A DNA stretch of 64,000 nucleotides from a virus (taxonomy: Duplodnaviria; Caudoviricetes), in the IMG/VR virus record IMGVR_UViG_3300021356_000018, positions 223 to 64,222 of that record; one strand, written 5' to 3'. Under the pieces are notes generated by a model, which was not told the origin of the DNA, did not search any database, and saw only the letters and a program-made list of their open reading frames with translations. The translations under genes were made by a program, and so were the position numbers. This document shows, one piece after another, positions 1 to 64,000 of this stretch (position 1 is the first letter of the stretch; each line of letters begins with the position of its first letter).

Positions 1-1
1 T

Positions 2-238
2 ATTCCTTACAACTCTGAGCGAGACCTTATGGATATTTTGGAATTGTATCATATCGATGTTCGTATTTTAGGTGACGAATATAGAGATAAAGAATTTACA
101 GGTAAAGATATCTGCCGTAAACGAGACATCGAGCTCTTCTTTAATAAACGAGACCATAGGTTTAGTACATCATCTTTGCGAAAATCTTGTGCTTGGGTAA
201 ACAAAGACGGTGATTGGAAGATGACCGAAGAAGGATAA
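2..238 (+). CDS. Cytidylyltransferase (TagD-like), C-terminal part; gene starts before the window
   Basis: Frame open from base 2 (IPYNSERDL...); motifs RILGDEY and RDHRFSTSSLR typical of glycerol-3-phosphate cytidylyltransferase-like proteins. Confidence 0.75.
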   Translation: MPYNSERDLMDILELYHIDVRILGDEYRDKEFTGKDICRKRDIELFFNKRDHRFSTSSLRKSCAWVNKDGDWKMTEEG

Positions 239-245
239 ATAGTAT

Positions 246-752
246 ATGAGCGATGATAAGATAGCACAGGCACTCAATATGAGATCGTTAAACGATGTAC
301 ATGACGAAGAAAAGCAAGAAAAGCTGGACGAATTAAATCCAGACAAATTGCCTGATTTGCCTATCAACGCTTTTTCTACTAATGATGATGTTGAAAACTT
401 ACCTGCCGAACAACCAATCCAACATCCTGTTGTACTCGATGATGGTGCTGAAGAAAATTTAAAAGACATTGAGTTAGCTAAAGCTAATATTGAAAACATT
501 ATTAGTTTAGGAGATGACTCAGTAAAAGAAATGGTCGAAATTGCTAAACAATCAGAATCGCCCAGAGCATTTGAAGTTGTATCTACATTAATGAAAACAT
601 TACTTGATGCAAATAAAGATTATGTTGAAATGAGTACTAAAAAGAGATATGCTAAAGAAGAAGCAAATCCTGCAAAACAAGAAGTAACAAATAATAATCT
701 TATTGTATCTACTGCAGATTTACTTAAAATGATAAAGGGCGAAGGTGACTAA
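246..752 (+). CDS. gp16: Terminase small subunit (T4 gp16-like)
   Basis: SESPRAFEV and TNNNLIVSTADLLKM motifs; overlaps gp17 start. Confidence 0.9.
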   Translation: MSDDKIAQALNMRSLNDVHDEEKQEKLDELNPDKLPDLPINAFSTNDDVENLPAEQPIQHPVVLDDGAEENLKDIELAKANIENIISLGDDSVKEMVEIAKQSESPRAFEVVSTLMKTLLDANKDYVEMSTKKRYAKEEANPAKQEVTNNNLIVSTADLLKMIKGEGD

Positions 753-2352
753 CGGTTATTTAGGAAATACTTATCTCAAACGTTCTAACGAGCAAATTGA
801 GTATACACCTGAGCAAATTAAGGAGTATATGAAATGCGCCGAGGACCCAATATATTTTGCAGAAAAGTATATTAAGATTGTACATGTGGACAAAGGATTT
901 GTTCCACTTGACATGTATGATTATCAAAAAGAGATAACAGAAAAAATTACAAAGAGTCGTCGTGTTGCTGTATTAACTGCTCGCCAGAGTGGTAAAACAA
1001 CTACTGCAGTGGCTGTAATTCTTCATTACATTCTTTTTAACGAATTTAAAACAGTTGCAATACTTGCTAACAAAGGAGATGCAGCTCGTGAAGTATTAGG
1101 TAGAGTACAACTTGCTTACGAAGCATTACCTAAATGGATGCAGCAAGGTATTGAAGAATGGAACAAAGGTAATATATCTTTGGAAAATGGATGTAAGATT
1201 TACGCTGGTACTACGACATCAAGTGCTATTCGTGGTAAATCAATCTCATTCCTATATTTGGACGAGGTTGCGTTTATTGAAGGGTTTGATGAATTCTTTG
1301 CTTCAGTTTATCCAACAATATCATCTGGTCAAACAACCAAGCTATTAATGACATCAACACCAAACGGATTAAACCATTTTTGGAAAACATGTAAAGGTGC
1401 AAGAGAAGGCACTAATGGTTATGAGTTTGTTGAAGTTATGTGGAGTGATGTTCCAGGCCGTAATGAAAAATGGAAAAACGAAACGCTTGAAGCATTAGAT
1501 TTTGACCAAGAAAAATTTAACCAAGAATATTGCTGCCAATTTTTAGGTAGCTCAGGAACTCTTATTGATGGTTCCAAATTAAAAGAATTAGCTTATTCTC
1601 GACCAATACAAGAGGGTGAGGGAATAACACAATATGAAGCTGCAAAAGAAGGTCATACTTATGTTATGACAGTTGACGTATCTCGTGGTAAAGGATTAGA
1701 TTATAGTACATTTAATGTAATAGATATCACAAAAATGCCTTACCAACAGGTTTGTACCTATAGAGATAACACTGTAAGTCCGGTGGATTTCGCAGCTATT
1801 ATATATAGAATAGGATTAATGTACAATGAGAGTGCAATACTTATCGAAATCAACGATATCGGTGAACAAGTATCTGATGTACTCTTAATGGACTATGGGT
1901 ATGAGAATCTTCTTTATACTGAAAATGCTGGAAGGTCTGGAAAAAGAATTTCAAGCGGGTTTGGAAAAAGAGTAGATAATGGCATAAGAACAACAAAAAG
2001 TGTTAAAAGTATCGGTTGTTCTATATTAAAATTGCTGATTGAACAAAATCAGCTTATTTTACAGGATTATAACACAATACAAGAGTTATCACGATTTAGT
2101 AAAAGAGGGTCTTCTTACGAAGCAGAATCTGGAGCACACGATGATTTGGTAATGAATTTAGTTATCTTTTCATGGTTAACAGACCAAACGTTTTTTAAAG
2201 ACCTTACTGATATTAATACAATGATGCGTTTAAGACAGAAAACAGAGGAACAAATAGAGCAAGATTTGTTACCATTTGGTTTTATTGATGATGGAGGAGA
2301 TATTCCTGACGACGATGGTTTTGACATCGTAAGAGAATCATGGCAAATCTGA
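745..2352 (+). CDS. gp17: Terminase large subunit
   Basis: Walker A ARQSGKTT, Walker B LYLDEVAF, TSTPNG, nuclease DVSRG and HDDLVM. Confidence 0.98.
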   Translation: MTNGYLGNTYLKRSNEQIEYTPEQIKEYMKCAEDPIYFAEKYIKIVHVDKGFVPLDMYDYQKEITEKITKSRRVAVLTARQSGKTTTAVAVILHYILFNEFKTVAILANKGDAAREVLGRVQLAYEALPKWMQQGIEEWNKGNISLENGCKIYAGTTTSSAIRGKSISFLYLDEVAFIEGFDEFFASVYPTISSGQTTKLLMTSTPNGLNHFWKTCKGAREGTNGYEFVEVMWSDVPGRNEKWKNETLEALDFDQEKFNQEYCCQFLGSSGTLIDGSKLKELAYSRPIQEGEGITQYEAAKEGHTYVMTVDVSRGKGLDYSTFNVIDITKMPYQQVCTYRDNTVSPVDFAAIIYRIGLMYNESAILIEINDIGEQVSDVLLMDYGYENLLYTENAGRSGKRISSGFGKRVDNGIRTTKSVKSIGCSILKLLIEQNQLILQDYNTIQELSRFSKRGSSYEAESGAHDDLVMNLVIFSWLTDQTFFKDLTDINTMMRLRQKTEEQIEQDLLPFGFIDDGGDIPDDDGFDIVRESWQI

Positions 2353-2366
2353 TAAATGCTAAATAT

Positions 2367-2374
2367 TATAAATA
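2367..2374 (+). promoter_or_regulatory. T4-type late promoter
   Basis: TATAAATA upstream of gp18; gp55 is encoded in the window. Confidence 0.8.
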
Positions 2375-2436
2375 ATAACAGTGATAACTAATTTTAGACT
2401 AAGATTTTAAATAGATAATTTTAAAGGAGAAATAAT

Positions 2437-4359
2437 ATGGCTTTTTCCGTAAGTCCTTCGGTAATAGTTCGTGAAGTGGACGCATCAGCAGCGGTTCCTG
2501 CCATCGCAACGCCACCTGCCGCTATTGCAGGTGTTTTTAGATGGGGTCCGGTAGGCGAAACAGTTCTTGTTTCTTCAGAGAATGAGTTAGTAGCAAGATT
2601 TGGTACACCAACCAATGATAACTACGAAACGTTCTTTGTAGCAGCAGATTACCTTTCATATGCGAATGCTCTTTACGTAGCTAGAGTAGACAATGGTGCT
2701 GTCAAAGCATCGGCATCAGATACATCAAGTGCAAATACACAATTACATACATTCGGCGCCTTCGACGCAAAATATCCAGGAGCTCTAGGTAACTCCTTAG
2801 AAGTTGGATATGTTAAGTCTGATAAATTCGAATCTGATGTAATTGCTGTTGGAGACGTATCTGGTAGTAAATTAACAGGTAACACACAAATTTCACAAAC
2901 ATTAGATTTTAACGCAACACAAGTTGTATTTGAAGTTACACCTCCAAATGCTCTTGCAGCTGATGAATGGGAAGTTGATGATACTATTGTAATTGGTAAC
3001 GATTCTGTCGGATATCAAGATATTCCAGTAACAAGTTTTACTGAAGCAACTCTTGCATCTGATGGTACACCTACAGCAAATACTTCACTAATTGTATCAC
3101 ATCAATATACAATCGGTTTAGGTAATTCATACAGATTAGCAGAAAGTGATTTAAACAAATTATCACTTAACCGCAAATGGAAATACCACAGCTTATTTGG
3201 TAGAGCTCCACAATCTGGTAACTATCATGTTATCGTAATTGATGAAGATGGAGATATTTCAGGTGAAGCAGGTGCAGCATTAGAGTTATACGAAGATGTT
3301 TCAACAACTTCAACTGCAAAACTTTCTGATGGTTCAACAAACTACTATAAAGATGTAATTTTAAATAAATCAAGTTGGGTAGAAGTTGCTAATACAACAC
3401 ATTTTGAAGCATCAGCACAATCAAGCACATACGAAAGTTTAGCACTAGGTACTGATGGTACTTCTGAATCTGCTACAACTCTCGGGCCTTTAGCAGGTGG
3501 ATACGATTTATTTAAGAACTCAAATGAAATTGATGTTTCTTTCGTATTACAAGGTAAGGGTGATAACTCTGGTAATCTTGCAAATTACATTATTAGTAAT
3601 ATTGCAGATTATAGAAAAGACGCTGTTGCTTTCATCTCACCTTCTAAGGAAGCTGTTGTTGACGAAAACAAAACAAATACAAAACTATCTAATGTAATTG
3701 CATACAGAAACGCTTTACAAAATAGTTCATACTTCTTTATGGATTCTGGATATAAGTACAGATATGACAAGTACAACGATGTATACAGATATGTACCATT
3801 AAATGGTGATACTGCAGGACTTGCTTCAAGAGTTGAACCTTTTGAATCTCCAGCAGGCTTCCGTAAGGGCGTAATTAAGAATGTTGTAAAACTTGCGTTT
3901 AACCCTAATAAAGCTCAACGTGACCAATTATACAGCAAAGATATTAACCCAGTAATGAGTCAAGTAGGACAAGGTATTGTACTATTTGGTGATAAGACTG
4001 GATTGGGTCTACCAAGCGCATTTGACAGACTGAATGTTCGTAGATTGTTTATCTCTGTTGAAAAGGCGATCGCAAATGCAGCTCAATCATTCTTATTTGA
4101 ACTGAATGACGAGTTTTCTCAAACACAGTTTAAGAATATCGTCGAACCTTTCTTAAGAGAAATTCAAGGGCGAAGAGGAATTATTGATTTCAGAGTTATT
4201 TCTGATGCATCAGTAAATACTCCAGCAGTTGTTGACCAAGGTAAATTTAAAGCTAATATCTTTATTAAACCTGCAAGGTCAATCAACGTTATTGAGTTAA
4301 CCTTTGTGGCGACACGAAGCGGAATTGAGTTTGAAGAAATTGTTGGCTCAATCGGTTAA
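2437..4359 (+). CDS. gp18: Tail sheath protein
   Basis: SPSVIVREVD, FRWGP, SPAGFRKG, FDRLNVRRLF, KPARSIN. Confidence 0.98.
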   Translation: MAFSVSPSVIVREVDASAAVPAIATPPAAIAGVFRWGPVGETVLVSSENELVARFGTPTNDNYETFFVAADYLSYANALYVARVDNGAVKASASDTSSANTQLHTFGAFDAKYPGALGNSLEVGYVKSDKFESDVIAVGDVSGSKLTGNTQISQTLDFNATQVVFEVTPPNALAADEWEVDDTIVIGNDSVGYQDIPVTSFTEATLASDGTPTANTSLIVSHQYTIGLGNSYRLAESDLNKLSLNRKWKYHSLFGRAPQSGNYHVIVIDEDGDISGEAGAALELYEDVSTTSTAKLSDGSTNYYKDVILNKSSWVEVANTTHFEASAQSSTYESLALGTDGTSESATTLGPLAGGYDLFKNSNEIDVSFVLQGKGDNSGNLANYIISNIADYRKDAVAFISPSKEAVVDENKTNTKLSNVIAYRNALQNSSYFFMDSGYKYRYDKYNDVYRYVPLNGDTAGLASRVEPFESPAGFRKGVIKNVVKLAFNPNKAQRDQLYSKDINPVMSQVGQGIVLFGDKTGLGLPSAFDRLNVRRLFISVEKAIANAAQSFLFELNDEFSQTQFKNIVEPFLREIQGRRGIIDFRVISDASVNTPAVVDQGKFKANIFIKPARSINVIELTFVATRSGIEFEEIVGSIG

Positions 4360-4386
4360 TAAATAGTATAAAAGGAGAATACGAAC

Positions 4387-4920
4387 ATGGCATTTAATAT
4401 TAATGAATTTAAATCACAACTAGTTGGTGGTGGTGCACGTCCTAGTCTGTTCCAAGTTCAAATCCTTAACCCTGTCGCCCCAGAAGCAGATTTTAAAGTT
4501 CCATTTATGTGTAGAGCAGCTGGTATTCCAGCATCTACCGTAGGGTCCTTTAACACTAACTACTTCGGTCGTCAAGTTAAGTATGCAGGTGATAGAACAT
4601 TTGCAGATTGGACTGTAACAATTATAAACGACGAAGACTTTATAGTAAGAAACGGAATGGAAGCGTGGATGAATTCTATCAATACTCACGATAGTAACCT
4701 ACGTGCACTTCCGCAAGACTATAAATCAAATGGTATTATTACACAATATAGTAAAGATGGAGACGCAATTAGAACATACGTCTTTGAAGGGATGTATCCA
4801 ACCCAGGTAGACCAAATCACTATGGATTGGTCAACAGTTGACACTATCGAAGAATTTACGGTAACATTCAGCTATGACTTCTGGCGTGTTGAAGGTTCAA
4901 CTGGAATCCCGACAACCTAA
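4387..4920 (+). CDS. gp19: Tail tube protein
   Basis: GGARPSLF, AGDRTFADWTVT, IEEFTVTFSYD. Confidence 0.97.
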   Translation: MAFNINEFKSQLVGGGARPSLFQVQILNPVAPEADFKVPFMCRAAGIPASTVGSFNTNYFGRQVKYAGDRTFADWTVTIINDEDFIVRNGMEAWMNSINTHDSNLRALPQDYKSNGIITQYSKDGDAIRTYVFEGMYPTQVDQITMDWSTVDTIEEFTVTFSYDFWRVEGSTGIPTT

Positions 4921-4934
4921 TTTAGGTATATAAC

Positions 4935-6461
4935 ATGAAAATTTTTGGCTTTGAAATAACGAGGCCACAAAACGAGACGGACAAAGATATTGTCTCCTTT
5001 GTGGAACCTCAAAATGATGACGGGGCAATTACTGTTTCTAGTAATTCCCTCGGTGGTTTTTATAGTACGATACTAGATATGGAAGGTTCCGCTAAAACGG
5101 AATCAGAACTTATCACAAAATATCGTAATATGGCAATGCAACCTGAAATTGCTCAGGCTGTAGATGATGTCGTTAACGAAGCGATATCAGTAGAAATGGA
5201 CGAAAGCGTTGTAGAGATTACTCTTGGTGAAACTGATTTACCAGATAAAGTAAAAAATCGCATCGTAGAAGAATTTGGTAATATCGTTGCTATGCTAGAT
5301 ATGGCAAACAACGGTTACGATATGTTTCACAAATTCTACGTTGATGGTAGATTAAATTACCATATTGTAATTAACCCTAAAGATATCAAAAAGGGTATAC
5401 AAGAACTTCGTTATTGTGACCCTCGTAAATTAAAATTAATACGAGAAGTTGACAAGAAGAGTAAGGACCCACACAGTGGGTCTCCTACTAAGAAGATTAA
5501 GAATGAGTATTATATGTACTCAGACAGTGGATTTGGTGCAACTAGTGCTTCAGGAAGTACTACAGGGTTTAGAATCGCTAAAGACAGTATAGCTCGAATC
5601 ACATCGGGCTTAATGAATGAGAATAATAGTTTAGTACTATCTCATTTACACCCAGCGATTAAACCGTTAAACCAACTTCGTATGTTAGAGGATGCGACTG
5701 TTATTTACACATTAACAAGAGCACCTGAAAGAAGAATTTTTTATATTGATGTAGGTAACTTGCCTAAGAATAAGGCCGAGCAGTATCTAAGAGATATGAT
5801 GACTCGACATAAGAATAAGTTACAATATAATTCGTCAACTGGTGAGATTAGTGACTCACGTAAAATGTTGACAATGACTGAAGATTTTTGGTTCCCACGA
5901 AGAGGTGGTGAACGAACAACTGAAGTTGATACACTAGCTGGAGGCAGTGCTCAAGGCTTAAGTGATGATACAAACATGTTGTACTTCCAACGTAAACTTT
6001 ATAAGGCGTTGAAAGTACCTTTAACACGTTTGGAGCCTGAAACACAGGCATCATTTGGTAGAACTTCAGAGATAACAAGAGATGAACTAAAATTTGGTAA
6101 GTTCATCAAAAGAATTAGAACACGTTTTTCTTGGTTGTTTAATATTATCTTGGAAAAACAACTTATTCTTAAAGGTATTTTAACACCTGAAGAATTTGAT
6201 GCAATTCGTAACGATATACGATATGAATTTGCTAAGGATAATTATTACGACGAATTGAAACAGTCTGAGATACTACGTGAACGTATGAGTACACTTAGAG
6301 ATATCGAAGACCAAATTGGAAAATATTATTCTAGAGAATGGGTTATTCGTAACATATTACAGCTAAGTGAAGAAGAGTTTAGCGAGATGAATGACCAAAT
6401 TGAAAAAGAAAAGGCAGAAGAGCCTATCGACGACGAAGGCGCAGATGAGAATCCTTTTTGA
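4935..6461 (+). CDS. gp20: Portal vertex protein
   Basis: RAPERRIFYIDVGNLPK, EDFWFPRR, EITRDELKF. Confidence 0.98.
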   Translation: MKIFGFEITRPQNETDKDIVSFVEPQNDDGAITVSSNSLGGFYSTILDMEGSAKTESELITKYRNMAMQPEIAQAVDDVVNEAISVEMDESVVEITLGETDLPDKVKNRIVEEFGNIVAMLDMANNGYDMFHKFYVDGRLNYHIVINPKDIKKGIQELRYCDPRKLKLIREVDKKSKDPHSGSPTKKIKNEYYMYSDSGFGATSASGSTTGFRIAKDSIARITSGLMNENNSLVLSHLHPAIKPLNQLRMLEDATVIYTLTRAPERRIFYIDVGNLPKNKAEQYLRDMMTRHKNKLQYNSSTGEISDSRKMLTMTEDFWFPRRGGERTTEVDTLAGGSAQGLSDDTNMLYFQRKLYKALKVPLTRLEPETQASFGRTSEITRDELKFGKFIKRIRTRFSWLFNIILEKQLILKGILTPEEFDAIRNDIRYEFAKDNYYDELKQSEILRERMSTLRDIEDQIGKYYSREWVIRNILQLSEEEFSEMNDQIEKEKAEEPIDDEGADENPF

Positions 6462-6503
6462 AATAAATAAATTATAACGAATTAAATTAAATAGGGACTA
6501 AAT

Positions 6504-7589
6504 ATGAAAAACTTTAAAGACCTCCTCTCTGAAGTGGCACAACCAAAGTCGCCAGAAGAGAAAGCTTTTAAAGACCAGCATAAAATTGAGTTAATCAAGC
6601 ACCCGGTTGCTCCTGATTATGTTCATACTGGTGAAATTAAAGGCGTAACAAAAAAAGAGCGCCCAGCAGATACTAAAGCTGGTGACGACGAGAAAAAATA
6701 TGATGGTGGAGCTGCAGCTAAAGCTAAACCATTTAAGATGCCTCGTAATATCGACGAAACAAAATTAACTTTTAAAGGATTAATTGAAAAAGTATCTGAT
6801 ACAGAAGACCTTCTTGAGAGTCCCCAAGAAGAAGTATCTATGATGATGAAGCAATTACACTTTATCTGTTATGCTTCTGAAGAAATTATGGAGTATCTTG
6901 GTGCTGAAGATATGGACCCAGAAGAATGGTGGCAGAATAAATTAGCACAGACATTCGGTCAAATGAAATCTTTATATGCATATGCTAAAGGTTCAGAAGT
7001 TGTTAAGAAAGACATTGAACAAGACGACGACTTAGACCCAGATGGAGCTGATGACGACATTGCAGTACCTGATGATTCTGAAGTAGACAACATCATGAAT
7101 AGCATGTATGAAGGTATCGAAGAAACAAAAATAATCAAAGAAGCTTTTGACTTAAGCGAATCAAAAATTGATGTTGATTATATTGGAGATGATAAAACAA
7201 AAGCATCTCACGAAAAAAGATTTAACGTAAAAATCTCAATGCACGGCGACGATATGGCCTTTGTAAGTGGAGATGCAAAAGACGTTTGGAAATTTGCAGT
7301 ATTCCATTATGACGGAGACAAAGACGACGCAGCTGATATCCATCCAAACCTTGCTAAGGAAGTTGGATATGAGATGTCAGAAGAGGTAAACGAAGCAAAT
7401 TTTAAGCCTGGCAGTCTTAAACTTAAAAATGGTCAAACAGTTAAAGTTGATTTTGCAGATGTAAAACACTTAAATCACTTTATGAAAGGTTTGAATCCAA
7501 AGAATAAGAAAGAGATGGAAGACCAGTTAATGAAAGACAAAAAAGGATTCGAAGAAATCCTAAAATTCGCTACTAAAGCGGGAATTTAA
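6504..7589 (+). CDS. Putative prohead core/internal head protein (occupies the gp67/68 slot)
   Basis: Between gp20 and gp21; very charged; MKNFKDLLSE start and several (L/I)xE sites like those cut by gp21. Confidence 0.5.
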   Translation: MKNFKDLLSEVAQPKSPEEKAFKDQHKIELIKHPVAPDYVHTGEIKGVTKKERPADTKAGDDEKKYDGGAAAKAKPFKMPRNIDETKLTFKGLIEKVSDTEDLLESPQEEVSMMMKQLHFICYASEEIMEYLGAEDMDPEEWWQNKLAQTFGQMKSLYAYAKGSEVVKKDIEQDDDLDPDGADDDIAVPDDSEVDNIMNSMYEGIEETKIIKEAFDLSESKIDVDYIGDDKTKASHEKRFNVKISMHGDDMAFVSGDAKDVWKFAVFHYDGDKDDAADIHPNLAKEVGYEMSEEVNEANFKPGSLKLKNGQTVKVDFADVKHLNHFMKGLNPKNKKEMEDQLMKDKKGFEEILKFATKAGI

Positions 7590-7591
7590 TT

Positions 7592-7831
7592 ATGGCATGG
7601 GTTAGCGTCCCAGGTTCAAACGGTATTTGGGAATATGAAAATACCGCAACTGCATCTAATACATATAGTGATGCAAACGGAACCACAACTGCAGGAGTTA
7701 GAACATTTACTCCAACGGGCGGAAACGCTCAGTATACTTACGTTAGAGTAAGAAAAGCAGGGGAAACTGTTGAACGTGGAGAGTTGAACAAAAACTTCTA
7801 CGACAATAAAAACGCTAATGGTGTACCATAA
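7592..7831 (+). CDS. Hypothetical protein (head cluster)
   Basis: ORF tightly packed between the core gene and gp21. Confidence 0.6.
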   Translation: MAWVSVPGSNGIWEYENTATASNTYSDANGTTTAGVRTFTPTGGNAQYTYVRVRKAGETVERGELNKNFYDNKNANGVP

Positions 7832-7871
7832 GTTAATAAATAAATTAAAGATATTTAATTAAGGTGATAAT

Positions 7872-8558
7872 ATGAAACTTATTACAGAACTAAATGAAAA
7901 CCTTGAAGTAATTACCGAGGCTAAAGAGGACGGAACTAAGTCCCACTTTATCGAAGGTATCTTCATGCAAGGTGACATTAAAAATAGAAACGGTAGAACA
8001 TATCCAAGCGAAACTCTTGAAAAAGAGATGAAGCGTTATGATGCAGAATTTATCAAAAATAAACGCGCACTTGGAGAACTGGGACATCCAGATGGTCCTA
8101 CAATTAATGGTGATAGAGTATCACACTTAATTACATCAATGAGACGCGAAGGTAATGACTTTTACGGTAAAGCAAAAGTATTATCAACACCTATGGGTAA
8201 TATTGTAAAATCATTACTTGACGAAGGTGTTAAAATTGGCGTTTCAACAAGAGGGTTAGGTTCGGTTAAGCAATTGAAAGATGGCGTAATGGAAGTTCAA
8301 AAAGACTTTCATTTGGCGACAGTTGATATTGTAACCGACCCATCAGCTCCTAATGCATTTGTAAATGGCATTATGGAGAACAGAGAGTATTATTACGATA
8401 TCGCTTCTTCATCTTGGAGGCCTCAGGAAGTAGCTGAAGTCATCGAAGAAATTGTTGAAGAAGTCGAAAAGAAAGTTAATCGTGTAGTGCGAACAATTGA
8501 CGAAGCAACGGCAGCGAAAATGTTTCAAACATTCGTTCGTTCTTTGAGAAATAAATAA
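7872..8558 (+). CDS. gp21: Prohead core protease
   Basis: MKLITE, NRNGRTY, GELGHP, GVSTRGLGS, DIVTDPSAPNA. Confidence 0.97.
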   Translation: MKLITELNENLEVITEAKEDGTKSHFIEGIFMQGDIKNRNGRTYPSETLEKEMKRYDAEFIKNKRALGELGHPDGPTINGDRVSHLITSMRREGNDFYGKAKVLSTPMGNIVKSLLDEGVKIGVSTRGLGSVKQLKDGVMEVQKDFHLATVDIVTDPSAPNAFVNGIMENREYYYDIASSSWRPQEVAEVIEEIVEEVEKKVNRVVRTIDEATAAKMFQTFVRSLRNK

Positions 8559-8622
8559 ATTAATAAATAATTTGCAATCAGATTTAATTTGTATTTAAAA
8601 CAAGTATTAAAGGAGAAAAATT

Positions 8623-9600
8623 ATGGCAGACGACAAAAATAAATTCGTTGCTGATGACGGTTACTCAAGTGTACCTCAGCCTGTAAAGCCTGAAGGTGGA
8701 GAAGACGTCAAAAAGAAAAAAGGCGAAGTCGAAGTCAAGAAATCAGATGTAAAGACTCCTGGTCAAGAAAAAGCCGGTGAGAAAGTACCAACTGCTGAAG
8801 AAGTAGAAACTACTGAAACAGACGAAGTTGTAGAAGAAGTTGTAGAGGTTAGCTCTTCAATCGAATCTATCTTTGAGGGTACTGAACTTTCAGATGAATT
8901 TAAACAAAACATTAAGCTAGTATTCGAAGCAGCTGTTAACGAAGAAGTTGCAACAAAGACTGAGTCTTTAAAAGAAGAACTAGAAAGCACATTAGAAACT
9001 GAACTATCAGAAGCTATTGACAATCGAATGAAAGATGTTGTTGAAAATGTAGACAAATATCTAGATTACGTTGTTGGTGAGTGGATGGAAGAAAACAAGA
9101 TTGCTGTTGAAGCTGGAATTAAAGTTGAAATGGCTGAATCTTTACTCGGTGGTTTAAAAGACCTATTTAACGAGCATAACATCGAAATCGACGAAGATAC
9201 ATTCGACGTTGTTGATAGTTTAGAGAAACAAGTTGCTGATTTAGAAGAAGGTAGTAATGGTCTCGTAAATGAGAACATTGAGCTTAAAGCTGCTATCTCA
9301 TCTATGAAAGCAGAAAAAGTATTTGAGAGTATGACAGACGGCTTATCTGAAAATCAGGTAGAGCGTTTTAAAGTACTTTCTGAAAAGCTTGACGTGGAAG
9401 ACATCGAAGATTATACTTCAAATCTTTCAGTAATCAAGGAATCCTTCTTTAGCGAAGGCAAAGTTGCCACACCTAAAGTAGAGGATGTCGAAGAAGACGA
9501 AATTATTCTAGAAGAACAGGAAGTCATTAAACCAACTTCTGATTACTCTTCTATTAACGCTCTAGTTGAAGCATTCAATGCTAAGAATAAAAAGCAATAA
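8623..9600 (+). CDS. gp22: Prohead core scaffold protein
   Basis: VFEAAV, DKYLDYVVGEWMEEN; acidic coiled coil between gp21 and gp23. Confidence 0.93.
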   Translation: MADDKNKFVADDGYSSVPQPVKPEGGEDVKKKKGEVEVKKSDVKTPGQEKAGEKVPTAEEVETTETDEVVEEVVEVSSSIESIFEGTELSDEFKQNIKLVFEAAVNEEVATKTESLKEELESTLETELSEAIDNRMKDVVENVDKYLDYVVGEWMEENKIAVEAGIKVEMAESLLGGLKDLFNEHNIEIDEDTFDVVDSLEKQVADLEEGSNGLVNENIELKAAISSMKAEKVFESMTDGLSENQVERFKVLSEKLDVEDIEDYTSNLSVIKESFFSEGKVATPKVEDVEEDEIILEEQEVIKPTSDYSSINALVEAFNAKNKKQ

Positions 9601-9657
9601 GAATAATTAAATTGGTTTTTAAGTAATTTAATATTAACTAAAAAAGGGAGAATTACT

Positions 9658-10989
9658 ATGAGTAATTATCAAGCATTGGTAGAAAAGTGGGGCCCTATCC
9701 TAGAGCACGAATCTTTTTCTCCAATTACTGACTCACACAAGAAGGCAGTAACCGCTACTATCCTTGAGAATACAGAAAGAGCACTTTCAGAAACAGGTGA
9801 CTTGTCTGCAAACATGACATCACTACTTTCAGAAGCAGCACCAACTAACGATGCTGGCACAGGTGGTTTCTCTGCAACTGTATCTCCAGGTAATGCAGCA
9901 GCTGGTCCAACAGCTGGTTATGACCCTATCTTGATTTCACTAGTACGTAGAGCAGTACCTAACTTAATCGCATACGACATCTGTGGTGTCCAGCCTATGA
10001 CTGGTCCTACAGGTCTTATCTTTGCGATGAGAGCTAGATACGGTTCACAGGGCGGAGACGAAGCTTTCTATAACGAAGCTGATACAGACTTCTCTGGTAC
10101 TGGTACACACGCAAACACATTGACAAATGCTAACACAGCACTTATCACGACTGGTACAGGTCTTGACACAGGCGCTGGTGAAGCTTTAGGAGATGGTGTT
10201 GGTGACGCATACGCTGAAATGGCATTCTCAATTGAGAAAGTTACAGTGGCTGCGAAGACAAGAGCTTTAAAAGCTGAATACACAACTGAGCTTGCTCAGG
10301 ACCTAAGAGCTGTTCACGGCTTAGACGCTGAAACAGAACTTGCTAACATTCTTCAAACTGAAATCTTAACAGAAATCAACCGTGAAGTTGTTAGAACTAT
10401 CCATAACACTGCAGAAGTTGGTGCTCCTGGCACTGCAAACGCAGGCGTATTTGACTTAGACGTTGATGCGAATGGTAGATGGTCTGTAGAGAAGTTCAAA
10501 GGCTTAATGTTCCAAGTTGAACAAGAAGCTAACGCTATTGCAAAGGGAACTCGTAGAGGGAAAGGTAACATCGTTATTTGTTCTTCAGACGTTGCTTCTG
10601 CTTTACAAATGGCTGGTGTACTTGACTACGCTCCTGCTCTTAACTCTAACTCTTTAGAAGTTGATGACACAGGTAATACTTTTGCTGGTGTTCTTAACGG
10701 AAGATTCAGAGTATATATCGACCCATTTGCTGGCTCAAACTACTTAGTAGTTGGCTACAAAGGTTCAAGCGCTTTTGACGCTGGTTTATTCTATTGCCCA
10801 TACGTTCCATTACAAATGGTACGTGCTGTTGGTGAGAATAGCTTCCAACCAAAAATCGGGTTCAAAACTCGTTATGGAATGGTTGCTAATCCATTTGCAC
10901 AGGGTGATGTATCTAGCCAAGGTCTTGGTGCATTAACTAACGATACTAACAAGTACTACAGAAGAGTACGTGTAACTAACTTATTCTAA
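9658..10989 (+). CDS. gp23: Major capsid protein
   Basis: GVQPMTGPTGLIFAMR, RALKAEYT, YCPYVPL, FQPKIGFKTRYG. Confidence 0.99.
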   Translation: MSNYQALVEKWGPILEHESFSPITDSHKKAVTATILENTERALSETGDLSANMTSLLSEAAPTNDAGTGGFSATVSPGNAAAGPTAGYDPILISLVRRAVPNLIAYDICGVQPMTGPTGLIFAMRARYGSQGGDEAFYNEADTDFSGTGTHANTLTNANTALITTGTGLDTGAGEALGDGVGDAYAEMAFSIEKVTVAAKTRALKAEYTTELAQDLRAVHGLDAETELANILQTEILTEINREVVRTIHNTAEVGAPGTANAGVFDLDVDANGRWSVEKFKGLMFQVEQEANAIAKGTRRGKGNIVICSSDVASALQMAGVLDYAPALNSNSLEVDDTGNTFAGVLNGRFRVYIDPFAGSNYLVVGYKGSSAFDAGLFYCPYVPLQMVRAVGENSFQPKIGFKTRYGMVANPFAQGDVSSQGLGALTNDTNKYYRRVRVTNLF

Positions 10990-11010
10990 TAATAAATTAG
11001 TAGTATCTTT

Positions 11011-11039
11011 GGGAGGAGCCTTCGGGCTCCTCTTTTTTT
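11011..11039 (+). terminator. Rho-independent terminator after gp23
   Basis: GAGGAGCC-TTCG-GGCTCCTC followed by T7. Confidence 0.92.
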
Positions 11040-11052
11040 GTCTGGAATTTGT

Positions 11053-11060
11053 TATAAATA
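11053..11060 (+). promoter_or_regulatory. T4-type late promoter
   Basis: TATAAATA upstream of the 11109 ORF. Confidence 0.7.
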
Positions 11061-11108
11061 ATAGGTACAGCAATGTACATGACACACATACACACACAGG
11101 AGAAAAAT

Positions 11109-11321
11109 ATGTCAAATTTAACAGGCTTTGAAATCAGAGCAAATCTATTAAGTCAAGCAGAAGGAATTCTGTACAGTAATATCGAAAGAGAAATTCAAGC
11201 TGTGCAAGAGCATAACATGAATAATCCAGAAGATATCAAACCAATTCCAGTAAAGAAAATATCAGCAGCAGCTGTTATTAGTCTTGCTCGAAAATTAAAT
11301 GAGTTTGTTACTGAAAAGTAA
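11109..11321 (+). CDS. Hypothetical protein
   Basis: AGGAGA SD before ATG 11109; own late promoter and terminator. Confidence 0.7.
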   Translation: MSNLTGFEIRANLLSQAEGILYSNIEREIQAVQEHNMNNPEDIKPIPVKKISAAAVISLARKLNEFVTEK

Positions 11322-11338
11322 TTACTAGAATTAAATAG

Positions 11339-11364
11339 AAGAGGGCCAGTCATGGCCCTTTTTT
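11339..11364. terminator. Terminator between convergent genes
   Basis: AGGGCCA-GTCA-TGGCCCT followed by a T-run. Confidence 0.75.
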
Positions 11365-12184
11365 ATAATAGTGACATACCGACTCGGATTCCAATGGTCT
11401 TAAATGAATCTAGATGACCTTCTTCATAGGCTAATTTACCATTCTCAAAGTTTTTAGCTACCATTCTGATATTCTCTCCGTCAATATAGGTTAATGCACC
11501 AATCGGTGTTTGACAATCTCCGTTTATTGTTTTAAGCATTTCTTTTTCTGCCATACAACAATACCACGTTTCCATATCATTTTTGTTTTGTATTTGTTTA
11601 ATACTTTGATCGCCCTTACGAGTTTGTAAAGCAATTACACCTTGACCAGGTGCAGGCATCATATCAGCAGTACCAAATATACGACTTGCTTTAATAGTAA
11701 TTCCCATCGCATCAAGTCCTGCTTTTGCTAAAACAATAGCATCATATTCGCTATTTTCTTGTTTAGCAATTCGAGTATCTATATTACCACGAATAGGAAC
11801 AATTTCTGCACCAGGATATAATTCTTTTAATTGCCAAATTCTGCGAGGACTACTTGTGCCAATTGTTCTTGGATTAATATGATTACCAATAAGTGCATCT
11901 CTAAAATCTGCTCTTGGTAATACACAGGCGATTTCTAATTTATCATCATTATCACGAGTCAAATCTTTAAACGCATGACAAGCAATATCGATGTCACCAT
12001 CTATAAGTGATTGTTCTATCTCTTTTGTAAATACTCCTTTGCCACCCATTTCTTCAATGGATGTTGTAGGATTAAGGTCGGCTGTTGAATCGATATGTAC
12101 GATATCTAAATCAAGCTCTAAATGTTTTAAAGCTTTGTTTGTATAGGCGATCGCTAAGTCTGATTTACGAGTTCCTATTTTCAT
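11363..12184 (-). CDS. hemC: Porphobilinogen deaminase (hydroxymethylbilane synthase)
   Basis: IGTRKS, GGKGVFTKEIE, HAFKD (catalytic Asp), GTSSPRR, IRGNIDTR, PAPGQG, DCQTPIG (cofactor Cys). Confidence 0.95.
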   Translation of the reverse strand: MKIGTRKSDLAIAYTNKALKHLELDLDIVHIDSTADLNPTTSIEEMGGKGVFTKEIEQSLIDGDIDIACHAFKDLTRDNDDKLEIACVLPRADFRDALIGNHINPRTIGTSSPRRIWQLKELYPGAEIVPIRGNIDTRIAKQENSEYDAIVLAKAGLDAMGITIKASRIFGTADMMPAPGQGVIALQTRKGDQSIKQIQNKNDMETWYCCMAEKEMLKTINGDCQTPIGALTYIDGENIRMVAKNFENGKLAYEEGHLDSFKTIGIRVGMSLL

Positions 12185-12408
12185 TTACTATACTTCTTAG
12201 AAAAGTATGAGCGTAAAAGAAATATTCTAGTGTATGCTACGACTGTCATTACAAGAGTAACTAAAGTACCCAATTTGATTGGGTCTGTTATACCGAGTTT
12301 TTCAATATAAATCCAGAGCAAGAACAAATTGAGTGGATAGTTTACAGCTAAACCAGTTGCAATTTGTGTTGCTGTTTCTTTATGAATACGTTTAGTTTCA
12401 GTTTTCAC
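12181..12408 (-). CDS. Small membrane protein
   Basis: Two hydrophobic segments; ATGA overlap with hemC. Confidence 0.7.
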   Translation of the reverse strand: MKTETKRIHKETATQIATGLAVNYPLNLFLLWIYIEKLGITDPIKLGTLVTLVMTVVAYTRIFLLRSYFSKKYSK

Positions 12409-12539
12409 AGAGCTGCCATAAGTAACTTAAAACATGTATTAGCAAAAGCACCTTCGGTCCATAATATAATCATAGCTAATACACCTAGTCCAGTTAAACA
12501 CCAAACTATTTCTCTTAAAAGTTGTATAAATTTTTCCAT
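12405..12539 (-). CDS. Small membrane protein, 44 aa (not in the ORF track)
   Basis: MEKFIQLLREIVWCLTGLGVLAMIILW...; fills the gap after the tRNA; GTGA overlap with the next gene. Confidence 0.6.
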   Translation of the reverse strand: MEKFIQLLREIVWCLTGLGVLAMIILWTEGAFANTCFKLLMAAL

Positions 12540-12551
12540 AATATAAAGTGT

Positions 12552-12626
12552 TGGTACCCCGTAGGAGAGTCGAACTCCTGTTGCCGAGATGAAAACCCGG
12601 TGTCCTAACCACTAGACGAACGGGGC
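12552..12626 (-). tRNA. tRNA-Glu (TTC)
   Basis: GCCCCGTTCGTCTAGTGGTTAGGACACCGGGTTTTCATCTCGGCAACAGGAGTTCGACTCTCCTACGGGGTACCA: cloverleaf, anticodon TTC, TTCGA T-loop, encoded CCA. Confidence 0.96.
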
Positions 12627-12630
12627 AAGT

Positions 12631-12834
12631 TTATTCTTCGTCGTAACGAACTAATTCCTGCTCTGCTCCTGTGCCACGAGTTTTAACGTAGCCCATATCA
12701 ATAAGGGTATTAATTGTTTCTTGAGTAATGCGTTTAGTTTCTGAAAGTGAGGCTTTACTTTTATCAGTCTTTGCCATCAAATAACCAGCAATGGTAAAAA
12801 CTATTGATGTTATGATAAATTGAGTTGTATCCAC
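12631..12834 (-). CDS. Hypothetical protein with N-terminal TM helix
   Basis: ORF track; packed in the operon. Confidence 0.6.
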   Translation of the reverse strand: MDTTQFIITSIVFTIAGYLMAKTDKSKASLSETKRITQETINTLIDMGYVKTRGTGAEQELVRYDEE

Positions 12835-13116
12835 TTAGACATCCCCGTATCTTGCTAAAACTTTTTCAATAATTTTTTGTTGAGCTGTTAGTTCAACATC
12901 TTCATCTATTTCTTTTTCGATTATATCTGTTTCATCTGCATCAGGAACAAAATCTTCTGTAGAAATAAATTTCTGCTCGATAGCTAAATCATAAACTAAA
13001 TTTTCACCTAGTTCATCAAGCTTACTTAGAGCAGCATATAATACCGTTTCAGTATCTAAACTACCGTCGGTACATTCCTTCATTAAAGTTTTAACCATAT
13101 CTTGGTTCATTGCCAT
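12835..13116 (-). CDS. Hypothetical acidic protein
   Basis: Start moved to ATG 13116, after an AAGGAGG SD. Confidence 0.65.
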   Translation of the reverse strand: MAMNQDMVKTLMKECTDGSLDTETVLYAALSKLDELGENLVYDLAIEQKFISTEDFVPDADETDIIEKEIDEDVELTAQQKIIEKVLARYGDV

Positions 13117-13156
13117 TAGTGCCTCCTTAATATACTTATAATAAACAATATTTCTC

Positions 13157-13756
13157 TTACGACGCTTCGTTGAGTGTTGCGTATGGTAAATGACCATCGT
13201 AACCTTCATATCCGCGCCACCAGCTAGGTGCTGGTCGACCCCAATCCCATTTCGCAAAAGGTTTTGCGGCATGGTAATAGTTTCTGTATGCCTGAACTGG
13301 GTCGCCTTCAACTTTACAGTCAGGATAATGGCTCATTGCTTGTGCAAATTCAGTGAGCCCAATGTCTGGTATATTTTTAGGTGGCTTACTTAGCATGATG
13401 CCAAGTTTGTTCCACGTTGCATGTATTTTATTTCTACGATATTCGTATTCGTTAGCTAGGCCACGAAAGTGTTCGTAATGCCATTCATAATTAGTCTTAC
13501 TTTCTGCAGTCCACGTTGTACAAGGGTGGAATTTATGAACAGCTAAATAGTACATGTCATCTCTTTCGTCACCAAAAGAGTAGTACGTTTGTATAGTTTT
13601 ACCTGAACGTGATGGTCTTTTTTCTGGTATACCATCGAGCATTCGGTGTACTGTTGAAAGCATTTGAGCACTCTCAACAATCATTTTGGGTATATGTTTA
13701 TCGCAACACATTTGTGCAGCAATAATTGGATTTTCGTCAAGTACAAATATATTCAT
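13157..13756 (-). CDS. Pyrimidine-dimer glycosylase/DenV-like family protein
   Basis: MNIFVLD...DKHIPKMIVESAQMLST, HPCTTW, AYRNYY; family common in T4-like marine phages. Confidence 0.7.
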   Translation of the reverse strand: MNIFVLDENPIIAAQMCCDKHIPKMIVESAQMLSTVHRMLDGIPEKRPSRSGKTIQTYYSFGDERDDMYYLAVHKFHPCTTWTAESKTNYEWHYEHFRGLANEYEYRRNKIHATWNKLGIMLSKPPKNIPDIGLTEFAQAMSHYPDCKVEGDPVQAYRNYYHAAKPFAKWDWGRPAPSWWRGYEGYDGHLPYATLNEAS

Positions 13757-13965
13757 TTTACCCAGATGTGATTATATTTTTCAGGTAGAGATTCGCAAGT
13801 GTAATCAAAACGCTCATCATAATTAATAACTTTTACACATTCGCCTGTTGAGTGACTGATATGCACATCAGGCATAGATGCAACAGAACTTAGTCCCATA
13901 TAGAATCCAGCACCAACTAGGCATATAAAAATTACTGTAAAGATTGCATTACGCATTGTATTCAC
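13753..13965 (-). CDS. Small membrane-anchored hypothetical protein
   Basis: N-terminal TM, Cys pair. Confidence 0.6.
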   Translation of the reverse strand: MNTMRNAIFTVIFICLVGAGFYMGLSSVASMPDVHISHSTGECVKVINYDERFDYTCESLPEKYNHIWVK

Positions 13966-14143
13966 CTACCTTTTTAAACTTTCTTCTTGCCTTAGAAAAT
14001 TGTTTCATTGGAGATTTGAATGTTTTCAACTCTCCGTTTAGTGCTTGATAAGCAACTAATTGACCAAGCCCATTGACATGATATTGGCCATTTGCAACTG
14101 GAGCATCGCCCCAGTCAGTTATTTCTTGAAGAATTTCAATCAT
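13949..14143 (-). CDS. Hypothetical protein
   Basis: Overlap-coupled ORF. Confidence 0.6.
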   Translation of the reverse strand: MIEILQEITDWGDAPVANGQYHVNGLGQLVAYQALNGELKTFKSPMKQFSKARRKFKKVGEYNA

Positions 14144-14364
14144 CTATAAGAACCTAGTAGTTTAGGACCTTTGGTCACAAAATCCATTCCTGCAAAGCTT
14201 CCGTGGTAATCACCGTACTTTGCATTATAAGAGAAGTTAACTTTAACGGTATTCATGTATACCGATAAGCTTTGTTCTGCTACGAAGTGCGAAACTTCAG
14301 CTTCGACTTCTTTTCCACTGTCGACATTTTCGACAATACATTCTTTAGCATAAGTATGATTCAT
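14140..14364 (-). CDS. Hypothetical protein
   Basis: Overlap-coupled ORF. Confidence 0.6.
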   Translation of the reverse strand: MNHTYAKECIVENVDSGKEVEAEVSHFVAEQSLSVYMNTVKVNFSYNAKYGDYHGSFAGMDFVTKGPKLLGSYR

Positions 14365-14365
14365 G

Positions 14366-14641
14366 TTACACCGCCTTTAGAAGTGTAGGAGCTACTCTCC
14401 ACAAACCAGCGTCTGTAGAAACTTGGATGTTTTTAATCATTACCTTAGTAACAACACCCTCGATTTTCTGTCCACGCTTATCGTTGAAGAATACGTTCTG
14501 TCCAACAGTAAAGCTATTCTTAGCCATTTGAGTTTTAGCTTTGAATTGCGTGTTGAACATTTGAGAAATCTCTTTCATTTGGCTTGAGTCAGCCTTAGCA
14601 AAAAGAGCATTCAGTTTAGTCATTTCAGATTTAGTTAGCAT
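14366..14641 (-). CDS. Hypothetical early protein (SH3-like C-terminus)
   Basis: AAAGGA SD; FTVGQNVFF...GVVTKV...WRVAPTLL pattern. Confidence 0.65.
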   Translation of the reverse strand: MLTKSEMTKLNALFAKADSSQMKEISQMFNTQFKAKTQMAKNSFTVGQNVFFNDKRGQKIEGVVTKVMIKNIQVSTDAGLWRVAPTLLKAV

Positions 14642-14675
14642 AATATAATTCCTTTCCTCATTAATTTATGGGTCT

Positions 14676-14704
14676 ATTATAACCCGTTTGATTTGATTTG
14701 TCAA
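14676..14704 (-). promoter_or_regulatory. Sigma70-type early promoter
   Basis: TTGACA-N17-TATAAT with A-tract upstream. Confidence 0.9.
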
Positions 14705-14727
14705 CCTTTTTTTGCATTTATTTTAAA

Positions 14728-15051
14728 TTAAAATGCAAATGCTTGTTGTTGTGTGTGGTAACCAGCAGCTTTTCCGTAGAATCCTAATGATTCTAGTTTT
14801 AGTACTAGTTCGTCGAAATCGTGAGGTGTTTCACCTTCTGCATATTGTGGATATATGCCTACTGTTAACGGGTCATTGATAAAGAATTGGCAACCCTCAA
14901 ACTCTGGATTTGCTGAGCAAAATTCGTTGACTAAAGCAACTCCTTTTCTCCATGTTACTTGAGATTTATGTCTCATTTCAAAGTCAGATATGTACATATC
15001 TTTCCTTGTTAAAGTTGGTTCTGGTTGGTTTCCTAAGATTCTATATTCCAT
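14728..15051 (-). CDS. Hypothetical early protein
   Basis: GGAGA SD; downstream of a promoter. Confidence 0.7.
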   Translation of the reverse strand: MEYRILGNQPEPTLTRKDMYISDFEMRHKSQVTWRKGVALVNEFCSANPEFEGCQFFINDPLTVGIYPQYAEGETPHDFDELVLKLESLGFYGKAAGYHTQQQAFAF

Positions 15052-15082
15052 TTATTCTCCGTTTTATTTAAAATATGAGTAT

Positions 15083-15111
15083 ATTATAATTGGTTTTGTA
15101 TCGTTTGTCAA
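15083..15111 (-). promoter_or_regulatory. Sigma70-type early promoter
   Basis: TTGACA-N17-TATAAT. Confidence 0.9.
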
Positions 15112-15155
15112 CCCTTTTTGTTAAAATAATTCACCTTTTTTTCAATTTGTTTTAT

Positions 15156-15163
15156 TATAAATA
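15156..15163 (+). promoter_or_regulatory. T4-type late promoter heading the curli-like operon
   Basis: TATAAATA 38 nt upstream of ATG 15201. Confidence 0.75.
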
Positions 15164-15200
15164 GAATCTGAGGCCCAAAGCTTCGTAAATGGAGTAAAAA

Positions 15201-15497
15201 ATGGAACAAATCTTGCAATTGATATCAGACGTCGGACTACCTATTGCTGGCGCACTAACAATGGGATTTTTCATATTTCTTATTATTAAGCAAATATTCG
15301 AAGGAATCATTGATAGTATCAAAACTCTAACAATTTTCAGTGAGGGTCTAGAAAATAGAGCGCGTTCTATGAGTAATGAAATTGTTAAAATCGACCTTTT
15401 AGTCAGTAGTGCATTAGACTTAAGACCTGATACGGATAGAATTGCAAGAGCAGAAAATTTTGTTGAAGACGGGAAAGTTGACGTAAGGAGAGACTGA
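15201..15497 (+). CDS. Small TM plus coiled-coil protein (YvrJ/BhlA-like)
   Basis: QLISDVGLPI followed by a hydrophobic helix; GGAG SD. Confidence 0.6.
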   Translation: MEQILQLISDVGLPIAGALTMGFFIFLIIKQIFEGIIDSIKTLTIFSEGLENRARSMSNEIVKIDLLVSSALDLRPDTDRIARAENFVEDGKVDVRRD

Positions 15498-15707
15498 ATG
15501 TTATATTTTGATTTTCCATTTTCTATTACTGAAAATGGGTTGAAGTTAATTGGTGTGGATACAGAATTGGAACCACATCAGCAAGTAAAAGTTGATAGAA
15601 CACCGCTTAATGTAGGTGATACTTTTACATTGGAGTTAGATGAAGATGGATGTATGGTTTTTAGAAAACATGCACCAGTACAATATGAGTTAAACTTTGG
15701 AATTTGA
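15498..15707 (+). CDS. Hypothetical protein
   Basis: AGGAGA SD; abuts neighbours. Confidence 0.6.
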   Translation: MLYFDFPFSITENGLKLIGVDTELEPHQQVKVDRTPLNVGDTFTLELDEDGCMVFRKHAPVQYELNFGI

Positions 15708-16002
15708 TATAGCAACATTAATATCCGAATATGGCTTCCCAACAATCATGGTGGTAGGTCTAGGATATTTTGTTTATTTCGTTTGGAAATTTATTAACGA
15801 ACAAATAAACCCAGCTATTGATAAACACCACATGCAACTTATTAAAGTGATTGATAGAGTAAGAATGCTCGACCAAGACTTAATTCGTTTACAACAGAAA
15901 GTAAATGTAGTTTTGGAATATCGAGCAAGACAAGAACTGATGCAACACTATGATGATAAAATTGAGGCAGAGAAAAAAGATGAAAAAACTAAAGATAATT
16001 AA
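15697..16002 (+). CDS. Small TM plus coiled-coil protein, paralog-like to 15201
   Basis: TLISEYGFPT followed by a hydrophobic helix and coiled coil. Confidence 0.6.
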   Translation: MEFDIATLISEYGFPTIMVVGLGYFVYFVWKFINEQINPAIDKHHMQLIKVIDRVRMLDQDLIRLQQKVNVVLEYRARQELMQHYDDKIEAEKKDEKTKDN

Positions 16003-16492
16003 TAAGACATTACTAGGGATTCTAGTTTTACTTTTATACTTTAGTGCACAGCATGTAATGGCTGAGCCTATTGTTCATAAATTTAAAAATCCATCTTTTA
16101 GTGGAGTAGGAACTGGTGCTCATTACTTAACTATTGAGAACCAAGAACACAGCAGAAAGAAAGCAATTAAAGATGCTCTTGAAGCTGCAGAAAGAGCTGC
16201 ACAAAGAGAATTAGATAATTCTACTCTATCAAAGTTTATTCGTAACTTGGAAAGTAGAATTTATGCTCAGTTAGCAAAACAGTTAGTAGACAATATGTTC
16301 TCTAACGATGACGCAGTAAGATTTGGATCTTTTACATTGGAAGGTTCAGTCGTAACATATGAAGTCATTACAAATGCAGACGGTACAGAATTTATTAAGA
16401 TGACAATTACTGACGAGAATGGTACTACAACTGTTATCGAGATTCCAGTAGGTACAGGAAACTTTGGAAGTGAGAATCCAGATGGCGGCTAA
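15980..16492 (+). CDS. csgF: Curli assembly protein CsgF-like
   Basis: Signal peptide, then IVHKFKNPSFSG (CsgF FxNPxFGG-like), FIRNLESRIYAQL and TTVIEIP; directly upstream of csgG. Confidence 0.85.
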   Translation: MKKLKIINKTLLGILVLLLYFSAQHVMAEPIVHKFKNPSFSGVGTGAHYLTIENQEHSRKKAIKDALEAAERAAQRELDNSTLSKFIRNLESRIYAQLAKQLVDNMFSNDDAVRFGSFTLEGSVVTYEVITNADGTEFIKMTITDENGTTTVIEIPVGTGNFGSENPDGG

Positions 16493-17453
16493 AATATTAC
16501 CTGCACTTATGTCAACACTTATCTTGGCAAGTTGTGCACAAATGCCACAGTGGTCTGATGGACCAGCTTATTGTGAATATGGCGAAGGAAGATTTGCACA
16601 AGGATTTAATACCGATTTTGATAATGATGGTATTATAAATGATGATGCTTTAAGTTTTGGAAAACAAATATATACCGGTACTCGTAAATATGTTGAAACA
16701 AAACAAATTTGTGTCGAGGCACCAGAAGTTGTAAGGTTACCATCATATATTGATTTGCTTAATTTACCACCTGCTAAAAATAAGCCTGTGGTTGCTGTAT
16801 ATAACTTTTTAGATAAAACAGGACAACGTAAAGATTCAGTTTCTGGTCAAAGCTTTTCAACAGCTGTAACTCAAGGCGGAACTGAATTATTAATTGATGC
16901 ACTCAAAACAGCAGGTGATGGTGCATGGTTTAGAGTAGTAGAAAGACAAGGGATTGATGCTTTAGTGAGAGAACGACAAATTATTCGTTCTGGCCGAGAC
17001 GAAGCTGCTAGAGTATTAGGCGAAGAGCCACAAAATTTAGGACCACTTTTATTCGCAGGAATGATAATCGAAGGTGGTATTATCGGTTATGATAGTAATA
17101 TTAAAACCGGTGGCAGAGGAGCAAGAACACTTGGTATTGGATTTAGTAAACAATACAGACAAGACCAAGTAACTGTTTCCGTAAGAGCAGTATCTGTTCT
17201 TACAGGTGAAGTACTATTGAACGTACAAACGAAAAAGACAATTTTAAGTTATGGCTCAGGTGGTGATTTATTTAGATTTTATGAACAAGGAACACAGTTA
17301 GTAGAGTATGAAGACGGTGTAGGAAATAATGAGAGTGTGACGTATGCAGTGCGAACAGCAATAGAAGCTGCCGTGCTGGAAATGGTCTATCAAGGTAATC
17401 GTCGTGGATACTGGGAAATAGACTGGAATAAAAATAAAGAGGAAGAAGAATGA
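16482..17453 (+). CDS. csgG: Curli secretion channel lipoprotein CsgG
   Basis: Lipobox LASC; VAVYNFLDKTGQRK, FSTAVTQG, WFRVVERQG, EGGIIGYDSN, TGEVLLNV. Confidence 0.95.
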   Translation: MAAKILPALMSTLILASCAQMPQWSDGPAYCEYGEGRFAQGFNTDFDNDGIINDDALSFGKQIYTGTRKYVETKQICVEAPEVVRLPSYIDLLNLPPAKNKPVVAVYNFLDKTGQRKDSVSGQSFSTAVTQGGTELLIDALKTAGDGAWFRVVERQGIDALVRERQIIRSGRDEAARVLGEEPQNLGPLLFAGMIIEGGIIGYDSNIKTGGRGARTLGIGFSKQYRQDQVTVSVRAVSVLTGEVLLNVQTKKTILSYGSGGDLFRFYEQGTQLVEYEDGVGNNESVTYAVRTAIEAAVLEMVYQGNRRGYWEIDWNKNKEEEE

Positions 17454-18175
17454 TTAGAAAACTTTTAGGCCTAAGTTTAATTATTCCAACTTTCGCATTT
17501 GCGCAAGCTACTGACGATAATGAAATTAATATTGAGCAGGTTGGTGATACTTTAACACTATACATTGACCAATATGGATATGGTAACAAAATAGGATTGG
17601 ACAACTTTTCAAGTAGTTCAAGTGCTATGGTAATTACTGGTTCAAGCTTAGATATTGATATCGACCAAATAGGTAACGAAAACTTGTTATTTGGTACATT
17701 AACAGCAGATAGCTATGTTATGAATCTATTGTTTACTGGTGACAGTAACTCTTGGGATTGGAACATTGGTGATACAGGCTCATCTGATAGCTCTACAATG
17801 GATGTGGATATCACAGGTGATTCTAACACTATGGACTTTGACCAAGGATTTAATGCAAGTGCTGAGAGATTGGATTTTGATTTAACCTTAATAGGTGACA
17901 GTAATATTTTTGATGTTGATATTGACGTGGACGACGCAATATGGAATTTTGACGTAACGGGTGGTTCAAACAATATTAATACTATGCAGAAAGATGGAGC
18001 AGAACATGAGATTAATTTAACTCTCGATGGTTCATCTGCTGATATTGATATTAATCAAATGAGTGGAACATGCCCTACAGGTGTATCAACTTGTAATGGC
18101 ATTATTACATTAGATGTCGACAGCGAAAATGCTACAATTCAGATTAATCAAAAAGATTCATCTAACGATAGCTAG
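17450..18175 (+). CDS. Curlin-like secreted beta-solenoid repeat protein 1 (CsgA/CsgB-like)
   Basis: Signal peptide (AFA); repeats NEINIEQVG, LYIDQYG, IDIDQIGNEN, GDSNTMDFDQ, IQINQ. Confidence 0.75.
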   Translation: MIRKLLGLSLIIPTFAFAQATDDNEINIEQVGDTLTLYIDQYGYGNKIGLDNFSSSSSAMVITGSSLDIDIDQIGNENLLFGTLTADSYVMNLLFTGDSNSWDWNIGDTGSSDSSTMDVDITGDSNTMDFDQGFNASAERLDFDLTLIGDSNIFDVDIDVDDAIWNFDVTGGSNNINTMQKDGAEHEINLTLDGSSADIDINQMSGTCPTGVSTCNGIITLDVDSENATIQINQKDSSNDS

Positions 18176-19280
18176 TATTTTCCTAATGTTGCCGTTGAGT
18201 TTGTCTGCAGCAGACTCAATTGGCAACATTGTTGAATACAAAGGCGATGCAACTTTAACCAGAGAAGCTGGTGAAGAGTTTGTAGTAACTGGTGCGTTTA
18301 TACCAGACATCGAAATGAACGATACGGCCGAAACAGAAAATGGCCGAATTAAAATAGAATTTTTAGACGAGGCAGAACTTAGCCTCACAGAAAACACAAA
18401 AGTATACATCGATAAAGTATACTATGACCCAGACCCAAGCAAATCAAAAATGGCCATGAGAATGGCAATGGGAACTGCAAGATTTGCATCTGGTCGTTTG
18501 GGTATGGTCAATAAAAACAATATTGATATACAAACACCCACAGCTACAATATCAGTTCGTGGTACAGATTTTACAACAACAATAGACGAATTAGGGAGGA
18601 GCCTCGTAGTACTACTTCCTGATGATAAAGGTAATCCATCAGGCACAATAGAAGTATTCAATCTGGGTGGTTCTGTGATTCTAGATGAGGCCTACGCAGC
18701 TACAATGGTCTCAACTTTAGATAGTCCACCCACTAATTCTGTCACAATAAACAATATAACACCAGCGATGATTGATAACATGTTTATCGTATCACCGCCT
18801 CAAGAAGTACAAGAATCTATAGACGAAGAGTTAGCAGATGACGCAAACCAAGACCAAGGTTTACTTGACATTGACTTCTTAGAATTTAATGAATTAGAAT
18901 ATGATTATTTAGCTGATGACGCTTTAGAATTTACAGAATTAGATATTGATTATCTTGATGTAGATTTCTTAACTGACCTTTTAGATGTAGTAGAAGAATT
19001 AGTTAAAACTACAGCAGCACTCGACGATAGAGCTATTTCAAGTAGTTCTTTTGGAGCACAACTTAAGGGTGCAGATTTTGGATTAAATGCAGATTCGCAA
19101 TACAACGTTTTTGAAGATAGTGGTAGAATTGTATTTTACAGAAATGTACAAGGAACAATACGACTCGTATTTGCAGTAGATGCTTCAGTTAAACTTGACA
19201 CTGAAGTAGATGGATATTCTGGTATCATTGACTTGAACAATGGCCAAAATTCAATAATTGTAATTAAGCAAGGTGGATAA
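18129..19280 (+). CDS. Secreted FecR-domain protein with acidic low-complexity linker
   Basis: Signal-like N-terminus; DTAETENGRIKIEFLDEAELSLTENT...GTARF...TPTATISVRGTDF; start could be 18114. Confidence 0.85.
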   Translation: MLQFRLIKKIHLTIASIFLMLPLSLSAADSIGNIVEYKGDATLTREAGEEFVVTGAFIPDIEMNDTAETENGRIKIEFLDEAELSLTENTKVYIDKVYYDPDPSKSKMAMRMAMGTARFASGRLGMVNKNNIDIQTPTATISVRGTDFTTTIDELGRSLVVLLPDDKGNPSGTIEVFNLGGSVILDEAYAATMVSTLDSPPTNSVTINNITPAMIDNMFIVSPPQEVQESIDEELADDANQDQGLLDIDFLEFNELEYDYLADDALEFTELDIDYLDVDFLTDLLDVVEELVKTTAALDDRAISSSSFGAQLKGADFGLNADSQYNVFEDSGRIVFYRNVQGTIRLVFAVDASVKLDTEVDGYSGIIDLNNGQNSIIVIKQGG

Positions 19281-19372
19281 ATAATAATGAGGTATAAAAA
19301 TAATTACCAACGTTATTTAAGATTAAAATATGGATGGTTGCAAAGACCAGGACAGATAGTGGATATTTACAT

Positions 19373-20122
19373 ATGAAAGACGAAAAAATAGATAGAGGTT
19401 TACTATACTTAGGATGGTTCATTCTAGGAATGTATTTGTTTCTTGCTGCAGGAAAAGCTTATGGCGATAACGAAATCAGTATAGAACAAACCGGAGATAA
19501 TCTTCAATTAGGCATCGACCAATTTGGTTATGATAATGTAATCCAAATGTTAGATAGTAATTCATACATTACAGCATCGAGTTTGGATATGTATTTGGTT
19601 CAATACAATGACCATACAACAACACTTCCTAATTCAATTACATTTGATGAAGTAAGTGGTTCAGGTAATCAAATGAAATTAGGTCAAGGTGTCGATTGGG
19701 ATACTCTCGATTCTGATACAGATTTAAATTGGTCATATGATTACTATGAAGGTGGTGGACACGAGATTGATATTACTTTATATGGTAACAATAATCAATT
19801 GGCAGTTCAACAAACAAACCAAACAGATGCAACAGACGGACACAACTTTGATTTACATTTAGCAGGTAGTAATAACGAAGTTAAAATTAAACAACAAAGT
19901 AGTGGCGTAAAGAATGTAGACCTTACAATATACAACGATTTTAACGATGTGTTCATTCGCCAAAAAGGCGCCAATGCAACTCATAATGCTAATATTACTC
20001 TTGATGGTTTATATGGAACAGATTTAATTTTAAAACAAATGAGTACAACTAATCAGACATATAACTTATCAGTAGATTGTATGAACTCGAATGGTTGTGG
20101 TGTAACGGTGACGCAAGAATAA
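19373..20122 (+). CDS. Curlin-like secreted repeat protein 2
   Basis: Signal peptide (AYG); NEISIEQTG, LGIDQFG, NNNQLAVQQ, NNEVKIKQ, NDVFIRQKG; start 19334 or 19373. Confidence 0.75.
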   Translation: MKDEKIDRGLLYLGWFILGMYLFLAAGKAYGDNEISIEQTGDNLQLGIDQFGYDNVIQMLDSNSYITASSLDMYLVQYNDHTTTLPNSITFDEVSGSGNQMKLGQGVDWDTLDSDTDLNWSYDYYEGGGHEIDITLYGNNNQLAVQQTNQTDATDGHNFDLHLAGSNNEVKIKQQSSGVKNVDLTIYNDFNDVFIRQKGANATHNANITLDGLYGTDLILKQMSTTNQTYNLSVDCMNSNGCGVTVTQE

Positions 20123-20433
20123 TGGAATTAGATATTTACGGAAATCCAGTAGGAACATTATATCCGGGTGATGAAGGTTGCCCTCAAGATATGATTTGTT
20201 TAACCGAAGAAGGATTTAACCAAATGCTTGCTGAAGCCGATATGCAATACAATACAGAAACGTTTCAAGTTGAGCCGATGGGCGACGCAGAAGCTATTAT
20301 AGATTTTACAACAGATTTGCTATTTTTAGATATATGGACAATTTTAAATATGGCAGTGCCTCTTACTATATTTGCCATCTATGGCTTGACGCTATATGCT
20401 GGATTCAAATGGGTACAAAAACAATTTAATTAA
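20122..20433 (+). CDS. Hypothetical protein with C-terminal TM
   Basis: TAATG coupling to the curlin-like gene. Confidence 0.6.
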   Translation: MELDIYGNPVGTLYPGDEGCPQDMICLTEEGFNQMLAEADMQYNTETFQVEPMGDAEAIIDFTTDLLFLDIWTILNMAVPLTIFAIYGLTLYAGFKWVQKQFN

Positions 20434-20435
20434 TT

Positions 20436-21371
20436 ATGAAAACATTATTACAAAGGACCATACAGGATAAAGAGGTCAATTTATATCCTGTTTGGTTAAT
20501 GAGACAAGCCGGAAGATACATGCCAGAATATATGGCGATCAAAGAAAAATCAAATGGCTTTTTAGATATGGCTCTTACTCCAAGTAAGGCAGCAGAAATT
20601 ACAATGCAACCTATTAAAGAATTTGATATGGATGCAGCAATTATATTCTCAGACATATTAATAATCAATTATGCTTTAGGGCAAGAATTAGATTATACAC
20701 CTAGTCCCGTACTGGGACCTTATAACGAATCTTTTTGGGAAACAACAGAAGGTGAGTTTATTCAAAAATGCGAACCTGTTTATGAAGCTATCAGAAGAGT
20801 AAGAGAAGAACTTGATGATAGTAAATCACTTATTGGTTTTGCAGCAGCTCCTTATACGCTCTGTAAGTACATGTGTGATTCTGTAGATTCAGATATAGTT
20901 AACCGATTAATACCATATATTGTAACTCACCTTTCAATGCAGATTGAAGCTGGTTGTGATACGATACAAATATTCGACAGTCATGCTGGTGATATATCGG
21001 AACATGACTTTGATGAAATTGTTATTGAACCAACAAAAATAATTGTTGATGTTATTCGAGCACATTATCCTCATGTTTGTATTATAGCTTTCCCAAGATT
21101 AGTTGGTGATAAAATAAACAAATACATCGAGATTGTCAATCCAGATTGTACAAATATTAGTGATGATAAACCCGTCGATGAAATACACGGTGAAGTATTA
21201 CAAGGTGGAATAACAGTACAAAGACTCATAAACGGAGAAGATATAACTCCTGTATTAGATAAAATGAAAGATAAACCTTACGTAGTAAATCTTGCTCATG
21301 GCATACATAAAACTACACCAGTAGAAAATGTGAGAGCATTAGTTAATACTGTTAAGGAATATCGTGCTTAA
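20436..21371 (+). CDS. hemE: Uroporphyrinogen decarboxylase
   Basis: PVWLMRQAGRYMPEY, DAAIIFSDIL, LIGFAAAPYTL, QIEAGCDTIQIFDS, NLAHGI. Confidence 0.95.
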   Translation: MKTLLQRTIQDKEVNLYPVWLMRQAGRYMPEYMAIKEKSNGFLDMALTPSKAAEITMQPIKEFDMDAAIIFSDILIINYALGQELDYTPSPVLGPYNESFWETTEGEFIQKCEPVYEAIRRVREELDDSKSLIGFAAAPYTLCKYMCDSVDSDIVNRLIPYIVTHLSMQIEAGCDTIQIFDSHAGDISEHDFDEIVIEPTKIIVDVIRAHYPHVCIIAFPRLVGDKINKYIEIVNPDCTNISDDKPVDEIHGEVLQGGITVQRLINGEDITPVLDKMKDKPYVVNLAHGIHKTTPVENVRALVNTVKEYRA

Positions 21372-23436
21372 ATATCTCACAAAATGGTGGACTGTATTAA
21401 TTACGATTGGTGCATTCGGTGCTTTACAAATTAGTAATCCAGATATAATTCAATCTTTTAAATATTCTTATTATGACTATCTACAATCAACACAAGAAAC
21501 AATACAGTCAAGCGATATAGTATTAGTCAATATTGACGAAAAGGCGATCGCTCAAGAAGGTCAGTATCCATGGCCTCGAGATATAGTTGCTAAATATTTA
21601 AATGAAGCTCCTGCTGATGCACTTAATGTATTGAACATAATATATTCCGAACAAGATAGATTTGGTAAAGACAATGACCTCGCAGAAGCAATGGCAAATA
21701 AAGCTGTCGTATTATCTTCTGCTCCCACTCAACAAACATCAGATGGAGTTGGAACCTTCGTTGGTGTTGCATTATTTGGAGAACAAAATGATAACTGGCT
21801 TTACGAATTCCCAGGCTTACTCTATCCTATTAATGAGTTATCTAGCTGGGCTTTTGGGGTTGGTGCTACTGTTGCAATTCCTGACCAACCAACAGGAGTC
21901 GTGCGACGTGCACCGCTCGTTGTCAAAGCAGCCGGGAATCCCTACCCATCTCTCGCACTCGACACATTACGTGTGTACTCTGGAGAACCAAGCTATCAGA
22001 TGAAAGTCGGCACTAACGGTGTCGAATGGATTCGTATGGGAAGACAAAATCCAATTACAACAAACTCTTTTGCAGAAGTACCAATATCTTTTTGGAATGA
22101 GTTTGACTCAATCAGTATAACAGAATTATCTGAACGAACAACTCATGGCCAGAATCCCTGGAGCGGTAAAGTACTTTTATATGGAATAACCGCAGAAGGT
22201 TACTCTAATCCAGTCGCAACCCCAATGGGTGCAAAGTATCCCCACGAAGTTCAAGCTCATCTGATTCAAACCGTTCTTTCAGGAGTTGAAATACAGATTC
22301 CCGACTGGCAGCCAATATTTGAGCTCGTCTTTCTTCTGATATGCTGTTTAGGAATCCTTGCAGCGGTCTATGGACTTCCCACAATTCCTGCGGTGATAAG
22401 TTCTCTTGCTCTTGTTGGTTCCGCTTACGGAGTAAGCTACTGGCTTTGGACCGATTCATTGACATTCGTCGACGCGACATTGAGTTCATTTGCTTCCTTA
22501 GTAGTATTTGCTCAATCAAGTTATAATAAGTATTATATCACGTTCCAAGAGAAACGTCAAATAGAAAAGCAATTTGCAGGTTATGCATCGCCCACAGTTG
22601 TTCGCCTCTTACAAGAGAATCCTTCTCTAATAAAAGATGGCATGAAACGTGAGATAAGTATTTGTTTTTCTGATTTGAGAGGTTTCACTCCGCTTGGGGA
22701 AAGTTTCGGTGACGACGTCAAAGGCTTGACTAAACTAATGAATGGATATATGGATGCTATCACCGAGCCTGTTCTCCATGCAGATGGTATGATTATAAAG
22801 TATATAGGGGATGCGTCAATGCACATTCACAATGCACCTATAGAAGATAAAGAACATCCTAAAAATGCAGTACAAACTGGTATTAACATGCTTCGAGCAG
22901 TGGAGAAATTTAATGAACAGATTACGGCAGAAGGTAGACCACCAATTGGTATGGGGGCTGGGATTAACACTGGTCTTGGTTATCTTGGTGAGATGGGGTC
23001 TACAGCAAGACATAGTTATGACGTCCTTGGCGACAGCGTTTCAACTGCTGCACGAATTGAGTCAAAATGTAAAGAATATGGTTGCTTATTATTAGTCGGT
23101 GAAGAAACAGTTAAACGATGTTCTCCTAATGATTTCTTTTTCTTAAAAGTAGATGACCTTGCAGTGAAAGGAAAAACAGTCGGAATTGGAATACACACTG
23201 TGTTAGACCTAGATAAGAATAAATATATTAAACCAGCAGAGATGCACGAAGCAATGCATTCAAATTATCAAAAGCAAAACTTTGATAAGGCGATAAAAAT
23301 ATGTAATGACCTCATGGATTGCTTCGAAGGACAAATGCAAGGTTATTATAAAATGTGGATTGAGCGTTGTGAGTATATGAAAACGCAAGATCTTCCGAAG
23401 GACTGGAATGGAGTTTTCATCGCGACCACTAAGTAG
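21364..23436 (+). CDS. CHASE2-domain class III adenylate cyclase
   Basis: N-terminal TM; IVLVNIDE..GQYPWPR (CHASE2); three TMs; FSDLRGFT, KYIGDA, GINTG, YDVLGDSVSTAARIE. Confidence 0.93.
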   Translation: MLKYLTKWWTVLITIGAFGALQISNPDIIQSFKYSYYDYLQSTQETIQSSDIVLVNIDEKAIAQEGQYPWPRDIVAKYLNEAPADALNVLNIIYSEQDRFGKDNDLAEAMANKAVVLSSAPTQQTSDGVGTFVGVALFGEQNDNWLYEFPGLLYPINELSSWAFGVGATVAIPDQPTGVVRRAPLVVKAAGNPYPSLALDTLRVYSGEPSYQMKVGTNGVEWIRMGRQNPITTNSFAEVPISFWNEFDSISITELSERTTHGQNPWSGKVLLYGITAEGYSNPVATPMGAKYPHEVQAHLIQTVLSGVEIQIPDWQPIFELVFLLICCLGILAAVYGLPTIPAVISSLALVGSAYGVSYWLWTDSLTFVDATLSSFASLVVFAQSSYNKYYITFQEKRQIEKQFAGYASPTVVRLLQENPSLIKDGMKREISICFSDLRGFTPLGESFGDDVKGLTKLMNGYMDAITEPVLHADGMIIKYIGDASMHIHNAPIEDKEHPKNAVQTGINMLRAVEKFNEQITAEGRPPIGMGAGINTGLGYLGEMGSTARHSYDVLGDSVSTAARIESKCKEYGCLLLVGEETVKRCSPNDFFFLKVDDLAVKGKTVGIGIHTVLDLDKNKYIKPAEMHEAMHSNYQKQNFDKAIKICNDLMDCFEGQMQGYYKMWIERCEYMKTQDLPKDWNGVFIATTK

Positions 23437-24037
23437 TTTATTACTAGGATTTCTTTTATTAGCAGTCCCGGTCTCAGCCTTTGTTCCAAAGGACCCATTT
23501 ATTTCTGAAATCTCAGACGCGCGAAAAGAACTTATCAAAATGGGGCATGCAGCTCCTTACAATCAATTAACAGTTAAGAGAGTCGTTGTTGGTAAAGCAA
23601 GAGTAATGCCAAATGGTGCTATTGTTAATCTACCACACGGTCCTGATATGGTTCCCTCTTTTTACGCCTTACAACACGACCCAAAATGGCAAGTAAAAAA
23701 AGAACCTAAATACGCAATAGACCACTGGACCGAAGATGAAAAACGAATCATAGATATACTTTTTTGGTCTGCTCAAGTACTTGATGTCTATTCAACTTAT
23801 CGTGGATTAAAATATGATTGTATAACCGAAGCAAATCCATTACTACCAGAAGTACCTGAGATACATGAAATGGTAGGAATAAAACTTTTTATTATTGGTG
23901 GACTTGGCGCTTTGTCATCTGGTGATGAAAATTTTTGGTATGGATGGAAACTTGGCGCAGGTTTAACAACAGGTGCAGTTACAGTAAATAACTTTAGACT
24001 TTTAAGAAAAGCCGAAGGGCGATGTAATAGAAGATAA
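23408..24037 (+). CDS. Membrane/secreted protein (DUF5658-like)
   Basis: Signal-like N-terminus; LDVYSTYRGL...EANPLL and C-terminal hydrophobic helices. Confidence 0.55.
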   Translation: MEFSSRPLSSLLLGFLLLAVPVSAFVPKDPFISEISDARKELIKMGHAAPYNQLTVKRVVVGKARVMPNGAIVNLPHGPDMVPSFYALQHDPKWQVKKEPKYAIDHWTEDEKRIIDILFWSAQVLDVYSTYRGLKYDCITEANPLLPEVPEIHEMVGIKLFIIGGLGALSSGDENFWYGWKLGAGLTTGAVTVNNFRLLRKAEGRCNRR

Positions 24038-24045
24038 ATAACGGA

Positions 24046-24372
24046 ATGGTGGAACTAACAGATGCAGCAATACTTAAAGCGATTGAGAGAACAGAGAATG
24101 ACAGCCGAGATACTATTCGTCTTGGTGTCACTGGGGGCGGGTGTGCTGGTTTTGAGTATATCATTGGTTACTCTGATTCAGTGGGCAATGACGATACTAT
24201 CTTAGATTATGGCAAATTTAAAATTGCTATTGACGAGATGTCTAAGCCTTATCTAAAAGATTCTACTCTTGATTGGGTTCGCGAAGGACTCAATGAATAC
24301 TTTAAAATTATTAATCCAAACGAAATAGCATCATGTGGATGCGGAGTATCAGTACAGTTTAAGGACGTTTAA
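24046..24372 (+). CDS. iscA: A-type Fe-S cluster carrier (IscA/SufA/ErpA, HesB family)
   Basis: GGGCAGFEY and NPN..SCGCGVS. Confidence 0.92.
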   Translation: MVELTDAAILKAIERTENDSRDTIRLGVTGGGCAGFEYIIGYSDSVGNDDTILDYGKFKIAIDEMSKPYLKDSTLDWVREGLNEYFKIINPNEIASCGCGVSVQFKDV

Positions 24373-24373
24373 A

Positions 24374-24535
24374 ATGGAATTTATTTTATTAGCGATCATG
24401 CTAATTTCAGTAGCATATTGTATGGGAAGTTTATTGTTTATTAAGGAAGGTAGTAAAGGAATTACACAACCTTATAAAGGAAAGAGCGGTAAATTACATA
24501 CAGCAAAAAAATCTAGAGTCGATTACATCGTATAA
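24374..24535 (+). CDS. Small membrane protein
   Basis: AAGGA SD; TM helix followed by a basic tail. Confidence 0.55.
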   Translation: MEFILLAIMLISVAYCMGSLLFIKEGSKGITQPYKGKSGKLHTAKKSRVDYIV

Positions 24536-24537
24536 AG

Positions 24538-24570
24538 AAAAGCACCCATTTCTGAGTGCTTTAGCTTTTT
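24538..24570. terminator. Probable terminator between convergent units
   Basis: AAAGCAC...GTGCTTT hairpin flanked by A/T runs. Confidence 0.55.
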
Positions 24571-24582
24571 ACCTAGGTTTGT

Positions 24583-24696
24583 CTAAACGATTGTACTTAC
24601 GGAATATACCATTACTCCTAACATCAGAGTACATAGTAAACACTCGACGCAAATCTCCACATTTAAATCAAACCATTTGCTTAGAATGGCTCTCAT
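24583..24696 (-). CDS. 37-aa Cys-rich hydrophobic peptide (not in the ORF track)
   Basis: AAGGAGA SD; MRAILSKWFDLNVEICVECLLCTLMLGVMVYSVSTIV. Confidence 0.6.
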   Translation of the reverse strand: MRAILSKWFDLNVEICVECLLCTLMLGVMVYSVSTIV

Positions 24697-24708
24697 TATT
24701 TGTCTCCT

Positions 24709-24831
24709 TTATTTTGAGTTTTGCTTTTGCCGAGCTTCGAGCCAGAGCGCTTGTCGTATCTCGTACATAGGATTATGTTTGAGATGCAAGTATGCCATCA
24801 GTAAAGCTGTAGGAATTATAATTAATTCCAT
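24709..24831 (-). CDS. 40-aa peptide (not in the ORF track)
   Basis: TAATG coupled; MELIIIPTALLMAYLHLKHNPMYEIRQALWLEARQKQNSK. Confidence 0.55.
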   Translation of the reverse strand: MELIIIPTALLMAYLHLKHNPMYEIRQALWLEARQKQNSK

Positions 24832-24923
24832 TACCTACCTGTATGCCACGGTTGAATCCAATACTTAAAGAATGTTCTTGTCCACCCTCGGGTGAAAAAT
24901 CTACGGATTGCTTTAAATAACAT
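24831..24923 (-). CDS. 30-aa basic aromatic peptide (not in the ORF track)
   Basis: AGGAG SD; MLFKAIRRFFTRGWTRTFFKYWIQPWHTGR. Confidence 0.55.
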   Translation of the reverse strand: MLFKAIRRFFTRGWTRTFFKYWIQPWHTGR

Positions 24924-25004
24924 TTGGACTGACTCCTAATATTGAAACACAAAAAATACTAACGAGAACAAACAATTCTAATCGTTCTTGTATTTTTTCT
25001 TTCA

Positions 25005-25262
25005 TTATTTTCCTTTAGGACATTTGCTTCTTATAATATACTCAGAAGCTTTTTTAGCTTCTTTTTTGTCTAAGAAGGAGTCTCTGTTTTTATCAGCGTG
25101 TTTAAAAAGAGATTCTTTTACTACACAGCCTGACGCCTTTAGCTCATTTACGCTTATTAGATTGTCACCATCCAAATCGAATCGTTCCATTCTCCAGTCT
25201 GCGTATACTGGTGCTGCAATTAAGCAAGCAGCAATTGCTATTGTGTATTTGTTGCTTTTCAT
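25005..25262 (-). CDS. Secreted EF-hand protein
   Basis: Signal peptide; DLDGDNLISVNE and DKNRDSFLDKKE EF loops; two Cys in the mature part. Confidence 0.8.
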   Translation of the reverse strand: MKSNKYTIAIAACLIAAPVYADWRMERFDLDGDNLISVNELKASGCVVKESLFKHADKNRDSFLDKKEAKKASEYIIRSKCPKGK

Positions 25263-25378
25263 TATATCTCAAAAGTAGTATGACACTCCATTATGTCATA
25301 CATAACTATATATAATCAAAAGTAATAATGCTTTATAAAAATTGTATATATTTGTAATAATTTACAAACTTGTCACAA

Positions 25379-25543
25379 TTATTTAGATTTTGTAAAAAGT
25401 TTTCTAAGAAATCCACCTTCTTCCCAAGGTAGCGGTATGTATTTTCCCTGCTTTTGTTCTTCTGTTACATGAAAGCTCATATAGCAAAACCAAAATGCAC
25501 CTATCATAAATACCGATGCTCCTAGAAAGTTAAGAATTTCCAT
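25379..25543 (-). CDS. 54-aa membrane protein (not in the ORF track)
   Basis: TAATG coupled; MEILNFLGASVFMIGAFWFCY... Confidence 0.6.
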   Translation of the reverse strand: MEILNFLGASVFMIGAFWFCYMSFHVTEEQKQGKYIPLPWEEGGFLRKLFTKSK

Positions 25544-25668
25544 TATTCTTCACCATCATCATTTAGTTGCTCAAGCCTTTCAGCCATGAGCTTGAGAAGA
25601 TTGATGATTTCATCACCAACATCTCTATCTTCTTTTGTGTCAATTTCGACATCAAATTTAATTTTCAT
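25543..25668 (-). CDS. 41-aa acidic protein (not in the ORF track)
   Basis: AAGGA SD; MKIKFDVEIDT... Confidence 0.6.
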   Translation of the reverse strand: MKIKFDVEIDTKEDRDVGDEIINLLKLMAERLEQLNDDGEE

Positions 25669-25783
25669 CTTTTTTGTCCTTAAACTCTTCGAGCTTTTTT
25701 TCTATCTCGTCAAGTCGAATTAAAATCTTTTCAATACCATCTACGATAGCATTATGAATTTGCGATTGAGTTGGATAGCTCAT
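25658..25783 (-). CDS. 41-aa coiled-coil protein (not in the ORF track)
   Basis: TAATG coupled; MSYPTQSQIHNAIVDGIEKILIRLDEIEKKLEE... Confidence 0.6.
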   Translation of the reverse strand: MSYPTQSQIHNAIVDGIEKILIRLDEIEKKLEEFKDKKDEN

Positions 25784-26184
25784 TATGCTTCCTTATCAAT
25801 ATCCCACTTAACTCTTTTCTCAAAGTTTCTTTGTGAGATTTTTTTCCAGAGATTGAAGCTTGATTGTTCTTCTCTCCAGTCTTGCACCCATTTAGAGCCA
25901 TCACGCTCAGCATCTTTAAACACTGCATTAGTCATGATGATTGGAAACAATACACCAAAGTGTACAAAAATACTTGTTACTGTAGAGTAGCCAATCCATC
26001 CCATGTAGTAAGATGCTACAAATCCAAAATAAACAGACCACATAGTAAAGAGTACTAATGTGAAGTATGCTTGTAAGCTTGGGTCTGGTATAAATCTTAG
26101 TGGATTGTATTTTGCATCCATTACGAGCCTCCAGCTGTCTACGACGAACATAAGAGCTCTTCTATGTAAAGCTGGTTTTTCCAT
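25783..26184 (-). CDS. Membrane protein of unknown function
   Basis: Two TM segments; TAATG coupling on both sides. Confidence 0.7.
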   Translation of the reverse strand: MEKPALHRRALMFVVDSWRLVMDAKYNPLRFIPDPSLQAYFTLVLFTMWSVYFGFVASYYMGWIGYSTVTSIFVHFGVLFPIIMTNAVFKDAERDGSKWVQDWREEQSSFNLWKKISQRNFEKRVKWDIDKEA

Positions 26185-26540
26185 TATGAATACCTTCCCA
26201 TTTTCCACATTGCGTCTGATAGATATCTGTGAATGTACACATCCATTTCAGCAGCATTTGCCATTCCACCAATCACATCGCCAAAGGAAGTATATCCTCT
26301 GAGTTTACCAGTTCTTGAGTTTCTGATTTTATTGATAGGCTTTCTTGCCTTAAGAGTTGTTCTGAATCTAATTGGTCTGCCAAATTTATCAAGAGCGTTG
26401 TGATACTTGAGCTCTTTATTCATATGCTTAACCATGTTTTTGATAGATTCTACTTCCAACATGTCACCTGAACATTCTGTTGAGAATGTACCTACATAAG
26501 CGTCAGTTCTGACTTTACCGTTTTTATCCAATTTTACCAT
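26184..26540 (-). CDS. Hypothetical early protein
   Basis: AAGGA SD; first gene after the promoter. Confidence 0.7.
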   Translation of the reverse strand: MVKLDKNGKVRTDAYVGTFSTECSGDMLEVESIKNMVKHMNKELKYHNALDKFGRPIRFRTTLKARKPINKIRNSRTGKLRGYTSFGDVIGGMANAAEMDVYIHRYLSDAMWKMGRYS

Positions 26541-26581
26541 AATATATCCTTTTCCAAAGTTTAATTTAATTTATAAGTACT

Positions 26582-26610
26582 ATTATATCAAACAAAAATG
26601 AATTTGTCAA
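26582..26610 (-). promoter_or_regulatory. Sigma70-type early promoter
   Basis: TTGACA-N17-TATAAT, extended -10 TG. Confidence 0.9.
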
Positions 26611-26656
26611 CCCTTTTGCTAAAAATAATAGCACTTATTTCCTCAAGGAAGGTAGC

Positions 26657-27613
26657 TTACGCTACCTCCGCCATTTCGACTGCAAGGTCAAGAGCATCAA
26701 GCTTTCGTCTTGCGTTTCCGCCGAACAATGAAGATGTTGCTCTTGTATCAGCATTTCTTCCGAGTTCGTGGTCAGTCAAATAAGTTACTGCATTATATGC
26801 ATTCCACCATGAGCCAGGCTTGAAATTCGCTCCTGGTTGAGTTTCAACAATTTCTAATGCACGTTCACCAGTTCTGCTAAGAACCTTGTTTTCTTGTGAG
26901 GATGTACCAAATACCTTTGCAAGGAATTTGATATAAGCTTCGTCAGTATATCTCTTGGAACCAAGAAATTCTGCAGCTTCTTTAAATTGTTCAACACGAG
27001 TGTGTGAAATACCAAGTAGCTCTTTTACTACTTCAGCATCAAACTCGTTTCTGTGAGATAGCCTTACAGCAGGTTGTCCTTTTTCTGTAAGTGCCATTGA
27101 CAATGTGTTGTTACATACAACTCGAGTCATTACAAATTTAACGTCGATTGATTTACCATAAACATGTGGGTTAGAGAAAAGCAAATAGCCTTTAACTTCG
27201 TCACCATTAAAGAGTGTAAATCCATCATTTACGTCGGCAGCTGCAAATACCATTCTACCATCATTGATAGAACCTGCAGTGTCCATTACCATATCTCCAG
27301 CATTTACGAAGTCATTAAAGAACTCGAATGCCGTTTCGTTTTGACATGGATTCCAGTTGTCACCAACGTTTGTCAAAATTTTGTTGTCAGATTCTCTGAT
27401 AAGAGATTGCTGACCTGTTGGAATTTGTTCACCATTTACTTCGATGAAAGATTGTACTTTACGAACAGTCCAGTCGAGACCAGCTGCCTTCATCATTTCT
27501 AACGGTGTCATGTCATCGCTAACTGGAACACCGAGACCGTGCCAGGGTACACCCTTGCTGAGTCGATATGCCATTTGAGCTTCACCGTTTACCATTTCTA
27601 ATTCATGTGCCAT
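26657..27613 (-). CDS. DUF932 family protein
   Basis: MAHELE, PWHGLG, AGLDWTV, QNETAFEF, RVVCNNTL, WNAYNAVT. Confidence 0.9.
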   Translation of the reverse strand: MAHELEMVNGEAQMAYRLSKGVPWHGLGVPVSDDMTPLEMMKAAGLDWTVRKVQSFIEVNGEQIPTGQQSLIRESDNKILTNVGDNWNPCQNETAFEFFNDFVNAGDMVMDTAGSINDGRMVFAAADVNDGFTLFNGDEVKGYLLFSNPHVYGKSIDVKFVMTRVVCNNTLSMALTEKGQPAVRLSHRNEFDAEVVKELLGISHTRVEQFKEAAEFLGSKRYTDEAYIKFLAKVFGTSSQENKVLSRTGERALEIVETQPGANFKPGSWWNAYNAVTYLTDHELGRNADTRATSSLFGGNARRKLDALDLAVEMAEVA

Positions 27614-27639
27614 AATATATTTTCCTTTTCAATTATTAA

Positions 27640-28035
27640 TTAAACGCCGAAGAATGCTTTAACATCCTTCCACTTACCATCTACCAAAGGAGCATCGAAA
27701 TTATTATCTTTACCCCAAACTGTTGCACGTCCGTGGTCATTTGGACTTACACAGTACAATACATCACCAGTATCCAAAGAACAAATACGGAAGTCGTCGT
27801 ACAAGACGTTGCCACAGTTGTTTTTGAAAAACACGTAGTGCTTGTTCATATCAATCTTATCAGACAAACAAAGTTGCTTGAGCTTCTTTGTTAAGAAGAT
27901 TGTTTTGTTTCGCAATGAAGATTGCTTACAGAACCAGTCGTACCAACCAGCATCGCACTGAGTTTGGTAGTCGTCTGAATCATACTTACCATCATTAAAG
28001 TTGGTAATGAATTGTTGAATTGATATGTCGCTCAT
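27640..28035 (-). CDS. Hypothetical early protein
   Basis: AGWYDWFC, FFKNNC, LYDDFRI; SD present. Confidence 0.75.
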   Translation of the reverse strand: MSDISIQQFITNFNDGKYDSDDYQTQCDAGWYDWFCKQSSLRNKTIFLTKKLKQLCLSDKIDMNKHYVFFKNNCGNVLYDDFRICSLDTGDVLYCVSPNDHGRATVWGKDNNFDAPLVDGKWKDVKAFFGV

Positions 28036-28066
28036 AATGTATTCCTTTTTTCAATTTGTTGGGTAT

Positions 28067-28095
28067 ATTATAACAAAACAAAATCGTTTTGTCAA
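28067..28095 (-). promoter_or_regulatory. Sigma70-type early promoter
   Basis: TTGACA-N17-TATAAT, extended -10. Confidence 0.9.
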
Positions 28096-28129
28096 CCCTT
28101 TTTTGCAATTATTTTCAATTTGTTTCAAA

Positions 28130-28576
28130 TTATGCAACAAAGTAATCGTATTCTGCAATTTGTGCAAGACGCTCTTTGCGATAATCAAGAGCACCTTCGC
28201 CAAGATAAATGTTGCCATCTTCAGCTCTATACAATGTAGCTAGAGAAGCTTTATCGTCTTTTGCTCTTTGAATAAGTGAGAACTCAGCTTGCTCAAGAGT
28301 GATTGCACCAATTTGAACAAAGTCAAGTAACATGTCTGCGAAAGGGATTTCGCCATTTGATTTCCAAACTGTGAGGCCATCGACTTGTGCAGTATCTTCA
28401 AATTTCATCTCGATGCTCTTATCCCAGATGTTGCCTTGTGGGTCTGCTCTCAGTTGGTCGGTGAATAGAACATCACCTGTAAAAGTTTTGTTTTCGTCGT
28501 GGATAGACGCCATACCAAAACGTTGCTTAGTATGAGTGTCACCAGCGATTGTGATTTCGTTTGAAAGAATATTCAT
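28130..28576 (-). CDS. Hypothetical early protein
   Basis: AGGAG SD, TAATG coupling. Confidence 0.7.
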   Translation of the reverse strand: MNILSNEITIAGDTHTKQRFGMASIHDENKTFTGDVLFTDQLRADPQGNIWDKSIEMKFEDTAQVDGLTVWKSNGEIPFADMLLDFVQIGAITLEQAEFSLIQRAKDDKASLATLYRAEDGNIYLGEGALDYRKERLAQIAEYDYFVA

Positions 28577-28887
28577 TATGCAGCTCTCCTGTTATAACGT
28601 CCTCTGCCAGAGTATCCGACAGCATTGACAGCTTCAAGTGGTGAAAGTTCAGTTGAAACTTTGAGGTATTCCTCAACAGTGTAGTTGTCAACTAAACAGT
28701 TAATCCAAGATTTGTAAGGGAAAGAACCATACTTGTGTCTTGCGATAAAAGCAGGTTTTACTTTGCCTACCCATGATGGGTGACAGTTAGGATGTACTTC
28801 GTCCATAGTCTTAGAACCGATGTAATCGCCTCTGTACATGAGGTACATTCCGTCCCATGTAAATTGTGTTTTGTCAAATCTTGTCAT
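28576..28887 (-). CDS. Hypothetical early protein
   Basis: AAGGA SD; follows a promoter. Confidence 0.7.
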   Translation of the reverse strand: MTRFDKTQFTWDGMYLMYRGDYIGSKTMDEVHPNCHPSWVGKVKPAFIARHKYGSFPYKSWINCLVDNYTVEEYLKVSTELSPLEAVNAVGYSGRGRYNRRAA

Positions 28888-28921
28888 AATAATTCCTTTC
28901 CATTTAATATTTTATGAGACT

Positions 28922-28950
28922 ATTATAACACGCTATTCTACAAATGTCAA
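28922..28950 (-). promoter_or_regulatory. Sigma70-type early promoter
   Basis: TTGACA-N17-TATAAT, extended -10. Confidence 0.9.
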
Positions 28951-28984
28951 CCCTTTTTGTGAAAAAAGTTGAAATTGTTTTAAA

Positions 28985-29512
28985 TTATTTCTTGTCCCAG
29001 TGTTCTTTTAGGACTTCTTGAGCTTTATTAAGTAGTTTTGCGTCAGCTTTCGTTAAGATGTTGAGCATATATTGCTTTTCATGCTTGAAAGCTTTGTGGA
29101 AGAACTTTTGGTCATGCTCGATTATAGATTCGGCATTAGACAAAAGGTCTGCGATTTTAATTGTTTGGGACTCGGCTGGGCCCAAAGCGAAGTGGTCTGC
29201 ATCCATTTTCTTACGGAACGCACGGTTCCCATCGTCTTTTTCAGACACGTTGGTGCAGTAGTGTACATATTCAGCGACTGTATCGCCAAACTTTTCTTTG
29301 ATATCTCTTAATGTAACAGGAGTATCTTCTACGACATCGTGTAGTATAGCTGCAGCTAGCATTTCAGTTGTAGCTTCAACTTCTTTTTCTAGAATGTCTG
29401 CGACTTGAATTGGGTGAACAACATAAGGCTCACCTGTATATTTTCTACGTTGGTCACCATGAGCTTCTATTGCGAACATGGTGGCTTCACTTATTACTTT
29501 TCTGTCTATCAT
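28985..29512 (-). CDS. Stand-alone RelA/SpoT-type HD hydrolase (Mesh1/small alarmone hydrolase-like)
   Basis: AHGDQRRKYTGEPYVVHP, LHDVVEDT, IKIADLLSN; start moved to ATG 29512. Confidence 0.8.
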   Translation of the reverse strand: MIDRKVISEATMFAIEAHGDQRRKYTGEPYVVHPIQVADILEKEVEATTEMLAAAILHDVVEDTPVTLRDIKEKFGDTVAEYVHYCTNVSEKDDGNRAFRKKMDADHFALGPAESQTIKIADLLSNAESIIEHDQKFFHKAFKHEKQYMLNILTKADAKLLNKAQEVLKEHWDKK

Positions 29513-29519
29513 ACTTGTT

Positions 29520-29548
29520 ATTGTAACACGTTCTTTTGTGTTTGTCAA
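29520..29548 (-). promoter_or_regulatory. Sigma70-type early promoter (probably leaderless transcript)
   Basis: TTGACA-N17-TACAAT, 7 nt before ATG. Confidence 0.8.
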
Positions 29549-29551
29549 CCC

Positions 29552-29899
29552 TTAATGTATTGTTTGATTTCCATTCTCAAAAAGTATTTCCAGCATTTCT
29601 GCTGATTCTTCGTAGTGCCCAGACTTTATAATGTCTACAACACTAGGAAATTCTGAATCTGTCATTACTGGTAATGCAGTAAGTTTTTTATATTTGTGAG
29701 GTGCGAACATATCTTTAGCAAAACTGTCTGCTGCAGTTTGTGTTTTAAAAGAACATGCTGTTGTTAAATTAAAAGGATTATTAGATGCAAAACAAGCAAA
29801 GACTCGTCCGTCATCTTCATATCCTAACTCTCGACCATCGTATGTTCCTAAGAACACACCCATGTCTTTATCAGCTAAAATGTATCGTCTCTTTTTCAT
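29552..29899 (-). CDS. Hypothetical protein
   Basis: ORF track; overlaps the upstream gene end. Confidence 0.65.
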   Translation of the reverse strand: MKKRRYILADKDMGVFLGTYDGRELGYEDDGRVFACFASNNPFNLTTACSFKTQTAADSFAKDMFAPHKYKKLTALPVMTDSEFPSVVDIIKSGHYEESAEMLEILFENGNQTIH

Positions 29900-30560
29900 G
29901 CAGTTCTGAATATTTCTCCCTTACAGCTTTAAAGTGTTCTAAATATTCGTTAGTATCAATAATAAACTCTTGTGGGTCATTATCGTCTACACCAATAAGT
30001 ACAACACCTTTTGATATATTCTGTCCAGTAATTTCATTAAATGCTTTTGCATAAAATGAAACTTGCATAAAATAACCAGTAATGTCTTCTTCTTTTTTCA
30101 GTCTGCGAGATGTTTTAAAATCAATAACAGATAACTCTCCGTCATATTCTGCAATACAGTCAACCTGTCCAGCAGTTCTTAATTCATCACTATGAAGAAA
30201 ACACTCTTGGAACCATATATTATTTATCTTTTCATCTATTACGGCTCTCATTGTATTGAACATGTACATATTTGCAGGTTGCACACCCTCTTTCCAATCT
30301 TCTTTATTATCAATATAGTTTTCACATATTTTATGGACAGCTGTTCCTCTACGAGAAGCTTGAGTTGAAATACGATTTGCAACTTCTTCACCTACTCTTT
30401 TTCGCCATGCAATAATTGATGCTTTACTTAAGATACTAAGTACTGTTGTAACAGAAGGATAAGCGTCACCCGCAGGTGTAAAATATCTTCGGCCTTCCTC
30501 TGTTGTTTTTCTTGTTAATGTTGGTAAATCAATACCATGTTCAAAATGCTTAAAAGCCAT
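29871..30560 (-). CDS. PD-(D/E)XK exonuclease (Cas4/lambda-exonuclease-like)
   Basis: YPSVTTVLS, RGTAVH, AGQVDC, IDFKTS, YFMQVSFY. Confidence 0.88.
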   Translation of the reverse strand: MAFKHFEHGIDLPTLTRKTTEEGRRYFTPAGDAYPSVTTVLSILSKASIIAWRKRVGEEVANRISTQASRRGTAVHKICENYIDNKEDWKEGVQPANMYMFNTMRAVIDEKINNIWFQECFLHSDELRTAGQVDCIAEYDGELSVIDFKTSRRLKKEEDITGYFMQVSFYAKAFNEITGQNISKGVVLIGVDDNDPQEFIIDTNEYLEHFKAVREKYSELHEKETIHFS

Positions 30561-30581
30561 AATGTAGTTTCCGTTTTTGTT

Positions 30582-30830
30582 TTATACTATATCAACCGTT
30601 CTGGAATCACCACAAAACTTTTCTCTAAAGCTGTCAGCATGTGCTGCTAATTCAAACATAAATGTATATTCATCAGCATCAACATCGTAGGCATGTGTAA
30701 ACGATCGCTCGGTTACATTTTCTTCAATCCAATTAAAATATTGGTCTGAGTCACTACCTTTTACTTTCACTCTAAAGACTTGTTTTGTTAACCATTTAAG
30801 TCTATAGTCGTCTATTGTTTGTTGTGTCAT
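30582..30830 (-). CDS. Hypothetical protein
   Basis: ORF with AAGGT SD. Confidence 0.65.
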   Translation of the reverse strand: MTQQTIDDYRLKWLTKQVFRVKVKGSDSDQYFNWIEENVTERSFTHAYDVDADEYTFMFELAAHADSFREKFCGDSRTVDIV

Positions 30831-30851
30831 AATTTTGTACCTTAGGAGTTG

Positions 30852-30867
30852 AGGGGCCGAAGCCCCT
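30852..30867 (-). other. C(UUCG)G hairpin after phoH (no U-tract)
   Basis: AGGGGC-TTCG-GCCCCT on the minus strand. Confidence 0.6.
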
Positions 30868-30888
30868 TTGAATCTCTCCTTTTATTTA

Positions 30889-31674
30889 TTATGCTACTGC
30901 AAATTTAGTTGTTCCATAACTCACAGGTGAGTGCACTTGTAATTTACTAGCGCGCTCTTTAGCAATAATATATTCTTTCACTAATCCACTTCTTACGATA
31001 TCTTCAACGCCGAATTTTACTACGCTGAAGCTCTGGATTTTTTCTAGTACTTTCATAAAACTACTAAGACCAGAGACATCGTGTTTGTGTCTAGTTCCTG
31101 CTAAATCATCTTGAGCTGTGTCACCACAGAAGATAATTTTGCTTGTCTCACCAACACGAGTAATAATACTATCTAACTCGTGATACGTCATGCTTTGACA
31201 TTCGTCGACTATAATAATCGAATTATCAAATGTCAATCCTCTCACAAAAGATGAAGTCATAAATTTTACTTGGTTTTTCTGTTTAAGAATTTCCCAGGCA
31301 TCGCCCCGGCCAAATAAATCATTTACTATATCGGCATAAGGTACTGAATAAACTGCTTCTTTTTGAGCTTGTGAACCAGGCATAAAACCTTGTTCTCTTG
31401 TTTGTACAGCCGAGCGTACGATTACAATTTGGTCATATTCATCTTTGTTCATAATATCATTTAGACCAAGGTATAATGCACACATCGTTTTACCTGTTCC
31501 TGCCGTACCAACCGCAGCTATATTATAGCCTGTTCGATAATCATCAAATAATTCTTGTTGAGTATCTGTGATTGGCTGAATGGGTCGCATACTAAATTTT
31601 CTATCTAGTGTTCCGTTACCATTCTTAGCGAGTCTTCGTCTCTCCTTTTGTGAAATACGACGTTGTTTGGACAT
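30889..31674 (-). CDS. phoH: PhoH family ATPase
   Basis: GTAGTGKT, RGLTFDNSIIIVDECQ, GDTAQDDL, DIVRSGLVK. Confidence 0.95.
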   Translation of the reverse strand: MSKQRRISQKERRRLAKNGNGTLDRKFSMRPIQPITDTQQELFDDYRTGYNIAAVGTAGTGKTMCALYLGLNDIMNKDEYDQIVIVRSAVQTREQGFMPGSQAQKEAVYSVPYADIVNDLFGRGDAWEILKQKNQVKFMTSSFVRGLTFDNSIIIVDECQSMTYHELDSIITRVGETSKIIFCGDTAQDDLAGTRHKHDVSGLSSFMKVLEKIQSFSVVKFGVEDIVRSGLVKEYIIAKERASKLQVHSPVSYGTTKFAVA

Positions 31675-31706
31675 ATATAATCTCCTTGTTAATGGAAGAT
31701 AAATTT

Positions 31707-31952
31707 CTATTTCCAGTCATTTATCTTGTTTCCTGTATAGCTTTTGTTATTTTTCATTGACGAAAGTATATCACGAAAACCTTGGTCGGGTTTCATACGA
31801 CCAAGTCGAGCACTGTCAATCACAGGTCGTGCTCCAGAAATTATTTGCTTTAAGTGAGGATTTTCTTTGAGGTAGGGTTCGCGCTCTGAGAGTTTAAGAA
31901 TTTTCTCAAAGGTTTCACCAGTTTCGGTGTTTTGAAATTCGTATGTTGGCAT
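31707..31952 (-). CDS. FmdB-like small protein (Cys-less)
   Basis: MPTYEFQNTETGE; typically found next to phoH in T4-like phages. Confidence 0.65.
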   Translation of the reverse strand: MPTYEFQNTETGETFEKILKLSEREPYLKENPHLKQIISGARPVIDSARLGRMKPDQGFRDILSSMKNNKSYTGNKINDWK

Positions 31953-31986
31953 TAATTAAATATCCAATCTATCATTATTTTATTTA

Positions 31987-32574
31987 TTACTGATTTACTA
32001 TCATTTCGTAGATTTCTTTCCAATTTTTTACTTTTGGAATGGAATCGTTTTTGTAATCAGCATTAAATAAATGTTCAATTAATACTGACCTTAAGCCTAA
32101 ATCATATCCACATTCAGCATTAAGTGGTTTATCTTCAACCCAGATACATCCACTATCTTTATATGGTAATAATCCATCGTCTTTGTCAGCCCCACAGTCC
32201 AAACAGACAATCTTTTCAAACACAGCTGGTCCAAAAAGTTTTTCTAAATTTTGTTGTCTGAGTTTCCCAGCGTAATAATCAGTACTTAAGCTGGTTATAC
32301 AATGAAAGATATATCCTTCATCGTGTAATCTTTTAACATATTTGATTGCATCACGCAACCCTGGTAGAAATCCAATCCTTGCTGATTCGTTGAATTGTCT
32401 TACCAATTTTTTACTTTCATCTTTTGTTATTCCGAAAGTTTCTGCTACATCGTAAACACCTTCTGTTGCAACTTCGTAGCCGTTTTCTGACATCCATTTA
32501 TAGAATGCGTATTTCCAGTCTAGTAGTACGCCATCGCAATCTACTAGTATTAATTTATCAGTTCTATGGTCCAT
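31987..32574 (-). CDS. HAD-superfamily hydrolase (T4 30.2-like)
   Basis: LVDCDGVLLDW, ITSL, WVEDKP. Confidence 0.85.
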   Translation of the reverse strand: MDHRTDKLILVDCDGVLLDWKYAFYKWMSENGYEVATEGVYDVAETFGITKDESKKLVRQFNESARIGFLPGLRDAIKYVKRLHDEGYIFHCITSLSTDYYAGKLRQQNLEKLFGPAVFEKIVCLDCGADKDDGLLPYKDSGCIWVEDKPLNAECGYDLGLRSVLIEHLFNADYKNDSIPKVKNWKEIYEMIVNQ

Positions 32575-32604
32575 AATTTATCCTTTTCCTATTCATTATT
32601 AGAT

Positions 32605-32633
32605 ATTGTAACATGTTTTTATGCATTTGTCAA
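32605..32633 (-). promoter_or_regulatory. Sigma70-type early promoter
   Basis: TTGACA-N17-TACAAT, extended -10. Confidence 0.8.
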
Positions 32634-32636
32634 CCC

Positions 32637-33434
32637 CTATTTGAATAGTCCTTCAATGTCCCAGTTTGTTACATACTGGTCAATTTCAGGCTCACCAGTC
32701 CAAGTTATTTCCCTGTTATAGGGATTATATTTGTCACCTGAAAAGTAATCCTCGTAACAAACCAGTTCACCTGGTACCATACTATATAGCTTGGCCATAT
32801 TGTCATAATTCTCAGTTAATTGAGTAACTAGAGAGCGCATTGACATGGTCGTTTTTGCATGGAATACTGGGTCGTCTGGGTCCATTGTTGCTTTATAAGG
32901 CTCTTTTGTTTTACCATAAGTGCCACGATGTAATTGTAGCATTCTCTTATAATAATCATTTTCTGGCGTTAAATGAGTTAATGCTACATTTGTAATAAAC
33001 CCAGTATGGCCGAATGAGCCATCACGCCGAACTGCTAACCAACTTTTAATTTGTGCTCTAAAGTCACGACGATACAAATAGTAAACTTTATCAGCATGTT
33101 CTAAAATAGTTTTTATTTGAAATAAGTCGGCTTCTGTCTTATAATTAAATCGCTTATGGAAATGGCTAGGCATAATTTTATAACATGCTTTTGCACCAAA
33201 TCTTAACTCATCAAATATATTCCAGTTACTTAAAGCAAGATTAGCAATGTTTGCATCTTTGTATTTAAATTTTTTATTGAAATCATCGGGCGTCAATAGT
33301 TTACCAATACTGTGAGGTCTCTCGTGAGAAAATAATTCACCTTTATATGGCAAATCATATTCTTCTGCTTTGTTTAATGTAAAGCTTGTGCTACCTGTAC
33401 GAAAGTTTGTTACGACAACAACATTATTGGTCAT
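32637..33434 (-). CDS. Sulfotransferase-like protein (Stf0-type)
   Basis: 5'-PSB loop FRTGST, GELF, YKIMP, 3'-PB motif YLYRRD....S, C-terminal YED. Confidence 0.65.
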   Translation of the reverse strand: MTNNVVVVTNFRTGSTSFTLNKAEEYDLPYKGELFSHERPHSIGKLLTPDDFNKKFKYKDANIANLALSNWNIFDELRFGAKACYKIMPSHFHKRFNYKTEADLFQIKTILEHADKVYYLYRRDFRAQIKSWLAVRRDGSFGHTGFITNVALTHLTPENDYYKRMLQLHRGTYGKTKEPYKATMDPDDPVFHAKTTMSMRSLVTQLTENYDNMAKLYSMVPGELVCYEDYFSGDKYNPYNREITWTGEPEIDQYVTNWDIEGLFK

Positions 33435-33567
33435 ACTTATCTTTTAATCTTTGCCTGCGCTTTGTTTGTCTACGCTTGTTTTTGCGTTTCTCATTTAGAC
33501 GGTCTTCTTTACGAGGGTCTTGTCCCCAGCCGTCACCTTTGCGATAATCTCTAAATCGCTTAGGCAT
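33424..33567 (-). CDS. 47-aa highly basic protein (not in the ORF track)
   Basis: AAGGA SD; MPKRFRDYRKGDGWGQDPRKEDRLNEKRKNKRRQTKRRQR... Confidence 0.6.
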   Translation of the reverse strand: MPKRFRDYRKGDGWGQDPRKEDRLNEKRKNKRRQTKRRQRLKDKYDQ

Positions 33568-33580
33568 AGTTGCATTCCTT

Positions 33581-34021
33581 CTATCGCATATCCATCGGAG
33601 TTGTTAGTAAGTCTGGGAAAGCTTCTAACAGAGTTGGTAAGGTTAATCCTTTAACTTTAGTATGTGACAACATATTATGAGCTAGTAATCCAGCATCGTC
33701 ATTGTCAATATCTTCTAAAAGTTTAATGAATAATTGCTCACGCTTAATTGGTTTCATATCATCGTAACCACCACCTTTAATGAAGATTTTTAAGCGTCTT
33801 GCTTCTCTATAAAGCATAGTTTTTGCTTCATCTTCAAATTGGTTTGTTTTCCAAGGTGGAGCAGTATCGGGTAACAAGAACTCAATACTCTCGTCGTATA
33901 TTAAACGCAATACATTGCGGAAAGGTACATTGTCATTCTCACGAAGCCATGCAACCTTATCAGCTTTTGTTTTCTTTTTTGGAAGTTCAGATAGAACTTC
34001 GGACATAGATAATCTAATCAT
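33581..34021 (-). CDS. Conserved T4-like phage protein (DUF6433-like)
   Basis: LPDTAPPW, LYREARRL, KREQLFIKLLE; follows rnh. Confidence 0.7.
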   Translation of the reverse strand: MIRLSMSEVLSELPKKKTKADKVAWLRENDNVPFRNVLRLIYDESIEFLLPDTAPPWKTNQFEDEAKTMLYREARRLKIFIKGGGYDDMKPIKREQLFIKLLEDIDNDDAGLLAHNMLSHTKVKGLTLPTLLEAFPDLLTTPMDMR

Positions 34022-34022
34022 T

Positions 34023-34880
34023 TTAAAAATCCTGTATATCTGTAATCAAGTTTTTCAACTTTTTCTTAACAAAGAAATTAAAGAGATGTTCACGACCAAT
34101 TTCTTTGTCTATATTAAATTGCTCAAGAATTTTGTCTTTGAACTCTTGAGGTACCAAGCTCAGGTCAATCATTTGCTTGTTTCTGTTTAAACGCAGTTTT
34201 GTCTCTTCGTCCATTGTCTCTGGCTCAGTTAAAAACTGTGTTAATCTTTTCTTAGTCATTGGTCTTTGTCTTTCACCAATAGCTAAACAATTGTCAGCAC
34301 TAAGTATATTAGGGATGCCATCTCCAACATCGCCTTTTAATATGTGCTCTTCTAAGTATTTATTTGGATCGTTATGTCTTACCCATTTTTTCATTACAGG
34401 ATTGTATTGGTCAACATTCCCATAAGTCTGTAATTGGATAAAGTCTTTGTCACCAGAAAGAATTAGAATTTTTTCAGCTCCTGTATTCATCACAGTACCA
34501 TATTCATGTACTAATGTAGCAATAATATCATCAGCTTCACAGCGTTCTATATTGATAACTTTGTAAGGAAAAAATTCTTCAATCTCTTGTCTGATTCCAT
34601 GGATAACTTCAAAGAGTTTATTCCAATCCATTTCAGAAGCATCACGACCTTTTTTACGATTAGCTTTATAATAAGGGAAATAGTCACGTCGCCATACGTC
34701 TTTGTTATCGCAACATAAAACAATCTCACCGTATTCTTCAGAGAATTTTTTACGATTAAATCGAATTGAATTTAAGAACATATGACGAATAAGATTCTCG
34801 TCTGGTTCCACATTGTGGTGGTTGCCTATACTCGCAAAGAGTGAAGCTAACATCACCTGGTTGTAGTCTACTAATATCAT
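34023..34880 (-). CDS. rnh: T4-type RNase H / 5'-3' exonuclease
   Basis: ILVDYNQ, YKANR, EADDII, SGDKDFIQL, GDVGDGIPN. Confidence 0.95.
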   Translation of the reverse strand: MILVDYNQVMLASLFASIGNHHNVEPDENLIRHMFLNSIRFNRKKFSEEYGEIVLCCDNKDVWRRDYFPYYKANRKKGRDASEMDWNKLFEVIHGIRQEIEEFFPYKVINIERCEADDIIATLVHEYGTVMNTGAEKILILSGDKDFIQLQTYGNVDQYNPVMKKWVRHNDPNKYLEEHILKGDVGDGIPNILSADNCLAIGERQRPMTKKRLTQFLTEPETMDEETKLRLNRNKQMIDLSLVPQEFKDKILEQFNIDKEIGREHLFNFFVKKKLKNLITDIQDF

Positions 34881-34909
34881 AATTTTACCATAATTTAATT
34901 TAAGAGTAT

Positions 34910-34938
34910 ATTATATCATACTTCTTCGTCGTTGTCAA
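34910..34938 (-). promoter_or_regulatory. Sigma70-type promoter overlapping the end of the upstream CDS
   Basis: TTGACA-N17-TATAAT; -35 lies within the GVDN codons. Confidence 0.85.
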
Positions 34939-35296
34939 CCCCTATGTCGAGCGTAGTTTTTAGTCCGCCTACAGTATGAGCCCCATCTGACTCAAGTACT
35001 ACTACATTCTTATTAGCAAACTCATGTAGTGGGTGGTCGACATCTAATGTTTTCAAATGTAAAGCTTTGATACTTTCAAATACAAGAATCATACTCGGAA
35101 AGTATTTTTCTATATCTGAGTCAAAGTCACAATTAGCGCGCGCCATTTCATGTAGCACATTTTCCCAAATAATTTCAGATAAATCGTTCGCATAATTTTC
35201 TTTATATGTGTTTAATTTATCTTTAACTTCACCCGCTGTCATTGGCGGGTCTGAAATTAGCCTAGGAAACTGTACGACGTTATCCTTGTCCGCCAT
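34916..35296 (-). CDS. Hypothetical protein
   Basis: DNVVQFP N-terminus; AAGGA SD. Confidence 0.7.
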   Translation of the reverse strand: MADKDNVVQFPRLISDPPMTAGEVKDKLNTYKENYANDLSEIIWENVLHEMARANCDFDSDIEKYFPSMILVFESIKALHLKTLDVDHPLHEFANKNVVVLESDGAHTVGGLKTTLDIGVDNDEEV

Positions 35297-36242
35297 TAGT
35301 TAAGTTCCTTAAAATTGTGTTCCACATTACTTGGAATGACTGAACACTGTTTCTTGCGAGATTAAACCTATCTGAATAGGTAAATCCATTAAAATATCCT
35401 GGATTCTGTTTCATGCTTTCTAGCACTTGTCTTACAACTGAGAATGCATAGTTTGCATGAACTTGTGGGTCTTCGTTCCAGTCATACATGATCGTTGCAT
35501 TCTGTGCTGTTTCAGGTAATGCACCATAATTTGGATGGATACAAATAACCTGACTTTTAATTGCTTCAATAAGAGCAATACATGAAGTTTCTTTCCATAT
35601 ATTTGGATATAAGAAAATATGAGCATCATCAAGCGCAGCAAGAACTTCTTCGTTAGATTTTACTCCGTGATATGTCATATTTGGATGTGCTTCAATTGTT
35701 GCAAATAAACCTTTATAAGCTTCATTGCGTTGTTCCCATCCATAAATTTCAAAACCAGAGTAAACATCTAAATGAATGTTATCGTATTGCTTACTCAATG
35801 CATCAAAGATTGGTACTAATAATTCCAATCCACGATGTGGTGTTGTGTGATAGATGAACTTAACTGTGTCTGTATTTTTCTCTGTTGGTGCAAATTGCTT
35901 TTCAACAGCATTATAAATCACAGTACATTTACTGTATGGAATTCCAAAGCGAACGATGTATTGGTCACGTTGCCATGCTGATACAAAAACAAAATGGTCA
36001 AACTTTTCCCAACCACCATCTAATAAGATTTTATTCTCTGGGTCTTCTGCCAAATCGTGGCACCATAAAATATTTAATACATCATCTTTCAATTCACGAG
36101 GTCTACTCAAGTGAACAGCAACTTTTTCTTGTAGGTCTTTATCTACGAGGTCAACAAAACGTTGCCTCATCATTTCAGTTCCGCCTTTAGCGTTACCTGA
36201 TTGTTCGGAGTCGATTACTTCTCCTTTATACACGCAACTCAT
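35280..36242 (-). CDS. GT-B glycosyltransferase (GT4-like)
   Basis: GGTE, WCHDL, FVSAWQ, TPHRGL, ETSCIALIEA, GALPET. Confidence 0.88.
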   Translation of the reverse strand: MSCVYKGEVIDSEQSGNAKGGTEMMRQRFVDLVDKDLQEKVAVHLSRPRELKDDVLNILWCHDLAEDPENKILLDGGWEKFDHFVFVSAWQRDQYIVRFGIPYSKCTVIYNAVEKQFAPTEKNTDTVKFIYHTTPHRGLELLVPIFDALSKQYDNIHLDVYSGFEIYGWEQRNEAYKGLFATIEAHPNMTYHGVKSNEEVLAALDDAHIFLYPNIWKETSCIALIEAIKSQVICIHPNYGALPETAQNATIMYDWNEDPQVHANYAFSVVRQVLESMKQNPGYFNGFTYSDRFNLARNSVQSFQVMWNTILRNLTNGGQG

Positions 36243-36426
36243 TTTCTACTTTCTCCAATTTTTCATTCACAGACTTCTTTAGTGAATCTGCATAATCTCT
36301 TAATGTATTGATAGTCGTATACAAGTATCCTTGTGCTTGTCTACCATCAATTTGCTTTTCTAAATCGCTAATTACAATTTGTACTGCGCATAGTTTTTCT
36401 AAATCATTCATATTTCGCTTCCTCAT
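36226..36426 (-). CDS. Hypothetical protein
   Basis: Overlap-coupled ORF; start probably the second Met. Confidence 0.55.
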   Translation of the reverse strand: MRKRNMNDLEKLCAVQIVISDLEKQIDGRQAQGYLYTTINTLRDYADSLKKSVNEKLEKVENELRV

Positions 36427-37195
36427 AAATTTCAGTTAATGATTTTGTTGAGCCTTTTTTTCTCCACCAATCTGTTAAAAATTCGTAAGAGTAAATAGCA
36501 CTCTGTGCTTGTTGGTTATAATAATATATATTCTTCGAACGAAAGTCGATTACATTCTGATTGAACAGTGGAAATGTATACACTGGTCCAAATCCGTGCA
36601 TCACGTTGTTTTCAAATGATGGTGGAGCACCTAATGGCATTTTATAGTGAATTGCAAGTGATTGGTTGTTTTCTGTTTCAATAAAATAATAATCAATAAT
36701 CTTTTTAGCGTATTCACGCTTTAATGCATAACACTGTAAACCGTGGTCCCATAAATTACGACGACGAATATTCATTGGTGGATATTCAGTATCTTTATCG
36801 TAGGGATATTCAAATACATTACACAGATGTAATGCTCCCCACTCTACTTCAATACCTTCAATAAATTCCATGAGTGTAAAGTTCCAATGCTTTACAGGCT
36901 CAAAGTCTACATCATCTTCAAAGAATAAACCAATCTCTTCGTTAGTATTTTCGTACCACCATTTGATTGTAAGTAAATGAGATGATGTAACACCTTTGGT
37001 CATTATTTCTAATAACCCTGGTTCACCAATGAATCCTATAGAATTTTTATTGTATCGCTCATAGACATGAACATGTATGTTGTCTACTCCGAGCTTTGCA
37101 AATTCTTTTTCTGTATATGATTTACGTTCGGGACAATCAATCAGATTGATTATGTTCGGTGTCGGTATCTTCTCTAATTTCTGTGTTAGCTTCAA
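36404..37195 (-). CDS. Glycosyltransferase family 25-like
   Basis: IINL...ERK, GVTSSHL, FFEDDV, CYAL....AKKI. Confidence 0.75.
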   Translation of the reverse strand: MKLTQKLEKIPTPNIINLIDCPERKSYTEKEFAKLGVDNIHVHVYERYNKNSIGFIGEPGLLEIMTKGVTSSHLLTIKWWYENTNEEIGLFFEDDVDFEPVKHWNFTLMEFIEGIEVEWGALHLCNVFEYPYDKDTEYPPMNIRRRNLWDHGLQCYALKREYAKKIIDYYFIETENNQSLAIHYKMPLGAPPSFENNVMHGFGPVYTFPLFNQNVIDFRSKNIYYYNQQAQSAIYSYEFLTDWWRKKGSTKSLTEIYEEAKYE

Positions 37196-37820
37196 TTTTA
37201 TAATCTTCGTTTAGTTCATTGTAAATATCAGTTAGAATACTATGGAAGTTTCTGACTGAGCCATTATTATGTACACGATATGTCTTGATGTTCATTTCTT
37301 CTTCAAGCACATAAGCACCGTCAATAGGTGTTTCGTAATTGATTGTGTATTCTTTTATTAGATTACCATTAAAGTATCTACGACTATCTGAAGAATAATC
37401 ATGACCATCTCTTGTAATCTGAACAATTACAATATTTTCTCTACCGACTTTTTCGATGAGTGGTTTGAGTTCTTCTACAAATCCACCATCTGCAACTGCA
37501 TAATGTACTTCATCTTCAATTTCGTCTGCTACCAATTTGCCAAAATAATCTAAACCTTTCTTTGGCTTCATTACATTTTCAGATACATGTATCATTGCTT
37601 CTCTTCGCGAATGGTCACCAAGAGCATGTTCTACAATTTCTTTTTGGTCTCTGTCATTATAACCTTGCATAAACCAATCTTTATCGACACCAAAAAACTC
37701 AATCGTTTCTTTGAACAATTGATGTTTAAAACTTAATGATTTAAAGCCAAACATCTCTTTATATAAAGATGCAGCTTCGTCTTTACCACTGCCTGGTGGT
37801 CCGTTAAATATTACTATCAT
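37137..37820 (-). CDS. Deoxynucleoside monophosphate kinase-like P-loop protein
   Basis: FNGPPGSGKD, SFKHQL, ADGGF; start moved to ATG 37820. Confidence 0.75.
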   Translation of the reverse strand: MIVIFNGPPGSGKDEAASLYKEMFGFKSLSFKHQLFKETIEFFGVDKDWFMQGYNDRDQKEIVEHALGDHSRREAMIHVSENVMKPKKGLDYFGKLVADEIEDEVHYAVADGGFVEELKPLIEKVGRENIVIVQITRDGHDYSSDSRRYFNGNLIKEYTINYETPIDGAYVLEEEMNIKTYRVHNNGSVRNFHSILTDIYNELNEDYKIEANTEIREDTDTEHNQSD

Positions 37821-38364
37821 TTTCTTTTCCGTTAAAAAATCCGAATTTTGCGATATAATAAGCATCAACAATATCAGATATTGGATTATATCCTTTTATT
37901 ATATCAAGTTTGACACGAATGTCAACCCCTGTTTCTTCTTTAAAGGAATCTAACATCATGTCTTTATTTGCATTACCTTTACCAGTTGCAAACTTTTTAA
38001 TTTCTGTAGGAGCAGGTACTGTGTACTCTATTCCTTTTTCCCAGAGTTTGTATTTAAGGAGTCCTGCGTTTTCTGCAATTTGGAAGACTCTTCCGACTGC
38101 TCCAAAGGCATATCCTTCAATAGCAACTCTACTACATCCGGCGGTAGATATCCAGTGTAAACTCCACTCGGCCAAATTATTGAAGCGCTCACAGTCCTCG
38201 CTCCATTCTGGATAAACTGTGCAATTATAGTTTTCAGCTTCTCTAATCTTTTTCTCATTTGGCACCATGTAATAAAATTTGCAATTTGAATAACTCCACT
38301 CTTCGCCTGAATGTACACAAACTGCAGGTGATGTTAAACTGTAATCTACTCCTGCAACGACCAT
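37804..38364 (-). CDS. RuvC-like nuclease/resolvase
   Basis: AGVDYSLTSPA, AIEGYAF, PTEIKKFATGKGNANK, DIVDAY. Confidence 0.8.
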   Translation of the reverse strand: MVVAGVDYSLTSPAVCVHSGEEWSYSNCKFYYMVPNEKKIREAENYNCTVYPEWSEDCERFNNLAEWSLHWISTAGCSRVAIEGYAFGAVGRVFQIAENAGLLKYKLWEKGIEYTVPAPTEIKKFATGKGNANKDMMLDSFKEETGVDIRVKLDIIKGYNPISDIVDAYYIAKFGFFNGKENDSNI

Positions 38365-38388
38365 AATAAACTCCTCATTATAAAGGAT

Positions 38389-38396
38389 TATTTATA
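38389..38396 (-). promoter_or_regulatory. T4-type late promoter
   Basis: TATAAATA upstream of the RuvC-like gene. Confidence 0.65.
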
Positions 38397-38924
38397 TTAG
38401 TCGGCACGGTAAAATATGTGACTTCCTATTGTGCCTACAGCTTGTAAAGTTGGTGCCCAATATGGCTCAATCCAATCTGCATGATAGTGAGTAGAGCCTT
38501 CAGTTAATCCACGATATTTTCCTTCTTTAATTATTTGTGATGATATTAAAACAGCTTCATTCCAAGAGTCAGTATCATAAGGGTCATCGCTTTTTCCATC
38601 GCAATACCAACTGAACTGACAACGATTACGCACAGGTACGAGTTTACTAGGGTCTTTCCAAGATGGTTTATGGTCTCCCTGGTATATTACATCACATACT
38701 GTATGTGGGTATCTATCGTCTCGTACTCTATTCAGAACCACATCAGCTACTGCAAATTTACCTGCAAGATTATCACTTCTTGCTTCATGGTAAATATTAA
38801 GTGCCATACAGTGTTCTGCTTGTGTTAAAACATAATCAAATTTAATTTCTTTAGATTCAGCAACTATTGGTCCTATTGTTAAAAACAAAGGAGCAATCAG
38901 AGCGATCGCTATTTTTCTGTTCAT
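38397..38924 (-). CDS. Cell wall hydrolase (SleB/Hydrolase_2)
   Basis: CMALNIYHEAR, VVLNRV, CQFSWYCDG, THYHA, IGSHIFY; N-terminal signal anchor. Confidence 0.92.
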   Translation of the reverse strand: MNRKIAIALIAPLFLTIGPIVAESKEIKFDYVLTQAEHCMALNIYHEARSDNLAGKFAVADVVLNRVRDDRYPHTVCDVIYQGDHKPSWKDPSKLVPVRNRCQFSWYCDGKSDDPYDTDSWNEAVLISSQIIKEGKYRGLTEGSTHYHADWIEPYWAPTLQAVGTIGSHIFYRAD

Positions 38925-39196
38925 GTTCTACTTTGGTATGCAGCAAGAAGAGCTTCACCTTCTAGTTTTTCACCAAAAGTATGAATGAGTTTTCCATTTT
39001 GGAATCTTTCGATATGTCCATCTGGATAAGAATAATCAACTACCATTCCGTTGTCAGTATGTTTTTGTGTTTCTTCTGTTTCATACCACATTGACTTTAG
39101 TCTATGCATATGCATTCCTGTAGATTGCTTATTCCATTCATCTGCTTCAATTAACATAGAGTATTTCTCCACCATCGCTTTATATTCAGTCATCAT
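38921..39196 (-). CDS. Hypothetical protein
   Basis: Overlap-coupled ORF. Confidence 0.6.
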   Translation of the reverse strand: MMTEYKAMVEKYSMLIEADEWNKQSTGMHMHRLKSMWYETEETQKHTDNGMVVDYSYPDGHIERFQNGKLIHTFGEKLEGEALLAAYQSRT

Positions 39197-39458
39197 TTTT
39201 CTTCCCTTCAATCTCACCTTTTAAGTCGTCGAGTGCTTTCTCGAGATCTTTCAAGTGAGGGTATCTTGTATAGGCAGGATGAGCAAATTCAGAACTTGAT
39301 TCTTCATCTTCATCGACATCAGCCTCTCCGTACCAATTCGCCCTTTCAGGTTTTGGTTGTTCTTTCTTTTTACCAAAGATACGATCCCATTCAGAATCAA
39401 ACTTTTTCTTATCTTCAGGTCTTCTTTTTGAGCCCTTGCCACCGTGCCATTTACTCAT
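39186..39458 (-). CDS. Hypothetical protein
   Basis: GGKGSKRRP...WDRIFGK motif seen in small phage proteins. Confidence 0.65.
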   Translation of the reverse strand: MSKWHGGKGSKRRPEDKKKFDSEWDRIFGKKKEQPKPERANWYGEADVDEDEESSSEFAHPAYTRYPHLKDLEKALDDLKGEIEGKKNDD

Positions 39459-39739
39459 AATCTACCTAATTTACTCATCGCTTGATGAACTCTATCTAAA
39501 TCTGGGTCATTTAAATGCCCATAAATTCCAACATCGCCCGACCAAGTGTATTCACTCATAAAGTCGAGCGGTGGTTCCACAAAATCTTGTGTATCTCTAT
39601 CCATAAAGGCAACTTCCCATAGGCCTTTTCTCCACCCATAAGAACCAGTAAATCTTACAGCTGATACGATGTAATCATCATAATCAAATTGTATTCGCAC
39701 ACCGTCGTGCCACTTTTGTTTTTCAGGCCATTTAGGCAT
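39455..39739 (-). CDS. Hypothetical protein
   Basis: GSYG...GLWEVA; start moved to ATG 39739 (GGGAG SD, TAATG coupling). Confidence 0.65.
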   Translation of the reverse strand: MPKWPEKQKWHDGVRIQFDYDDYIVSAVRFTGSYGWRKGLWEVAFMDRDTQDFVEPPLDFMSEYTWSGDVGIYGHLNDPDLDRVHQAMSKLGRL

Positions 39740-39873
39740 TAGCTCATTCTCCCTATAATAAATCCTAGCCAAAATACGAAGATGTCAATAAAGAAATGCA
39801 TGATAAAACTTAGTGCAAAAATTTCTTTCCAATGAACTTTGCAAATATTAAACCATTCAGCAATACTTTTCAT
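39739..39873 (-). CDS. 44-aa membrane protein (not in the ORF track)
   Basis: TAATG coupling at both ends; MKSIAEWFNICKVHWKEIFALSFIMHFF... Confidence 0.6.
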   Translation of the reverse strand: MKSIAEWFNICKVHWKEIFALSFIMHFFIDIFVFWLGFIIGRMS

Positions 39874-40994
39874 TAATCTTCTCTTTGGCCAAATCCATAA
39901 TCAATTACAACTGGGAATCTTGGTATTCCATCAGGCGTCTCGTTAAAGTATCTTAGTGTTGCCCAATTTGGTGTATCACCATTGTCCCATAATTTTTTAA
40001 GTACATCTTGTGTACCTCTTACTCCTGCTCCAAAGTTTGTACCATCTGGTTTTTGTAATACAAAATGTTTTACATAACCAGCCCAGTTACCTTTACCTTC
40101 TAACATTGAAACAACTTTAAATTCGTCAGTAATAAACTCTTTACGCTTTAGTAAGTATTTACTTCTTTTGTTTTCGTAAGGCATATCGTATCGCACCATT
40201 TGCCCTTCGTAACCATCTTCCATCCATTGACCATAAAGATTGTCTAAACTTTCTTGTGATTGTACTGATATAGTTTCTACAACTTTAATTGCATTCATGT
40301 CAGAAAGTGTCATACCCAGCCTAAAAAACCTGCTTGAGAAGACTAAATCGCTCTCAGAAGTGTCATACATATCATAAACATGGTATTGCACAAGCCTTTC
40401 TGATTCTAAAATGTCATACTCTGTAGATTTTTGTTTACGAACAAGCGATGTGATTTTATTAAAGTCATCTTTAAGTTCGTGGTTATATAACTCACCATCG
40501 AATACATACTCTGGATGCTCATCAAATATTCCTTTAATCTCATTCCAAATATGTGGGCAACTTGTAATTGGCTTATTTGCTCTCGTCCAAAGTCCACTCT
40601 TGTTTGCAATGCATCGTATACCATCGAGCTTTGGTTGAGCGATAATTGGAAAATCATCATTCTCTTTATAACCACCAGCTAACATTGGTTTAAATGCTGT
40701 ATAAGAGTCGATGTCTTTGATATCTTTGAAGTACTCTTTTTCAATTCTACGATCGTAGATGCTCATTGCTTCAGTTATTGCTTGAGTATAAGCATTGGTT
40801 GCATTTGCACGACCAACATTTTTTGCTTTAGTTTCTTTCCAGCCTGATGTTACAAGCTTTCCATCTTTAATTCCAGCAATACTTCTAATTGCAGCAACAT
40901 CATCTGAATCCCAACCATATTGAATAGTCAGTTCTCTGATTTTACCTTTTGTATCTCTTTTATAGAGAGTTGGTAATGATGATATATTTTGCAT
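39873..40994 (-). CDS. gp30: ATP-dependent DNA ligase
   Basis: KPMLA, QPKLDGIR, FDGELY, EGQMVR, LLKRK, GIPRFP. Confidence 0.93.
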   Translation of the reverse strand: MQNISSLPTLYKRDTKGKIRELTIQYGWDSDDVAAIRSIAGIKDGKLVTSGWKETKAKNVGRANATNAYTQAITEAMSIYDRRIEKEYFKDIKDIDSYTAFKPMLAGGYKENDDFPIIAQPKLDGIRCIANKSGLWTRANKPITSCPHIWNEIKGIFDEHPEYVFDGELYNHELKDDFNKITSLVRKQKSTEYDILESERLVQYHVYDMYDTSESDLVFSSRFFRLGMTLSDMNAIKVVETISVQSQESLDNLYGQWMEDGYEGQMVRYDMPYENKRSKYLLKRKEFITDEFKVVSMLEGKGNWAGYVKHFVLQKPDGTNFGAGVRGTQDVLKKLWDNGDTPNWATLRYFNETPDGIPRFPVVIDYGFGQRED

Positions 40995-41425
40995 TAGTTT
41001 CTCCTCATTTTAGCAATCTCTTCTGCTTGTTTAGTACCTTTCATAACTGGAACTGCGTTTGATTTGTGCATAGTAGCAATACCAACAATCAGGTCACCAG
41101 TATACTTAAGTGTTTCTTTCTTAGTACCACTGCCACCGCCTGTAACTTCTAGCGAAGGATAGTTTGGTGTTTCTCTACGATAAGCAGATTGTGGTTGATA
41201 AGTTTTGAAATTTTTATAGTGACGAGGGTCTGGCATTTTTGTACGACCATAAGAGTAATCGATGTACTCTTGTAGAGTATCATATCGTAAGTCGTGCATA
41301 CCTTTACGTTTCATGTCACGATTGTGCTCTCGCCATTGCAGCTCGAGTTCTTGCAATTTTGCTTTCGTGATTTTGACCTTTCGCTTTTTAGTGCTTATGG
41401 TCGATAATCCTCTAGCTAATCCCAT
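40994..41425 (-). CDS. Conserved hypothetical phage protein
   Basis: YTGDLIVGIATMHKSNAVPV motif. Confidence 0.75.
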   Translation of the reverse strand: MGLARGLSTISTKKRKVKITKAKLQELELQWREHNRDMKRKGMHDLRYDTLQEYIDYSYGRTKMPDPRHYKNFKTYQPQSAYRRETPNYPSLEVTGGGSGTKKETLKYTGDLIVGIATMHKSNAVPVMKGTKQAEEIAKMRRN

Positions 41426-41452
41426 ATAATAAACCTCATAATATAAAAAACT

Positions 41453-41481
41453 ATTATAACACGTTAGAATGTATTTGTCAA
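41453..41481 (-). promoter_or_regulatory. Sigma70-type early promoter
   Basis: TTGACA-N17-TATAAT, extended -10. Confidence 0.9.
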
Positions 41482-41493
41482 CCCTTAAAAGGG

Positions 41494-41650
41494 TGGTCTT
41501 GCGGTCGGCTGTTTTGGTGTTCCGTTCCTACTCAGTATGTCGGTAGTTCTGGTGTTCCATATTGAGCGCGGTAGGCGTCGTGGGTCCTAAATGGTAGAGC
41601 TATTAACTCCGTGATTCCATCTCGCCGTCATGCTTTAATCCCGCAGACCA
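41494..41650 (-). ncRNA. Candidate structured non-coding RNA (about 157 nt)
   Basis: GC-rich intergenic island without an ORF; terminal stem UGGUC-UGCGG/CCGCA-A-GACCA; two internal stem-loops; 7 GGA motifs. Confidence 0.6.
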
Positions 41651-41660
41651 TAAACTTGTA

Positions 41661-41942
41661 TTACCTTCTTCCTCGGTAGTTACTCAATTGTTCAGATGCT
41701 ACTTTTTTAAGCCATCTCTTTCTGCCTTCAGCTTTTTTACGTTTACGTTTTGCTGTCGGCTTTTCATAAAATTCTCTAGCTCTTAATTCTTTTATAATTC
41801 CAGCTTTTTCAATCTGTTTTCTAAATTTCCTTAAAGCTATATCGAAAGGCATATCTTGTGGTGGCCTTCTATCTTTTGGATGTCTTGGCCTTGCTCTTAA
41901 ATCAACGGTTCTCCCATTGATTTGCTTATTATATTTTCTCAT
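41661..41942 (-). CDS. rpsU: Ribosomal protein bS21 with N-terminal extension
   Basis: [39 protein letters not shown]; start moved to ATG 41942. Confidence 0.92.
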
Positions 41943-41949
41943 AAGTGTT

Positions 41950-41978
41950 ATTATAATTGGTTTTGTTTGATTTGTCAA
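41950..41978 (-). promoter_or_regulatory. Sigma70-type early promoter for rpsU (leaderless geometry)
   Basis: TTGACA-N17-TATAAT-AACACTT-ATG. Confidence 0.88.
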
Positions 41979-42004
41979 CCCTTTTTTGCATTTATTTTTA
42001 AATT

Positions 42005-42031
42005 AAAAAAAGGGAAGCACTAAGCTTCCCT
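42005..42031 (-). terminator. Rho-independent terminator after peroxiredoxin
   Basis: AGGGAAGC-TTAGT-GCTTCCCT followed by a T-run on the minus strand. Confidence 0.85.
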
Positions 42032-42076
42032 CCAAAAACGGCCAGGCGAGATGTCACCCACGTGGATTGTTTTTGA

Positions 42077-42592
42077 TTAGGCTCCCCTAAGAAACTCTAA
42101 TACTGTTTCAGGTGATGTTTCTCCGTAAGGGTCAGTTTCACAATCATCAGATTTGCCAGGTTCAACAAACATCTTTTCGACAACACCATCATTTACAATC
42201 ATAGCGTATCTCCAAGACCTTGCGCCAAAGCCTAGGTTATCTTTACGAACAAGCATATCCATTCCAGCGGTAAATTCACATGAACCATCTGGGATAAATC
42301 TCACATTTTGTACGCGTTGGTCTTGCAACCAAGCATTCATAACAAAAGCGTCATTACATGATACACAGTAAACATCATCAATCCCTTCTGCTTGAAAATC
42401 CTCAAACCTAGCTTCATAGCCGGGTACTTGGAAGTTTGAACAGGTTGGAGTAAATGCACCTGGTAATGAGAATACAATTACTCTTTTACCACCGAAGTAA
42501 TCATCGGTAGTGAGTTCTTGCCATTCAAAATCACCAGTATCTACGTTTCGAGAGCGTGTTTTAAAAGTTACATTAGGTACTCTTTTTTCCAT
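42077..42592 (-). CDS. Peroxiredoxin (Prx5 type)
   Basis: [29 protein letters not shown]. Confidence 0.95.
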
Positions 42593-42647
42593 AATATATT
42601 TTCCTATAGGTTAGTGAGAGGGCATTGCGCCCTCTCGTCAATTAAAG

Positions 42648-43097
42648 TTATTCTACTAAGAATTCCTTTTTATTATTGATTTTAATTTTCTGTGGTTTTT
42701 TATGGTCTGGAATAATTCGTTCCAATCCAATAGTTAATAAACCATTTTTGAAGCTAGCTCCGACGACTTCAATGTCATCTGCAAGAGTAAAGCTTCGTGT
42801 AAATTTCCTTTTGGAAATTCCTTTGTGTACAAAGACTTCAGTTGTTTCTTCTTTTGTATCATACGTTGATTTGATTGTCAACTGATTTTCTTTGACTTCG
42901 ATATCTACATCAGATTCATCAAGTCCCGCAAGAGCTAATTCAATAGAGAATTTGTCCTCGGCTTTATTTACTCTGATGTTATAAGGTGGAAAACCTCCGC
43001 CTTGAGTTGGGTGGTTTTCAATTTCGACCAATCTATCGAAGATTCTATCGAACCCCACAGTGAATGGGGAAAGGTTGTGTATATTTAATCCAGTCAT
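42648..43097 (-). CDS. hsp20: Small heat-shock protein Hsp20 (IbpA-like)
   Basis: VGFDR, FPPYNI, HKGISKRKFTRSFTL, NGLLTI. Confidence 0.95.
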   Translation of the reverse strand: MTGLNIHNLSPFTVGFDRIFDRLVEIENHPTQGGGFPPYNIRVNKAEDKFSIELALAGLDESDVDIEVKENQLTIKSTYDTKEETTEVFVHKGISKRKFTRSFTLADDIEVVGASFKNGLLTIGLERIIPDHKKPQKIKINNKKEFLVE

Positions 43098-43101
43098 TTT
43101 T

Positions 43102-43120
43102 ATCTCCTTTTAAGCAAGAT
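43102..43120 (-). promoter_or_regulatory. ROSE-like RNA thermometer hairpin over the hsp20 SD
   Basis: AUCUUGCU-UAAA-AGGAGAU: UUGCU motif paired with the SD, bulged G. Confidence 0.65.
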
Positions 43121-43186
43121 TATTATTATACTATGGTGGCTATTAGCACACCGCCTATGTGAACCGATAATTCGTATTCACAAAAT

Positions 43187-43194
43187 TATTTATA
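43187..43194 (-). promoter_or_regulatory. T4-type late promoter for hsp20
   Basis: TATAAATA about 90 nt upstream of the hsp20 ATG. Confidence 0.65.
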
Positions 43195-43339
43195 CAGCTT
43201 CAGCGCTTTTACTAATAAAATTTTTAATAAAATTTCGTACTTCACGCGATGCAGATGTGTCATCATCTTTACATAGCTGTATGAATTGTTTCTTTTGTTC
43301 TTTGTTAATCTTAATTATTAACGTATCATCTTTTTTCAT
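43190..43339 (-). CDS. Ribbon-helix-helix (CopG-like) DNA-binding protein, 49 aa
   Basis: TLIIKINKEQKKQFIQLCKDDDTSASREVRNFI; start moved to ATG 43339 (AAGGTG SD). Confidence 0.7.
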   Translation of the reverse strand: MKKDDTLIIKINKEQKKQFIQLCKDDDTSASREVRNFIKNFISKSAEAV

Positions 43340-43342
43340 TTT

Positions 43343-43370
43343 TGTCACCTTTTTGTCACACACATGTAAC
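43343..43370 (+). promoter_or_regulatory. Triple direct repeat with 11-bp period (Pho-box/OmpR-family-like or RHH operator)
   Basis: TGTCAC 43343, TGTCAC 43354, TGTAAC 43365. Confidence 0.5.
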
Positions 43371-43376
43371 ATTTGA

Positions 43377-43384
43377 TATAAATA
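43377..43384 (+). promoter_or_regulatory. T4-type late promoter
   Basis: TATAAATA upstream of the 43419 ORF. Confidence 0.6.
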
Positions 43385-43418
43385 AAGTATATACAAAATA
43401 TTTATAAGGAGAAATACA

Positions 43419-43784
43419 ATGCTATACGATATATTCAAAAAATTCGACAAACTAATGAAGTCTGGCGATTTCTTAAAAGTAGCCAATAAATTCTTAGCTA
43501 CACTTCTTATTGTTCCTTCATTAGCTTTTGCAGATGAAGTTAATATTCGTCACATAGACCATACAACTATAATGACTAAAGATGCAATGGTCATATTAGA
43601 CAAAACAGCTGGTAAATTTTGGAATGCAAATTTAGATTGCAAACTTCCAATTACCACCGACTCTAAAGTCAATTTTAAAACTGACTCAAGAACAATTAAG
43701 GAAGGTTCAGAACTAACATTTATTATTGGTTCTAAACAAAAAGATAAGCACCAATGTAGAGTTACAACTCTAGCTGCTCTTTAA
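43419..43784 (+). CDS. Putative secreted protein
   Basis: AAGGAGA SD; LATLLIVPSLAFA signal-like segment; Cys pair. Confidence 0.7.
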   Translation: MLYDIFKKFDKLMKSGDFLKVANKFLATLLIVPSLAFADEVNIRHIDHTTIMTKDAMVILDKTAGKFWNANLDCKLPITTDSKVNFKTDSRTIKEGSELTFIIGSKQKDKHQCRVTTLAAL

Positions 43785-44287
43785 TCTCCAGTACTTCCTA
43801 TTCCACCATCTCGGTCAGTTTTCTGGCCGGGACGTTCACTAATAAATTCTGGTATATGCTGATGAATAGGTTCAATCATACATTGAGCCAATCTTTCACC
43901 GTGTACTATTCGCGATAAACTATCTGAAATATTAAGTAGAAGAATATGAGTTTCTTCGACATAATCACAATCTATAATACCTACTCCGTTACTGAGCGCT
44001 AAACCTTTTTTGGCAGCTGCACTTGAACGAATAAACATTTTCATTACATGGTGGTCAGGTATATCAAATATTAAACCTGTTGGAACAAGGGCTCTTTGGC
44101 CAGGGTGTAATAAAAATGCAGGTTCACCTTCTATATCTTTAGCTGTAATATCAACTTTTCTATTTACTGTATTATACGCTTGTATCTTTTCACCAGTTTT
44201 AAATGCTGCAGAAATATCAAAGCAAGCACTGCCTCGAGTAGCGTATGTTGGAAGGATTGCACATTCTTTTGTTTTAAACACATTCAT
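43781..44287 (-). CDS. dut: Trimeric dUTPase
   Basis: GSACFDI, VPTGL, RSS, GIIDCDY, RLAQ, RDGGIGSTG. Confidence 0.95.
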   Translation of the reverse strand: MNVFKTKECAILPTYATRGSACFDISAAFKTGEKIQAYNTVNRKVDITAKDIEGEPAFLLHPGQRALVPTGLIFDIPDHHVMKMFIRSSAAAKKGLALSNGVGIIDCDYVEETHILLLNISDSLSRIVHGERLAQCMIEPIHQHIPEFISERPGQKTDRDGGIGSTGD

Positions 44288-44301
44288 AATTTATATACCA
44301 T

Positions 44302-44330
44302 ATTATATCACAAATTTATAATAATGTCAA
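44302..44330 (-). promoter_or_regulatory. Sigma70-type early promoter
   Basis: TTGACA-N17-TATAAT, extended -10. Confidence 0.85.
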
Positions 44331-44740
44331 CTAGTTTTTGCGTTTCCAATATTATATTTCACTGTCAGTTCCCAATCATCTTTTTCTTTATAAGAAATAA
44401 TCTTAATCTGATTTAATGATGCGATAGGGTCTTTTGTTTTTTCAACATCTACAATCTTTACTAATTCCCATTCTTCTAATAGGTTAACAATTGTGTTCCT
44501 ACGAGCGTGGTCTTCTTCTGTAAATGTATTGTGTTTGCCGTCAAGGATAAACAATTCTTTAAAATGTAGAATTGAGTATCTACCCTTCTTGTGCAAAATG
44601 TGGCAGGACTGAAATAGCTTCTTGTCTTTACGACTTGAAATACCAATCCTCGTGAGTGTTTCTTTGATTTTTAAGAAACTGTCGGGTGTCGGTAACGTAA
44701 CTTCTACACCTACACCTCTAAAAATATCTTCTTGTTCCAT
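44327..44740 (-). CDS. regA: Translational repressor RegA
   Basis: FLKIKETLTRIGI, LFQSCHILHKKGRYSILHFKELF. Confidence 0.97.
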   Translation of the reverse strand: MEQEDIFRGVGVEVTLPTPDSFLKIKETLTRIGISSRKDKKLFQSCHILHKKGRYSILHFKELFILDGKHNTFTEEDHARRNTIVNLLEEWELVKIVDVEKTKDPIASLNQIKIISYKEKDDWELTVKYNIGNAKTS

Positions 44741-44816
44741 GATACATATTCACCTTTTAATTATTTTGTGACTGATGGTATATAACCACTATAGAGTTAT
44801 TTATCTTTTTCAAAAC

Positions 44817-45215
44817 TTAACCACCTGTCACGAGTTTGTCGTGAACACTTTGAAGTTGTTCTTCATTAAGAACTTTCAGATATTGTTTTGCCACTGTCCT
44901 ATTGCACTGATAAACTTCTTGTATTGCATCAAGATTAATGTCTTTATCAGCCTTAGGCCATTTTGAGAATCTCTTACGCTTTCGTAGTACAGCACGGTAA
45001 TAATCAAACTGTGCTGCTGGGAACAATTCATGCCTCTGGTTCATTTCATTAGCATGAAGTATCGTATCTTCGAAGTTCGTAAACCCACGGTTAACAATAT
45101 AAGCATTGTATTGTTTTTCCGTTACGTCTGGTATGTCGCTATCTCTTATGATATCCGCTTTACTAAAAGACGCGGCATTCATAAAATCAAACGGACTTAA
45201 ATCACCCTTTGCCAT
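44817..45215 (-). CDS. gp62: Clamp loader small subunit
   Basis: YNAYIVNR, ANEMN, RKRKRFSKW; between gp44 and regA. Confidence 0.92.
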   Translation of the reverse strand: MAKGDLSPFDFMNAASFSKADIIRDSDIPDVTEKQYNAYIVNRGFTNFEDTILHANEMNQRHELFPAAQFDYYRAVLRKRKRFSKWPKADKDINLDAIQEVYQCNRTVAKQYLKVLNEEQLQSVHDKLVTGG

Positions 45216-45390
45216 TTTGTATCTCCTCTATGTTTATAAGAATTTCGTTCATGTCTTTTGCACAAGTTGCACACATTTTGAGTTCCGCTTCACCATCCGA
45301 TGCTTGGTACTTTAGAGTGTATTCTTCACCTCCTTCTACACTCACGTCGCAATTAAAGCATTGGTATGATTTTTGGAAATCAATTTTCAT
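45202..45390 (-). CDS. Small Zn-finger-like protein
   Basis: CFNC and CATC pairs; coupled to gp44. Confidence 0.6.
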   Translation of the reverse strand: MKIDFQKSYQCFNCDVSVEGGEEYTLKYQASDGEAELKMCATCAKDMNEILINIEEIQNGKG

Positions 45391-46337
45391 TAGACATACT
45401 CGGATTCAATCATAACTTCAGTTAAAAAGGCAACCATGTTAACCTCTTGGTCAGCTACGAAATTACTCTTATACATATAGTCAGCGAGAGTCACAACAAA
45501 ACCAGGTTGGGTTTTAAATTCTACTCGTTCTTGCATCATATCATAGATACGTCTGAACATCTCATTCATATCTTGGTCTGAGTTCTTTGCTACCCATTTA
45601 CGCATATTCGTAAAGTCTTTTGATTTGAGTAAGTTATATAACTCATCAATACTTTCTTGTTTTAGATTTACAAATATACCTTCGTCAATTTTACCTGAAG
45701 CTGCATAAGATTGTAGTTCAGTCAATACTCTACGAAAGTCTGGGAAGTGTTTTTCAATCACTTTTGCTACAACTGCTTTATCGTAACTAACATTCTCATT
45801 CTCGAGAATACTAATAACTCTTTTAAAGAATTGCATAGCAAGAAGTGGGCGCTCTGTCGTTTCAATAGTAAAATCTACTTCAGATAACCTTGAACGAAGC
45901 GGAGCAATAATTCTGTTTTTGAAATTACAAGTAAATATAAATCCACAATTCGCTGAATATTCTTCAATGAAATTACGAAGAGCAGGTTGTACATTTGCTG
46001 CACTAAGATAATCTGCTTCGTCAAAGATTACATATTTTCTGCCTCCACCAAGGGAAACAGCACTTGCATAAGTTGAGATATCATATCGAAGAGTGTCGAT
46101 ATTCACATTAAGAGAACCATTTTTAACGATATAGTCACAGCCCATCTCATCGAGCATAGCTTTAGCGATCGTAGTTTTACCTACTCCTGGTCCGCCGGTT
46201 AGTAATAAATTGGGTACACTTTCGTCATTTACGAACTTACGAAAAGTGTTTTTCATTTTTTCTGGTAAGATTGTATCGTCAATAGATTGCGGACGATATT
46301 TCTCTACCCAGAGTACTTCATTTTGTTTGTGTTGCAT
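45390..46337 (-). CDS. gp44: Clamp loader large subunit
   Basis: LWVEKYRP, GPGVGKTT, DEADYL, HFPDFRR. Confidence 0.97.
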   Translation of the reverse strand: MQHKQNEVLWVEKYRPQSIDDTILPEKMKNTFRKFVNDESVPNLLLTGGPGVGKTTIAKAMLDEMGCDYIVKNGSLNVNIDTLRYDISTYASAVSLGGGRKYVIFDEADYLSAANVQPALRNFIEEYSANCGFIFTCNFKNRIIAPLRSRLSEVDFTIETTERPLLAMQFFKRVISILENENVSYDKAVVAKVIEKHFPDFRRVLTELQSYAASGKIDEGIFVNLKQESIDELYNLLKSKDFTNMRKWVAKNSDQDMNEMFRRIYDMMQERVEFKTQPGFVVTLADYMYKSNFVADQEVNMVAFLTEVMIESEYV

Positions 46338-46424
46338 AGTTCACCAATAATCATAATATAAAATAAATTGAGGGCGGGGATAAGCATAAGCTGTATCCCC
46401 TGTTCTCGAGAAAGAGAGTAGTTG

Positions 46425-46703
46425 TTAGTCAACTACTTTGTCAGCTAATTCGCCGACAGGTGGAGCTACATCCACTTCACCGTCCGCTCCTGCTGGAGCT
46501 TCTTGTTGTGGCATGTTTTGTCTTAGGTAAGCTTCGAGCTTATTCCTTAACATTCCTACACCTGCTAGTTCATTACCTTGAAACCCGCCTCTTGTTGATA
46601 CTACATCAATAAGTTGCAGGATTGTTGAGAGGTCGTTCATATTGATTACGACTTCTTCTTGCTGCTGTTGGCCACCGAAGTTGCCTTGTACTGCGTCATT
46701 CAT
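46425..46703 (-). CDS. Hypothetical protein
   Basis: IDVVSTRGGFQGNEL; AGGTG SD. Confidence 0.7.
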   Translation of the reverse strand: MNDAVQGNFGGQQQQEEVVINMNDLSTILQLIDVVSTRGGFQGNELAGVGMLRNKLEAYLRQNMPQQEAPAGADGEVDVAPPVGELADKVVD

Positions 46704-46711
46704 AGTTTCAC

Positions 46712-47374
46712 CTATCCTTTATTATATGTTGACTTTGAATCTATTGCCACAAAATAAGTGACGTTATCCCCTTTGAACTCTGAGATACCTTTTGAACAAA
46801 TGGTAACCTCATAATCCATTGGCATTAGTTTCAAGTTATCAGTTTTAATGATGACTTTAAACTCATCGTCAGTTTCACCAATTTCAACACCAAAGTCATC
46901 TGTGTTGTCATTAGCACTGTCGATTGCTTTCAGAGTACACTTGCCGTTTTCACCAACAAATGCAATCTCTGTGAACTGAAGAACTCCCGCTGCTTTGAGA
47001 ACTGAAGAAAGGTCACTTTCTGTTACATTCACTACAACGTCTTCAGATGGTATATTTATATCTTTTTCGGGTGGAGTATGAATCATAGAGATGTCTGCAT
47101 AGACATATTTGGTTCGTCTCTTACCTTCCGATATAATAAAGTATTTATCACCAAACTCTACGTCTGGGTCATTATACAAGCCTAAAATTGACAGGAATCT
47201 AGATAAATCATATACACAAGCTTCGCTTGGTATTTCATCTGGAATTTCTGCAATTGCAATAAGCGTTTTTTCTGGAGTAATCGTCTTTAGAACATTACCT
47301 GGCTTCATCAAAATAGATTTGTTGATTGAGGTAAAGCTCTTGAGAACACTCAAGGTTTCGTTAGAAAATTTCAT
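46712..47374 (-). CDS. gp45: Sliding clamp
   Basis: MKFSNETLSVLKSFTSINKSI, YDLSRFL, YFVAI. Confidence 0.95.
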   Translation of the reverse strand: MKFSNETLSVLKSFTSINKSILMKPGNVLKTITPEKTLIAIAEIPDEIPSEACVYDLSRFLSILGLYNDPDVEFGDKYFIISEGKRRTKYVYADISMIHTPPEKDINIPSEDVVVNVTESDLSSVLKAAGVLQFTEIAFVGENGKCTLKAIDSANDNTDDFGVEIGETDDEFKVIIKTDNLKLMPMDYEVTICSKGISEFKGDNVTYFVAIDSKSTYNKG

Positions 47375-47406
47375 AATATAAATTTCTCCTGATTAATGAA
47401 AGGTTT

Positions 47407-47435
47407 ATTATAACATACTTTAGGTTGTTTGTCAA
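47407..47435 (-). promoter_or_regulatory. Sigma70-type early promoter
   Basis: TTGACA-N17-TATAAT, extended -10. Confidence 0.9.
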
Positions 47436-47438
47436 CCA

Positions 47439-48290
47439 CTACTTATAACTCTTTTTACTAGAAGTGCTATCAGCAGTTGCTGTCACTCCAAGCTCTGCAA
47501 TGGAACCCATACCACCTTTAAAGATATATGTTCCTGTGTGGTTTAGTTGCATCCAAGGACACATCCAAACTTTCAGTCCCGCTTTACGGGCTTGCTTACA
47601 GAAGAAATAATCTTCTGATAAGTAACGCTTAGAATCTGGGTCAATAACACAATCAAAGAAAGCTGTAATTTCTCTTGTGCCATCAAATTGGTCTGTTCGT
47701 ACATGGTCTGGTAAATACGATAACTCTGGATACGCATCACGATATTTTTCTAATGCTTCTCTTGAGATTAACATAAATCCAGTTCCTGCTTCTTGTACTT
47801 CAACCGGTTCACTCAATTTAAATGATTGCATACCTTTAACTGGGTTGAATACGAAGTCTGATGTAAATCTTTCTAGTTCAAATGGATTCTCATCTGATTT
47901 ACCCATTTGCGCAGCTCTAGCTACTTTTTCCCATGCAATTGTTTTCTTAGGATAAGGTCCTGTTACAATTGGATATTCTTCTGGGTCTTGTAAATGTAAA
48001 CCAAGTAATGCTAATGCATCACGAGGATTGAATGCAATATCTGCATCAATGAATAATAAGTGAGAACAATCTGAACGGAGGAATTCGTCTACAATATAGT
48101 TCCTAGCACGTTGTACAAGGCTCTCATTGAAAAGGAAATAGTATTTTAATGGGATACCATGGGTGGCACATAACATGCTTAGATCGTTGGTAGATTTTGT
48201 GTAAAGGCCCGTTGCCTGACCACCATACATTGGTGTACCTACAAAGATACTATACTTTCTTAGTTCTTCTGTTTTAATTTCAATTTTCAT
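47439..48290 (-). CDS. GT-A fold glycosyltransferase-like protein
   Basis: GTPMYGG, ESLVQRARN, LFIDADI, GTGFMLI, LSEDYFFC. Confidence 0.8.
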   Translation of the reverse strand: MKIEIKTEELRKYSIFVGTPMYGGQATGLYTKSTNDLSMLCATHGIPLKYYFLFNESLVQRARNYIVDEFLRSDCSHLLFIDADIAFNPRDALALLGLHLQDPEEYPIVTGPYPKKTIAWEKVARAAQMGKSDENPFELERFTSDFVFNPVKGMQSFKLSEPVEVQEAGTGFMLISREALEKYRDAYPELSYLPDHVRTDQFDGTREITAFFDCVIDPDSKRYLSEDYFFCKQARKAGLKVWMCPWMQLNHTGTYIFKGGMGSIAELGVTATADSTSSKKSYK

Positions 48291-48913
48291 ATTTGCTCCA
48301 AATCATTTTCTGCTCTTACGATTGCTTGTAACCTAAGTACATCTGCTAATACATCCCAAGAACTATCATGCGCTTTAAATGTTTTATCCCATTTTTCTGT
48401 GTCGGCAATAGGACAGAATCCGTTTTGTTTGTTTTCAAAGTTAAATTTAGCATCAATATAAGTTCTCATATCACGTACCATATAGTATTTCAAATAGTTA
48501 TAGAGATGAGCTTTACGACCTTGACTATCAAAAAGTCTTGTAATAATAATTGGGTCGAAAGCATTACCACGAGTCCACCAATGGCCGATATTTTCGTCAA
48601 CAACTAAGTTGTGAAAATTTGATACGAACTCTTTTACTGTAAGGTCTTGCTGTGATGGTTTAATTTTATCACGAACTTCTTTAGATTGTTCTGACCAAAA
48701 CTGAATTACATCTTGTTCAATCTCATAACCATATTCCTTAACTTGTTCTGCAACATTAAGCTTAAACCTACGAGTTTTATTGATGTCTGCTGGAGTATAA
48801 GGATTTGTAGTAAAATTATCCCAGTCAAAAATCATTACTGAACAGTCAACGACTGCACAAGTTGTAGGCTCTGTGCCCATTGTTTCAAAGTCAAGTACTA
48901 AATGTTTTTTCAT
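48287..48913 (-). CDS. dexA: DexA-like 3'-5' exonuclease (DEDDh)
   Basis: LDFETMG, RGNAFD, RDMRT, HDSSWD. Confidence 0.85.
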   Translation of the reverse strand: MKKHLVLDFETMGTEPTTCAVVDCSVMIFDWDNFTTNPYTPADINKTRRFKLNVAEQVKEYGYEIEQDVIQFWSEQSKEVRDKIKPSQQDLTVKEFVSNFHNLVVDENIGHWWTRGNAFDPIIITRLFDSQGRKAHLYNYLKYYMVRDMRTYIDAKFNFENKQNGFCPIADTEKWDKTFKAHDSSWDVLADVLRLQAIVRAENDLEQI

Positions 48914-50142
48914 GTCATAAACTCGGTTATATCTACAGATGAGTGACTATCACGAATACGCTGTGATAAGTTGTCTTGGTACATAAATGTAGCATCTTCC
49001 ATCGGTAATTTTTTCTCTATTGCTTTCTTAACCTGAGTAGCCATATCCCTTGCAGTTTTGTAAGGTACATTTTGGCAGATGTGGTTGATGCTTTTCTCTG
49101 GGTCAAGTAATTCATAATCTTCAGGAAGTCCCATGATGTTCATTGCTTCCCTTATGTTTATATATCTATCTTCGACGGGGTGAGTAAGAACATGTGGCAT
49201 ATGTACTACAAATGCTCCAATGTATCGAATAGGAATTACTGTTCCTCTCCACATTACTCCACCACCTGCTTTAAGTTTTTCATATCGTCTCATACATTTA
49301 TCGGCTTCTCTATCAAGTCCTAGCCCTCTCATGTATTCAGATACTTCAGCATAGTTTTTACCATGATGATGTATGATTTCACTTTCAACATTATACGATG
49401 CTCTTGTGAATGTTTCGTCTTCTCTTAATTCTGCAGCAAAATCACTATGAGTCATTCCGCCTTTTAATTCTTCTAGTAAGTATTTGTAGTATGGGTCATC
49501 TTGAGATGGAATACGCTTATTAATTGTTTCTGTTTGGAAATTAGATTTTGTTTCTAATAACAAGTCAGTAATGGTTGGCATCTCTTTGTCAAAATACTCA
49601 AATACTGGTACCTTATTTTTAAATACATCTTTTTTCCAAAAGAAATAAAACGATCGCCTACGAACTTGAGGATTACCATGCAACAATGTCTTTGTAGTAT
49701 AAATGGTCATGTTATAACCAGCTTCTTGCCCAATTTCCATAAGCTTCTTTTTCATAAATGCACCAACATTGGTAGCAAGAGCAGGAGCGTTTTCACCCCA
49801 TAAAACTTTAGGAGCAATCTCATTGAGTACAAATTTTGTAGATTTTACAAGCCATTGGTTATTTGGATTCTGTTCACCATAAGAATTGTGATAACTACTC
49901 AAACCTGCACAAGGACATACTGACGATACCACATCAACTTTCTTATATCGCTTAGGTGCATTCTCGCCATCAACAACGTGATATGGAATATTGTGGTCGT
50001 GTTCTTTATAATAATTTAACAAATGCTTTTCATTACCTTCAAATCCGCCGTATGTCATTAAGTACTCAGGCTTCTGTCCGTAAGCTTCGTCAGATGCTAA
50101 TATCTCCCCTCCAATTAGTGGGATAATTCCTGCATGTTTCAT
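48910..50142 (-). CDS. C5-cytosine methyltransferase-fold protein with divergent SAM motif
   Basis: CPCAGLS (IV), WGENAP (VI), PQVRRR (VIII), REAMNIMGLP (IX), QNVP (X); motif I reads PLIGG. Confidence 0.75.
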   Translation of the reverse strand: MKHAGIIPLIGGEILASDEAYGQKPEYLMTYGGFEGNEKHLLNYYKEHDHNIPYHVVDGENAPKRYKKVDVVSSVCPCAGLSSYHNSYGEQNPNNQWLVKSTKFVLNEIAPKVLWGENAPALATNVGAFMKKKLMEIGQEAGYNMTIYTTKTLLHGNPQVRRRSFYFFWKKDVFKNKVPVFEYFDKEMPTITDLLLETKSNFQTETINKRIPSQDDPYYKYLLEELKGGMTHSDFAAELREDETFTRASYNVESEIIHHHGKNYAEVSEYMRGLGLDREADKCMRRYEKLKAGGGVMWRGTVIPIRYIGAFVVHMPHVLTHPVEDRYINIREAMNIMGLPEDYELLDPEKSINHICQNVPYKTARDMATQVKKAIEKKLPMEDATFMYQDNLSQRIRDSHSSVDITEFMT

Positions 50143-51263
50143 TCTACTACTCCTAAAAGCTCACTTCTTTGTGTTGCTTTATCTAGTGGGTGGTTATCAT
50201 AAAGACATTCTTTTTGAGCCTTACCCAGTCTTGTTAATTCTTCAACAGACATATTCTCAACACTCTCAATTGTATTTCCAACATATGCCTCCCCGTAAAT
50301 TGCACCTTCTGCATCTGAACATACAAGTACTGACTCTACATCAGCAACCTGTTGAACACGAGAGCGCCACCAACCAGAACCTGCATGATAATATTCAGGC
50401 ATCATGCAACCCCAGTTCTCATTATAAATTTTGCACATCTCAGGCTCTTTAACTCTATATGTTTCAATGCCTTTAGTTTGTTTTGTTTCTCGTCTTGGGC
50501 CAAAGTTTAATACATCCCATGTTGGCTTCTGTTTGTTAAACCAACCCATAGTTTTACTTTGAACAATAGATGAGAATATCCACCTGAGTTTTTTCTCATC
50601 GGGTGGAAGAATAATTGGCTCATCATCAAAGAATCCAAGTAATCCAGCATCTTCGCCATAATTATTTTCTGGTCTACGATTAAGGTTATAAGGATTTGGA
50701 TTATAATTGATAATCTTACCTTTATAATCAATTTTGAATTTGTCGTTGTCACCACCAGCAAATGTACATAAAATCAAGTCATTCTGTTTTTGGTTTACAA
50801 TATGACATGCTTCAATGAATGTGTCAATATGTTTACCCATATCTTCAAGTGGTGTGTCACCTTTATATAGATTTGCTAGGTATGTATTTGTTCCATAATC
50901 AAAGAATGGTTTGCCCGATTCTTTATGAGCAATAAGATTTTCTTCATACAATTTAAATGAGATGAATACTTCACGCACTTGCCAATCATCGTTGGCGAGA
51001 ATTGCATCAGGTCTTGCTGTCAATGCATATAAAGCGTCGAAAGCATGGTGAGCAAAAGATTTAACAGATGAAAGATAGATAATAACTTTATCATATCCGC
51101 TAAGGTCTTCGCCAATTGATACTGTTCGTTGTTCAATCTCGTGGCCCATATCTTCAAGGCATCGAATTAAACTGTAATGTGAGTTTAGAATTTTGAGCTC
51201 TTTACCAAGATAGTAATCTTTAGTACATTGCTCTTTGTTAAACCCTGTGATTAAGATTTTCAT
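50139..51263 (-). CDS. Putative GT-B-fold DNA/nucleotide glycosyltransferase
   Basis: MKILITG, LEDMGHEI, DDWQ, GSGWWRSR; located in the hmC cluster; fold is inferred. Confidence 0.45.
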   Translation of the reverse strand: MKILITGFNKEQCTKDYYLGKELKILNSHYSLIRCLEDMGHEIEQRTVSIGEDLSGYDKVIIYLSSVKSFAHHAFDALYALTARPDAILANDDWQVREVFISFKLYEENLIAHKESGKPFFDYGTNTYLANLYKGDTPLEDMGKHIDTFIEACHIVNQKQNDLILCTFAGGDNDKFKIDYKGKIINYNPNPYNLNRRPENNYGEDAGLLGFFDDEPIILPPDEKKLRWIFSSIVQSKTMGWFNKQKPTWDVLNFGPRRETKQTKGIETYRVKEPEMCKIYNENWGCMMPEYYHAGSGWWRSRVQQVADVESVLVCSDAEGAIYGEAYVGNTIESVENMSVEELTRLGKAQKECLYDNHPLDKATQRSELLGVVE

Positions 51264-51275
51264 AATATCTCCATT

Positions 51276-51959
51276 CTATAGTTTGGATTCCCACTCCAAA
51301 AACTTTTGTTCGTCAAATAATTTAGTACCTCCAGCTGTGGTTATGTGCTGAATGTATTTACCCTTTTTACCCCAGTGACCCCATTCGTTACTAATGCTTG
51401 TGTATTTACCATAATGGTTACCGACTAGGACATTAAACAATGATTGGTCATGCTGTGGTTGAGGCACATCAAGTTGTGCTCTCCAGTGGTCTTTTGTTGC
51501 TTCGTAATATTTTCTATCAAATAAAACTGTACCTGAGCAAAAGTATATATGCTCATCAGGTATTCCTAAGCGTTCGTTAAATCTTTTTTGTTTTGCAGCT
51601 GCTGCTTCTGTATTGTAGCCATAATCCATCATTGCTGAAAATTCATCGTTCTCAAATAAGTTAGGACAAATTTTAGTAATAATAGCATCACTATCCAAGT
51701 ACATAATTTTATCGTACCCTTGCTCGAATAGTTTGTAAATATAAAGTTTATGATAAGCAGGTGAGTATTGGCTACCTAACCACTCATCTGTTGTAAGTCT
51801 GAAATACTCTGCATCATGTTGCATCGCATAAGCTTTTGCTCGTTGTGCTGAGTAATCGTAAAGTTCTTGTGCGTAATGAAATTTTTTCTTGCCTTCTGAG
51901 CGACCGCCATTCGGCTTTATCTGCACTTGAAAAACAAGGTTCTTTTCAATTTTACTCAT
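51276..51959 (-). CDS. GT-A glycosyltransferase (GT8/GT34-like)
   Basis: IMYLDSDA, FCSGTVLF, DQSLFN. Confidence 0.75.
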   Translation of the reverse strand: MSKIEKNLVFQVQIKPNGGRSEGKKKFHYAQELYDYSAQRAKAYAMQHDAEYFRLTTDEWLGSQYSPAYHKLYIYKLFEQGYDKIMYLDSDAIITKICPNLFENDEFSAMMDYGYNTEAAAAKQKRFNERLGIPDEHIYFCSGTVLFDRKYYEATKDHWRAQLDVPQPQHDQSLFNVLVGNHYGKYTSISNEWGHWGKKGKYIQHITTAGGTKLFDEQKFLEWESKL

Positions 51960-51984
51960 AATGTAATCACCTAATTAATTGTAT

Positions 51985-52013
51985 ATTATAACATGTTTTT
52001 ATTGGAATGTACA
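51985..52013 (-). promoter_or_regulatory. Sigma70-type promoter with variant -35
   Basis: TGTACA-N17-TATAAT, extended -10. Confidence 0.65.
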
Positions 52014-52031
52014 CAATTATTTATGAAAATT

Positions 52032-52487
52032 TTACAGTGTAATTTCGCTGGCGTCATATATCGACCAAGCAACTCCTGCTTCTAAAAACATATTGGATGT
52101 TTTAGTAAAGGAACTCTTCCAATTATCTGGTACATCTTCTGCTGCCATAACAGTTCTTACACATCCTACTTGAATTATGCCTTTTGCACATTCATGGCAA
52201 ATTGGTAAACCCCAAACGTATGCAGTTGCACCACGAAGAGATTGACCATGAGCTGTGGCATTGTATATACCATTCATTTCTGCATGAGATACTAACTCAT
52301 ACTTAAGCTCTCTATCGTTGTATCGTTCTTCTGTATCTTCGATACCTCGTGGAAAGCCATTATAACCTGTAGAGACGATTCTACGATTGACAACATAGAC
52401 AGCACCTATTTGTTTAGATGGGTCTTTACTCCATGTAGAAACTTCTCTTGCTAATCTTAAAAATCTTACATCCCATTTATCTGGCAC
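52032..52487 (-). CDS. cd: dCMP deaminase
   Basis: SKDPS, GYNGFPRG, HAEMN, PICHECAK; GTG start after GAGGA. Confidence 0.92.
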   Translation of the reverse strand: MPDKWDVRFLRLAREVSTWSKDPSKQIGAVYVVNRRIVSTGYNGFPRGIEDTEERYNDRELKYELVSHAEMNGIYNATAHGQSLRGATAYVWGLPICHECAKGIIQVGCVRTVMAAEDVPDNWKSSFTKTSNMFLEAGVAWSIYDASEITL

Positions 52488-53142
52488 TAATAAGTTCCTC
52501 AATAAAGTTGAAGTGTCTTTCGTAAACATGGAAGTTGGATGCTGTCCATATCAAATTACCACATTGAACACCGAGTTCATATGCAAGTTTATGTTGAACG
52601 CTTCTTGCCCATGCTTTATCATTGTTATAACCAAAGACTGCATCGTTCGAACGCATCAGATAATGAGATTCAAGTTGACCATCGCGAATATAAAATGTAT
52701 TTGCATATGTACACATAAAGTCATTCATGCCATCGCGAGACATATCGACATGCATACTTGGTCTATTGTATATCATAGTGGCTCTACGTGAATTTGGATT
52801 GTTTTTCAGTTCACGCAAAACATGTTTATATTGGTTACCATTATCTTCAGAATAAATGCACCAGCCGTAATTAGAATTAATCTCACCTTCTGTTGATGCA
52901 ATTGATTTCCATATCTGAGGAGTTTCTCCAGGAATATCGTTTACATTAAGCGATTGAGATTCATACCATTCCAATTCACGTTCGATGTACTCATAGGCTG
53001 GTTTACGAATAACATAGTCTTCGTCTGCAATAAATGTTGCACCAATGATTTCAATAGTTTTAGCACCTGTTCTGTCGATTACAAAATCTTCATCAAGGTA
53101 CTTATCAATAATCAGTTGTCTTATGTTACCAACTGTTAACAT
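52477..53142 (-). CDS. gp42: dCMP hydroxymethylase (T4 gp42-like)
   Basis: NSNYGW, SRRATMIYNRPSM, DFMCT, MRSNDAVFGYNND (Asp = cytosine specificity), HVYERHF. Confidence 0.9.
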   Translation of the reverse strand: MLTVGNIRQLIIDKYLDEDFVIDRTGAKTIEIIGATFIADEDYVIRKPAYEYIERELEWYESQSLNVNDIPGETPQIWKSIASTEGEINSNYGWCIYSEDNGNQYKHVLRELKNNPNSRRATMIYNRPSMHVDMSRDGMNDFMCTYANTFYIRDGQLESHYLMRSNDAVFGYNNDKAWARSVQHKLAYELGVQCGNLIWTASNFHVYERHFNFIEELISAR

Positions 53143-53396
53143 TAAATACTCTCCAGCAATGCTTCCATATCTTCAACTTCAGTTACTACTGAGCTGATAT
53201 TTTGTTTGTGAAAAACTCTTGCAGCTTTTCGTAGTGTTGCTTTTGGGATATCAACATCATCTGCTAATGCATCAATTGCATCTTTTTGGAATGCTCTTTC
53301 GCCTTCCATTCTTACATATGAATTACTAATTTCTTCAAATGCACCACGTATGCGTTTTTTATCTTCTTCGCTTGAAGGTATAATGATATTACTCAT
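53142..53396 (-). CDS. T4 DsbA-like dsDNA-binding protein
   Basis: EISNS...KDAI...LRKAARVFHKQN; AGGAGA SD before ATG 53396. Confidence 0.65.
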   Translation of the reverse strand: MSNIIIPSSEEDKKRIRGAFEEISNSYVRMEGERAFQKDAIDALADDVDIPKATLRKAARVFHKQNISSVVTEVEDMEALLESI

Positions 53397-53727
53397 CTCT
53401 ATTTCTCCTGTTAAATACATCATGACGAGGGTCTTGGCCTGGAATCATATGTCGAGCATATGCAACAAAGAAACTCGAATAGTTAATTAAGTCTTTAGCT
53501 GAATCTTCAAGCGATTCAAAGTTGGGTTCGTAATCATCAGATTGCATGGCTTCCATGACAGATTTCATGCGGAGCATTTTAGCGTGCATGATGTCATGGA
53601 TTGTGGTTAAGCCATTAGGATAATAGTCCGCTTGGGAAACGGACGAATTAGGATTCTGATAATCACGAGATTTTTGTTCTTGTAAGTCAATGCATTCTTG
53701 CAAGACGTTTACAGATTCTCGGGACAT
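53389..53727 (-). CDS. Nucleotide-modification-associated protein (DUF1599-like)
   Basis: KSRDY, KMLRM, ESLEDSAKDLINY. Confidence 0.7.
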   Translation of the reverse strand: MSRESVNVLQECIDLQEQKSRDYQNPNSSVSQADYYPNGLTTIHDIMHAKMLRMKSVMEAMQSDDYEPNFESLEDSAKDLINYSSFFVAYARHMIPGQDPRHDVFNRRNRDE

Positions 53728-53758
53728 AGTTTTCACCTTTTTCATAATTTAAAGTGTT

Positions 53759-53787
53759 ATTATAACACGTTGTGTAAGTTTTGTCAA
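53759..53787 (-). promoter_or_regulatory. Sigma70-type early promoter
   Basis: TTGACA-N17-TATAAT, extended -10. Confidence 0.9.
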
Positions 53788-53792
53788 CCTTT

Positions 53793-54026
53793 TTATACAA
53801 CTTTTGGTGGCACTGGCTTAGCAAAATGATTGTTTACATTTAAGAGTTTGTCTTCAGCTTCAGATAATAGCTCTAACTCTTTGTCAATCGTTTCAATAAC
53901 ACCAGGATGTTCTGCAACACCTACGCCATTCTCAAGCATAACAGTAATATTTGCTTTATGCTCAGCAATTGCAGCTTGATACTTAGCGATCAAAGCTTGT
54001 AAAATTGTTTCTCTCAGTTCTTTCAT
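53793..54026 (-). CDS. Conserved hypothetical phage protein
   Basis: VGVAEHPGVIETIDKEL; AGGAG SD. Confidence 0.75.
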   Translation of the reverse strand: MKELRETILQALIAKYQAAIAEHKANITVMLENGVGVAEHPGVIETIDKELELLSEAEDKLLNVNNHFAKPVPPKVV

Positions 54027-54035
54027 GATATACTC

Positions 54036-54437
54036 CTATAAGTCTGAAAATTTGCCGTGATTACCTTCATGCGAAGGTGGGTACCAATCATCGGGCTTAA
54101 TTAAATCTGGTACTCCAAGTGGATTAGGGCGAGATGGCTTTTCACCTACCTCTTTGTTCATATTAGCTTTAAGAACTTCGTCCCAAGCTTTATAAGGGTC
54201 GACACCGAAAGCATCGAGTGTGCCTATGGCAACAACACATAGGTCAATTAATCCATCTACAATTTCTTCTGCATCATTTTCAGATACAGCTTTACGAGTT
54301 TCTTCTAGTTCTTCATTGAGAAAGTCAACACGAAACTCGAGAAACTTTTTTAGTTTCTCTGGATTGTTTTCAACCCATTGTCTTGTTAGATATTTACCTT
54401 GCATTAAGTGAATATCTTCTACCCAGTTTTTACTCAT
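54036..54437 (-). CDS. MazG-like/PRA-PH NTP pyrophosphatase (possible dCTPase)
   Basis: EELEE, EIVDGLIDL, AWDEVLKANMNK, LIKP; AAGGA SD before ATG 54437. Confidence 0.8.
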   Translation of the reverse strand: MSKNWVEDIHLMQGKYLTRQWVENNPEKLKKFLEFRVDFLNEELEETRKAVSENDAEEIVDGLIDLCVVAIGTLDAFGVDPYKAWDEVLKANMNKEVGEKPSRPNPLGVPDLIKPDDWYPPSHEGNHGKFSDL

Positions 54438-54747
54438 TAGGCATTCCTTGTTGAATGTATACGCCGATGGTACCAATTTGACCATCTGTTAAACCTTTAG
54501 CTGTGGGCCACATCATTGCAGATTGTGGTCCTACGACTTGACCTGCTTTATAAGCAAGTAGTTTTGAAATAATGTAATCAGCATTTTGTCCTTGTAATTT
54601 AGGACCTAGTCCGCCTTGGCCTTGTGGGCCATGACATGCTGCACATGTATTCCAAACTTGTCTGATATCTTTGAAGCTATCAAGATTGTCTTCTGCTGCT
54701 GCATTTGCTGATAACACTAATGTCATCGCGATAATTAATTTGTTCAT
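54430..54747 (-). CDS. Class I c-type cytochrome (c553/c4-like, monohaem)
   Basis: Signal peptide, CAACHG, GPKLQGQ, YIISKLLAYKAG, distal Met in SAMM. Confidence 0.92.
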   Translation of the reverse strand: MNKLIIAMTLVLSANAAAEDNLDSFKDIRQVWNTCAACHGPQGQGGLGPKLQGQNADYIISKLLAYKAGQVVGPQSAMMWPTAKGLTDGQIGTIGVYIQQGMPNE

Positions 54748-54959
54748 AGTTTTGCCTCTAGTTCTGTATATCCACCTATAGCTTCACCGTCCATAGTAAT
54801 CTGAGGAAACGTTCGAGCTGTAGGAAACTTTTCAAAAAATTCTTCAGTGGTATAATCTTCTTGTAGAGTTAAGTACTCATACTCTACACCTTTCTGTTCA
54901 CATAGTGATTTTGCCATTACACAATAACCACATGATGGTTTACCATAAATTGTTACCAT
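54744..54959 (-). CDS. nrdC: Glutaredoxin
   Basis: CGYC, TFPQI, IGGY. Confidence 0.92.
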   Translation of the reverse strand: MVTIYGKPSCGYCVMAKSLCEQKGVEYEYLTLQEDYTTEEFFEKFPTARTFPQITMDGEAIGGYTELEAKL

Positions 54960-54967
54960 AGTTTCTC

Positions 54968-55258
54968 CTATACTAATTTAAGTCCACCACTCGAGTCAGG
55001 CATTGCAATACCTGTAGTAGCTTCAATAACTTGTCTTTTCAATTCATCAGCAGGTTCTAACTGGAACATAACATGTTGTTCGCCAATAACTACTGGGCCA
55101 CGTTTTGCATAAGGTACAAATGGAACCATTCCGATTTTACCTTCTCCTGCCGGAACTAACAGAATAGCGTCTGTTAATGTGTAAAAGCCTTTGTCATAAC
55201 TGACTTCTGCAACAACCTCTTCGCCCGTTACTAGCCTTACAATTTGTACATCTTTCAT
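54968..55258 (-). CDS. Conserved T4-like protein (Sm-like fold)
   Basis: IVRLVTGEEVVA, PFVPY. Confidence 0.65.
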   Translation of the reverse strand: MKDVQIVRLVTGEEVVAEVSYDKGFYTLTDAILLVPAGEGKIGMVPFVPYAKRGPVVIGEQHVMFQLEPADELKRQVIEATTGIAMPDSSGGLKLV

Positions 55259-55284
55259 AATGTCATTCTCCTATTTTGTGCTAT

Positions 55285-55313
55285 ATTATAACACGTTTGT
55301 TTGTATTTGTCAA
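55285..55313 (-). promoter_or_regulatory. Sigma70-type promoter overlapping the gp43 stop
   Basis: TTGACA (contains the TGA stop)-N17-TATAAT. Confidence 0.88.
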
Positions 55314-57856
55314 CCAAAAAATAAATCCAATGTATCTTGTTTTTCAGAAGTCCAGCCGAGAGCTTCAATGATATGCTCGATAGGACTAAGGAATACTTTA
55401 CCGAATTGTGTTTCGTAATCTATATATCGCTCGAGTCCAAGTTCTGGCGGTAGAACAGTTGGGAATGAGATAACATTTTCACGTATCGGATTTGGTACTT
55501 TGAGATACACAAACTTTACCTTATCGCCTGACTGAATGGACTCGTATCGTTTACTGAGACCTTTGTCTTTAAGATAATGGTTAAATAATATGCAACCACG
55601 AACATGTATTGGACAACCTTTCTTGTATCCACCCTTGGTCATATACTTCTCGATATTGTCAGTACCTGAGTTACGACCAACAGCTTCTGCAGGAAGTTTA
55701 AAGAACTCTTGTTTGAAGTCTGCAATAAATTTTTGAGTCTGTTCTTCACCTTCGTTTAGAATTACGCTGAAGATTTCACGCATTTTGTCACGACATACTT
55801 CTGGCGTTGATGAACGAACTGATTCAAGTCCTGTCACACTGATTTTTGGTTTTTCGTAATGTACACCTTCTGAGTTAAGCGTATTAAGTATATATCGCTT
55901 TTTAGCAATGAAGATTGCACGGTCATTAATTTTCTCACGTTTCATTACCATCGCATTACGATAGGCACCCATATCAGATGCAAGCTTCTCGTAACCTTGT
56001 TCGATAATCTGTTCGATTTTAGTTTGGCATACTTTATCAAGGAACTCTTCGCCAGTCTTGCGATCGATGTCAGTCGTACCATAGACCTTTTCAACGAGGT
56101 CTGCAAAGTTAACGTAAATTGAGTCAGTGTCGATATAGATGATATAGTCTTTGTCTTTTGTTTTCAGTACTTTGTTGAGATAATCGTTTACAGACTTTTG
56201 TGCATATCGAATCGAGAGCTGACCTGATGTGGTAATAGCTTCAGCCATATCATTAATATAGTATAAGAAGTATATGTTTGCTGTAGCACCATAGAGTGAG
56301 TTCATCGAAATTTTTATCGACATTTGAGAATTGTGCAATTGGTTAGCTTCTGTCTTAAGCTTTTTCTTTTCTGTAGGGTCAGTTTCAACTTCAAGTTGTT
56401 GTTCAACCGCAAGCATTTGCTTTTTGATTTGAGCACGATTATTATAGTACTCATCAATAATCTCGGGAATAATACCGAGTTTATCATTACTGAAACATGC
56501 ACCATTTGCAGCAACAGAATATGATTTATTGTTATTTTTAAATTCGTCTTTAAGTACCATATCTTGAGATACATACTCACGTTCATCTTGCAAATAAGTT
56601 TCAGGTGACATATTGTATTGAAGCATCAAGTGAGGATACAGTGAGTTCAAGTCAAATGATACTACCCAAGGGTACATTGCAGGTTTAGGGTCTTTAACAT
56701 AACCACCTACAAGACCAGAACCTCGTTGACCTGGTGATTCTTTGATTGGTGGAACAATCTTGTCACTCATCAGTTTACGATAGATAATAGATTCCCATAT
56801 ACCTACAGTGCCGAATGCATCGTTATAGTTAACTCCACCACCATAAGCAACAGTCATCACAAGAGCAAGTAGAGATGTTTCCTCTTCCAACCTTTCAATG
56901 AGCTGTGTGTCTTTTAAGTTATAGTCGAGATAGAGTTGCGGGTTCTGTTCGTATAAAGCATTTAGATTACCATATTCAGAATAATCCAATTTCTTTTCAC
57001 CGAGTACAACATTCGCAATATGGTCAAGTCTGTAGGATTCTTGTGGTCCGTACTTGTAACCAAACTTTTTAAACGCATCCATATAGTCAATAACAGCAAC
57101 ACCTGAGATTGTGTAAGATGATTGTACCTTACCAAACACTTCTCGCGAATATTTACGAATATTATTCCAAGGGCTGAGTCGTTTGGATAATTCCTCACCA
57201 CATAGATTTGTAATACGAGTCACAATATACTGAATGTCAAAGTATTGTACGTTCCAACCAGTTACAACGTCCGGATAATCAGATACCCATATCTCAACGA
57301 ATCGTCTGAGTAATTGTACCTCTGAGTCAAATTTGATGAATACAATATTCTCGGGGTCGATACCAGTAATAGTTTTTGTCTTATCAAAATCTTTGCGTCC
57401 AAGCAAATAGTACAGGTTTGATTTAGATGATTTATATGCAATAGATGTGATTTCTTTGTCAGCATATTCTGTGTTTGCATACCCATCGCTGATATCGACC
57501 TCGATATCGAAGGAGACGATGTTGACTTGGTTAATGTCATAACGTACATCGTCGGGATAATTCTCTTGAATAAATTGAGCAGTATAGTTTGTGTTACCAA
57601 AGATTTTCATGCCATGAACACCTTTGTACTCTTCAGTAAATTCTTTAGCTTCACGCATTGAGCCAAACTGCTGAGGACTCAATGGTAAGTTACCTTTAAG
57701 GGAAGTATATCCCTCGTCACCAGATTTTGGTGTGTGTAAGTAAAGAGTTGGTTTGTAAGGAACGCGATATGAGAAACGTTTACCGTTTTCGTAACCACGA
57801 TGCAAGATGTTATTGCCGTAACGCTCGACTGAAGTGTAAAAAGAAGTCATACTCAT
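55310..57856 (-). CDS. gp43: Family B DNA polymerase
   Basis: FDIEV, SFDLNSLYP, KISMNSLYG, YIDTDS, AKKRY. Confidence 0.99.
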   Translation of the reverse strand: MSMTSFYTSVERYGNNILHRGYENGKRFSYRVPYKPTLYLHTPKSGDEGYTSLKGNLPLSPQQFGSMREAKEFTEEYKGVHGMKIFGNTNYTAQFIQENYPDDVRYDINQVNIVSFDIEVDISDGYANTEYADKEITSIAYKSSKSNLYYLLGRKDFDKTKTITGIDPENIVFIKFDSEVQLLRRFVEIWVSDYPDVVTGWNVQYFDIQYIVTRITNLCGEELSKRLSPWNNIRKYSREVFGKVQSSYTISGVAVIDYMDAFKKFGYKYGPQESYRLDHIANVVLGEKKLDYSEYGNLNALYEQNPQLYLDYNLKDTQLIERLEEETSLLALVMTVAYGGGVNYNDAFGTVGIWESIIYRKLMSDKIVPPIKESPGQRGSGLVGGYVKDPKPAMYPWVVSFDLNSLYPHLMLQYNMSPETYLQDEREYVSQDMVLKDEFKNNNKSYSVAANGACFSNDKLGIIPEIIDEYYNNRAQIKKQMLAVEQQLEVETDPTEKKKLKTEANQLHNSQMSIKISMNSLYGATANIYFLYYINDMAEAITTSGQLSIRYAQKSVNDYLNKVLKTKDKDYIIYIDTDSIYVNFADLVEKVYGTTDIDRKTGEEFLDKVCQTKIEQIIEQGYEKLASDMGAYRNAMVMKREKINDRAIFIAKKRYILNTLNSEGVHYEKPKISVTGLESVRSSTPEVCRDKMREIFSVILNEGEEQTQKFIADFKQEFFKLPAEAVGRNSGTDNIEKYMTKGGYKKGCPIHVRGCILFNHYLKDKGLSKRYESIQSGDKVKFVYLKVPNPIRENVISFPTVLPPELGLERYIDYETQFGKVFLSPIEHIIEALGWTSEKQDTLDLFFG

Positions 57857-57879
57857 ATTATTCCATATTGTAGGGTACT

Positions 57880-57908
57880 ATTATAACACGTTGTGTGGAA
57901 TTTGTCAA
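57880..57908 (-). promoter_or_regulatory. Sigma70-type early promoter
   Basis: TTGACA-N17-TATAAT, extended -10. Confidence 0.9.
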
Positions 57909-57913
57909 CCGTT

Positions 57914-59626
57914 TTATGCGGCAATCTCACTAAAGTTTTTCACCTTTTGGAACGTGATACTAGTGTCAAATTTCTCTGCAAATTGGTCGCCTCTATGTGA
58001 GATAACAAAGATATTGTCATCAGCATTCAAGCTATGCAGAGTTTCAATTAAACTTTCGATACCTACACTATCAAGTGCACCATCTAGAGTTTCATCAAGT
58101 ATGAGAAGGTTGGTTGATACTGAGTTACGTAGTTTGGCAACTGAACGCCATGATAACATAATACTCAATGTGATACGAAGCTTCTCACCTTCTGAAAAAG
58201 AAGCATAAGAGAACTTATCTCTAAATCTAGATTTGATAATCTCATTAAAGTTCTCGTCAAGTTGGAAATCAACGAAGAGGTCAAACGCAGCTAAATATTT
58301 GTTTATAAGCTTATTCATAACTGGAATATACTGACTGATGATACGAGCTTTGATGCCACCATCTTGTAGTATTGTTCTAACAACATTCAGCACTTCACGT
58401 TCTTCTAGAAGTTCTGTTCTTTGCTGTTGTTTCTTCTCTAAGTCTTTTTCTAATTTTAAAAGTTTACTAGTGTCAACTTCATCAACTTCACGTTGTGCAT
58501 CATCTAATTCTTTTTTCATAGCGATCAAAGCATTCTTAGACATCTTAATTTCAGCACGATGTTCTGAAATCTTAAAGTTAACATTTTGAATTTCTGTTTC
58601 GATTTTAGATATTGAGTTGAGTCTGTCTTGGTGAGTTTTAATAACACCAGCTGTTTCTACAAGACCTTTTTCAATATCATCTTTCTTTGTATTTTTCTCA
58701 TTAATTTGGTCTTGTTTAAAGTCGTGTTCAATACCTTGTTTACAGGTTGGGCAATTGTCATGGTCGTGATAAAAGGATAACTCTTTTTCGTATGCAATAC
58801 GCTGTCGTTCGAGTTCTGTTCTCTTTTCTGTTGCCTCTTGGAATTTTTGTTTCTCATCTGCTTTATCAGATATATCATCATAAAGAGTTTTAATAATCTC
58901 ATCTTGCGCATCAATCATTTTGTTTTTAGATTCTACAGCATCGATTTCAACACCCATACGCTCTTTGATTTTAGATACTTCAACTTCTTTAATCTTACGA
59001 ATCTCTTCGTTGTTCTCTTTAGCACTTTCAATTTTAGATTCTGTTAACTCAATCTTATATGAATTGTCATTGATATCATCAGTTGTTGCTTTCATCTGGT
59101 CTTTAGCTAACCAACCCATTGTACTGAATACTTGAATGTCAAGCAAATCTTCAATGATATCTCGTCTTGCTCCTGCATGTAACTCCATAAATGGAACATA
59201 GGTAGCTGAACCGAGCACAACAATTTGGTTGAAGGATTTGTAATTAATACCAATGATAGATGTTTCTAGATACTCTTGGTAATCTTTCTTTGCAGCGTCT
59301 TGGTTAATGAGTTGACCATCTTGATAGATTTCAAATACAACAGGTCTCATACCTCGTTTCACCATGTAGTTTTTACCACCAACAGCAAAATAAATCTCAA
59401 CCAATAATTCTTTGTTATTGATTGTGTTAATTAACTGACCTTTATTGACTTTACGAAATGGCTTTCCGTATAAGCCGAAAACAATAGCATCGAGCAATGT
59501 GCTTTTACCTGAACCATTAGAACCACTAATAAGTGTGGTAGGTTTAGTATCAAAGTCGATTGTGGTAAAATTGTTTCCTGTGGATAATATGTTTTTGTAT
59601 TTAATCTTCTTAAAATGTATTCGCAT
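57914..59626 (-). CDS. gp46: Recombination endonuclease ATPase subunit (Rad50-like)
   Basis: GSNGSGKST, CPTC hook, FSEGEK, LDE, ISH. Confidence 0.98.
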   Translation of the reverse strand: MRIHFKKIKYKNILSTGNNFTTIDFDTKPTTLISGSNGSGKSTLLDAIVFGLYGKPFRKVNKGQLINTINNKELLVEIYFAVGGKNYMVKRGMRPVVFEIYQDGQLINQDAAKKDYQEYLETSIIGINYKSFNQIVVLGSATYVPFMELHAGARRDIIEDLLDIQVFSTMGWLAKDQMKATTDDINDNSYKIELTESKIESAKENNEEIRKIKEVEVSKIKERMGVEIDAVESKNKMIDAQDEIIKTLYDDISDKADEKQKFQEATEKRTELERQRIAYEKELSFYHDHDNCPTCKQGIEHDFKQDQINEKNTKKDDIEKGLVETAGVIKTHQDRLNSISKIETEIQNVNFKISEHRAEIKMSKNALIAMKKELDDAQREVDEVDTSKLLKLEKDLEKKQQQRTELLEEREVLNVVRTILQDGGIKARIISQYIPVMNKLINKYLAAFDLFVDFQLDENFNEIIKSRFRDKFSYASFSEGEKLRITLSIMLSWRSVAKLRNSVSTNLLILDETLDGALDSVGIESLIETLHSLNADDNIFVISHRGDQFAEKFDTSITFQKVKNFSEIAA

Positions 59627-60687
59627 TATAAACTAAGGGCCTCATGATATAAGTCGTCGATAACTTGTTTGATACGAGTTTTGTCAACTTGGGTCTCTAT
59701 ACTATCTATATACTGGTGAAGGATTTCCCCAGTGTCTTTAGTTTCGTCGAGTACCTCGTCAACACCAACATGTTCAAGGTTAAGGTTATCGTCTATCGCT
59801 TTCACATCAACCGCACCGGATTCACTCATTCGACTCATAAACAGGTCGTAGAGATAAGCATTGGTACGATTCTTCACTATAACTTTTACAAATGTATCTT
59901 TATACTGGTCAACATCAAAATTAGCTACATCATCGACAGTCCAGTTGGAATCATCATAATCAATTTTGTAAAAAACTTTGTTTGGATTTTCGTGTTTGGT
60001 CATCTCTCTCGTTTCAGTATCAAACACATGGAATCCACGGCTACCATTATAGTCTGACCAAGTCATTTCATAAGGAGCTCCGAGATATTCTACATTGCCA
60101 TAACGAGATGGGTGGTGGAAGTGACCAGAGTAAACATCTTCAAAATGTTTGAATACTTCCATTTCTGTACCATGAGTACAAGGAACACCTTTGAGCATTT
60201 CAAATCCTTTCACTTCAAGGTGACCCATAACAACATCAGCTTTAGATTCAGCTAACATTTTGTAATTGTATTCTGCGTTCTGTTTATTAATCCAAGGTAA
60301 CATCAAGAATGTTGTCGAGCCAAGAGTTAAGTGTTCAGCTTTATCTTGGTATAGATTAAAGTTTTCATAGTCTTGCAATAACAAATTCATACTATTAATG
60401 TCATTCGTATTTGTATAGAATATGTCGTGGTTACCAATCAATGCATGAAAATCAATATTACGTTTGTCAAGCTCATCAAAAAAGAACTCACGACAGCGTT
60501 CCAAACTTACAAAGTTAACATACTTTCTTCGGTCAAAAGTGTCACCAAGGTCAAATACAGTAGTAATATTATGTTCGTCTACATAAGGGAAAAATACTTC
60601 TTGGAAAAACTTTCTTTGTACTTCGTGAAATACACGACTATCTCCTCTAGCACCGAAATGTAAATCGGTAACAATCGCAATTTTCAT
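59626..60687 (-). CDS. gp47: Recombination endonuclease subunit (Mre11-like)
   Basis: TDLHFG, LGDTFDRR, GNHD, SGHFH. Confidence 0.97.
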   Translation of the reverse strand: MKIAIVTDLHFGARGDSRVFHEVQRKFFQEVFFPYVDEHNITTVFDLGDTFDRRKYVNFVSLERCREFFFDELDKRNIDFHALIGNHDIFYTNTNDINSMNLLLQDYENFNLYQDKAEHLTLGSTTFLMLPWINKQNAEYNYKMLAESKADVVMGHLEVKGFEMLKGVPCTHGTEMEVFKHFEDVYSGHFHHPSRYGNVEYLGAPYEMTWSDYNGSRGFHVFDTETREMTKHENPNKVFYKIDYDDSNWTVDDVANFDVDQYKDTFVKVIVKNRTNAYLYDLFMSRMSESGAVDVKAIDDNLNLEHVGVDEVLDETKDTGEILHQYIDSIETQVDKTRIKQVIDDLYHEALSL

Positions 60688-61284
60688 TTAATCTCCAGTG
60701 TTCAGGTCTAATACTTCTTCTGCCTGAGCTTTTTCTTTTTGTGCCATAGCATTAAGATATGTCATGGCTTCTCGCATTTTCTTTCTTTGTTTTTGGATTT
60801 TATTTTTCTTAGTCGTAGCTCTATCCCATTTGAGACGAGATACTTTTTCTTTAAATACTACCCCGTTAAGGTGGTCAAACTCATGCAAGAAGCATCGAGC
60901 ACCATATCCATCAAGTGTTCCGCTTTGTTTCTCACCATGTTCATCTAGCCATTCAGCTGAAACTGTTTTTGGTCTAGCAATATTTAAGAACATGTCTGGA
61001 AAGCTTAGACAACCTTCTGGCGCCAATTCTGTTTCTTCACTAAAGGAAAGTATCTTTGGATTGATTACCATGATAGCAGATTCTCTTGTTTCTCCAATTA
61101 CGAAGCAACGCATGTTCAAACCAACTTGTGGAGCAGATAGGCCAATACCTTTCTTATTTACCATCAAGTCAACCATTTGTTCTTTCAAGTCTGCAGCATC
61201 TGCGAATATTTCTTTGACTTTATCAAAATCAAAATCTTCCATTCCTTTCCCAAGAATTGGGTCGGGGTAGTATACTAATTTCAT
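60688..61284 (-). CDS. def: Peptide deformylase
   Basis: GIGLSAPQVG, EGCLSFP, HEFDHLNG. Confidence 0.97.
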   Translation of the reverse strand: MKLVYYPDPILGKGMEDFDFDKVKEIFADAADLKEQMVDLMVNKKGIGLSAPQVGLNMRCFVIGETRESAIMVINPKILSFSEETELAPEGCLSFPDMFLNIARPKTVSAEWLDEHGEKQSGTLDGYGARCFLHEFDHLNGVVFKEKVSRLKWDRATTKKNKIQKQRKKMREAMTYLNAMAQKEKAQAEEVLDLNTGD

Positions 61285-61706
61285 AATTTACCTTCTTCTC
61301 TCATTTTAGCTCTAATTTTTGTAGCACTGATGTTATGTACATCTTCGCCTAGGTCGTGCTCTGTAAATGTATAACCAACACCTCGACCATAACTAATGTC
61401 TACGATGTTTGGTACGGCCATAATCATATATTCACGACCTTCTTCATAACCTGCTTCGCCTAAACCTTTTTTAATACCATCAATAACAGCAATCTCACCA
61501 AAGGGATTGTCTGTCTGTGCAACAGTACGACCAGCTCCAGCATCGCCTTCGATGCCAAATACTTCACGTACCATTATAACAACTTGTCCTGTAATTGTCA
61601 AGGCTTTTTCGAATAATTTTGTGTGACCTTCATGCCACGGTTGCCATCTACCCAACATTTGCACTGTTGGTTTCTTAAAATCGAATGCATCTTCCATTTC
61701 AAACAT
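61281..61706 (-). CDS. HxGH nucleotidyltransferase (cytidylyl/adenylyltransferase fold)
   Basis: GRWQPWHEGH, NPF, ISATKIR. Confidence 0.8.
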   Translation of the reverse strand: MFEMEDAFDFKKPTVQMLGRWQPWHEGHTKLFEKALTITGQVVIMVREVFGIEGDAGAGRTVAQTDNPFGEIAVIDGIKKGLGEAGYEEGREYMIMAVPNIVDISYGRGVGYTFTEHDLGEDVHNISATKIRAKMREEGKL

Positions 61707-61918
61707 TACTCTTTTACTCCAAATTTTATGTAGTTATACCATAAGCGTTCATGCCCATAATACAATACAAATTTTATTACTATATCAGCAAGAAAAACTG
61801 CGCCAACTGCTTTTTGGGGTAAACCAAAGTATAGTGCAATGCCAGCTGTAGTTATACTTGCAATGATTCTCCATGTAACTGCTTTAGCTAAATGTCTTGA
61901 TTTTGTTACTTCACTCAT
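61706..61918 (-). CDS. DUF2061 membrane protein
   Basis: RHLAKAVTWR, LYYGHERLW. Confidence 0.85.
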   Translation of the reverse strand: MSEVTKSRHLAKAVTWRIIASITTAGIALYFGLPQKAVGAVFLADIVIKFVLYYGHERLWYNYIKFGVKE

Positions 61919-62327
61919 ATTTTGCTTTGATTACATTTGCCATTGAAACGTGAGTGTCAGGCATCCACGTATGTACAATATGGTCTACAACTTGTGGCGC
62001 TTCAAAGATTTTATTAGTATCTTCAAATCGTCCTTCCTTAATTGTATCCATCCAGACTAAGTAATCTGCTCCAAAATCTACTCGAGCTTTTTCGAACGGA
62101 CAAACAAAATCGGTAATAGCATATTTTCCAGCTCGAACTACACCGTCTGCGAGATATTTCATTCTCATTGCTTGTCTCATACGACCTTCATCTGTAAAAT
62201 CCCAGTCGTCATAATATTCACGTACTTGGTCAGCGTTAATCCAAACACCGCCCAAAGCCTCGGCCAACGGTTCTGCAAGATAGCTCTTACCCGAACCAGG
62301 AAGCCCGCATATTAAGATTTTTTTCAT
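61911..62327 (-). CDS. cysC: Adenylylsulfate kinase-like protein
   Basis: GLPGSGKS, NADQVR, DFTDEGRMRQ, DFVCP, FEAP. Confidence 0.75.
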   Translation of the reverse strand: MKKILICGLPGSGKSYLAEPLAEALGGVWINADQVREYYDDWDFTDEGRMRQAMRMKYLADGVVRAGKYAITDFVCPFEKARVDFGADYLVWMDTIKEGRFEDTNKIFEAPQVVDHIVHTWMPDTHVSMANVIKAKYE

Positions 62328-62821
62328 TTCTTTTCTTCGTTTCCTTTTTTAAATTTCTTTTCGAAATCATCAATGAATCGGCTTATGTACTCAGGTGGCT
62401 CATTCATTTGAATAGTTTGTGCATCACTATCTTGAAGTATGCTCTGAGTTAACATATTTTGAGAAGCTTTAAACTTAATATAAGTCTGCTTCTTTTCTTT
62501 TTGAATTCTTCGAAGGAATGCAAACCAGATAATTTGAGTAAAGTAAGCAAAGGGATTGCTACTTTTCTCTGGGTCGAAGTTGTGAATATACATTAAGCAA
62601 TTCTCAATTCCATCTGATATCATTTCTTCTTTATATGAGTAGCCAGAAAAATTTGGTTTAGTTGCAAGTCTAGTTGCAATAAGTAGAATGCACTTTCCAA
62701 TGTATTCTGGTACTTGTGGGTTTTTATCTCCAGCGTCTTCAGCTTCCTTGCATAGAGCTTTGTAATCTATCAAGGCAGCAAGTAAATCTGGATTATTGAC
62801 ATAATTTCTTTTTCTTGCCAT
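62324..62821 (-). CDS. gp55: Late-transcription sigma factor
   Basis: NYVNN, PNFSGY, EMISDGIENC, NPFAYFTQI, AFLRRIQKEK. Confidence 0.97.
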   Translation of the reverse strand: MARKRNYVNNPDLLAALIDYKALCKEAEDAGDKNPQVPEYIGKCILLIATRLATKPNFSGYSYKEEMISDGIENCLMYIHNFDPEKSSNPFAYFTQIIWFAFLRRIQKEKKQTYIKFKASQNMLTQSILQDSDAQTIQMNEPPEYISRFIDDFEKKFKKGNEEKK

Positions 62822-62856
62822 TAGTATTTCCTTATGTTGGAATTTTTAAAGGTTAA

Positions 62857-62885
62857 ATTATAACATGTTTTATACAATTTGTCAA
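62857..62885 (-). promoter_or_regulatory. Sigma70-type promoter for gp55
   Basis: TTGACA-N17-TATAAT, extended -10. Confidence 0.9.
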
Positions 62886-62933
62886 CCTTTATGTTCATAT
62901 TTGAAAAAAGTTGCATTATTTTTAAAAAAAGGG

Positions 62934-62962
62934 TTGACAACTACTAAAAAGCGTGGTATAAT
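62934..62962 (+). promoter_or_regulatory. Consensus sigma70 promoter pointing antisense into uvsW
   Basis: TTGACA-N17-TATAAT with TG extension and A-tract upstream. Confidence 0.8.
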
Positions 62963-62993
62963 AAGGTTATCAACCTTTAAGGTATCTAATAAA

Positions 62994-64000
62994 CTATATC
63001 TCTACAGTGTAAATCTTATAAGGGAACTCTTCAGCTCCGTAGATTTCAATCCTCTTCTTAAAGTGCTTAAGCGTATAGTTCTCAAAGCTTCCAATAGATA
63101 AATCATCAGTAATATCATACAGAACGGCCTCGGTCGAGTCGTCAGCTTTTCTCAATGTTCTACCGATAGATTGAAGTACTTTGATTTCACTCTTCGAACC
63201 AGTAGCAAATATCACATTATCTAATCTTTTCAAATTAACACCGGTGGAGAAAACTCCGTAAGAAGCAAGTATGTCGTGCCTCTTTTCAGAATCATTCTCA
63301 ACTAAGTGTCGTATATCTTCACGTTCAGTTCCTTTGGTCCCACCATATATAAAGTGGAGCTCTCTTCCTTCTTTGCGAAGCAAAGGTTCTAAAACTTTAC
63401 CGTGTTTTTCTACAAGGTCAAATAGAATCAAATTATTCTGACCTTCTAAACTATGTACGAGATTCTTAATAAAGTTATTTCGTTTCTCGTTATTGACAAT
63501 AAACTCTCGTTCAGCTGGCCACTTTTTAGTTCCATCCAAATTTTTGAGAGCGTCTTTGAATTTCTTTCTTGTATCATTACTATGAGATAACACAATTGCT
63601 TTGACTTTAAAATCGGCAACCGTTCCTTTATCCATAAGCTCTTTTGTGTTTACGAATCGTTTGACCTCACCAAAACAACCTTCAAGTACTAACCTATGAG
63701 TTTTACTTTCTGATGATTTAAGAGTACCTGTAAATCCGTGTCTGTACTCACAGTCAGTTAATGATTCCATAATCTTGGTTAAGCTCTTTGCTTGGAACGT
63801 ATGTGCTTCATCTCCAAGTACAACTTTAAATTGGTCAAACCAATCTTTCTTTAATTTAATAAGTGATTGCCACGTCGATATAACAATCGGTGAGCTTGTG
63901 TTCTTATCAACTCCACCTTGTATTGTATAAATGTCGTTTTCATCACAGCCATAATCTATAAAGTCACCTTTCATTTGGTGTACTAGAGAAATAGTTGGTA
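62994..64000 (-). CDS. uvsW: UvsW RNA-DNA/DNA helicase (5' part outside the window)
   Basis: PTISLVHQM, STWQS, GDEAH, GFTGT, LQSIGRTLR. Confidence 0.96.
   Translation of the reverse strand, partial: PTISLVHQMKGDFIDYGCDENDIYTIQGGVDKNTSSPIVISTWQSLIKLKKDWFDQFKVVLGDEAHTFQAKSLTKIMESLTDCEYRHGFTGTLKSSESKTHRLVLEGCFGEVKRFVNTKELMDKGTVADFKVKAIVLSHSNDTRKKFKDALKNLDGTKKWPAEREFIVNNEKRNNFIKNLVHSLEGQNNLILFDLVEKHGKVLEPLLRKEGRELHFIYGGTKGTEREDIRHLVENDSEKRHDILASYGVFSTGVNLKRLDNVIFATGSKSEIKVLQSIGRTLRKADDSTEAVLYDITDDLSIGSFENYTLKHFKKRIEIYGAEEFPYKIYTVEI

Follow-up and report, generated by a model that had tools for sequence, protein, structure and literature searches.

A probable pelagiphage-type curli secretion module with FecR-domain and CHASE2 cyclase genes in a T4-like marine myovirus

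The closest described counterpart of the locus analysed here is the type VIII secretion (curli) module of pelagiphages. According to a 2022 account (PMC9599517), this module occurs in HTVC023P-type podophages and in pelagimyophages, in the order small upstream genes, csgF, csgG, curlin repeat, FecR, curlin repeat, cyclase; it was present at all 65 stations examined, and roles in aggregation and superinfection were suggested for it. The arrangement, and proposed functions in aggregation and in defence against superinfection, are also in print elsewhere (PMC7029224). Ocean viruses carry the module in abundance, and it brings streamlined hosts a predicted secretion system that they otherwise lack.

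We analysed a 64,000-nucleotide stretch, called the window below, of the IMG/VR virus record IMGVR_UViG_3300021356_000018. Because the block had been described in ocean phages in 2022, we treat the window as a further example and not as a discovery. Our preferred reading, to which we assign a probability of roughly 60%, is that the window carries a pelagiphage-type type VIII secretion module in a T4-like marine myovirus, working as follows. A T4-type late promoter would drive late transcription of the block. The CsgG lipoprotein and CsgF would form an outer-membrane channel, through which two Sec-exported curlin-repeat beta-solenoid proteins would leave the infected cell and polymerise outside it. 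The secreted FecR-domain protein and the membrane-bound CHASE2 cyclase, presumably acquired from bacteria, in which such pairs stand beside surface-protein export systems, would act as an extracytoplasmic sensor pair that turns the state of the envelope or of secretion into a cyclic nucleotide, probably cAMP. The hemE and iscA genes and the gene for a 118-residue transmembrane (TM) protein would be metabolic or accessory genes with no relation to the module, inserted at a variable site. To the published picture the present analysis adds the pairing of FecR and CHASE2 genes beside adhesin secretion genes in bacteria, a FecR protein that lacks anti-sigma parts, a search for cNMP-binding receivers that found none in the phages and few in SAR11 genomes, and a clade of cyclases with Ser in place of the catalytic Asn.

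Composition and conservation of the gene block

The block (positions 15156–24535) comprises 14 open reading frames (ORFs), all on the plus strand, with intergenic gaps of no more than 53 nucleotides (Table 1). Every gene named in an earlier note made from the sequence alone was recovered within the block, on the plus strand; the note's total of 12 genes rose to 14 with the addition of the 69-residue and 66-residue ORFs. The structural genes from terminase to gp23 have the same orientation as the block. A megablast search with the block found no match in the phage collection, and an Rfam search of the window returned a single match, a tRNA.

Table 1. Features of the block, with positions in the window
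Feature	Position	Strand	Evidence or remark
Late-promoter-like motif, T4-type	15156..15163	+	TATAAATA, at head of block
Small single-pass membrane protein 1, 98 aa	15201..15497	+	phrog_18771, 3.7e-23
69-aa ORF	15498..15707	+	Between the small TM genes; closest relatives only
Small single-pass membrane protein 2, 101 aa	15697..16002	+	phrog_18771, 6.7e-27
CsgF-like protein	15950..16492	+	Pfam CsgF 1.4e-16 (above 25.8-bit cut-off); phrog_35372 1.2e-37
CsgG-like outer-membrane lipoprotein channel	16464..17453	+	Pfam CsgG 1e-54
Curlin-like repeat protein 1, 241 aa	17450..18175	+	Curlin_rpt 8e-4, 19.7 bits (gathering score 20.7)
Secreted FecR-domain protein	18114..19280	+	Pfam FecR 4.5e-10
Curlin-like repeat protein 2, 262 aa	19334..20122	+	Curlin_rpt 4.9e-3, 17.2 bits (gathering score 20.7)
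118-aa protein, C-terminal TM segment	20077..20433	+	Variable insert
hemE, uroporphyrinogen decarboxylase	20436..21371	+	Pfam URO-D 6.3e-69; variable metabolic insert
Membrane receptor cyclase	21364..23436	+	Pfam CHASE2 2e-30, Guanylate_cyc 4.2e-16; phrog_35576 2.6e-145
DUF5658-like membrane protein	23408..24037	+	Pfam DUF5658 2e-5; conserved after cyclase
IscA-like Fe-S assembly protein	24046..24372	+	Pfam Fe-S_biosyn 1.2e-12
66-aa TM ORF	24335..24535	+	Last in block, after iscA

The motif TATAAATA, 37 nucleotides upstream of the first ATG, had been proposed as a late promoter for the whole run. It occurs 8 times in the window against 8.1 expected, so its presence as such is at chance level; however, 33 of 61 related loci retain it no more than 130 nucleotides ahead of the first small TM gene, far above chance. 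A hairpin (24539–24562) lies directly beyond the block, where the scan for terminator-like elements covered the minus strand only. Contigs of relatives from metatranscriptome libraries, a weak line of evidence, span the first small TM gene, csgG to curlin-like 1, hemE and the cyclase gene; they leave stretches bare (for example 19538–19854), which is not a sign of silence, and, being contigs only, do not show transcript starts.

Conservation was assessed in IMG/VR loci retrieved with FecR as bait, a condition on all the counts that follow. Where the flank was long enough, csgG and csgF were each found in 44/44 loci, homologues of the small TM genes likewise in 44/44 and the cyclase gene in 35/35; the DUF5658-like gene was present in 30 of the 33 with flank. 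The same core order is found in HTVC008M and Melnitz. The proposal that channel, curlin-like proteins, FecR protein and CHASE2 cyclase travel together is borne out by these counts, and the linkage of FecR and CHASE2 genes to csgFG is conserved in related genomes. The same note had also listed hemE, the 118-residue TM protein and iscA in the run, but the survey does not support them as part of the core: they occur in 8, 10 and 5 of 35 related loci, respectively. Contigs of relatives jump over the 118-residue gene (joints 20080 to 20430/20431), the place of iscA differs between relatives, and HTVC008M and Melnitz have no hemE at the corresponding place. Matches to the 69-residue ORF (tblastn) are confined to four loci (L003, L004, L025 and L027).

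The two small membrane proteins are paralogues (BLASTP 2e-8; both phrog_18771), and the atlas neighbours of the first are virus-only clusters without Pfam matches. A profile search of genome contigs with the FecR alignment gave 15 loci. In fourteen of these, which lie in metagenome-assembled genomes (MAGs) of unrelated phyla, the phage cassette is present together with the virus-only small TM genes; we take them for phage contigs binned into MAGs and do not count the bacteria as hosts of the module in their own right. The fifteenth, from Prevotella (E = 7e-4), has none of the other cassette genes.

The CsgG–CsgF channel and the curlin-like proteins

The CsgG-like protein matches structures of E. 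coli CsgG over residues 90–323 (phmmer, 3.8e-49), and its lipobox is intact, as had been noted (LILASC in the translation). CsgF, which has no match by sequence in the PDB, begins with a signal-like hydrophobic segment (residues 13–38), and its mature N-terminus contains the stretch FKNPSFSG, which resembles the pore-binding motif of E. coli CsgF. The reported absence of csgE and csgC was upheld: PF10627 and PF10610 each had no match in five records, which comprised the window record, those of HTVC008M and Melnitz, and two from large relatives.

In the earlier note, phage csgFG genes were said mostly to lack recognised curlin subunits, a view that PMC9599517 makes outdated. Both curlin-like proteins score below the Pfam gathering score, and they belong to one family (hhalign profile–profile probability 99.5%, E = 2.3e-22). 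Curlin-like 1 has a Gly/Asn repeat with a period of 22–26 residues, and its AlphaFold2 model (pLDDT 81) is an all-beta beta-solenoid, as predicted for the repeat proteins; curlin-like 2 is covered through its homology. The best VIA match of the model is CsgA (8c50_A, Z 16.7, but rmsd 8.9), nearly equalled by generic beta-helices (Z 12–16), and Foldseek found no match in the PDB at E <= 0.001. Signal-like N-terminal segments are present in both curlin-like proteins as well as in CsgF and the FecR protein, which is consistent with their export, and the curlin-repeat pair with its signal-like segments is conserved across every related locus (64 ORFs at the first position).

The Melnitz description (PMC9004378) reports that no clumping was observed, which we count against the export of fibres. 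It also puts forward a different function for the pore, and on this alternative CsgG and CsgF would form a gated, pinholin- or secretin-like pore that times lysis and would not export fibres. The missing CsgE gate and the late-promoter motif are in line with such a pore, as is the absence of clumping. However, it leaves unexplained two signal-bearing curlin-repeat proteins that are kept in every related locus. An outer-membrane pore by itself, moreover, does not depolarise the inner membrane. The statement in PMC9004378 that Melnitz lacks csgA and csgB is contradicted by the GenBank annotation and by the present analysis. We consider a lysis-timing pore quite unlikely, and retain export of the curlin-like proteins as the preferred function of the channel.

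The FecR-domain protein and the CHASE2 cyclase

The model of the FecR protein consists of a signal-like segment, a FecR beta domain, an acidic disordered linker and a small C-terminal beta domain. A hydrophobic segment (residues 11–36) is followed by the FecR domain from about residue 37. The fold of this domain is that of the C-terminal domain of PupR (6ovk_R; Z 15.1, rmsd 2.5, 135 residues aligned), and a search of the PDB by sequence with the FecR profile gave no match. The linker (223–312) holds 28 Asp and Glu residues against 2 Lys and Arg and is modelled with low confidence. We had considered the C-terminus as a curlin-like strand and dropped the idea (hhalign probability 5%). No cytoplasmic anti-sigma domain with a TM helix is present, the hydrophobic segment 11–36 being all that precedes the FecR domain. 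The match to PupR stops at chain residue 249, and an STN subdomain was not detected. Neither the 14 ORFs of the block nor the 57 ORFs of 110 residues or more elsewhere in the window gave a Pfam match to a partner ECF sigma factor or TonB receptor, a result bounded by the extent of the record, which is about 38% of a genome.

FecR-domain and CHASE2 proteins occur widely in bacteria as a sensor pair, whose genes in Alphaproteobacteria often lie near those for secretion systems and FecR-headed adhesins. Published pairs are encoded in a Burkholderia biofilm operon (PMC5192318) and in S. meliloti, where CyaD1/D2/K accompany SMc02177 (PMC5498481). Across 301 Alphaproteobacteria, at least 29 of 150 listed CHASE2 places are no more than 10 kb away from a listed FecR-like one, a lower bound from manual cross-matching of two listings. 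Among the 20 best CHASE2 loci, 10 contain type I secretion parts and 6 a FecR-like gene (2 by the local FecR HMM alone, 6 when Pfam and the scan for FecR-like places are included); ORF picking missed the CHASE2 ORF itself in 4 of the 20, all high in GC (L105, L110, L116 and L118). Giant RTX/cadherin proteins encoded beside the cyclases carry a FecR domain near the N-terminus (by Pfam in L112 and L122, by the FecR scan in L106 and L110). One genome of the SAR11 family has a CHASE2-SpoIIE gene, a FecR gene and a ShlB/POTRA gene together. Among the matches listed for the 301 genomes, none placed CsgG within 10 kb of CHASE2. Among the papers listed by our literature search (10 of 128), none mentions CHASE2, and no earlier account of its linkage to type I secretion or RTX genes came to light.

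Because the pair is conserved in bacteria, the suggestion that the FecR protein relays the state of the envelope to the cyclase is plausible. A complex prediction for the FecR protein (33–388) with the periplasmic CHASE2 domain (23–322) scored 0.00, which is evidence neither way.

The name FecR, hemE and iscA within the block and hemC at 11363–12184 invite the reading that the FecR protein is an iron-responsive regulator and that the pore imports iron compounds; import and a link to iron are also raised in PMC9599517. Yet hemE and iscA are sporadic in related loci, with iscA shifting its place, and the FecR protein has a signal-like segment where an anti-sigma part would be expected. Sigma-70-family and TonB-receptor matches are likewise absent from the 57 other ORFs, and the bacterial FecR–CHASE2 pairs accompany adhesin secretion or biofilm operons. 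We give an iron or haem module only a slight probability; partnership with the CHASE2 sensor is a better reading of the FecR gene than iron regulation.

It is also conceivable that the FecR protein is itself partly exported. Its N-terminal beta domain would then serve as a periplasmic plug, like the retention module of LapA and MpIBP, the acidic linker of about 90 residues would run through the CsgG–CsgF pore, the C-terminal domain would lie outside, and the cyclase would sense periplasmic occupancy. The modelled succession of folded domain, low-confidence acidic linker and folded domain fits this arrangement, as does the position of FecR domains near the N-termini of the giant bacterial proteins. 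Residues 33–132 resemble the domain of MpIBP (5ix9; Foldseek E = 1.6e-3, TMt 0.76; VIA Z 6.3, 74/76 residues aligned, 23% identity) that acts as a periplasmic plug in that adhesin, according to PMC5550230 and bioRxiv 10.1101/198937. A Z score of 6.3, however, is within the range of common beta-sandwich resemblance, and the FecR protein is not homologous to the curlin-like family that the channel would export. We regard this plug and tether as doubtful. The same holds for the wider proposal that FecR and CHASE2 proteins are a general bacterial monitor of surface-protein export through type I, ShlB-type and, in phages, type VIII systems, with the phage FecR protein plugging and tethering in the CsgG–CsgF pore; were this improbable idea true, a virus would be equipping a host that lacks both with a surface structure and a feedback sensor for it.

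The cyclase has a TM segment, a periplasmic CHASE2 domain, a TM bundle, a class III cyclase domain and a C-terminal tail; CHASE2 spans residues 18–327, and hydrophobic segments lie at 314–383 and in an N-terminal stretch. Its profile matches adenylate cyclases of known structure, among them CyaB (3r5g, 5.4e-50), and the CHASE2 part has no match by sequence in the PDB. The motifs FSDLRGFT and KYIGDA are present and presumably supply the two metal-binding Asp residues and the purine-specifying Lys. At a further site the protein reads GDSVSTAAR, with Ser at the position of an Asn and the Arg kept, as in 17 close loci and Melnitz, whereas VNLA(A/S)R, with the Asn kept, is the reading in the other phage clade and in the bacterial homologues. 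We take the replaced residue to be the catalytic Asn of the transition-state Asn–Arg pair of class III cyclases. One cyclase clade thereby lacks the catalytic Asn.

A cNMP_binding domain, the receiver to be expected for cAMP, was found in none of the five phage records (the window record, HTVC008M, Melnitz and the two large relatives) and in only 3 of 61 Pelagibacteraceae genomes, so that these phages and the majority of the SAR11 genomes searched show no such receiver. Together with the Ser substitution, shared with a Melnitz protein of 52% identity, these counts raise the alternative that the cyclase works outside a CRP-type circuit, either making a nucleotide for a non-canonical receptor or acting as a weakly active or inactive sensor scaffold. 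Against this, both metal-binding Asp motifs, the Lys–Asp pair and the Arg are retained, the cyclase domain is 75–90% conserved within the window clade, and the Asn persists in the other phage clade and in bacteria; the receiver search, moreover, covered one receptor family, cNMP_binding. We hold this alternative to be very unlikely and keep a cyclic nucleotide, probably cAMP, as the putative output of the sensor pair.

Comparison with known systems

Relative to the pelagiphage module of HTVC008M (KC465899) and Melnitz (MZ577097), the window has the same core order, with CsgG 52% and 47% identical, respectively, and a cyclase that aligns with that of Melnitz over its full length. It differs in the 118-residue TM gene and hemE between curlin-like 2 and the cyclase gene, in iscA after the DUF5658-like gene, in the 69-residue ORF between the small TM genes, and in the position of the block after the gp23 structural genes and not after gp32. 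The upstream genes are called histidine kinases in the published description (PMC9599517), whereas those of the window encode membrane proteins of about 100 residues without a Pfam match, a comparison made by description only. The window is a variant with haem and Fe-S gene inserts, and the overall picture is unchanged.

With the csgBAC–csgDEFG system of E. coli the locus shares the CsgG channel and CsgF; its putative subunits model as beta-solenoids, with CsgA as the nearest solved structure but generic beta-helices scoring almost as high. It lacks CsgE, CsgC and CsgD, and its subunits are longer, with 22–26-residue repeats and a conserved Cys near the C-terminus. It adds the FecR protein, the CHASE2 cyclase, the DUF5658-like protein and the small TM proteins, as well as an N-terminal extension of about 75 residues on CsgG.

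The FecR protein has the Pfam domain and the PupR C-terminal fold of the FecR/PupR anti-sigma regulators; in place of their anti-sigma domain, STN and, within the window, FecI or FecA partners, it carries a small C-terminal domain on an acidic linker. Its N-terminal beta domain superposes on the LapA/MpIBP retention module (5ix9), and a flexible segment comes next, as it does in LapA (PMC5550230), although the similarity is weak, the phage channel is CsgG and not TolC-like, and no LapG or LapD genes were seen.

The bacterial FecR–CHASE2 pairs have in common with the phage a secreted FecR-domain protein encoded beside a CHASE2 membrane receptor, and full-length alignments of the bacterial CHASE2 cyclases with the window protein show 26–32% identity. 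Their outputs vary between cyclase, histidine kinase and SpoIIE phosphatase, whereas that of the phage is a cyclase; and genes for giant RTX/cadherin proteins and for type I or ShlB-type secretion lie next to the bacterial pairs, whereas csgG lies next to the phage pair.

Layout and gene content of the block

Pfam matches place the window among the T4-like myoviruses. The parent virus record is linear, with 64,222 bases of which the window holds 64,000, and we estimate that it represents ~38% of the genome. The window gp23 is 63-64% identical to the gp23 proteins of Sinorhizobium phages and the Methylophilales phage Melnitz. Between the structural and replication modules lie 14 ORFs, all on the + strand, which either overlap or are separated by gaps of no more than 53 nt. 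The earlier note had described a co-oriented operon combining csg, curlin-like, FecR-domain and CHASE2 cyclase genes; this operon is present, and its linkage is kept in related viral loci.

Features of the window. Values are for Pfam matches; counts are for IMG/VR loci found with the FecR protein as bait, are conditional on that bait and cover only loci with enough flank.
Feature	Position	Strand	Pfam match	Viral loci with gene
Structural module (terminase, sheath, tube, portal gp20, prohead protease, scaffold, gp23)	0.7 to 11 kb	+	Pfam	
hemC, porphobilinogen deaminase	11363-12184	-	2.1e-61	
tRNA-Glu(UUC)	12552-12626	-		
Octamer TATAAATA	15156-15163			
Block of 14 ORFs	15201-24535	+		
Small TM gene		+		44/44
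csgF		+	CsgF, 1.4e-16	44/44
csgG		+	CsgG, 1e-54	44/44
Extension within csgG	16536-16764	+		
FecR-domain protein		+	FecR, 4.5e-10	
118-aa TM gene		+		10/35
hemE	20436-21371	+	URO-D, 6.3e-69	8/35
CHASE2 cyclase	21364-23436	+	CHASE2, 2e-30; Guanylate_cyc, 4.2e-16	35/35
DUF5658-like		+	DUF5658, 2e-5	30/33
iscA		+	Fe-S_biosyn, 1.2e-12	5/35
Stretch 3' of block	24536-25004			
Hairpin, 10-bp stem	24539-24562			
Replication module (RNase H, ligase, RegA, clamp, clamp loader, family B polymerase, gp46/47-like)	~26 kb onward	-	Pfam	

The two small TM proteins that head the block are paralogues that match no Pfam family and have virus-only neighbours in the Atlas. PHROGs contains virus families matching these proteins as well as CsgF, CsgG, the FecR protein, the cyclase and IscA. 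The window CsgG aligns with the solved E. coli CsgG (3.8e-49) and has a lipobox, followed by an extra ~75 residues before the CsgG domain; the HTVC008M CsgG, from an isolate phage, is shorter. This extension includes an acidic DNDGIINDD stretch that resembles a calcium-binding loop. CsgF, both curlin-like proteins and the FecR protein each carry an N-terminal hydrophobic, signal-like segment.

The octamer TATAAATA lies 37 nt upstream of the first ATG. It is not enriched in the window (8 observed, 8.1 expected), and 33 of 61 related loci carry it 5' of the first small TM gene despite their diverged surroundings. Judged from the sequence, the block is likely to be transcribed late. The ~470 nt 3' of the block contain no convincing ORF and open with a hairpin; a search of this stretch against Rfam gave no match.

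Conservation of the arrangement in viruses

Searching IMG/VR with the FecR protein as bait returned 54 loci at 43-81% identity. The commonest gene order, tm1-tm2-csgF-csgG-curlin-FecR-curlin-cyclase-DUF5658, was found at 18 loci, and the location of iscA differs among relatives. RNA-library contigs of relatives join position 20080 to 20430/20431 (three runs), omitting the 118-aa gene, or to 21379 (one run), omitting both this gene and hemE, which fits a variable slot at this site. The hemE gene, hemC and tRNA-Glu(UUC) fall within 10 kb, so that the window has two tetrapyrrole-pathway genes and a tRNA close together; tRNA-Glu supplies the C5 pathway to aminolevulinate.

Within the isolate collection, a search with CsgG recovered 7 records, from HTVC008M, Melnitz and a single 1.5-kb fragment, and in a search with the cyclase the same two phages accounted for 6 of 9 records. 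Both have the same cassette in their annotation. DNA nearly identical to window positions 15100-24600 (at least half of sampled words) occurs in 17 runs labelled seawater, salt marsh or marine metagenome; thus, the phage type has a wide distribution among coastal samples. The entire phage cassette was also seen on 14 contigs (L058-L071) inside MAGs labelled Sphingobacteriales, Rhodobacterales, Synechococcus, Planctomycetaceae, Pelagibacter, Maricaulis, Parvibaculum and others, and probably represents phage sequence that was misplaced into bacterial MAGs during binning.

Predicted structures and catalytic motifs

The Curlin_rpt scores of both repeat proteins are slightly below the Pfam gathering score. 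An alignment of 33 proteins encoded at position 1, before the FecR gene, has invariant G and N residues at a spacing of 22-26 residues. The AlphaFold2 model of curlin-like 1 (pLDDT 81, pTM 0.77) contains only beta structure, in long paired strands. Foldseek gave no PDB match to this model at E <= 0.001. The top match in a second structure search, independent of Foldseek, was the solved CsgA 8c50_A (Z 16.7, 192 residues aligned, 19% identity, rmsd 8.9), followed by SufD-like and other beta-helices at Z 12-16. The position-2 family, encoded after the FecR gene, shares homology with that of position 1 (hhalign 99.5%, E 2.3e-22). The outcome that would have counted against the earlier note, repeat proteins that do not model as beta-solenoids, was therefore not obtained; the proteins are candidate members of the curlin family proper.

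The model of the FecR protein (pLDDT 70.6) has three parts: an N-terminal beta domain (residues ~37-200), a low-confidence linker (residues 223-312) with 28 acidic residues versus 2 basic ones, and a small C-terminal beta domain (residues ~320-388). The structural match of the N domain is the cell-surface signalling domain at the C-terminus of PupR, an anti-sigma regulator (Z 15.1, rmsd 2.5, 135 aligned). The first part of the N domain weakly resembles 5ix9 (Z 6.3), which available text describes as the periplasmic plug domain of the MpIBP adhesin and as the template for the LapA retention module. The phage protein has no cytoplasmic anti-sigma domain; Pfam also revealed no sigma or TonB-receptor gene in the window. 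We regard the protein as having the FecR fold, not as a FecR-type regulator.

Among solved structures, the catalytic domain of the cyclase is nearest to class III adenylate cyclases such as CyaB; sequence search found no solved relative of its CHASE2 domain. The phage-cassette cyclases fall into two clades. Close relatives of the window protein (17 loci, 75-90% identity) and Melnitz share the motifs FSDLRGFT, KYIGDA and D[VI]LGD[SA]VSTAAR, in the last of which (GD[SA]VSTAAR, also in locus L002 at 12526-14577) Ser replaces a conserved Asn. This Asn is kept in the other phage clade, HTVC008M and bacterial homologues; the motif ...V(N)LA(A/S)R, whose first position is Ser or Thr, is found in that clade, in HTVC008M and in 12 of 16 alphaproteobacterial homologues. 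Judged by the usual residue roles in such cyclases, the window clade retains both metal-binding Asp residues, the Lys-Asp pair and the Arg, but has Ser at the catalytic Asn position. For a cyclic nucleotide receptor we searched one family, cNMP_binding (PF00027), which had no match in the window record, HTVC008M, Melnitz or two large relatives. The domain was found in 3 of 61 Pelagibacteraceae genomes, although Pelagibacteraceae also have CHASE2 receptors.

Bacterial FecR-CHASE2 loci and the published phage module

Among 301 sampled Alphaproteobacteria, the phage FecR protein, CHASE2 and CsgG queries had matches in 104, 132 and 48 genomes, respectively. Manual cross-matching of the best 150 places for FecR and CHASE2, which gives a lower bound, showed that at least 29 of 150 CHASE2 places (25 genomes) share a contig with a FecR-like place no more than 10 kb away. 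Among the matches listed, no CsgG place lay within 10 kb of a CHASE2 place except on two phage-like contigs of one sampled genome (G001), beyond which the nearest distance was 17.5 kb.

The best 20 CHASE2 places, taken irrespective of their neighbours, yielded a CHASE2-cyclase ORF in 16 cases, each aligning full length with the window protein at 26-32% identity. Type I secretion genes (ABC/HlyD/OEP) lie within ~5 kb at 10 of the 20. Six of the 20 have a FecR-like gene, and in four of these six its product is a giant protein of RTX, cadherin or BNR type whose FecR domain sits close to the N-terminus. Alphaproteobacterial CHASE2 cyclases often adjoin such secretion genes and giant FecR-bearing proteins (L106, L110, L112, L117, L119, L122, L123 and L124); L122 also encodes an EAL protein with a cNMP-binding domain (13327-14631). 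In a 1.2-Mb SAR11-family genome (L125, 8049-15934), a CHASE2-SpoIIE phosphatase, a FecR-domain protein and a ShlB/POTRA outer-membrane transporter occur together, in a stretch that also has a 435-aa gene of no assigned family and an alternative oxidase.

Available text of published work describes, for a biofilm operon of Burkholderia and also for P. aeruginosa, a CHASE2 histidine kinase with a LysM-FecR protein as its neighbour (PMC5192318), and CHASE2 cyclases with a periplasmic FecR-domain protein under cAMP control in S. meliloti (PMC5498481). From these bacterial loci, sampled and in print, the FecR-CHASE2 pair is therefore older than the phages. Its joining to csgFG appears to be viral in origin, in agreement with PMC9599517.

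As far as their available texts go, PMC7029224 reports csgF and csgG in pelagimyophages and raises the idea of 'sibling capture', and PMC9004378 proposes a lysis-timing pore for Melnitz, the words cyclase and FecR being absent from the latter text. In the literature searched, PMC9599517 was the only paper found in which FecR and adenylate cyclase are combined with CsgG and phage. The words CHASE2, DUF5658, promoter, transmembrane and solenoid do not appear in its main text; what is available of the paper describes the full module (CsgA/B-like proteins, FecR and adenylate cyclase) in podo- and myophages, with ocean-wide distribution and metatranscriptome detection, and hypothesizes superinfection defence, aggregation or import. 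The earlier note's interpretation of a channel, cargo and signalling chain is reasonable but largely a rediscovery of this module, the mechanism of which we infer. The locus is a further example of the known module, with variable metabolic inserts.

Follow-up and report, generated by a model that had tools for sequence, protein, structure and literature searches.

What is the GC-rich sequence that lies directly behind the bS21 gene of this phage, and does it have a function of its own? Phage-encoded bS21 is widespread, and its mode of action is unsettled. In the window (the whole stretch of DNA analysed, 64 kb in length), rpsU encodes a phage bS21 of 93 aa (41661-41942, minus strand; Pfam Ribosomal_S21, E 7e-17; PHROG 21469), and the sequence that follows it had been described, in the original prediction, as an unannotated structured RNA rich in GGA motifs, co-transcribed with rpsU and possibly serving as a sponge for CsrA or RsmA. 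The minus strand at 41494-41650 reads as that description has it: the island has a GC content of 0.52-0.53, against about 0.30-0.43 in its flanks, no open reading frame of at least 25 aa lies inside it on the minus strand (one 25-aa plus-strand frame, 41469-41546, overlaps it), GGA occurs seven times, four of them as ANGGA, and GGAACACCA is present twice. The choice of the minus strand is borne out by G-U pairs in the closing stem, P1, by the direction of the promoters and by the folding energy, for which the MFE z-score is -2.07 on the minus strand and -0.64 on the plus strand.

A covariance model built from 34 relatives, R1, sets the limits of the whole structured RNA at 41490-41654 on the minus strand, with 41494-41650 as the core from P1 to P1. 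The window copy is matched over model positions 1-162 of 162 (cmsearch, 151.6 bits, E 1.1e-47), and it is the single match to R1 within the window. Viral and metagenome contigs yielded 185 instances of the RNA, 68 of them distinct, and the copy number is one in each of five phage records of 38-156 kb. The cultured phages closest to the window phage share only about 62-64% identity in the major capsid protein. An Infernal scan of the window against Rfam 15 at gathering thresholds returned nothing but a tRNA; cmscan of 41400-41750 at E <= 10 gave only two chance matches to unrelated families, and five divergent relatives scanned at E <= 1 gave only tRNAs and chance matches elsewhere. Identity with a tRNA or tmRNA was also dropped, ARAGORN reporting for the window just the tRNA-Glu gene at 12552-12626. 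Judged by comparison of sequences, the element is a real, conserved and intricately folded small RNA of many marine T4-like phages, and the expectation of an unannotated structured non-coding RNA is upheld both by the covarying fold and by the lack of an Rfam match. The RNA constitutes a family of about 80-220 nt that is new relative to Rfam 15, with overlap possible with the 8495 DNAVirus_N candidates considered below. The matches listed when genome contigs were scanned, and when two loose DNA patterns were used, were mostly chance. The sole real match listed in the genome-contig scan (L375) is the same phage sequence as one of the viral loci (L291), binned into a Rhodobacteraceae MAG, and the scan is therefore uninformative on cellular genomes.

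The case for structure rests on comparative data, since the folding energy of the single sequence is only weakly unusual, 8 of 200 shuffles of the minus strand folding equally well. In an unfitted MAFFT alignment 93.1% of the cells expected to pair do so, against 82.1% in shuffles, none of 500 of which reaches the observed value; controls with slid partners leave 29-47% of cells paired, and double changes are seen in 19 pairs of the comparative alignment. The best-supported helix is P1, the closing stem that had been drawn from the window sequence, in which UGGUCUGCGG (41641-41650) pairs with CCGCAAGACCA (41494-41504, one A bulged). Compensatory changes occur in 8 of its 10 pairs, 97% of its cells are paired (alignment A1), its G-U pairs are found, for example, at columns 11/215 (UG in 6) and 12/214 (GU in 8), and its length ranges across the family from 9 to 18 bp. 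All four pairs of P2 show compensatory changes, and P2 takes 12 sequence variants among 58 distinct RNAs, with full pairing in 10 of the variants; in the window P2 is weak, with three pairs only (GCU/AGC). A hairpin preferred by MFE, UUCGGG/CCUGAA, was dropped because its 5' strand varies (GUCC, AUUA, GUAC and others) against a constant GAA, whereas the P2 pairing covaries. The P3 hairpin, CUACCG-ACAUAC-UGAGUAG in the window (41528-41546), has compensatory changes in all four of its outer pairs and appears in five variants (CUAC/GUAG, GCAC/GUGU, CUGU/ACAG, CUGC/GCAG and AUAC/GUAU), and in many relatives its loop holds inserted hairpins of about 20-35 nt. The second hairpin of the original prediction (CCUA..CUCA-A-UAUG paired with CAUA-C-UGAG-UAGG) did not survive this comparison: it is specific to the window, the family pairing CUAC with GUAG in P3, and the region of its 5' partner is in the family a different conserved element, GGGAGCAAC.

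These helices are distributed over two separable modules, a core (module B) that is able to stand alone and an accessory module A. Module B (41505-41570) runs through the junction J(ACYG), P2, the GGAAC/GGGAGCAAC element, GAAC, the P3 hairpin and the conserved single strand GGAACGGAACACCAAA; in the family it includes a small hairpin, GGGAG/CUCCU or GGGAG/CACCU in some members and GGGAG/CUUUU in many, which together with P2 is degenerate in the window copy. Module A (41571-41640) consists of two nearly invariant strands, AUGACGGCGAG and AGGACCCACGACG, around a variable hairpin, PA2 (41588-41622), and folded alone it gives z = -3.34. It is closed by the 2-bp PA1, which is G-C/C-G in the window and C-G/C-G in most relatives, the switch from CG to GC at columns 25/97 being shared by the window and L022. 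PA2 corresponds to the first hairpin proposed from the window alone (AGAUGG...CCAUUU), which is thus real, although variable in length: the long form is found in 16 of 34 sequences and the others carry a short GNRA-capped hairpin or a longer one, with columns 54/79 reading GC in 16, CG in 8 and UA in 1. Module A is nested inside B in most members, precedes B in L264 and follows it in L498; it is a separately closed hairpin domain in these two and in L447 and L460, and the permuted modules each have their own closing stem. Module B alone makes up an RNA of 80-85 nt in L012-16, L162 and L521. Constraint at the nucleotide level is also tighter on the RNA than on its protein-coding neighbours, as indicated by two relatives in which positions 19-75 are 100% identical to the window (L055) and positions 14-80 are 97% identical (L046), while their bS21 proteins are only 63-64% identical to that of the window.

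The sequences that frame the RNA are as regular as its fold. A near-consensus sigma-70 promoter (at least 11 of 12 positions) stands directly upstream of it in 38 of 48 distinct loci; another 8 of the 48, the window among them, have it immediately 3' of the RNA and ahead of the next gene, with rpsU preceding the RNA; in the remaining 2 no promoter is recognisable. Among 49 distinct promoter-bearing instances the -10 box, taken from consensus matches that predict the start, ends 3-9 nt upstream of the P1 start in 45, a placement that agrees, as for a small-RNA gene, with transcription beginning at the 5' end of the RNA. At the other end a T-run starts 1-4 nt past P1 in most distinct instances and is missing in L284, L448 and loci of the L264 type. 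The P1 stem before it encloses the whole RNA, and downstream genes need read-through; in 38 of the 48 loci no separate promoter serves the gene downstream, which makes the RNA a 5' leader at these loci as well. The combination of P1 and T-run could be a regulated terminator, an observation that speaks against the reading favoured below. In the window a CCCUUUU run with a small hairpin, CCC-UUUUAA-GGG (41482-41493), follows immediately 3' of P1 and touches the -35 box of the next promoter (41453-41481, minus strand, 12/12 consensus match with a TG extension); the hairpin reads CCUUUU/AAAAGG in L011.

Co-transcription with rpsU, which had been proposed for the window, is consistent with what is found there and does not extend to the family as an essential link. 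The stop codon of rpsU and P1 are 10 nt apart, that gap contains no promoter, and the transcript that includes the window RNA probably originates from the sigma-70-type rpsU promoter (41950-41978, minus strand), a 12/12 match to the consensus TTGACA-17-TATAAT. A contig from an RNA library spans the 3' end of rpsU and the whole element (41486-41706, 0 mismatches) and stops at 41486, in the segment 41482-41493 after P1, and in one relative such a contig extends from rpsU over the RNA to the gene downstream, p143. The support from RNA libraries is weak because these are contigs and not reads, and neither their uncovered parts nor their stops are usable as transcript ends. Elsewhere the RNA has its own promoter in most loci, as given above, and some loci lack an upstream rpsU or have the RNA 5' of it.

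The company that the RNA keeps is constant in part. Among 80 phage bS21 loci the RNA is present in 53, with bS21 directly upstream in all 53, and missing from 27; in metagenome loci bS21 is directly upstream in 36 of 51. The most constant downstream neighbour is p143, a basic protein (40994-41425, minus strand), found in 53 of 53 bS21 loci that bear the RNA and in 0 of 27 that do not. It has 1223 homologues, all unnamed, its Atlas neighbours are all hypothetical proteins, and it matches nothing in Pfam or PADLOC and in PHROG only family 27048, of unknown function; its best PDB profile match has an E of 0.028 and its AlphaFold model is poor (mean pLDDT 67.7). Methylophilales phage Melnitz, whose genome is complete, encodes a distant homologue of p143, and no copy of the RNA could be detected in it. 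The RNA directly precedes rpsU in L498 and L543, and it lacks an upstream rpsU in L516, L521, the membrane-protein loci and the L264 type. In all, the downstream genes are of four mutually unrelated kinds, namely p143, a 70-aa membrane protein, a 447-aa protein and bS21. The unit of promoter, RNA and 70-aa membrane protein recurs in four viral and six metagenome loci with differing upstream genes; this protein resembles PnuC/YhhN below the cut-off (Pfam NMN_transporter, E 0.05) and has no PHROG or PADLOC match. In L064 and L479 the RNA is separated from p143 by a tRNA-Thr gene, and the same tRNA start comes after the RNA in L497 and L508. Five RNA-bearing records of other contexts showed neither bS21 nor p143, and as they are only 7-50% complete no inference of absence is drawn from them.

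The explanation that we favour, and to which we would give about an even chance, is that the RNA is a discrete, self-contained early small-RNA gene of marine T4-like myophages whose product acts by binding protein. It takes as given a covarying and modular fold, framed by promoter and T-run, that exists as one copy per phage record and resembles no Rfam family. The ends of the RNA pair in a P1 of 9-18 bp around module B and usually module A as well. In most phages transcription would begin very early, from the RNA's own sigma-70-type promoter and at the first base of P1, and would stop leakily at the T-run past P1, so that downstream genes would be read by run-through; in the window lineage the rpsU transcript would instead supply the RNA as its 3' end. 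Because consensus early promoters frame it, the RNA is probably among the phage products that appear earliest and in the largest amounts in the cell. Once released, it may work in trans during early infection as a stable protein-binding scaffold or decoy, with a putative binding surface on each module formed by an internal loop or junction that is conserved and rich in purines. The first candidates for its partner are p143 and bS21, and a host protein is equally possible. A bolder and rather unlikely proposal is that the two independently folding, order-permutable domains form an early-infection RNP with p143, bS21 or both, which reprograms or decoys the host translation or RNA-surveillance machinery; if true, some abundant T4-like phages of the ocean would possess an RNA-based device for host takeover.

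The main rival takes the RNA for a 5' leader acting in cis, as a riboswitch or as an attenuator responsive to protein: the core would sense a ligand or protein, and P1 with the T-run would end transcription before the downstream gene. We consider it possible, though on balance doubtful. In 38 of 48 distinct loci the RNA follows the only promoter close by and precedes the next gene of the same direction, as such a leader would, and in most loci P1 has a T-run after it; the anatomy is that of an aptamer, with junction nucleotides that do not vary, stems that covary and peripheral hairpins that differ between members; the recurrent pairing with a membrane protein that is PnuC-like, if sub-threshold, points the same way. 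Strict cis action is nevertheless hard to reconcile with the consensus promoter that separates the RNA from the next gene in 8 of the 48 loci, the window among them, with the tRNA gene that intervenes before p143 in L064 and L479, and with four kinds of downstream gene that are mutually unrelated. A P1 of 9-18 bp should form without ligand, the order of the modules is permuted, each with its own closing stem, inspection by eye found no alternative anti-terminator pairing, and no Rfam riboswitch model matched. If a leader or attenuator it is, it would represent a new class of sensor in phages.

Less probable again, indeed improbable in our estimate, is that the RNA mimics the ribosomal binding site of bS21, for instance as a duplex like that of SD and anti-SD, and thereby regulates, stores or delivers the phage protein. 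The adjacency to bS21, seen in every bS21 locus that bears the RNA and in 36 of the 51 metagenome loci, together with the placement directly before rpsU in L498 and L543, would fit this idea, bS21 has been reported on an SD:ASD-mimicking duplex in OLE RNA (PMC12054373), and the module B hairpin in its GGGAG/CUCCU and GGGAG/CACCU forms resembles such a duplex. That hairpin, however, is GGGAG/CUUUU in many members and missing from the window copy, the RNA occurs without an upstream rpsU in the four settings named above, and 27 of 80 phage bS21 loci are without the RNA. Mimicry of 16S rRNA was examined on account of the words GGAACACCAG and GGGAGCAA(A)C and was dropped: when six family members were aligned locally with three 16S rRNAs (E. 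coli, L484 and L485), all 18 scores fell inside the shuffle distribution and none of the 18 comparisons was better than shuffles, the lowest count being 13/200.

A cis-acting RNA for processive antitermination, which like put of phage HK022 would ride its RNA polymerase through downstream terminators, is very unlikely. It would account for a position that is always promoter-proximal or after one short gene, co-directional with any genes downstream, and would tolerate an intervening tRNA gene, but the RNA has no likeness in sequence or structure to any Rfam family, it is present once per genome and not once per early operon, transcription from the second promoter that follows directly in 8 of 48 loci would not pass through it, and a long closing helix is, to our knowledge, not among the features of put RNAs. 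The CsrA/RsmA sponge, in which repeated GGA motifs would titrate host CsrA, is the reading we find hardest to credit: the window copy does have its seven GGA and four ANGGA and a strong early promoter that would give large amounts of RNA, but the enrichment is marginal (4.3 +/- 1.3 GGA expected, 103 of 2000 dinucleotide shuffles containing at least as many), just 3 of the seven are kept in at least 24 of 34 relatives and two belong to an optional hairpin that 16 of 34 possess, ANGGA counts range from 0 to 5 per relative (0 in L295), the conserved GGAs sit at the P1/junction boundary, the internal loop of module A and the 3' end of P3, with none in a hairpin loop of the comparative structure, the conservation and closed multi-helix architecture are unlike CsrB/Rsm RNAs, and no Csr or Rsm model of Rfam matches at E <= 10.

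Whatever its partner, the RNA matters on several counts. Among marine T4-like phages that encode bS21, a large proportion have this strongly conserved folded RNA beside the bS21 gene, and its architecture is unusual, a core with an accessory domain that may be nested, upstream, downstream or absent. It is an orphan RNA of 80-190 nt, supported by covariation and small enough for probing and structural work, and it gives phage biology a concrete candidate for an RNA-based early function.

Among known systems, CsrB, RsmY and RsmZ are likewise small non-coding RNAs with several GGA and expected abundance, and titration of a protein is possible for the phage RNA as well. CsrB/Rsm RNAs are repetitive and fast-evolving, and CsrA sponge RNAs typically carry 4 or more conserved GGA or ANGGA motifs in hairpin loops or between hairpins, whereas the phage RNA has a fixed multi-helix fold, a long P1, invariant junctions and only 3 conserved GGA. 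T4 rnaC and rnaD (species 1 and 2) are comparable as small, stable-looking RNAs of a T4-like phage, co-directional with early genes and sited beside tRNA genes, and the phage RNA directly precedes a tRNA gene in some relatives; rnaC has a tRNA-like T-arm sequence that the phage RNA lacks, and homology was dropped when R1 found no match at E <= 1 in the 6-kb T4 locus that holds rnaC, rnaD and eight tRNAs (L472). Riboswitch aptamers, such as the pnuC-motif NAD+-II, share with it the closing P1, the conserved junctions and the covarying stems, as well as peripheral hairpins that vary, and the phage RNA is in a 5' leader at most loci, sometimes before a small membrane protein; it differs from them in matching no Rfam riboswitch, in the 9-18 bp of its P1, in its permuted modules and unrelated downstream genes, and in the downstream promoter at 8 of 48 loci. 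The DNAVirus_N set, 8495 candidate covarying intergenic phage RNAs of 29-151 nt from IMG/VR to which no function is assigned, comes from the same data source and comprises the same kind of object (PMC10690425); the passages of that paper covered here mention neither S21 nor rpsU. OLE RNA, finally, is about 600 nt long, belongs to Bacillota, is membrane-associated and bears no likeness to the phage RNA, and the SD:ASD-like hairpin is not kept across the phage family. The reported binding of bS21 to this structured non-ribosomal RNA at an SD:ASD-mimicking duplex (PMC12054373) does provide a precedent for bS21 on a structured RNA, and the phage RNA mostly adjoins the phage bS21 gene.

It is clear that the element on the minus strand at 41490-41654, whose core between the two strands of its closing helix P1 spans 41494-41650, is a real and strongly constrained structured RNA, and it is judged to exceed chance because of comparative evidence rather than single-sequence folding, in which its z-score of -2.07 (-0.64 for the plus strand) is only modestly better than shuffles. 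A bS21 protein search returned 80 viral loci, with the RNA directly 3' of rpsU in 53 and absent from 27, and stretches of the RNA keep 97-100% identity even where the bS21 protein of a locus has only 63-64% identity to that of the window. When 34 hand-drawn pairs were placed on a MAFFT alignment of 34 sequences (A1) that had been fitted to no structure, 93.1% of cells were paired versus 82.1% in column shuffles (0/500 reached the observed value); sliding the partners by 1-3 columns left 29-47% paired, and 19 of the pairs had changes on both sides. The covariation called for in the original prediction is present among the collected homologs, with compensatory changes in 8/10 pairs of P1 and in 4/4 pairs each of the core helices P2 and P3. 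In a direct count based on sequence anchors, which covered 58 distinct RNAs of the standard type, P2 occurs as 12 sequence variants, 10 of them fully paired (GUCC/GGAC, CUUC/GAAG, GUUC/GAAC, AUUA/UAAU, UUUC/GAAA, GUAC/GUAC and CUUA/UAAG are among the 12), and P3 as five; RNAalifold alone recovered P1 and P3 and missed P2. Hairpins of differing length are swapped at two fixed sites, the accessory hairpin PA2 and the P3 loop, and their lengths differ by numbers not divisible by three; this, combined with the compensatory changes, excludes a coding role. The predicted GC-rich island devoid of ORFs was also borne out: GC is 0.52-0.53 in the element versus about 0.30-0.43 in its flanks, and no minus-strand ORF of at least 25 aa is present.

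The molecule is closed by the 9-18 bp of P1, of which the inner GGUGG/CCACC is conserved in sequence and the outer part covaries. The core, module B, runs from a junction (GAAUA...ACYG) through P2, a small hairpin (GGGAG-CAA-CNYYU) and GAAC to the P3 hairpin (loop CGAYAUACUGA), and on through the conserved single strand GGAANNNAACRCCAAAG and P2' to CGA. The accessory module A is an irregular hairpin closed by a 2-4-bp helix, PA1, one pair of which has turned from C-G into G-C in the window and L022; beyond PA1 lie two strands that hardly vary, AUGACGGCGAG and AGGACCCACGACGG, followed by PA2, which is variable and often GNRA-capped. Most members carry module A nested in the J1/2 junction of module B, but the two can be permuted, with A before B on separate closing stems (loci L264, L275, L447 and L460) or B before A (L498 and L543), and module B alone forms an RNA of about 81 nt (L012-16, L162 and L521); module A was never seen without module B among the collected instances. 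The window copy is a divergent subtype: its P2 is reduced to three pairs, and AUAUGGAAC stands in place of GGGAGCAAC. In module B, the unpaired segments at A1 columns 123-126 (window about 41549-41552) and 188-191 (window about 41521-41524) co-vary in a non-Watson-Crick manner, NCCU/NCCC occurring with NNGG, UUUU with AUCU/AUAU and UCCU with CGA, and may represent a tertiary contact or two alternative solutions.

The 64-kb contig is a fragment of a T4-like myophage, with genes for large terminase, sheath, portal, a gp23-like head protein, a gp43-like polymerase and a gp46-like protein; its major head protein shares 62-64% identity with Sinorhizobium, Methylophilales and Pelagibacter phage counterparts. 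A tRNA-Glu (UUC) gene (12552-12626, minus strand) is the sole Rfam or ARAGORN match in the window. Read along the minus strand, the peroxiredoxin gene is followed by a strong terminator-like hairpin and T-run (42009-42033) and then by an rpsU promoter matching consensus at 12/12 positions (41978-41950), so that rpsU and the RNA look like a separate transcription unit. The bS21 gene (41942-41661; Pfam Ribosomal_S21, E 7e-17) is separated by ten bases from the 157-nt RNA (41650-41494), after which come CCCUUUU with a small AU-rich hairpin, CCC-UUUUAA-GGG (41482-41493), lying between P1 and the -35 box of a second 12/12 promoter (41481-41453), then a 143-aa ORF, p143 (41425-40994), and an ATP-dependent DNA ligase gene. 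The small hairpin occupies the same place in L002-L011 and L017-L021, the promoter-downstream subtype, and in L011 it reads CCUUUU-ACA-AAAAGG, the pairing kept with different letters. In the rpsU promoter region (41940-41978, minus strand) 7 nt separate the end of the -10 box from the ATG at 41942 and a Shine-Dalgarno sequence is not visible, so the phage bS21 mRNA may have little or no leader.

A complete scan of IMG/VR with a module-A pattern gave 65 stretches; a module-B pattern gave 32, three of five new ones tested with the model being real; a stricter module-B pattern gave 51 metagenome stretches, all 51 confirmed by nhmmer, and the total collection comprises 185 RNA instances, 68 of them distinct. 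R1, the covariance model built from 34 relatives, detects a single copy in the window and likewise a single one in each of five larger phage records. A scan of genome contigs returned mostly chance matches in high-GC genomes, the single true one among the matches listed being a phage contig in a MAG. This 44.6-kb contig (L375, FZLS01000017.1, Rhodobacteraceae MAG) shares the sequence around the RNA and tail-fibre-like ORFs with the viral locus L291, and looks like phage DNA that binning placed in a bacterial MAG rather than evidence for a host.

The commonest gene order is rpsU, RNA, p143 (all 53 RNA-bearing loci of the bS21 set and 36/51 metagenome loci). The 27 RNA-less loci (within L052-L081) represent a second clade of phage bS21 genes that also lacks p143 and has a RecA/UvsX-like gene within a few bases 3' of rpsU (Pfam RecA, E 9e-11; T4_UVSX_C, E 9e-10). 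Co-occurrence of p143 and the RNA is perfect among the 80 loci (both in 53, neither in 27), a pattern confounded by synteny within one clade, and a distant p143 homologue is found in the complete Melnitz phage genome, where R1 has no match. The basic protein p143 has an invariant motif at its C terminus (YTG..GI.TMHKSN.VP), 1223 unnamed homologues and a poor AlphaFold model (pLDDT 67.7), and none of the libraries searched gives it a function.

Among 48 distinct loci with enough flank, and with at least 11/12 consensus positions as criterion, a promoter occupies the space between rpsU and the RNA, immediately upstream of the latter, in 38, and lies directly downstream in eight (the window included), on both sides in none and on neither side in two. 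The -10 box of the upstream promoter ends 3-9 nt before the first base of P1 in 45/49 distinct instances and a T-run begins 1-4 nt after P1 in most, such that the unit looks like promoter, RNA and leaky terminator. A promoter and the RNA also precede a 70-aa membrane protein (four viral and six metagenome loci, with differing upstream genes), a 447-aa protein (L264 type) or rpsU itself (L498, L543); in L064 and L479 a tRNA-Thr (UGU) gene 12 nt 3' of the RNA (3480-3555 and 1519-1594, respectively) stands between the RNA and p143, all three behind one promoter, with the same tRNA start in L497 and L508, and in L516 and L521 the RNA and p143 occur without rpsU upstream. The membrane protein (69-72 aa, MKWLAT...; L284 204-413, L291 571-783, L478, L448 and the six metagenome loci) is conserved, always follows promoter and RNA in one phage group, and resembles PnuC-type transporters only below threshold (E 0.05-0.08).

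Six RNA runs share a small portion of sampled words from a 1.2-kb stretch, and contigs from four of these were compared with the locus. One RNA-library contig covers 41486-41706 without mismatch, comprising the last 45 nt of rpsU and the whole RNA, and stops at the end of the U-run, which is a contig end and not a mapped transcript end; contigs of related variants in two other studies cover module A, and one contig of a relative runs continuously from rpsU through a divergent RNA to p143. These contigs are compatible with the proposed co-transcription with rpsU, and speak to presence in RNA libraries rather than to ends, strand or abundance.

Fold and distribution are established by these data, while the transcript ends, stability, partner and function of the RNA are inferred. 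In the most likely reading, to which we give an even chance, the phage makes a separate small RNA early on that binds protein and works in trans. Distinctly less probable is the main alternative, cis-acting attenuation, with P1 and the U-run serving as a terminator under regulation. The varied promoter positions and gene contexts (membrane protein, 447-aa protein, rpsU, tRNA-Thr) argue against control of any single gene downstream. They favour an RNA that is itself the product, past which transcription presumably runs through into the genes behind it, much as in the immediate-early and delayed-early scheme of T4. Binding of bS21 by the RNA is improbable: the module B hairpin, as GGGAG/CUCCU or GGGAG/CACCU, resembles the SD:anti-SD-like duplex of OLE RNA to which bS21 is reported to bind (PMC12054373), but many members have GGGAG/CUUUU instead and the window copy lacks the hairpin, and 16S rRNA word matches in the RNA are no better than chance. 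We give very little credence to a put-like antitermination role, and titration of CsrA, the sponge originally suggested, is unsupported and the least credible of all. The seven GGA motifs on which the sponge was based are indeed present, but the excess is marginal (4.3 +/- 1.3 in dinucleotide shuffles, 103/2000 reaching seven), only three (GGGAU at the end of P1, AGGACC within module A and GUAGGAA at the 3' end of P3) are kept in at least 24/34 relatives, the supported structure places none of these conserved motifs in a hairpin loop, two others sit in the optional long PA2 hairpin, and ANGGA counts range from 0 to 5 per relative. The duplicated GGAACACCA reflects two AAC-N-CC core elements, the first of which is changed in most members.

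With regard to known RNAs, neither the window RNA nor its divergent relatives match any Rfam 15 family, as anticipated, ARAGORN places neither tRNA nor tmRNA at the site, and relation to the T4 stable RNAs rnaC and rnaD is not detectable. No description of an RNA adjoining phage bS21 was found at the level of titles and abstracts. From intergenic regions of IMG/VR, a survey published in 2023 (PMC10690425) predicted 8495 unnamed candidates for structured RNAs; in passages of its text no mention of S21 or rpsU was found, and the RNA, or part of it, may already be among those candidates without a function. The RNA constitutes a family outside Rfam, defined by the long helix that closes it, by a core that covaries, by an accessory domain that is optional and can be permuted, and by the consensus early promoters that frame it.
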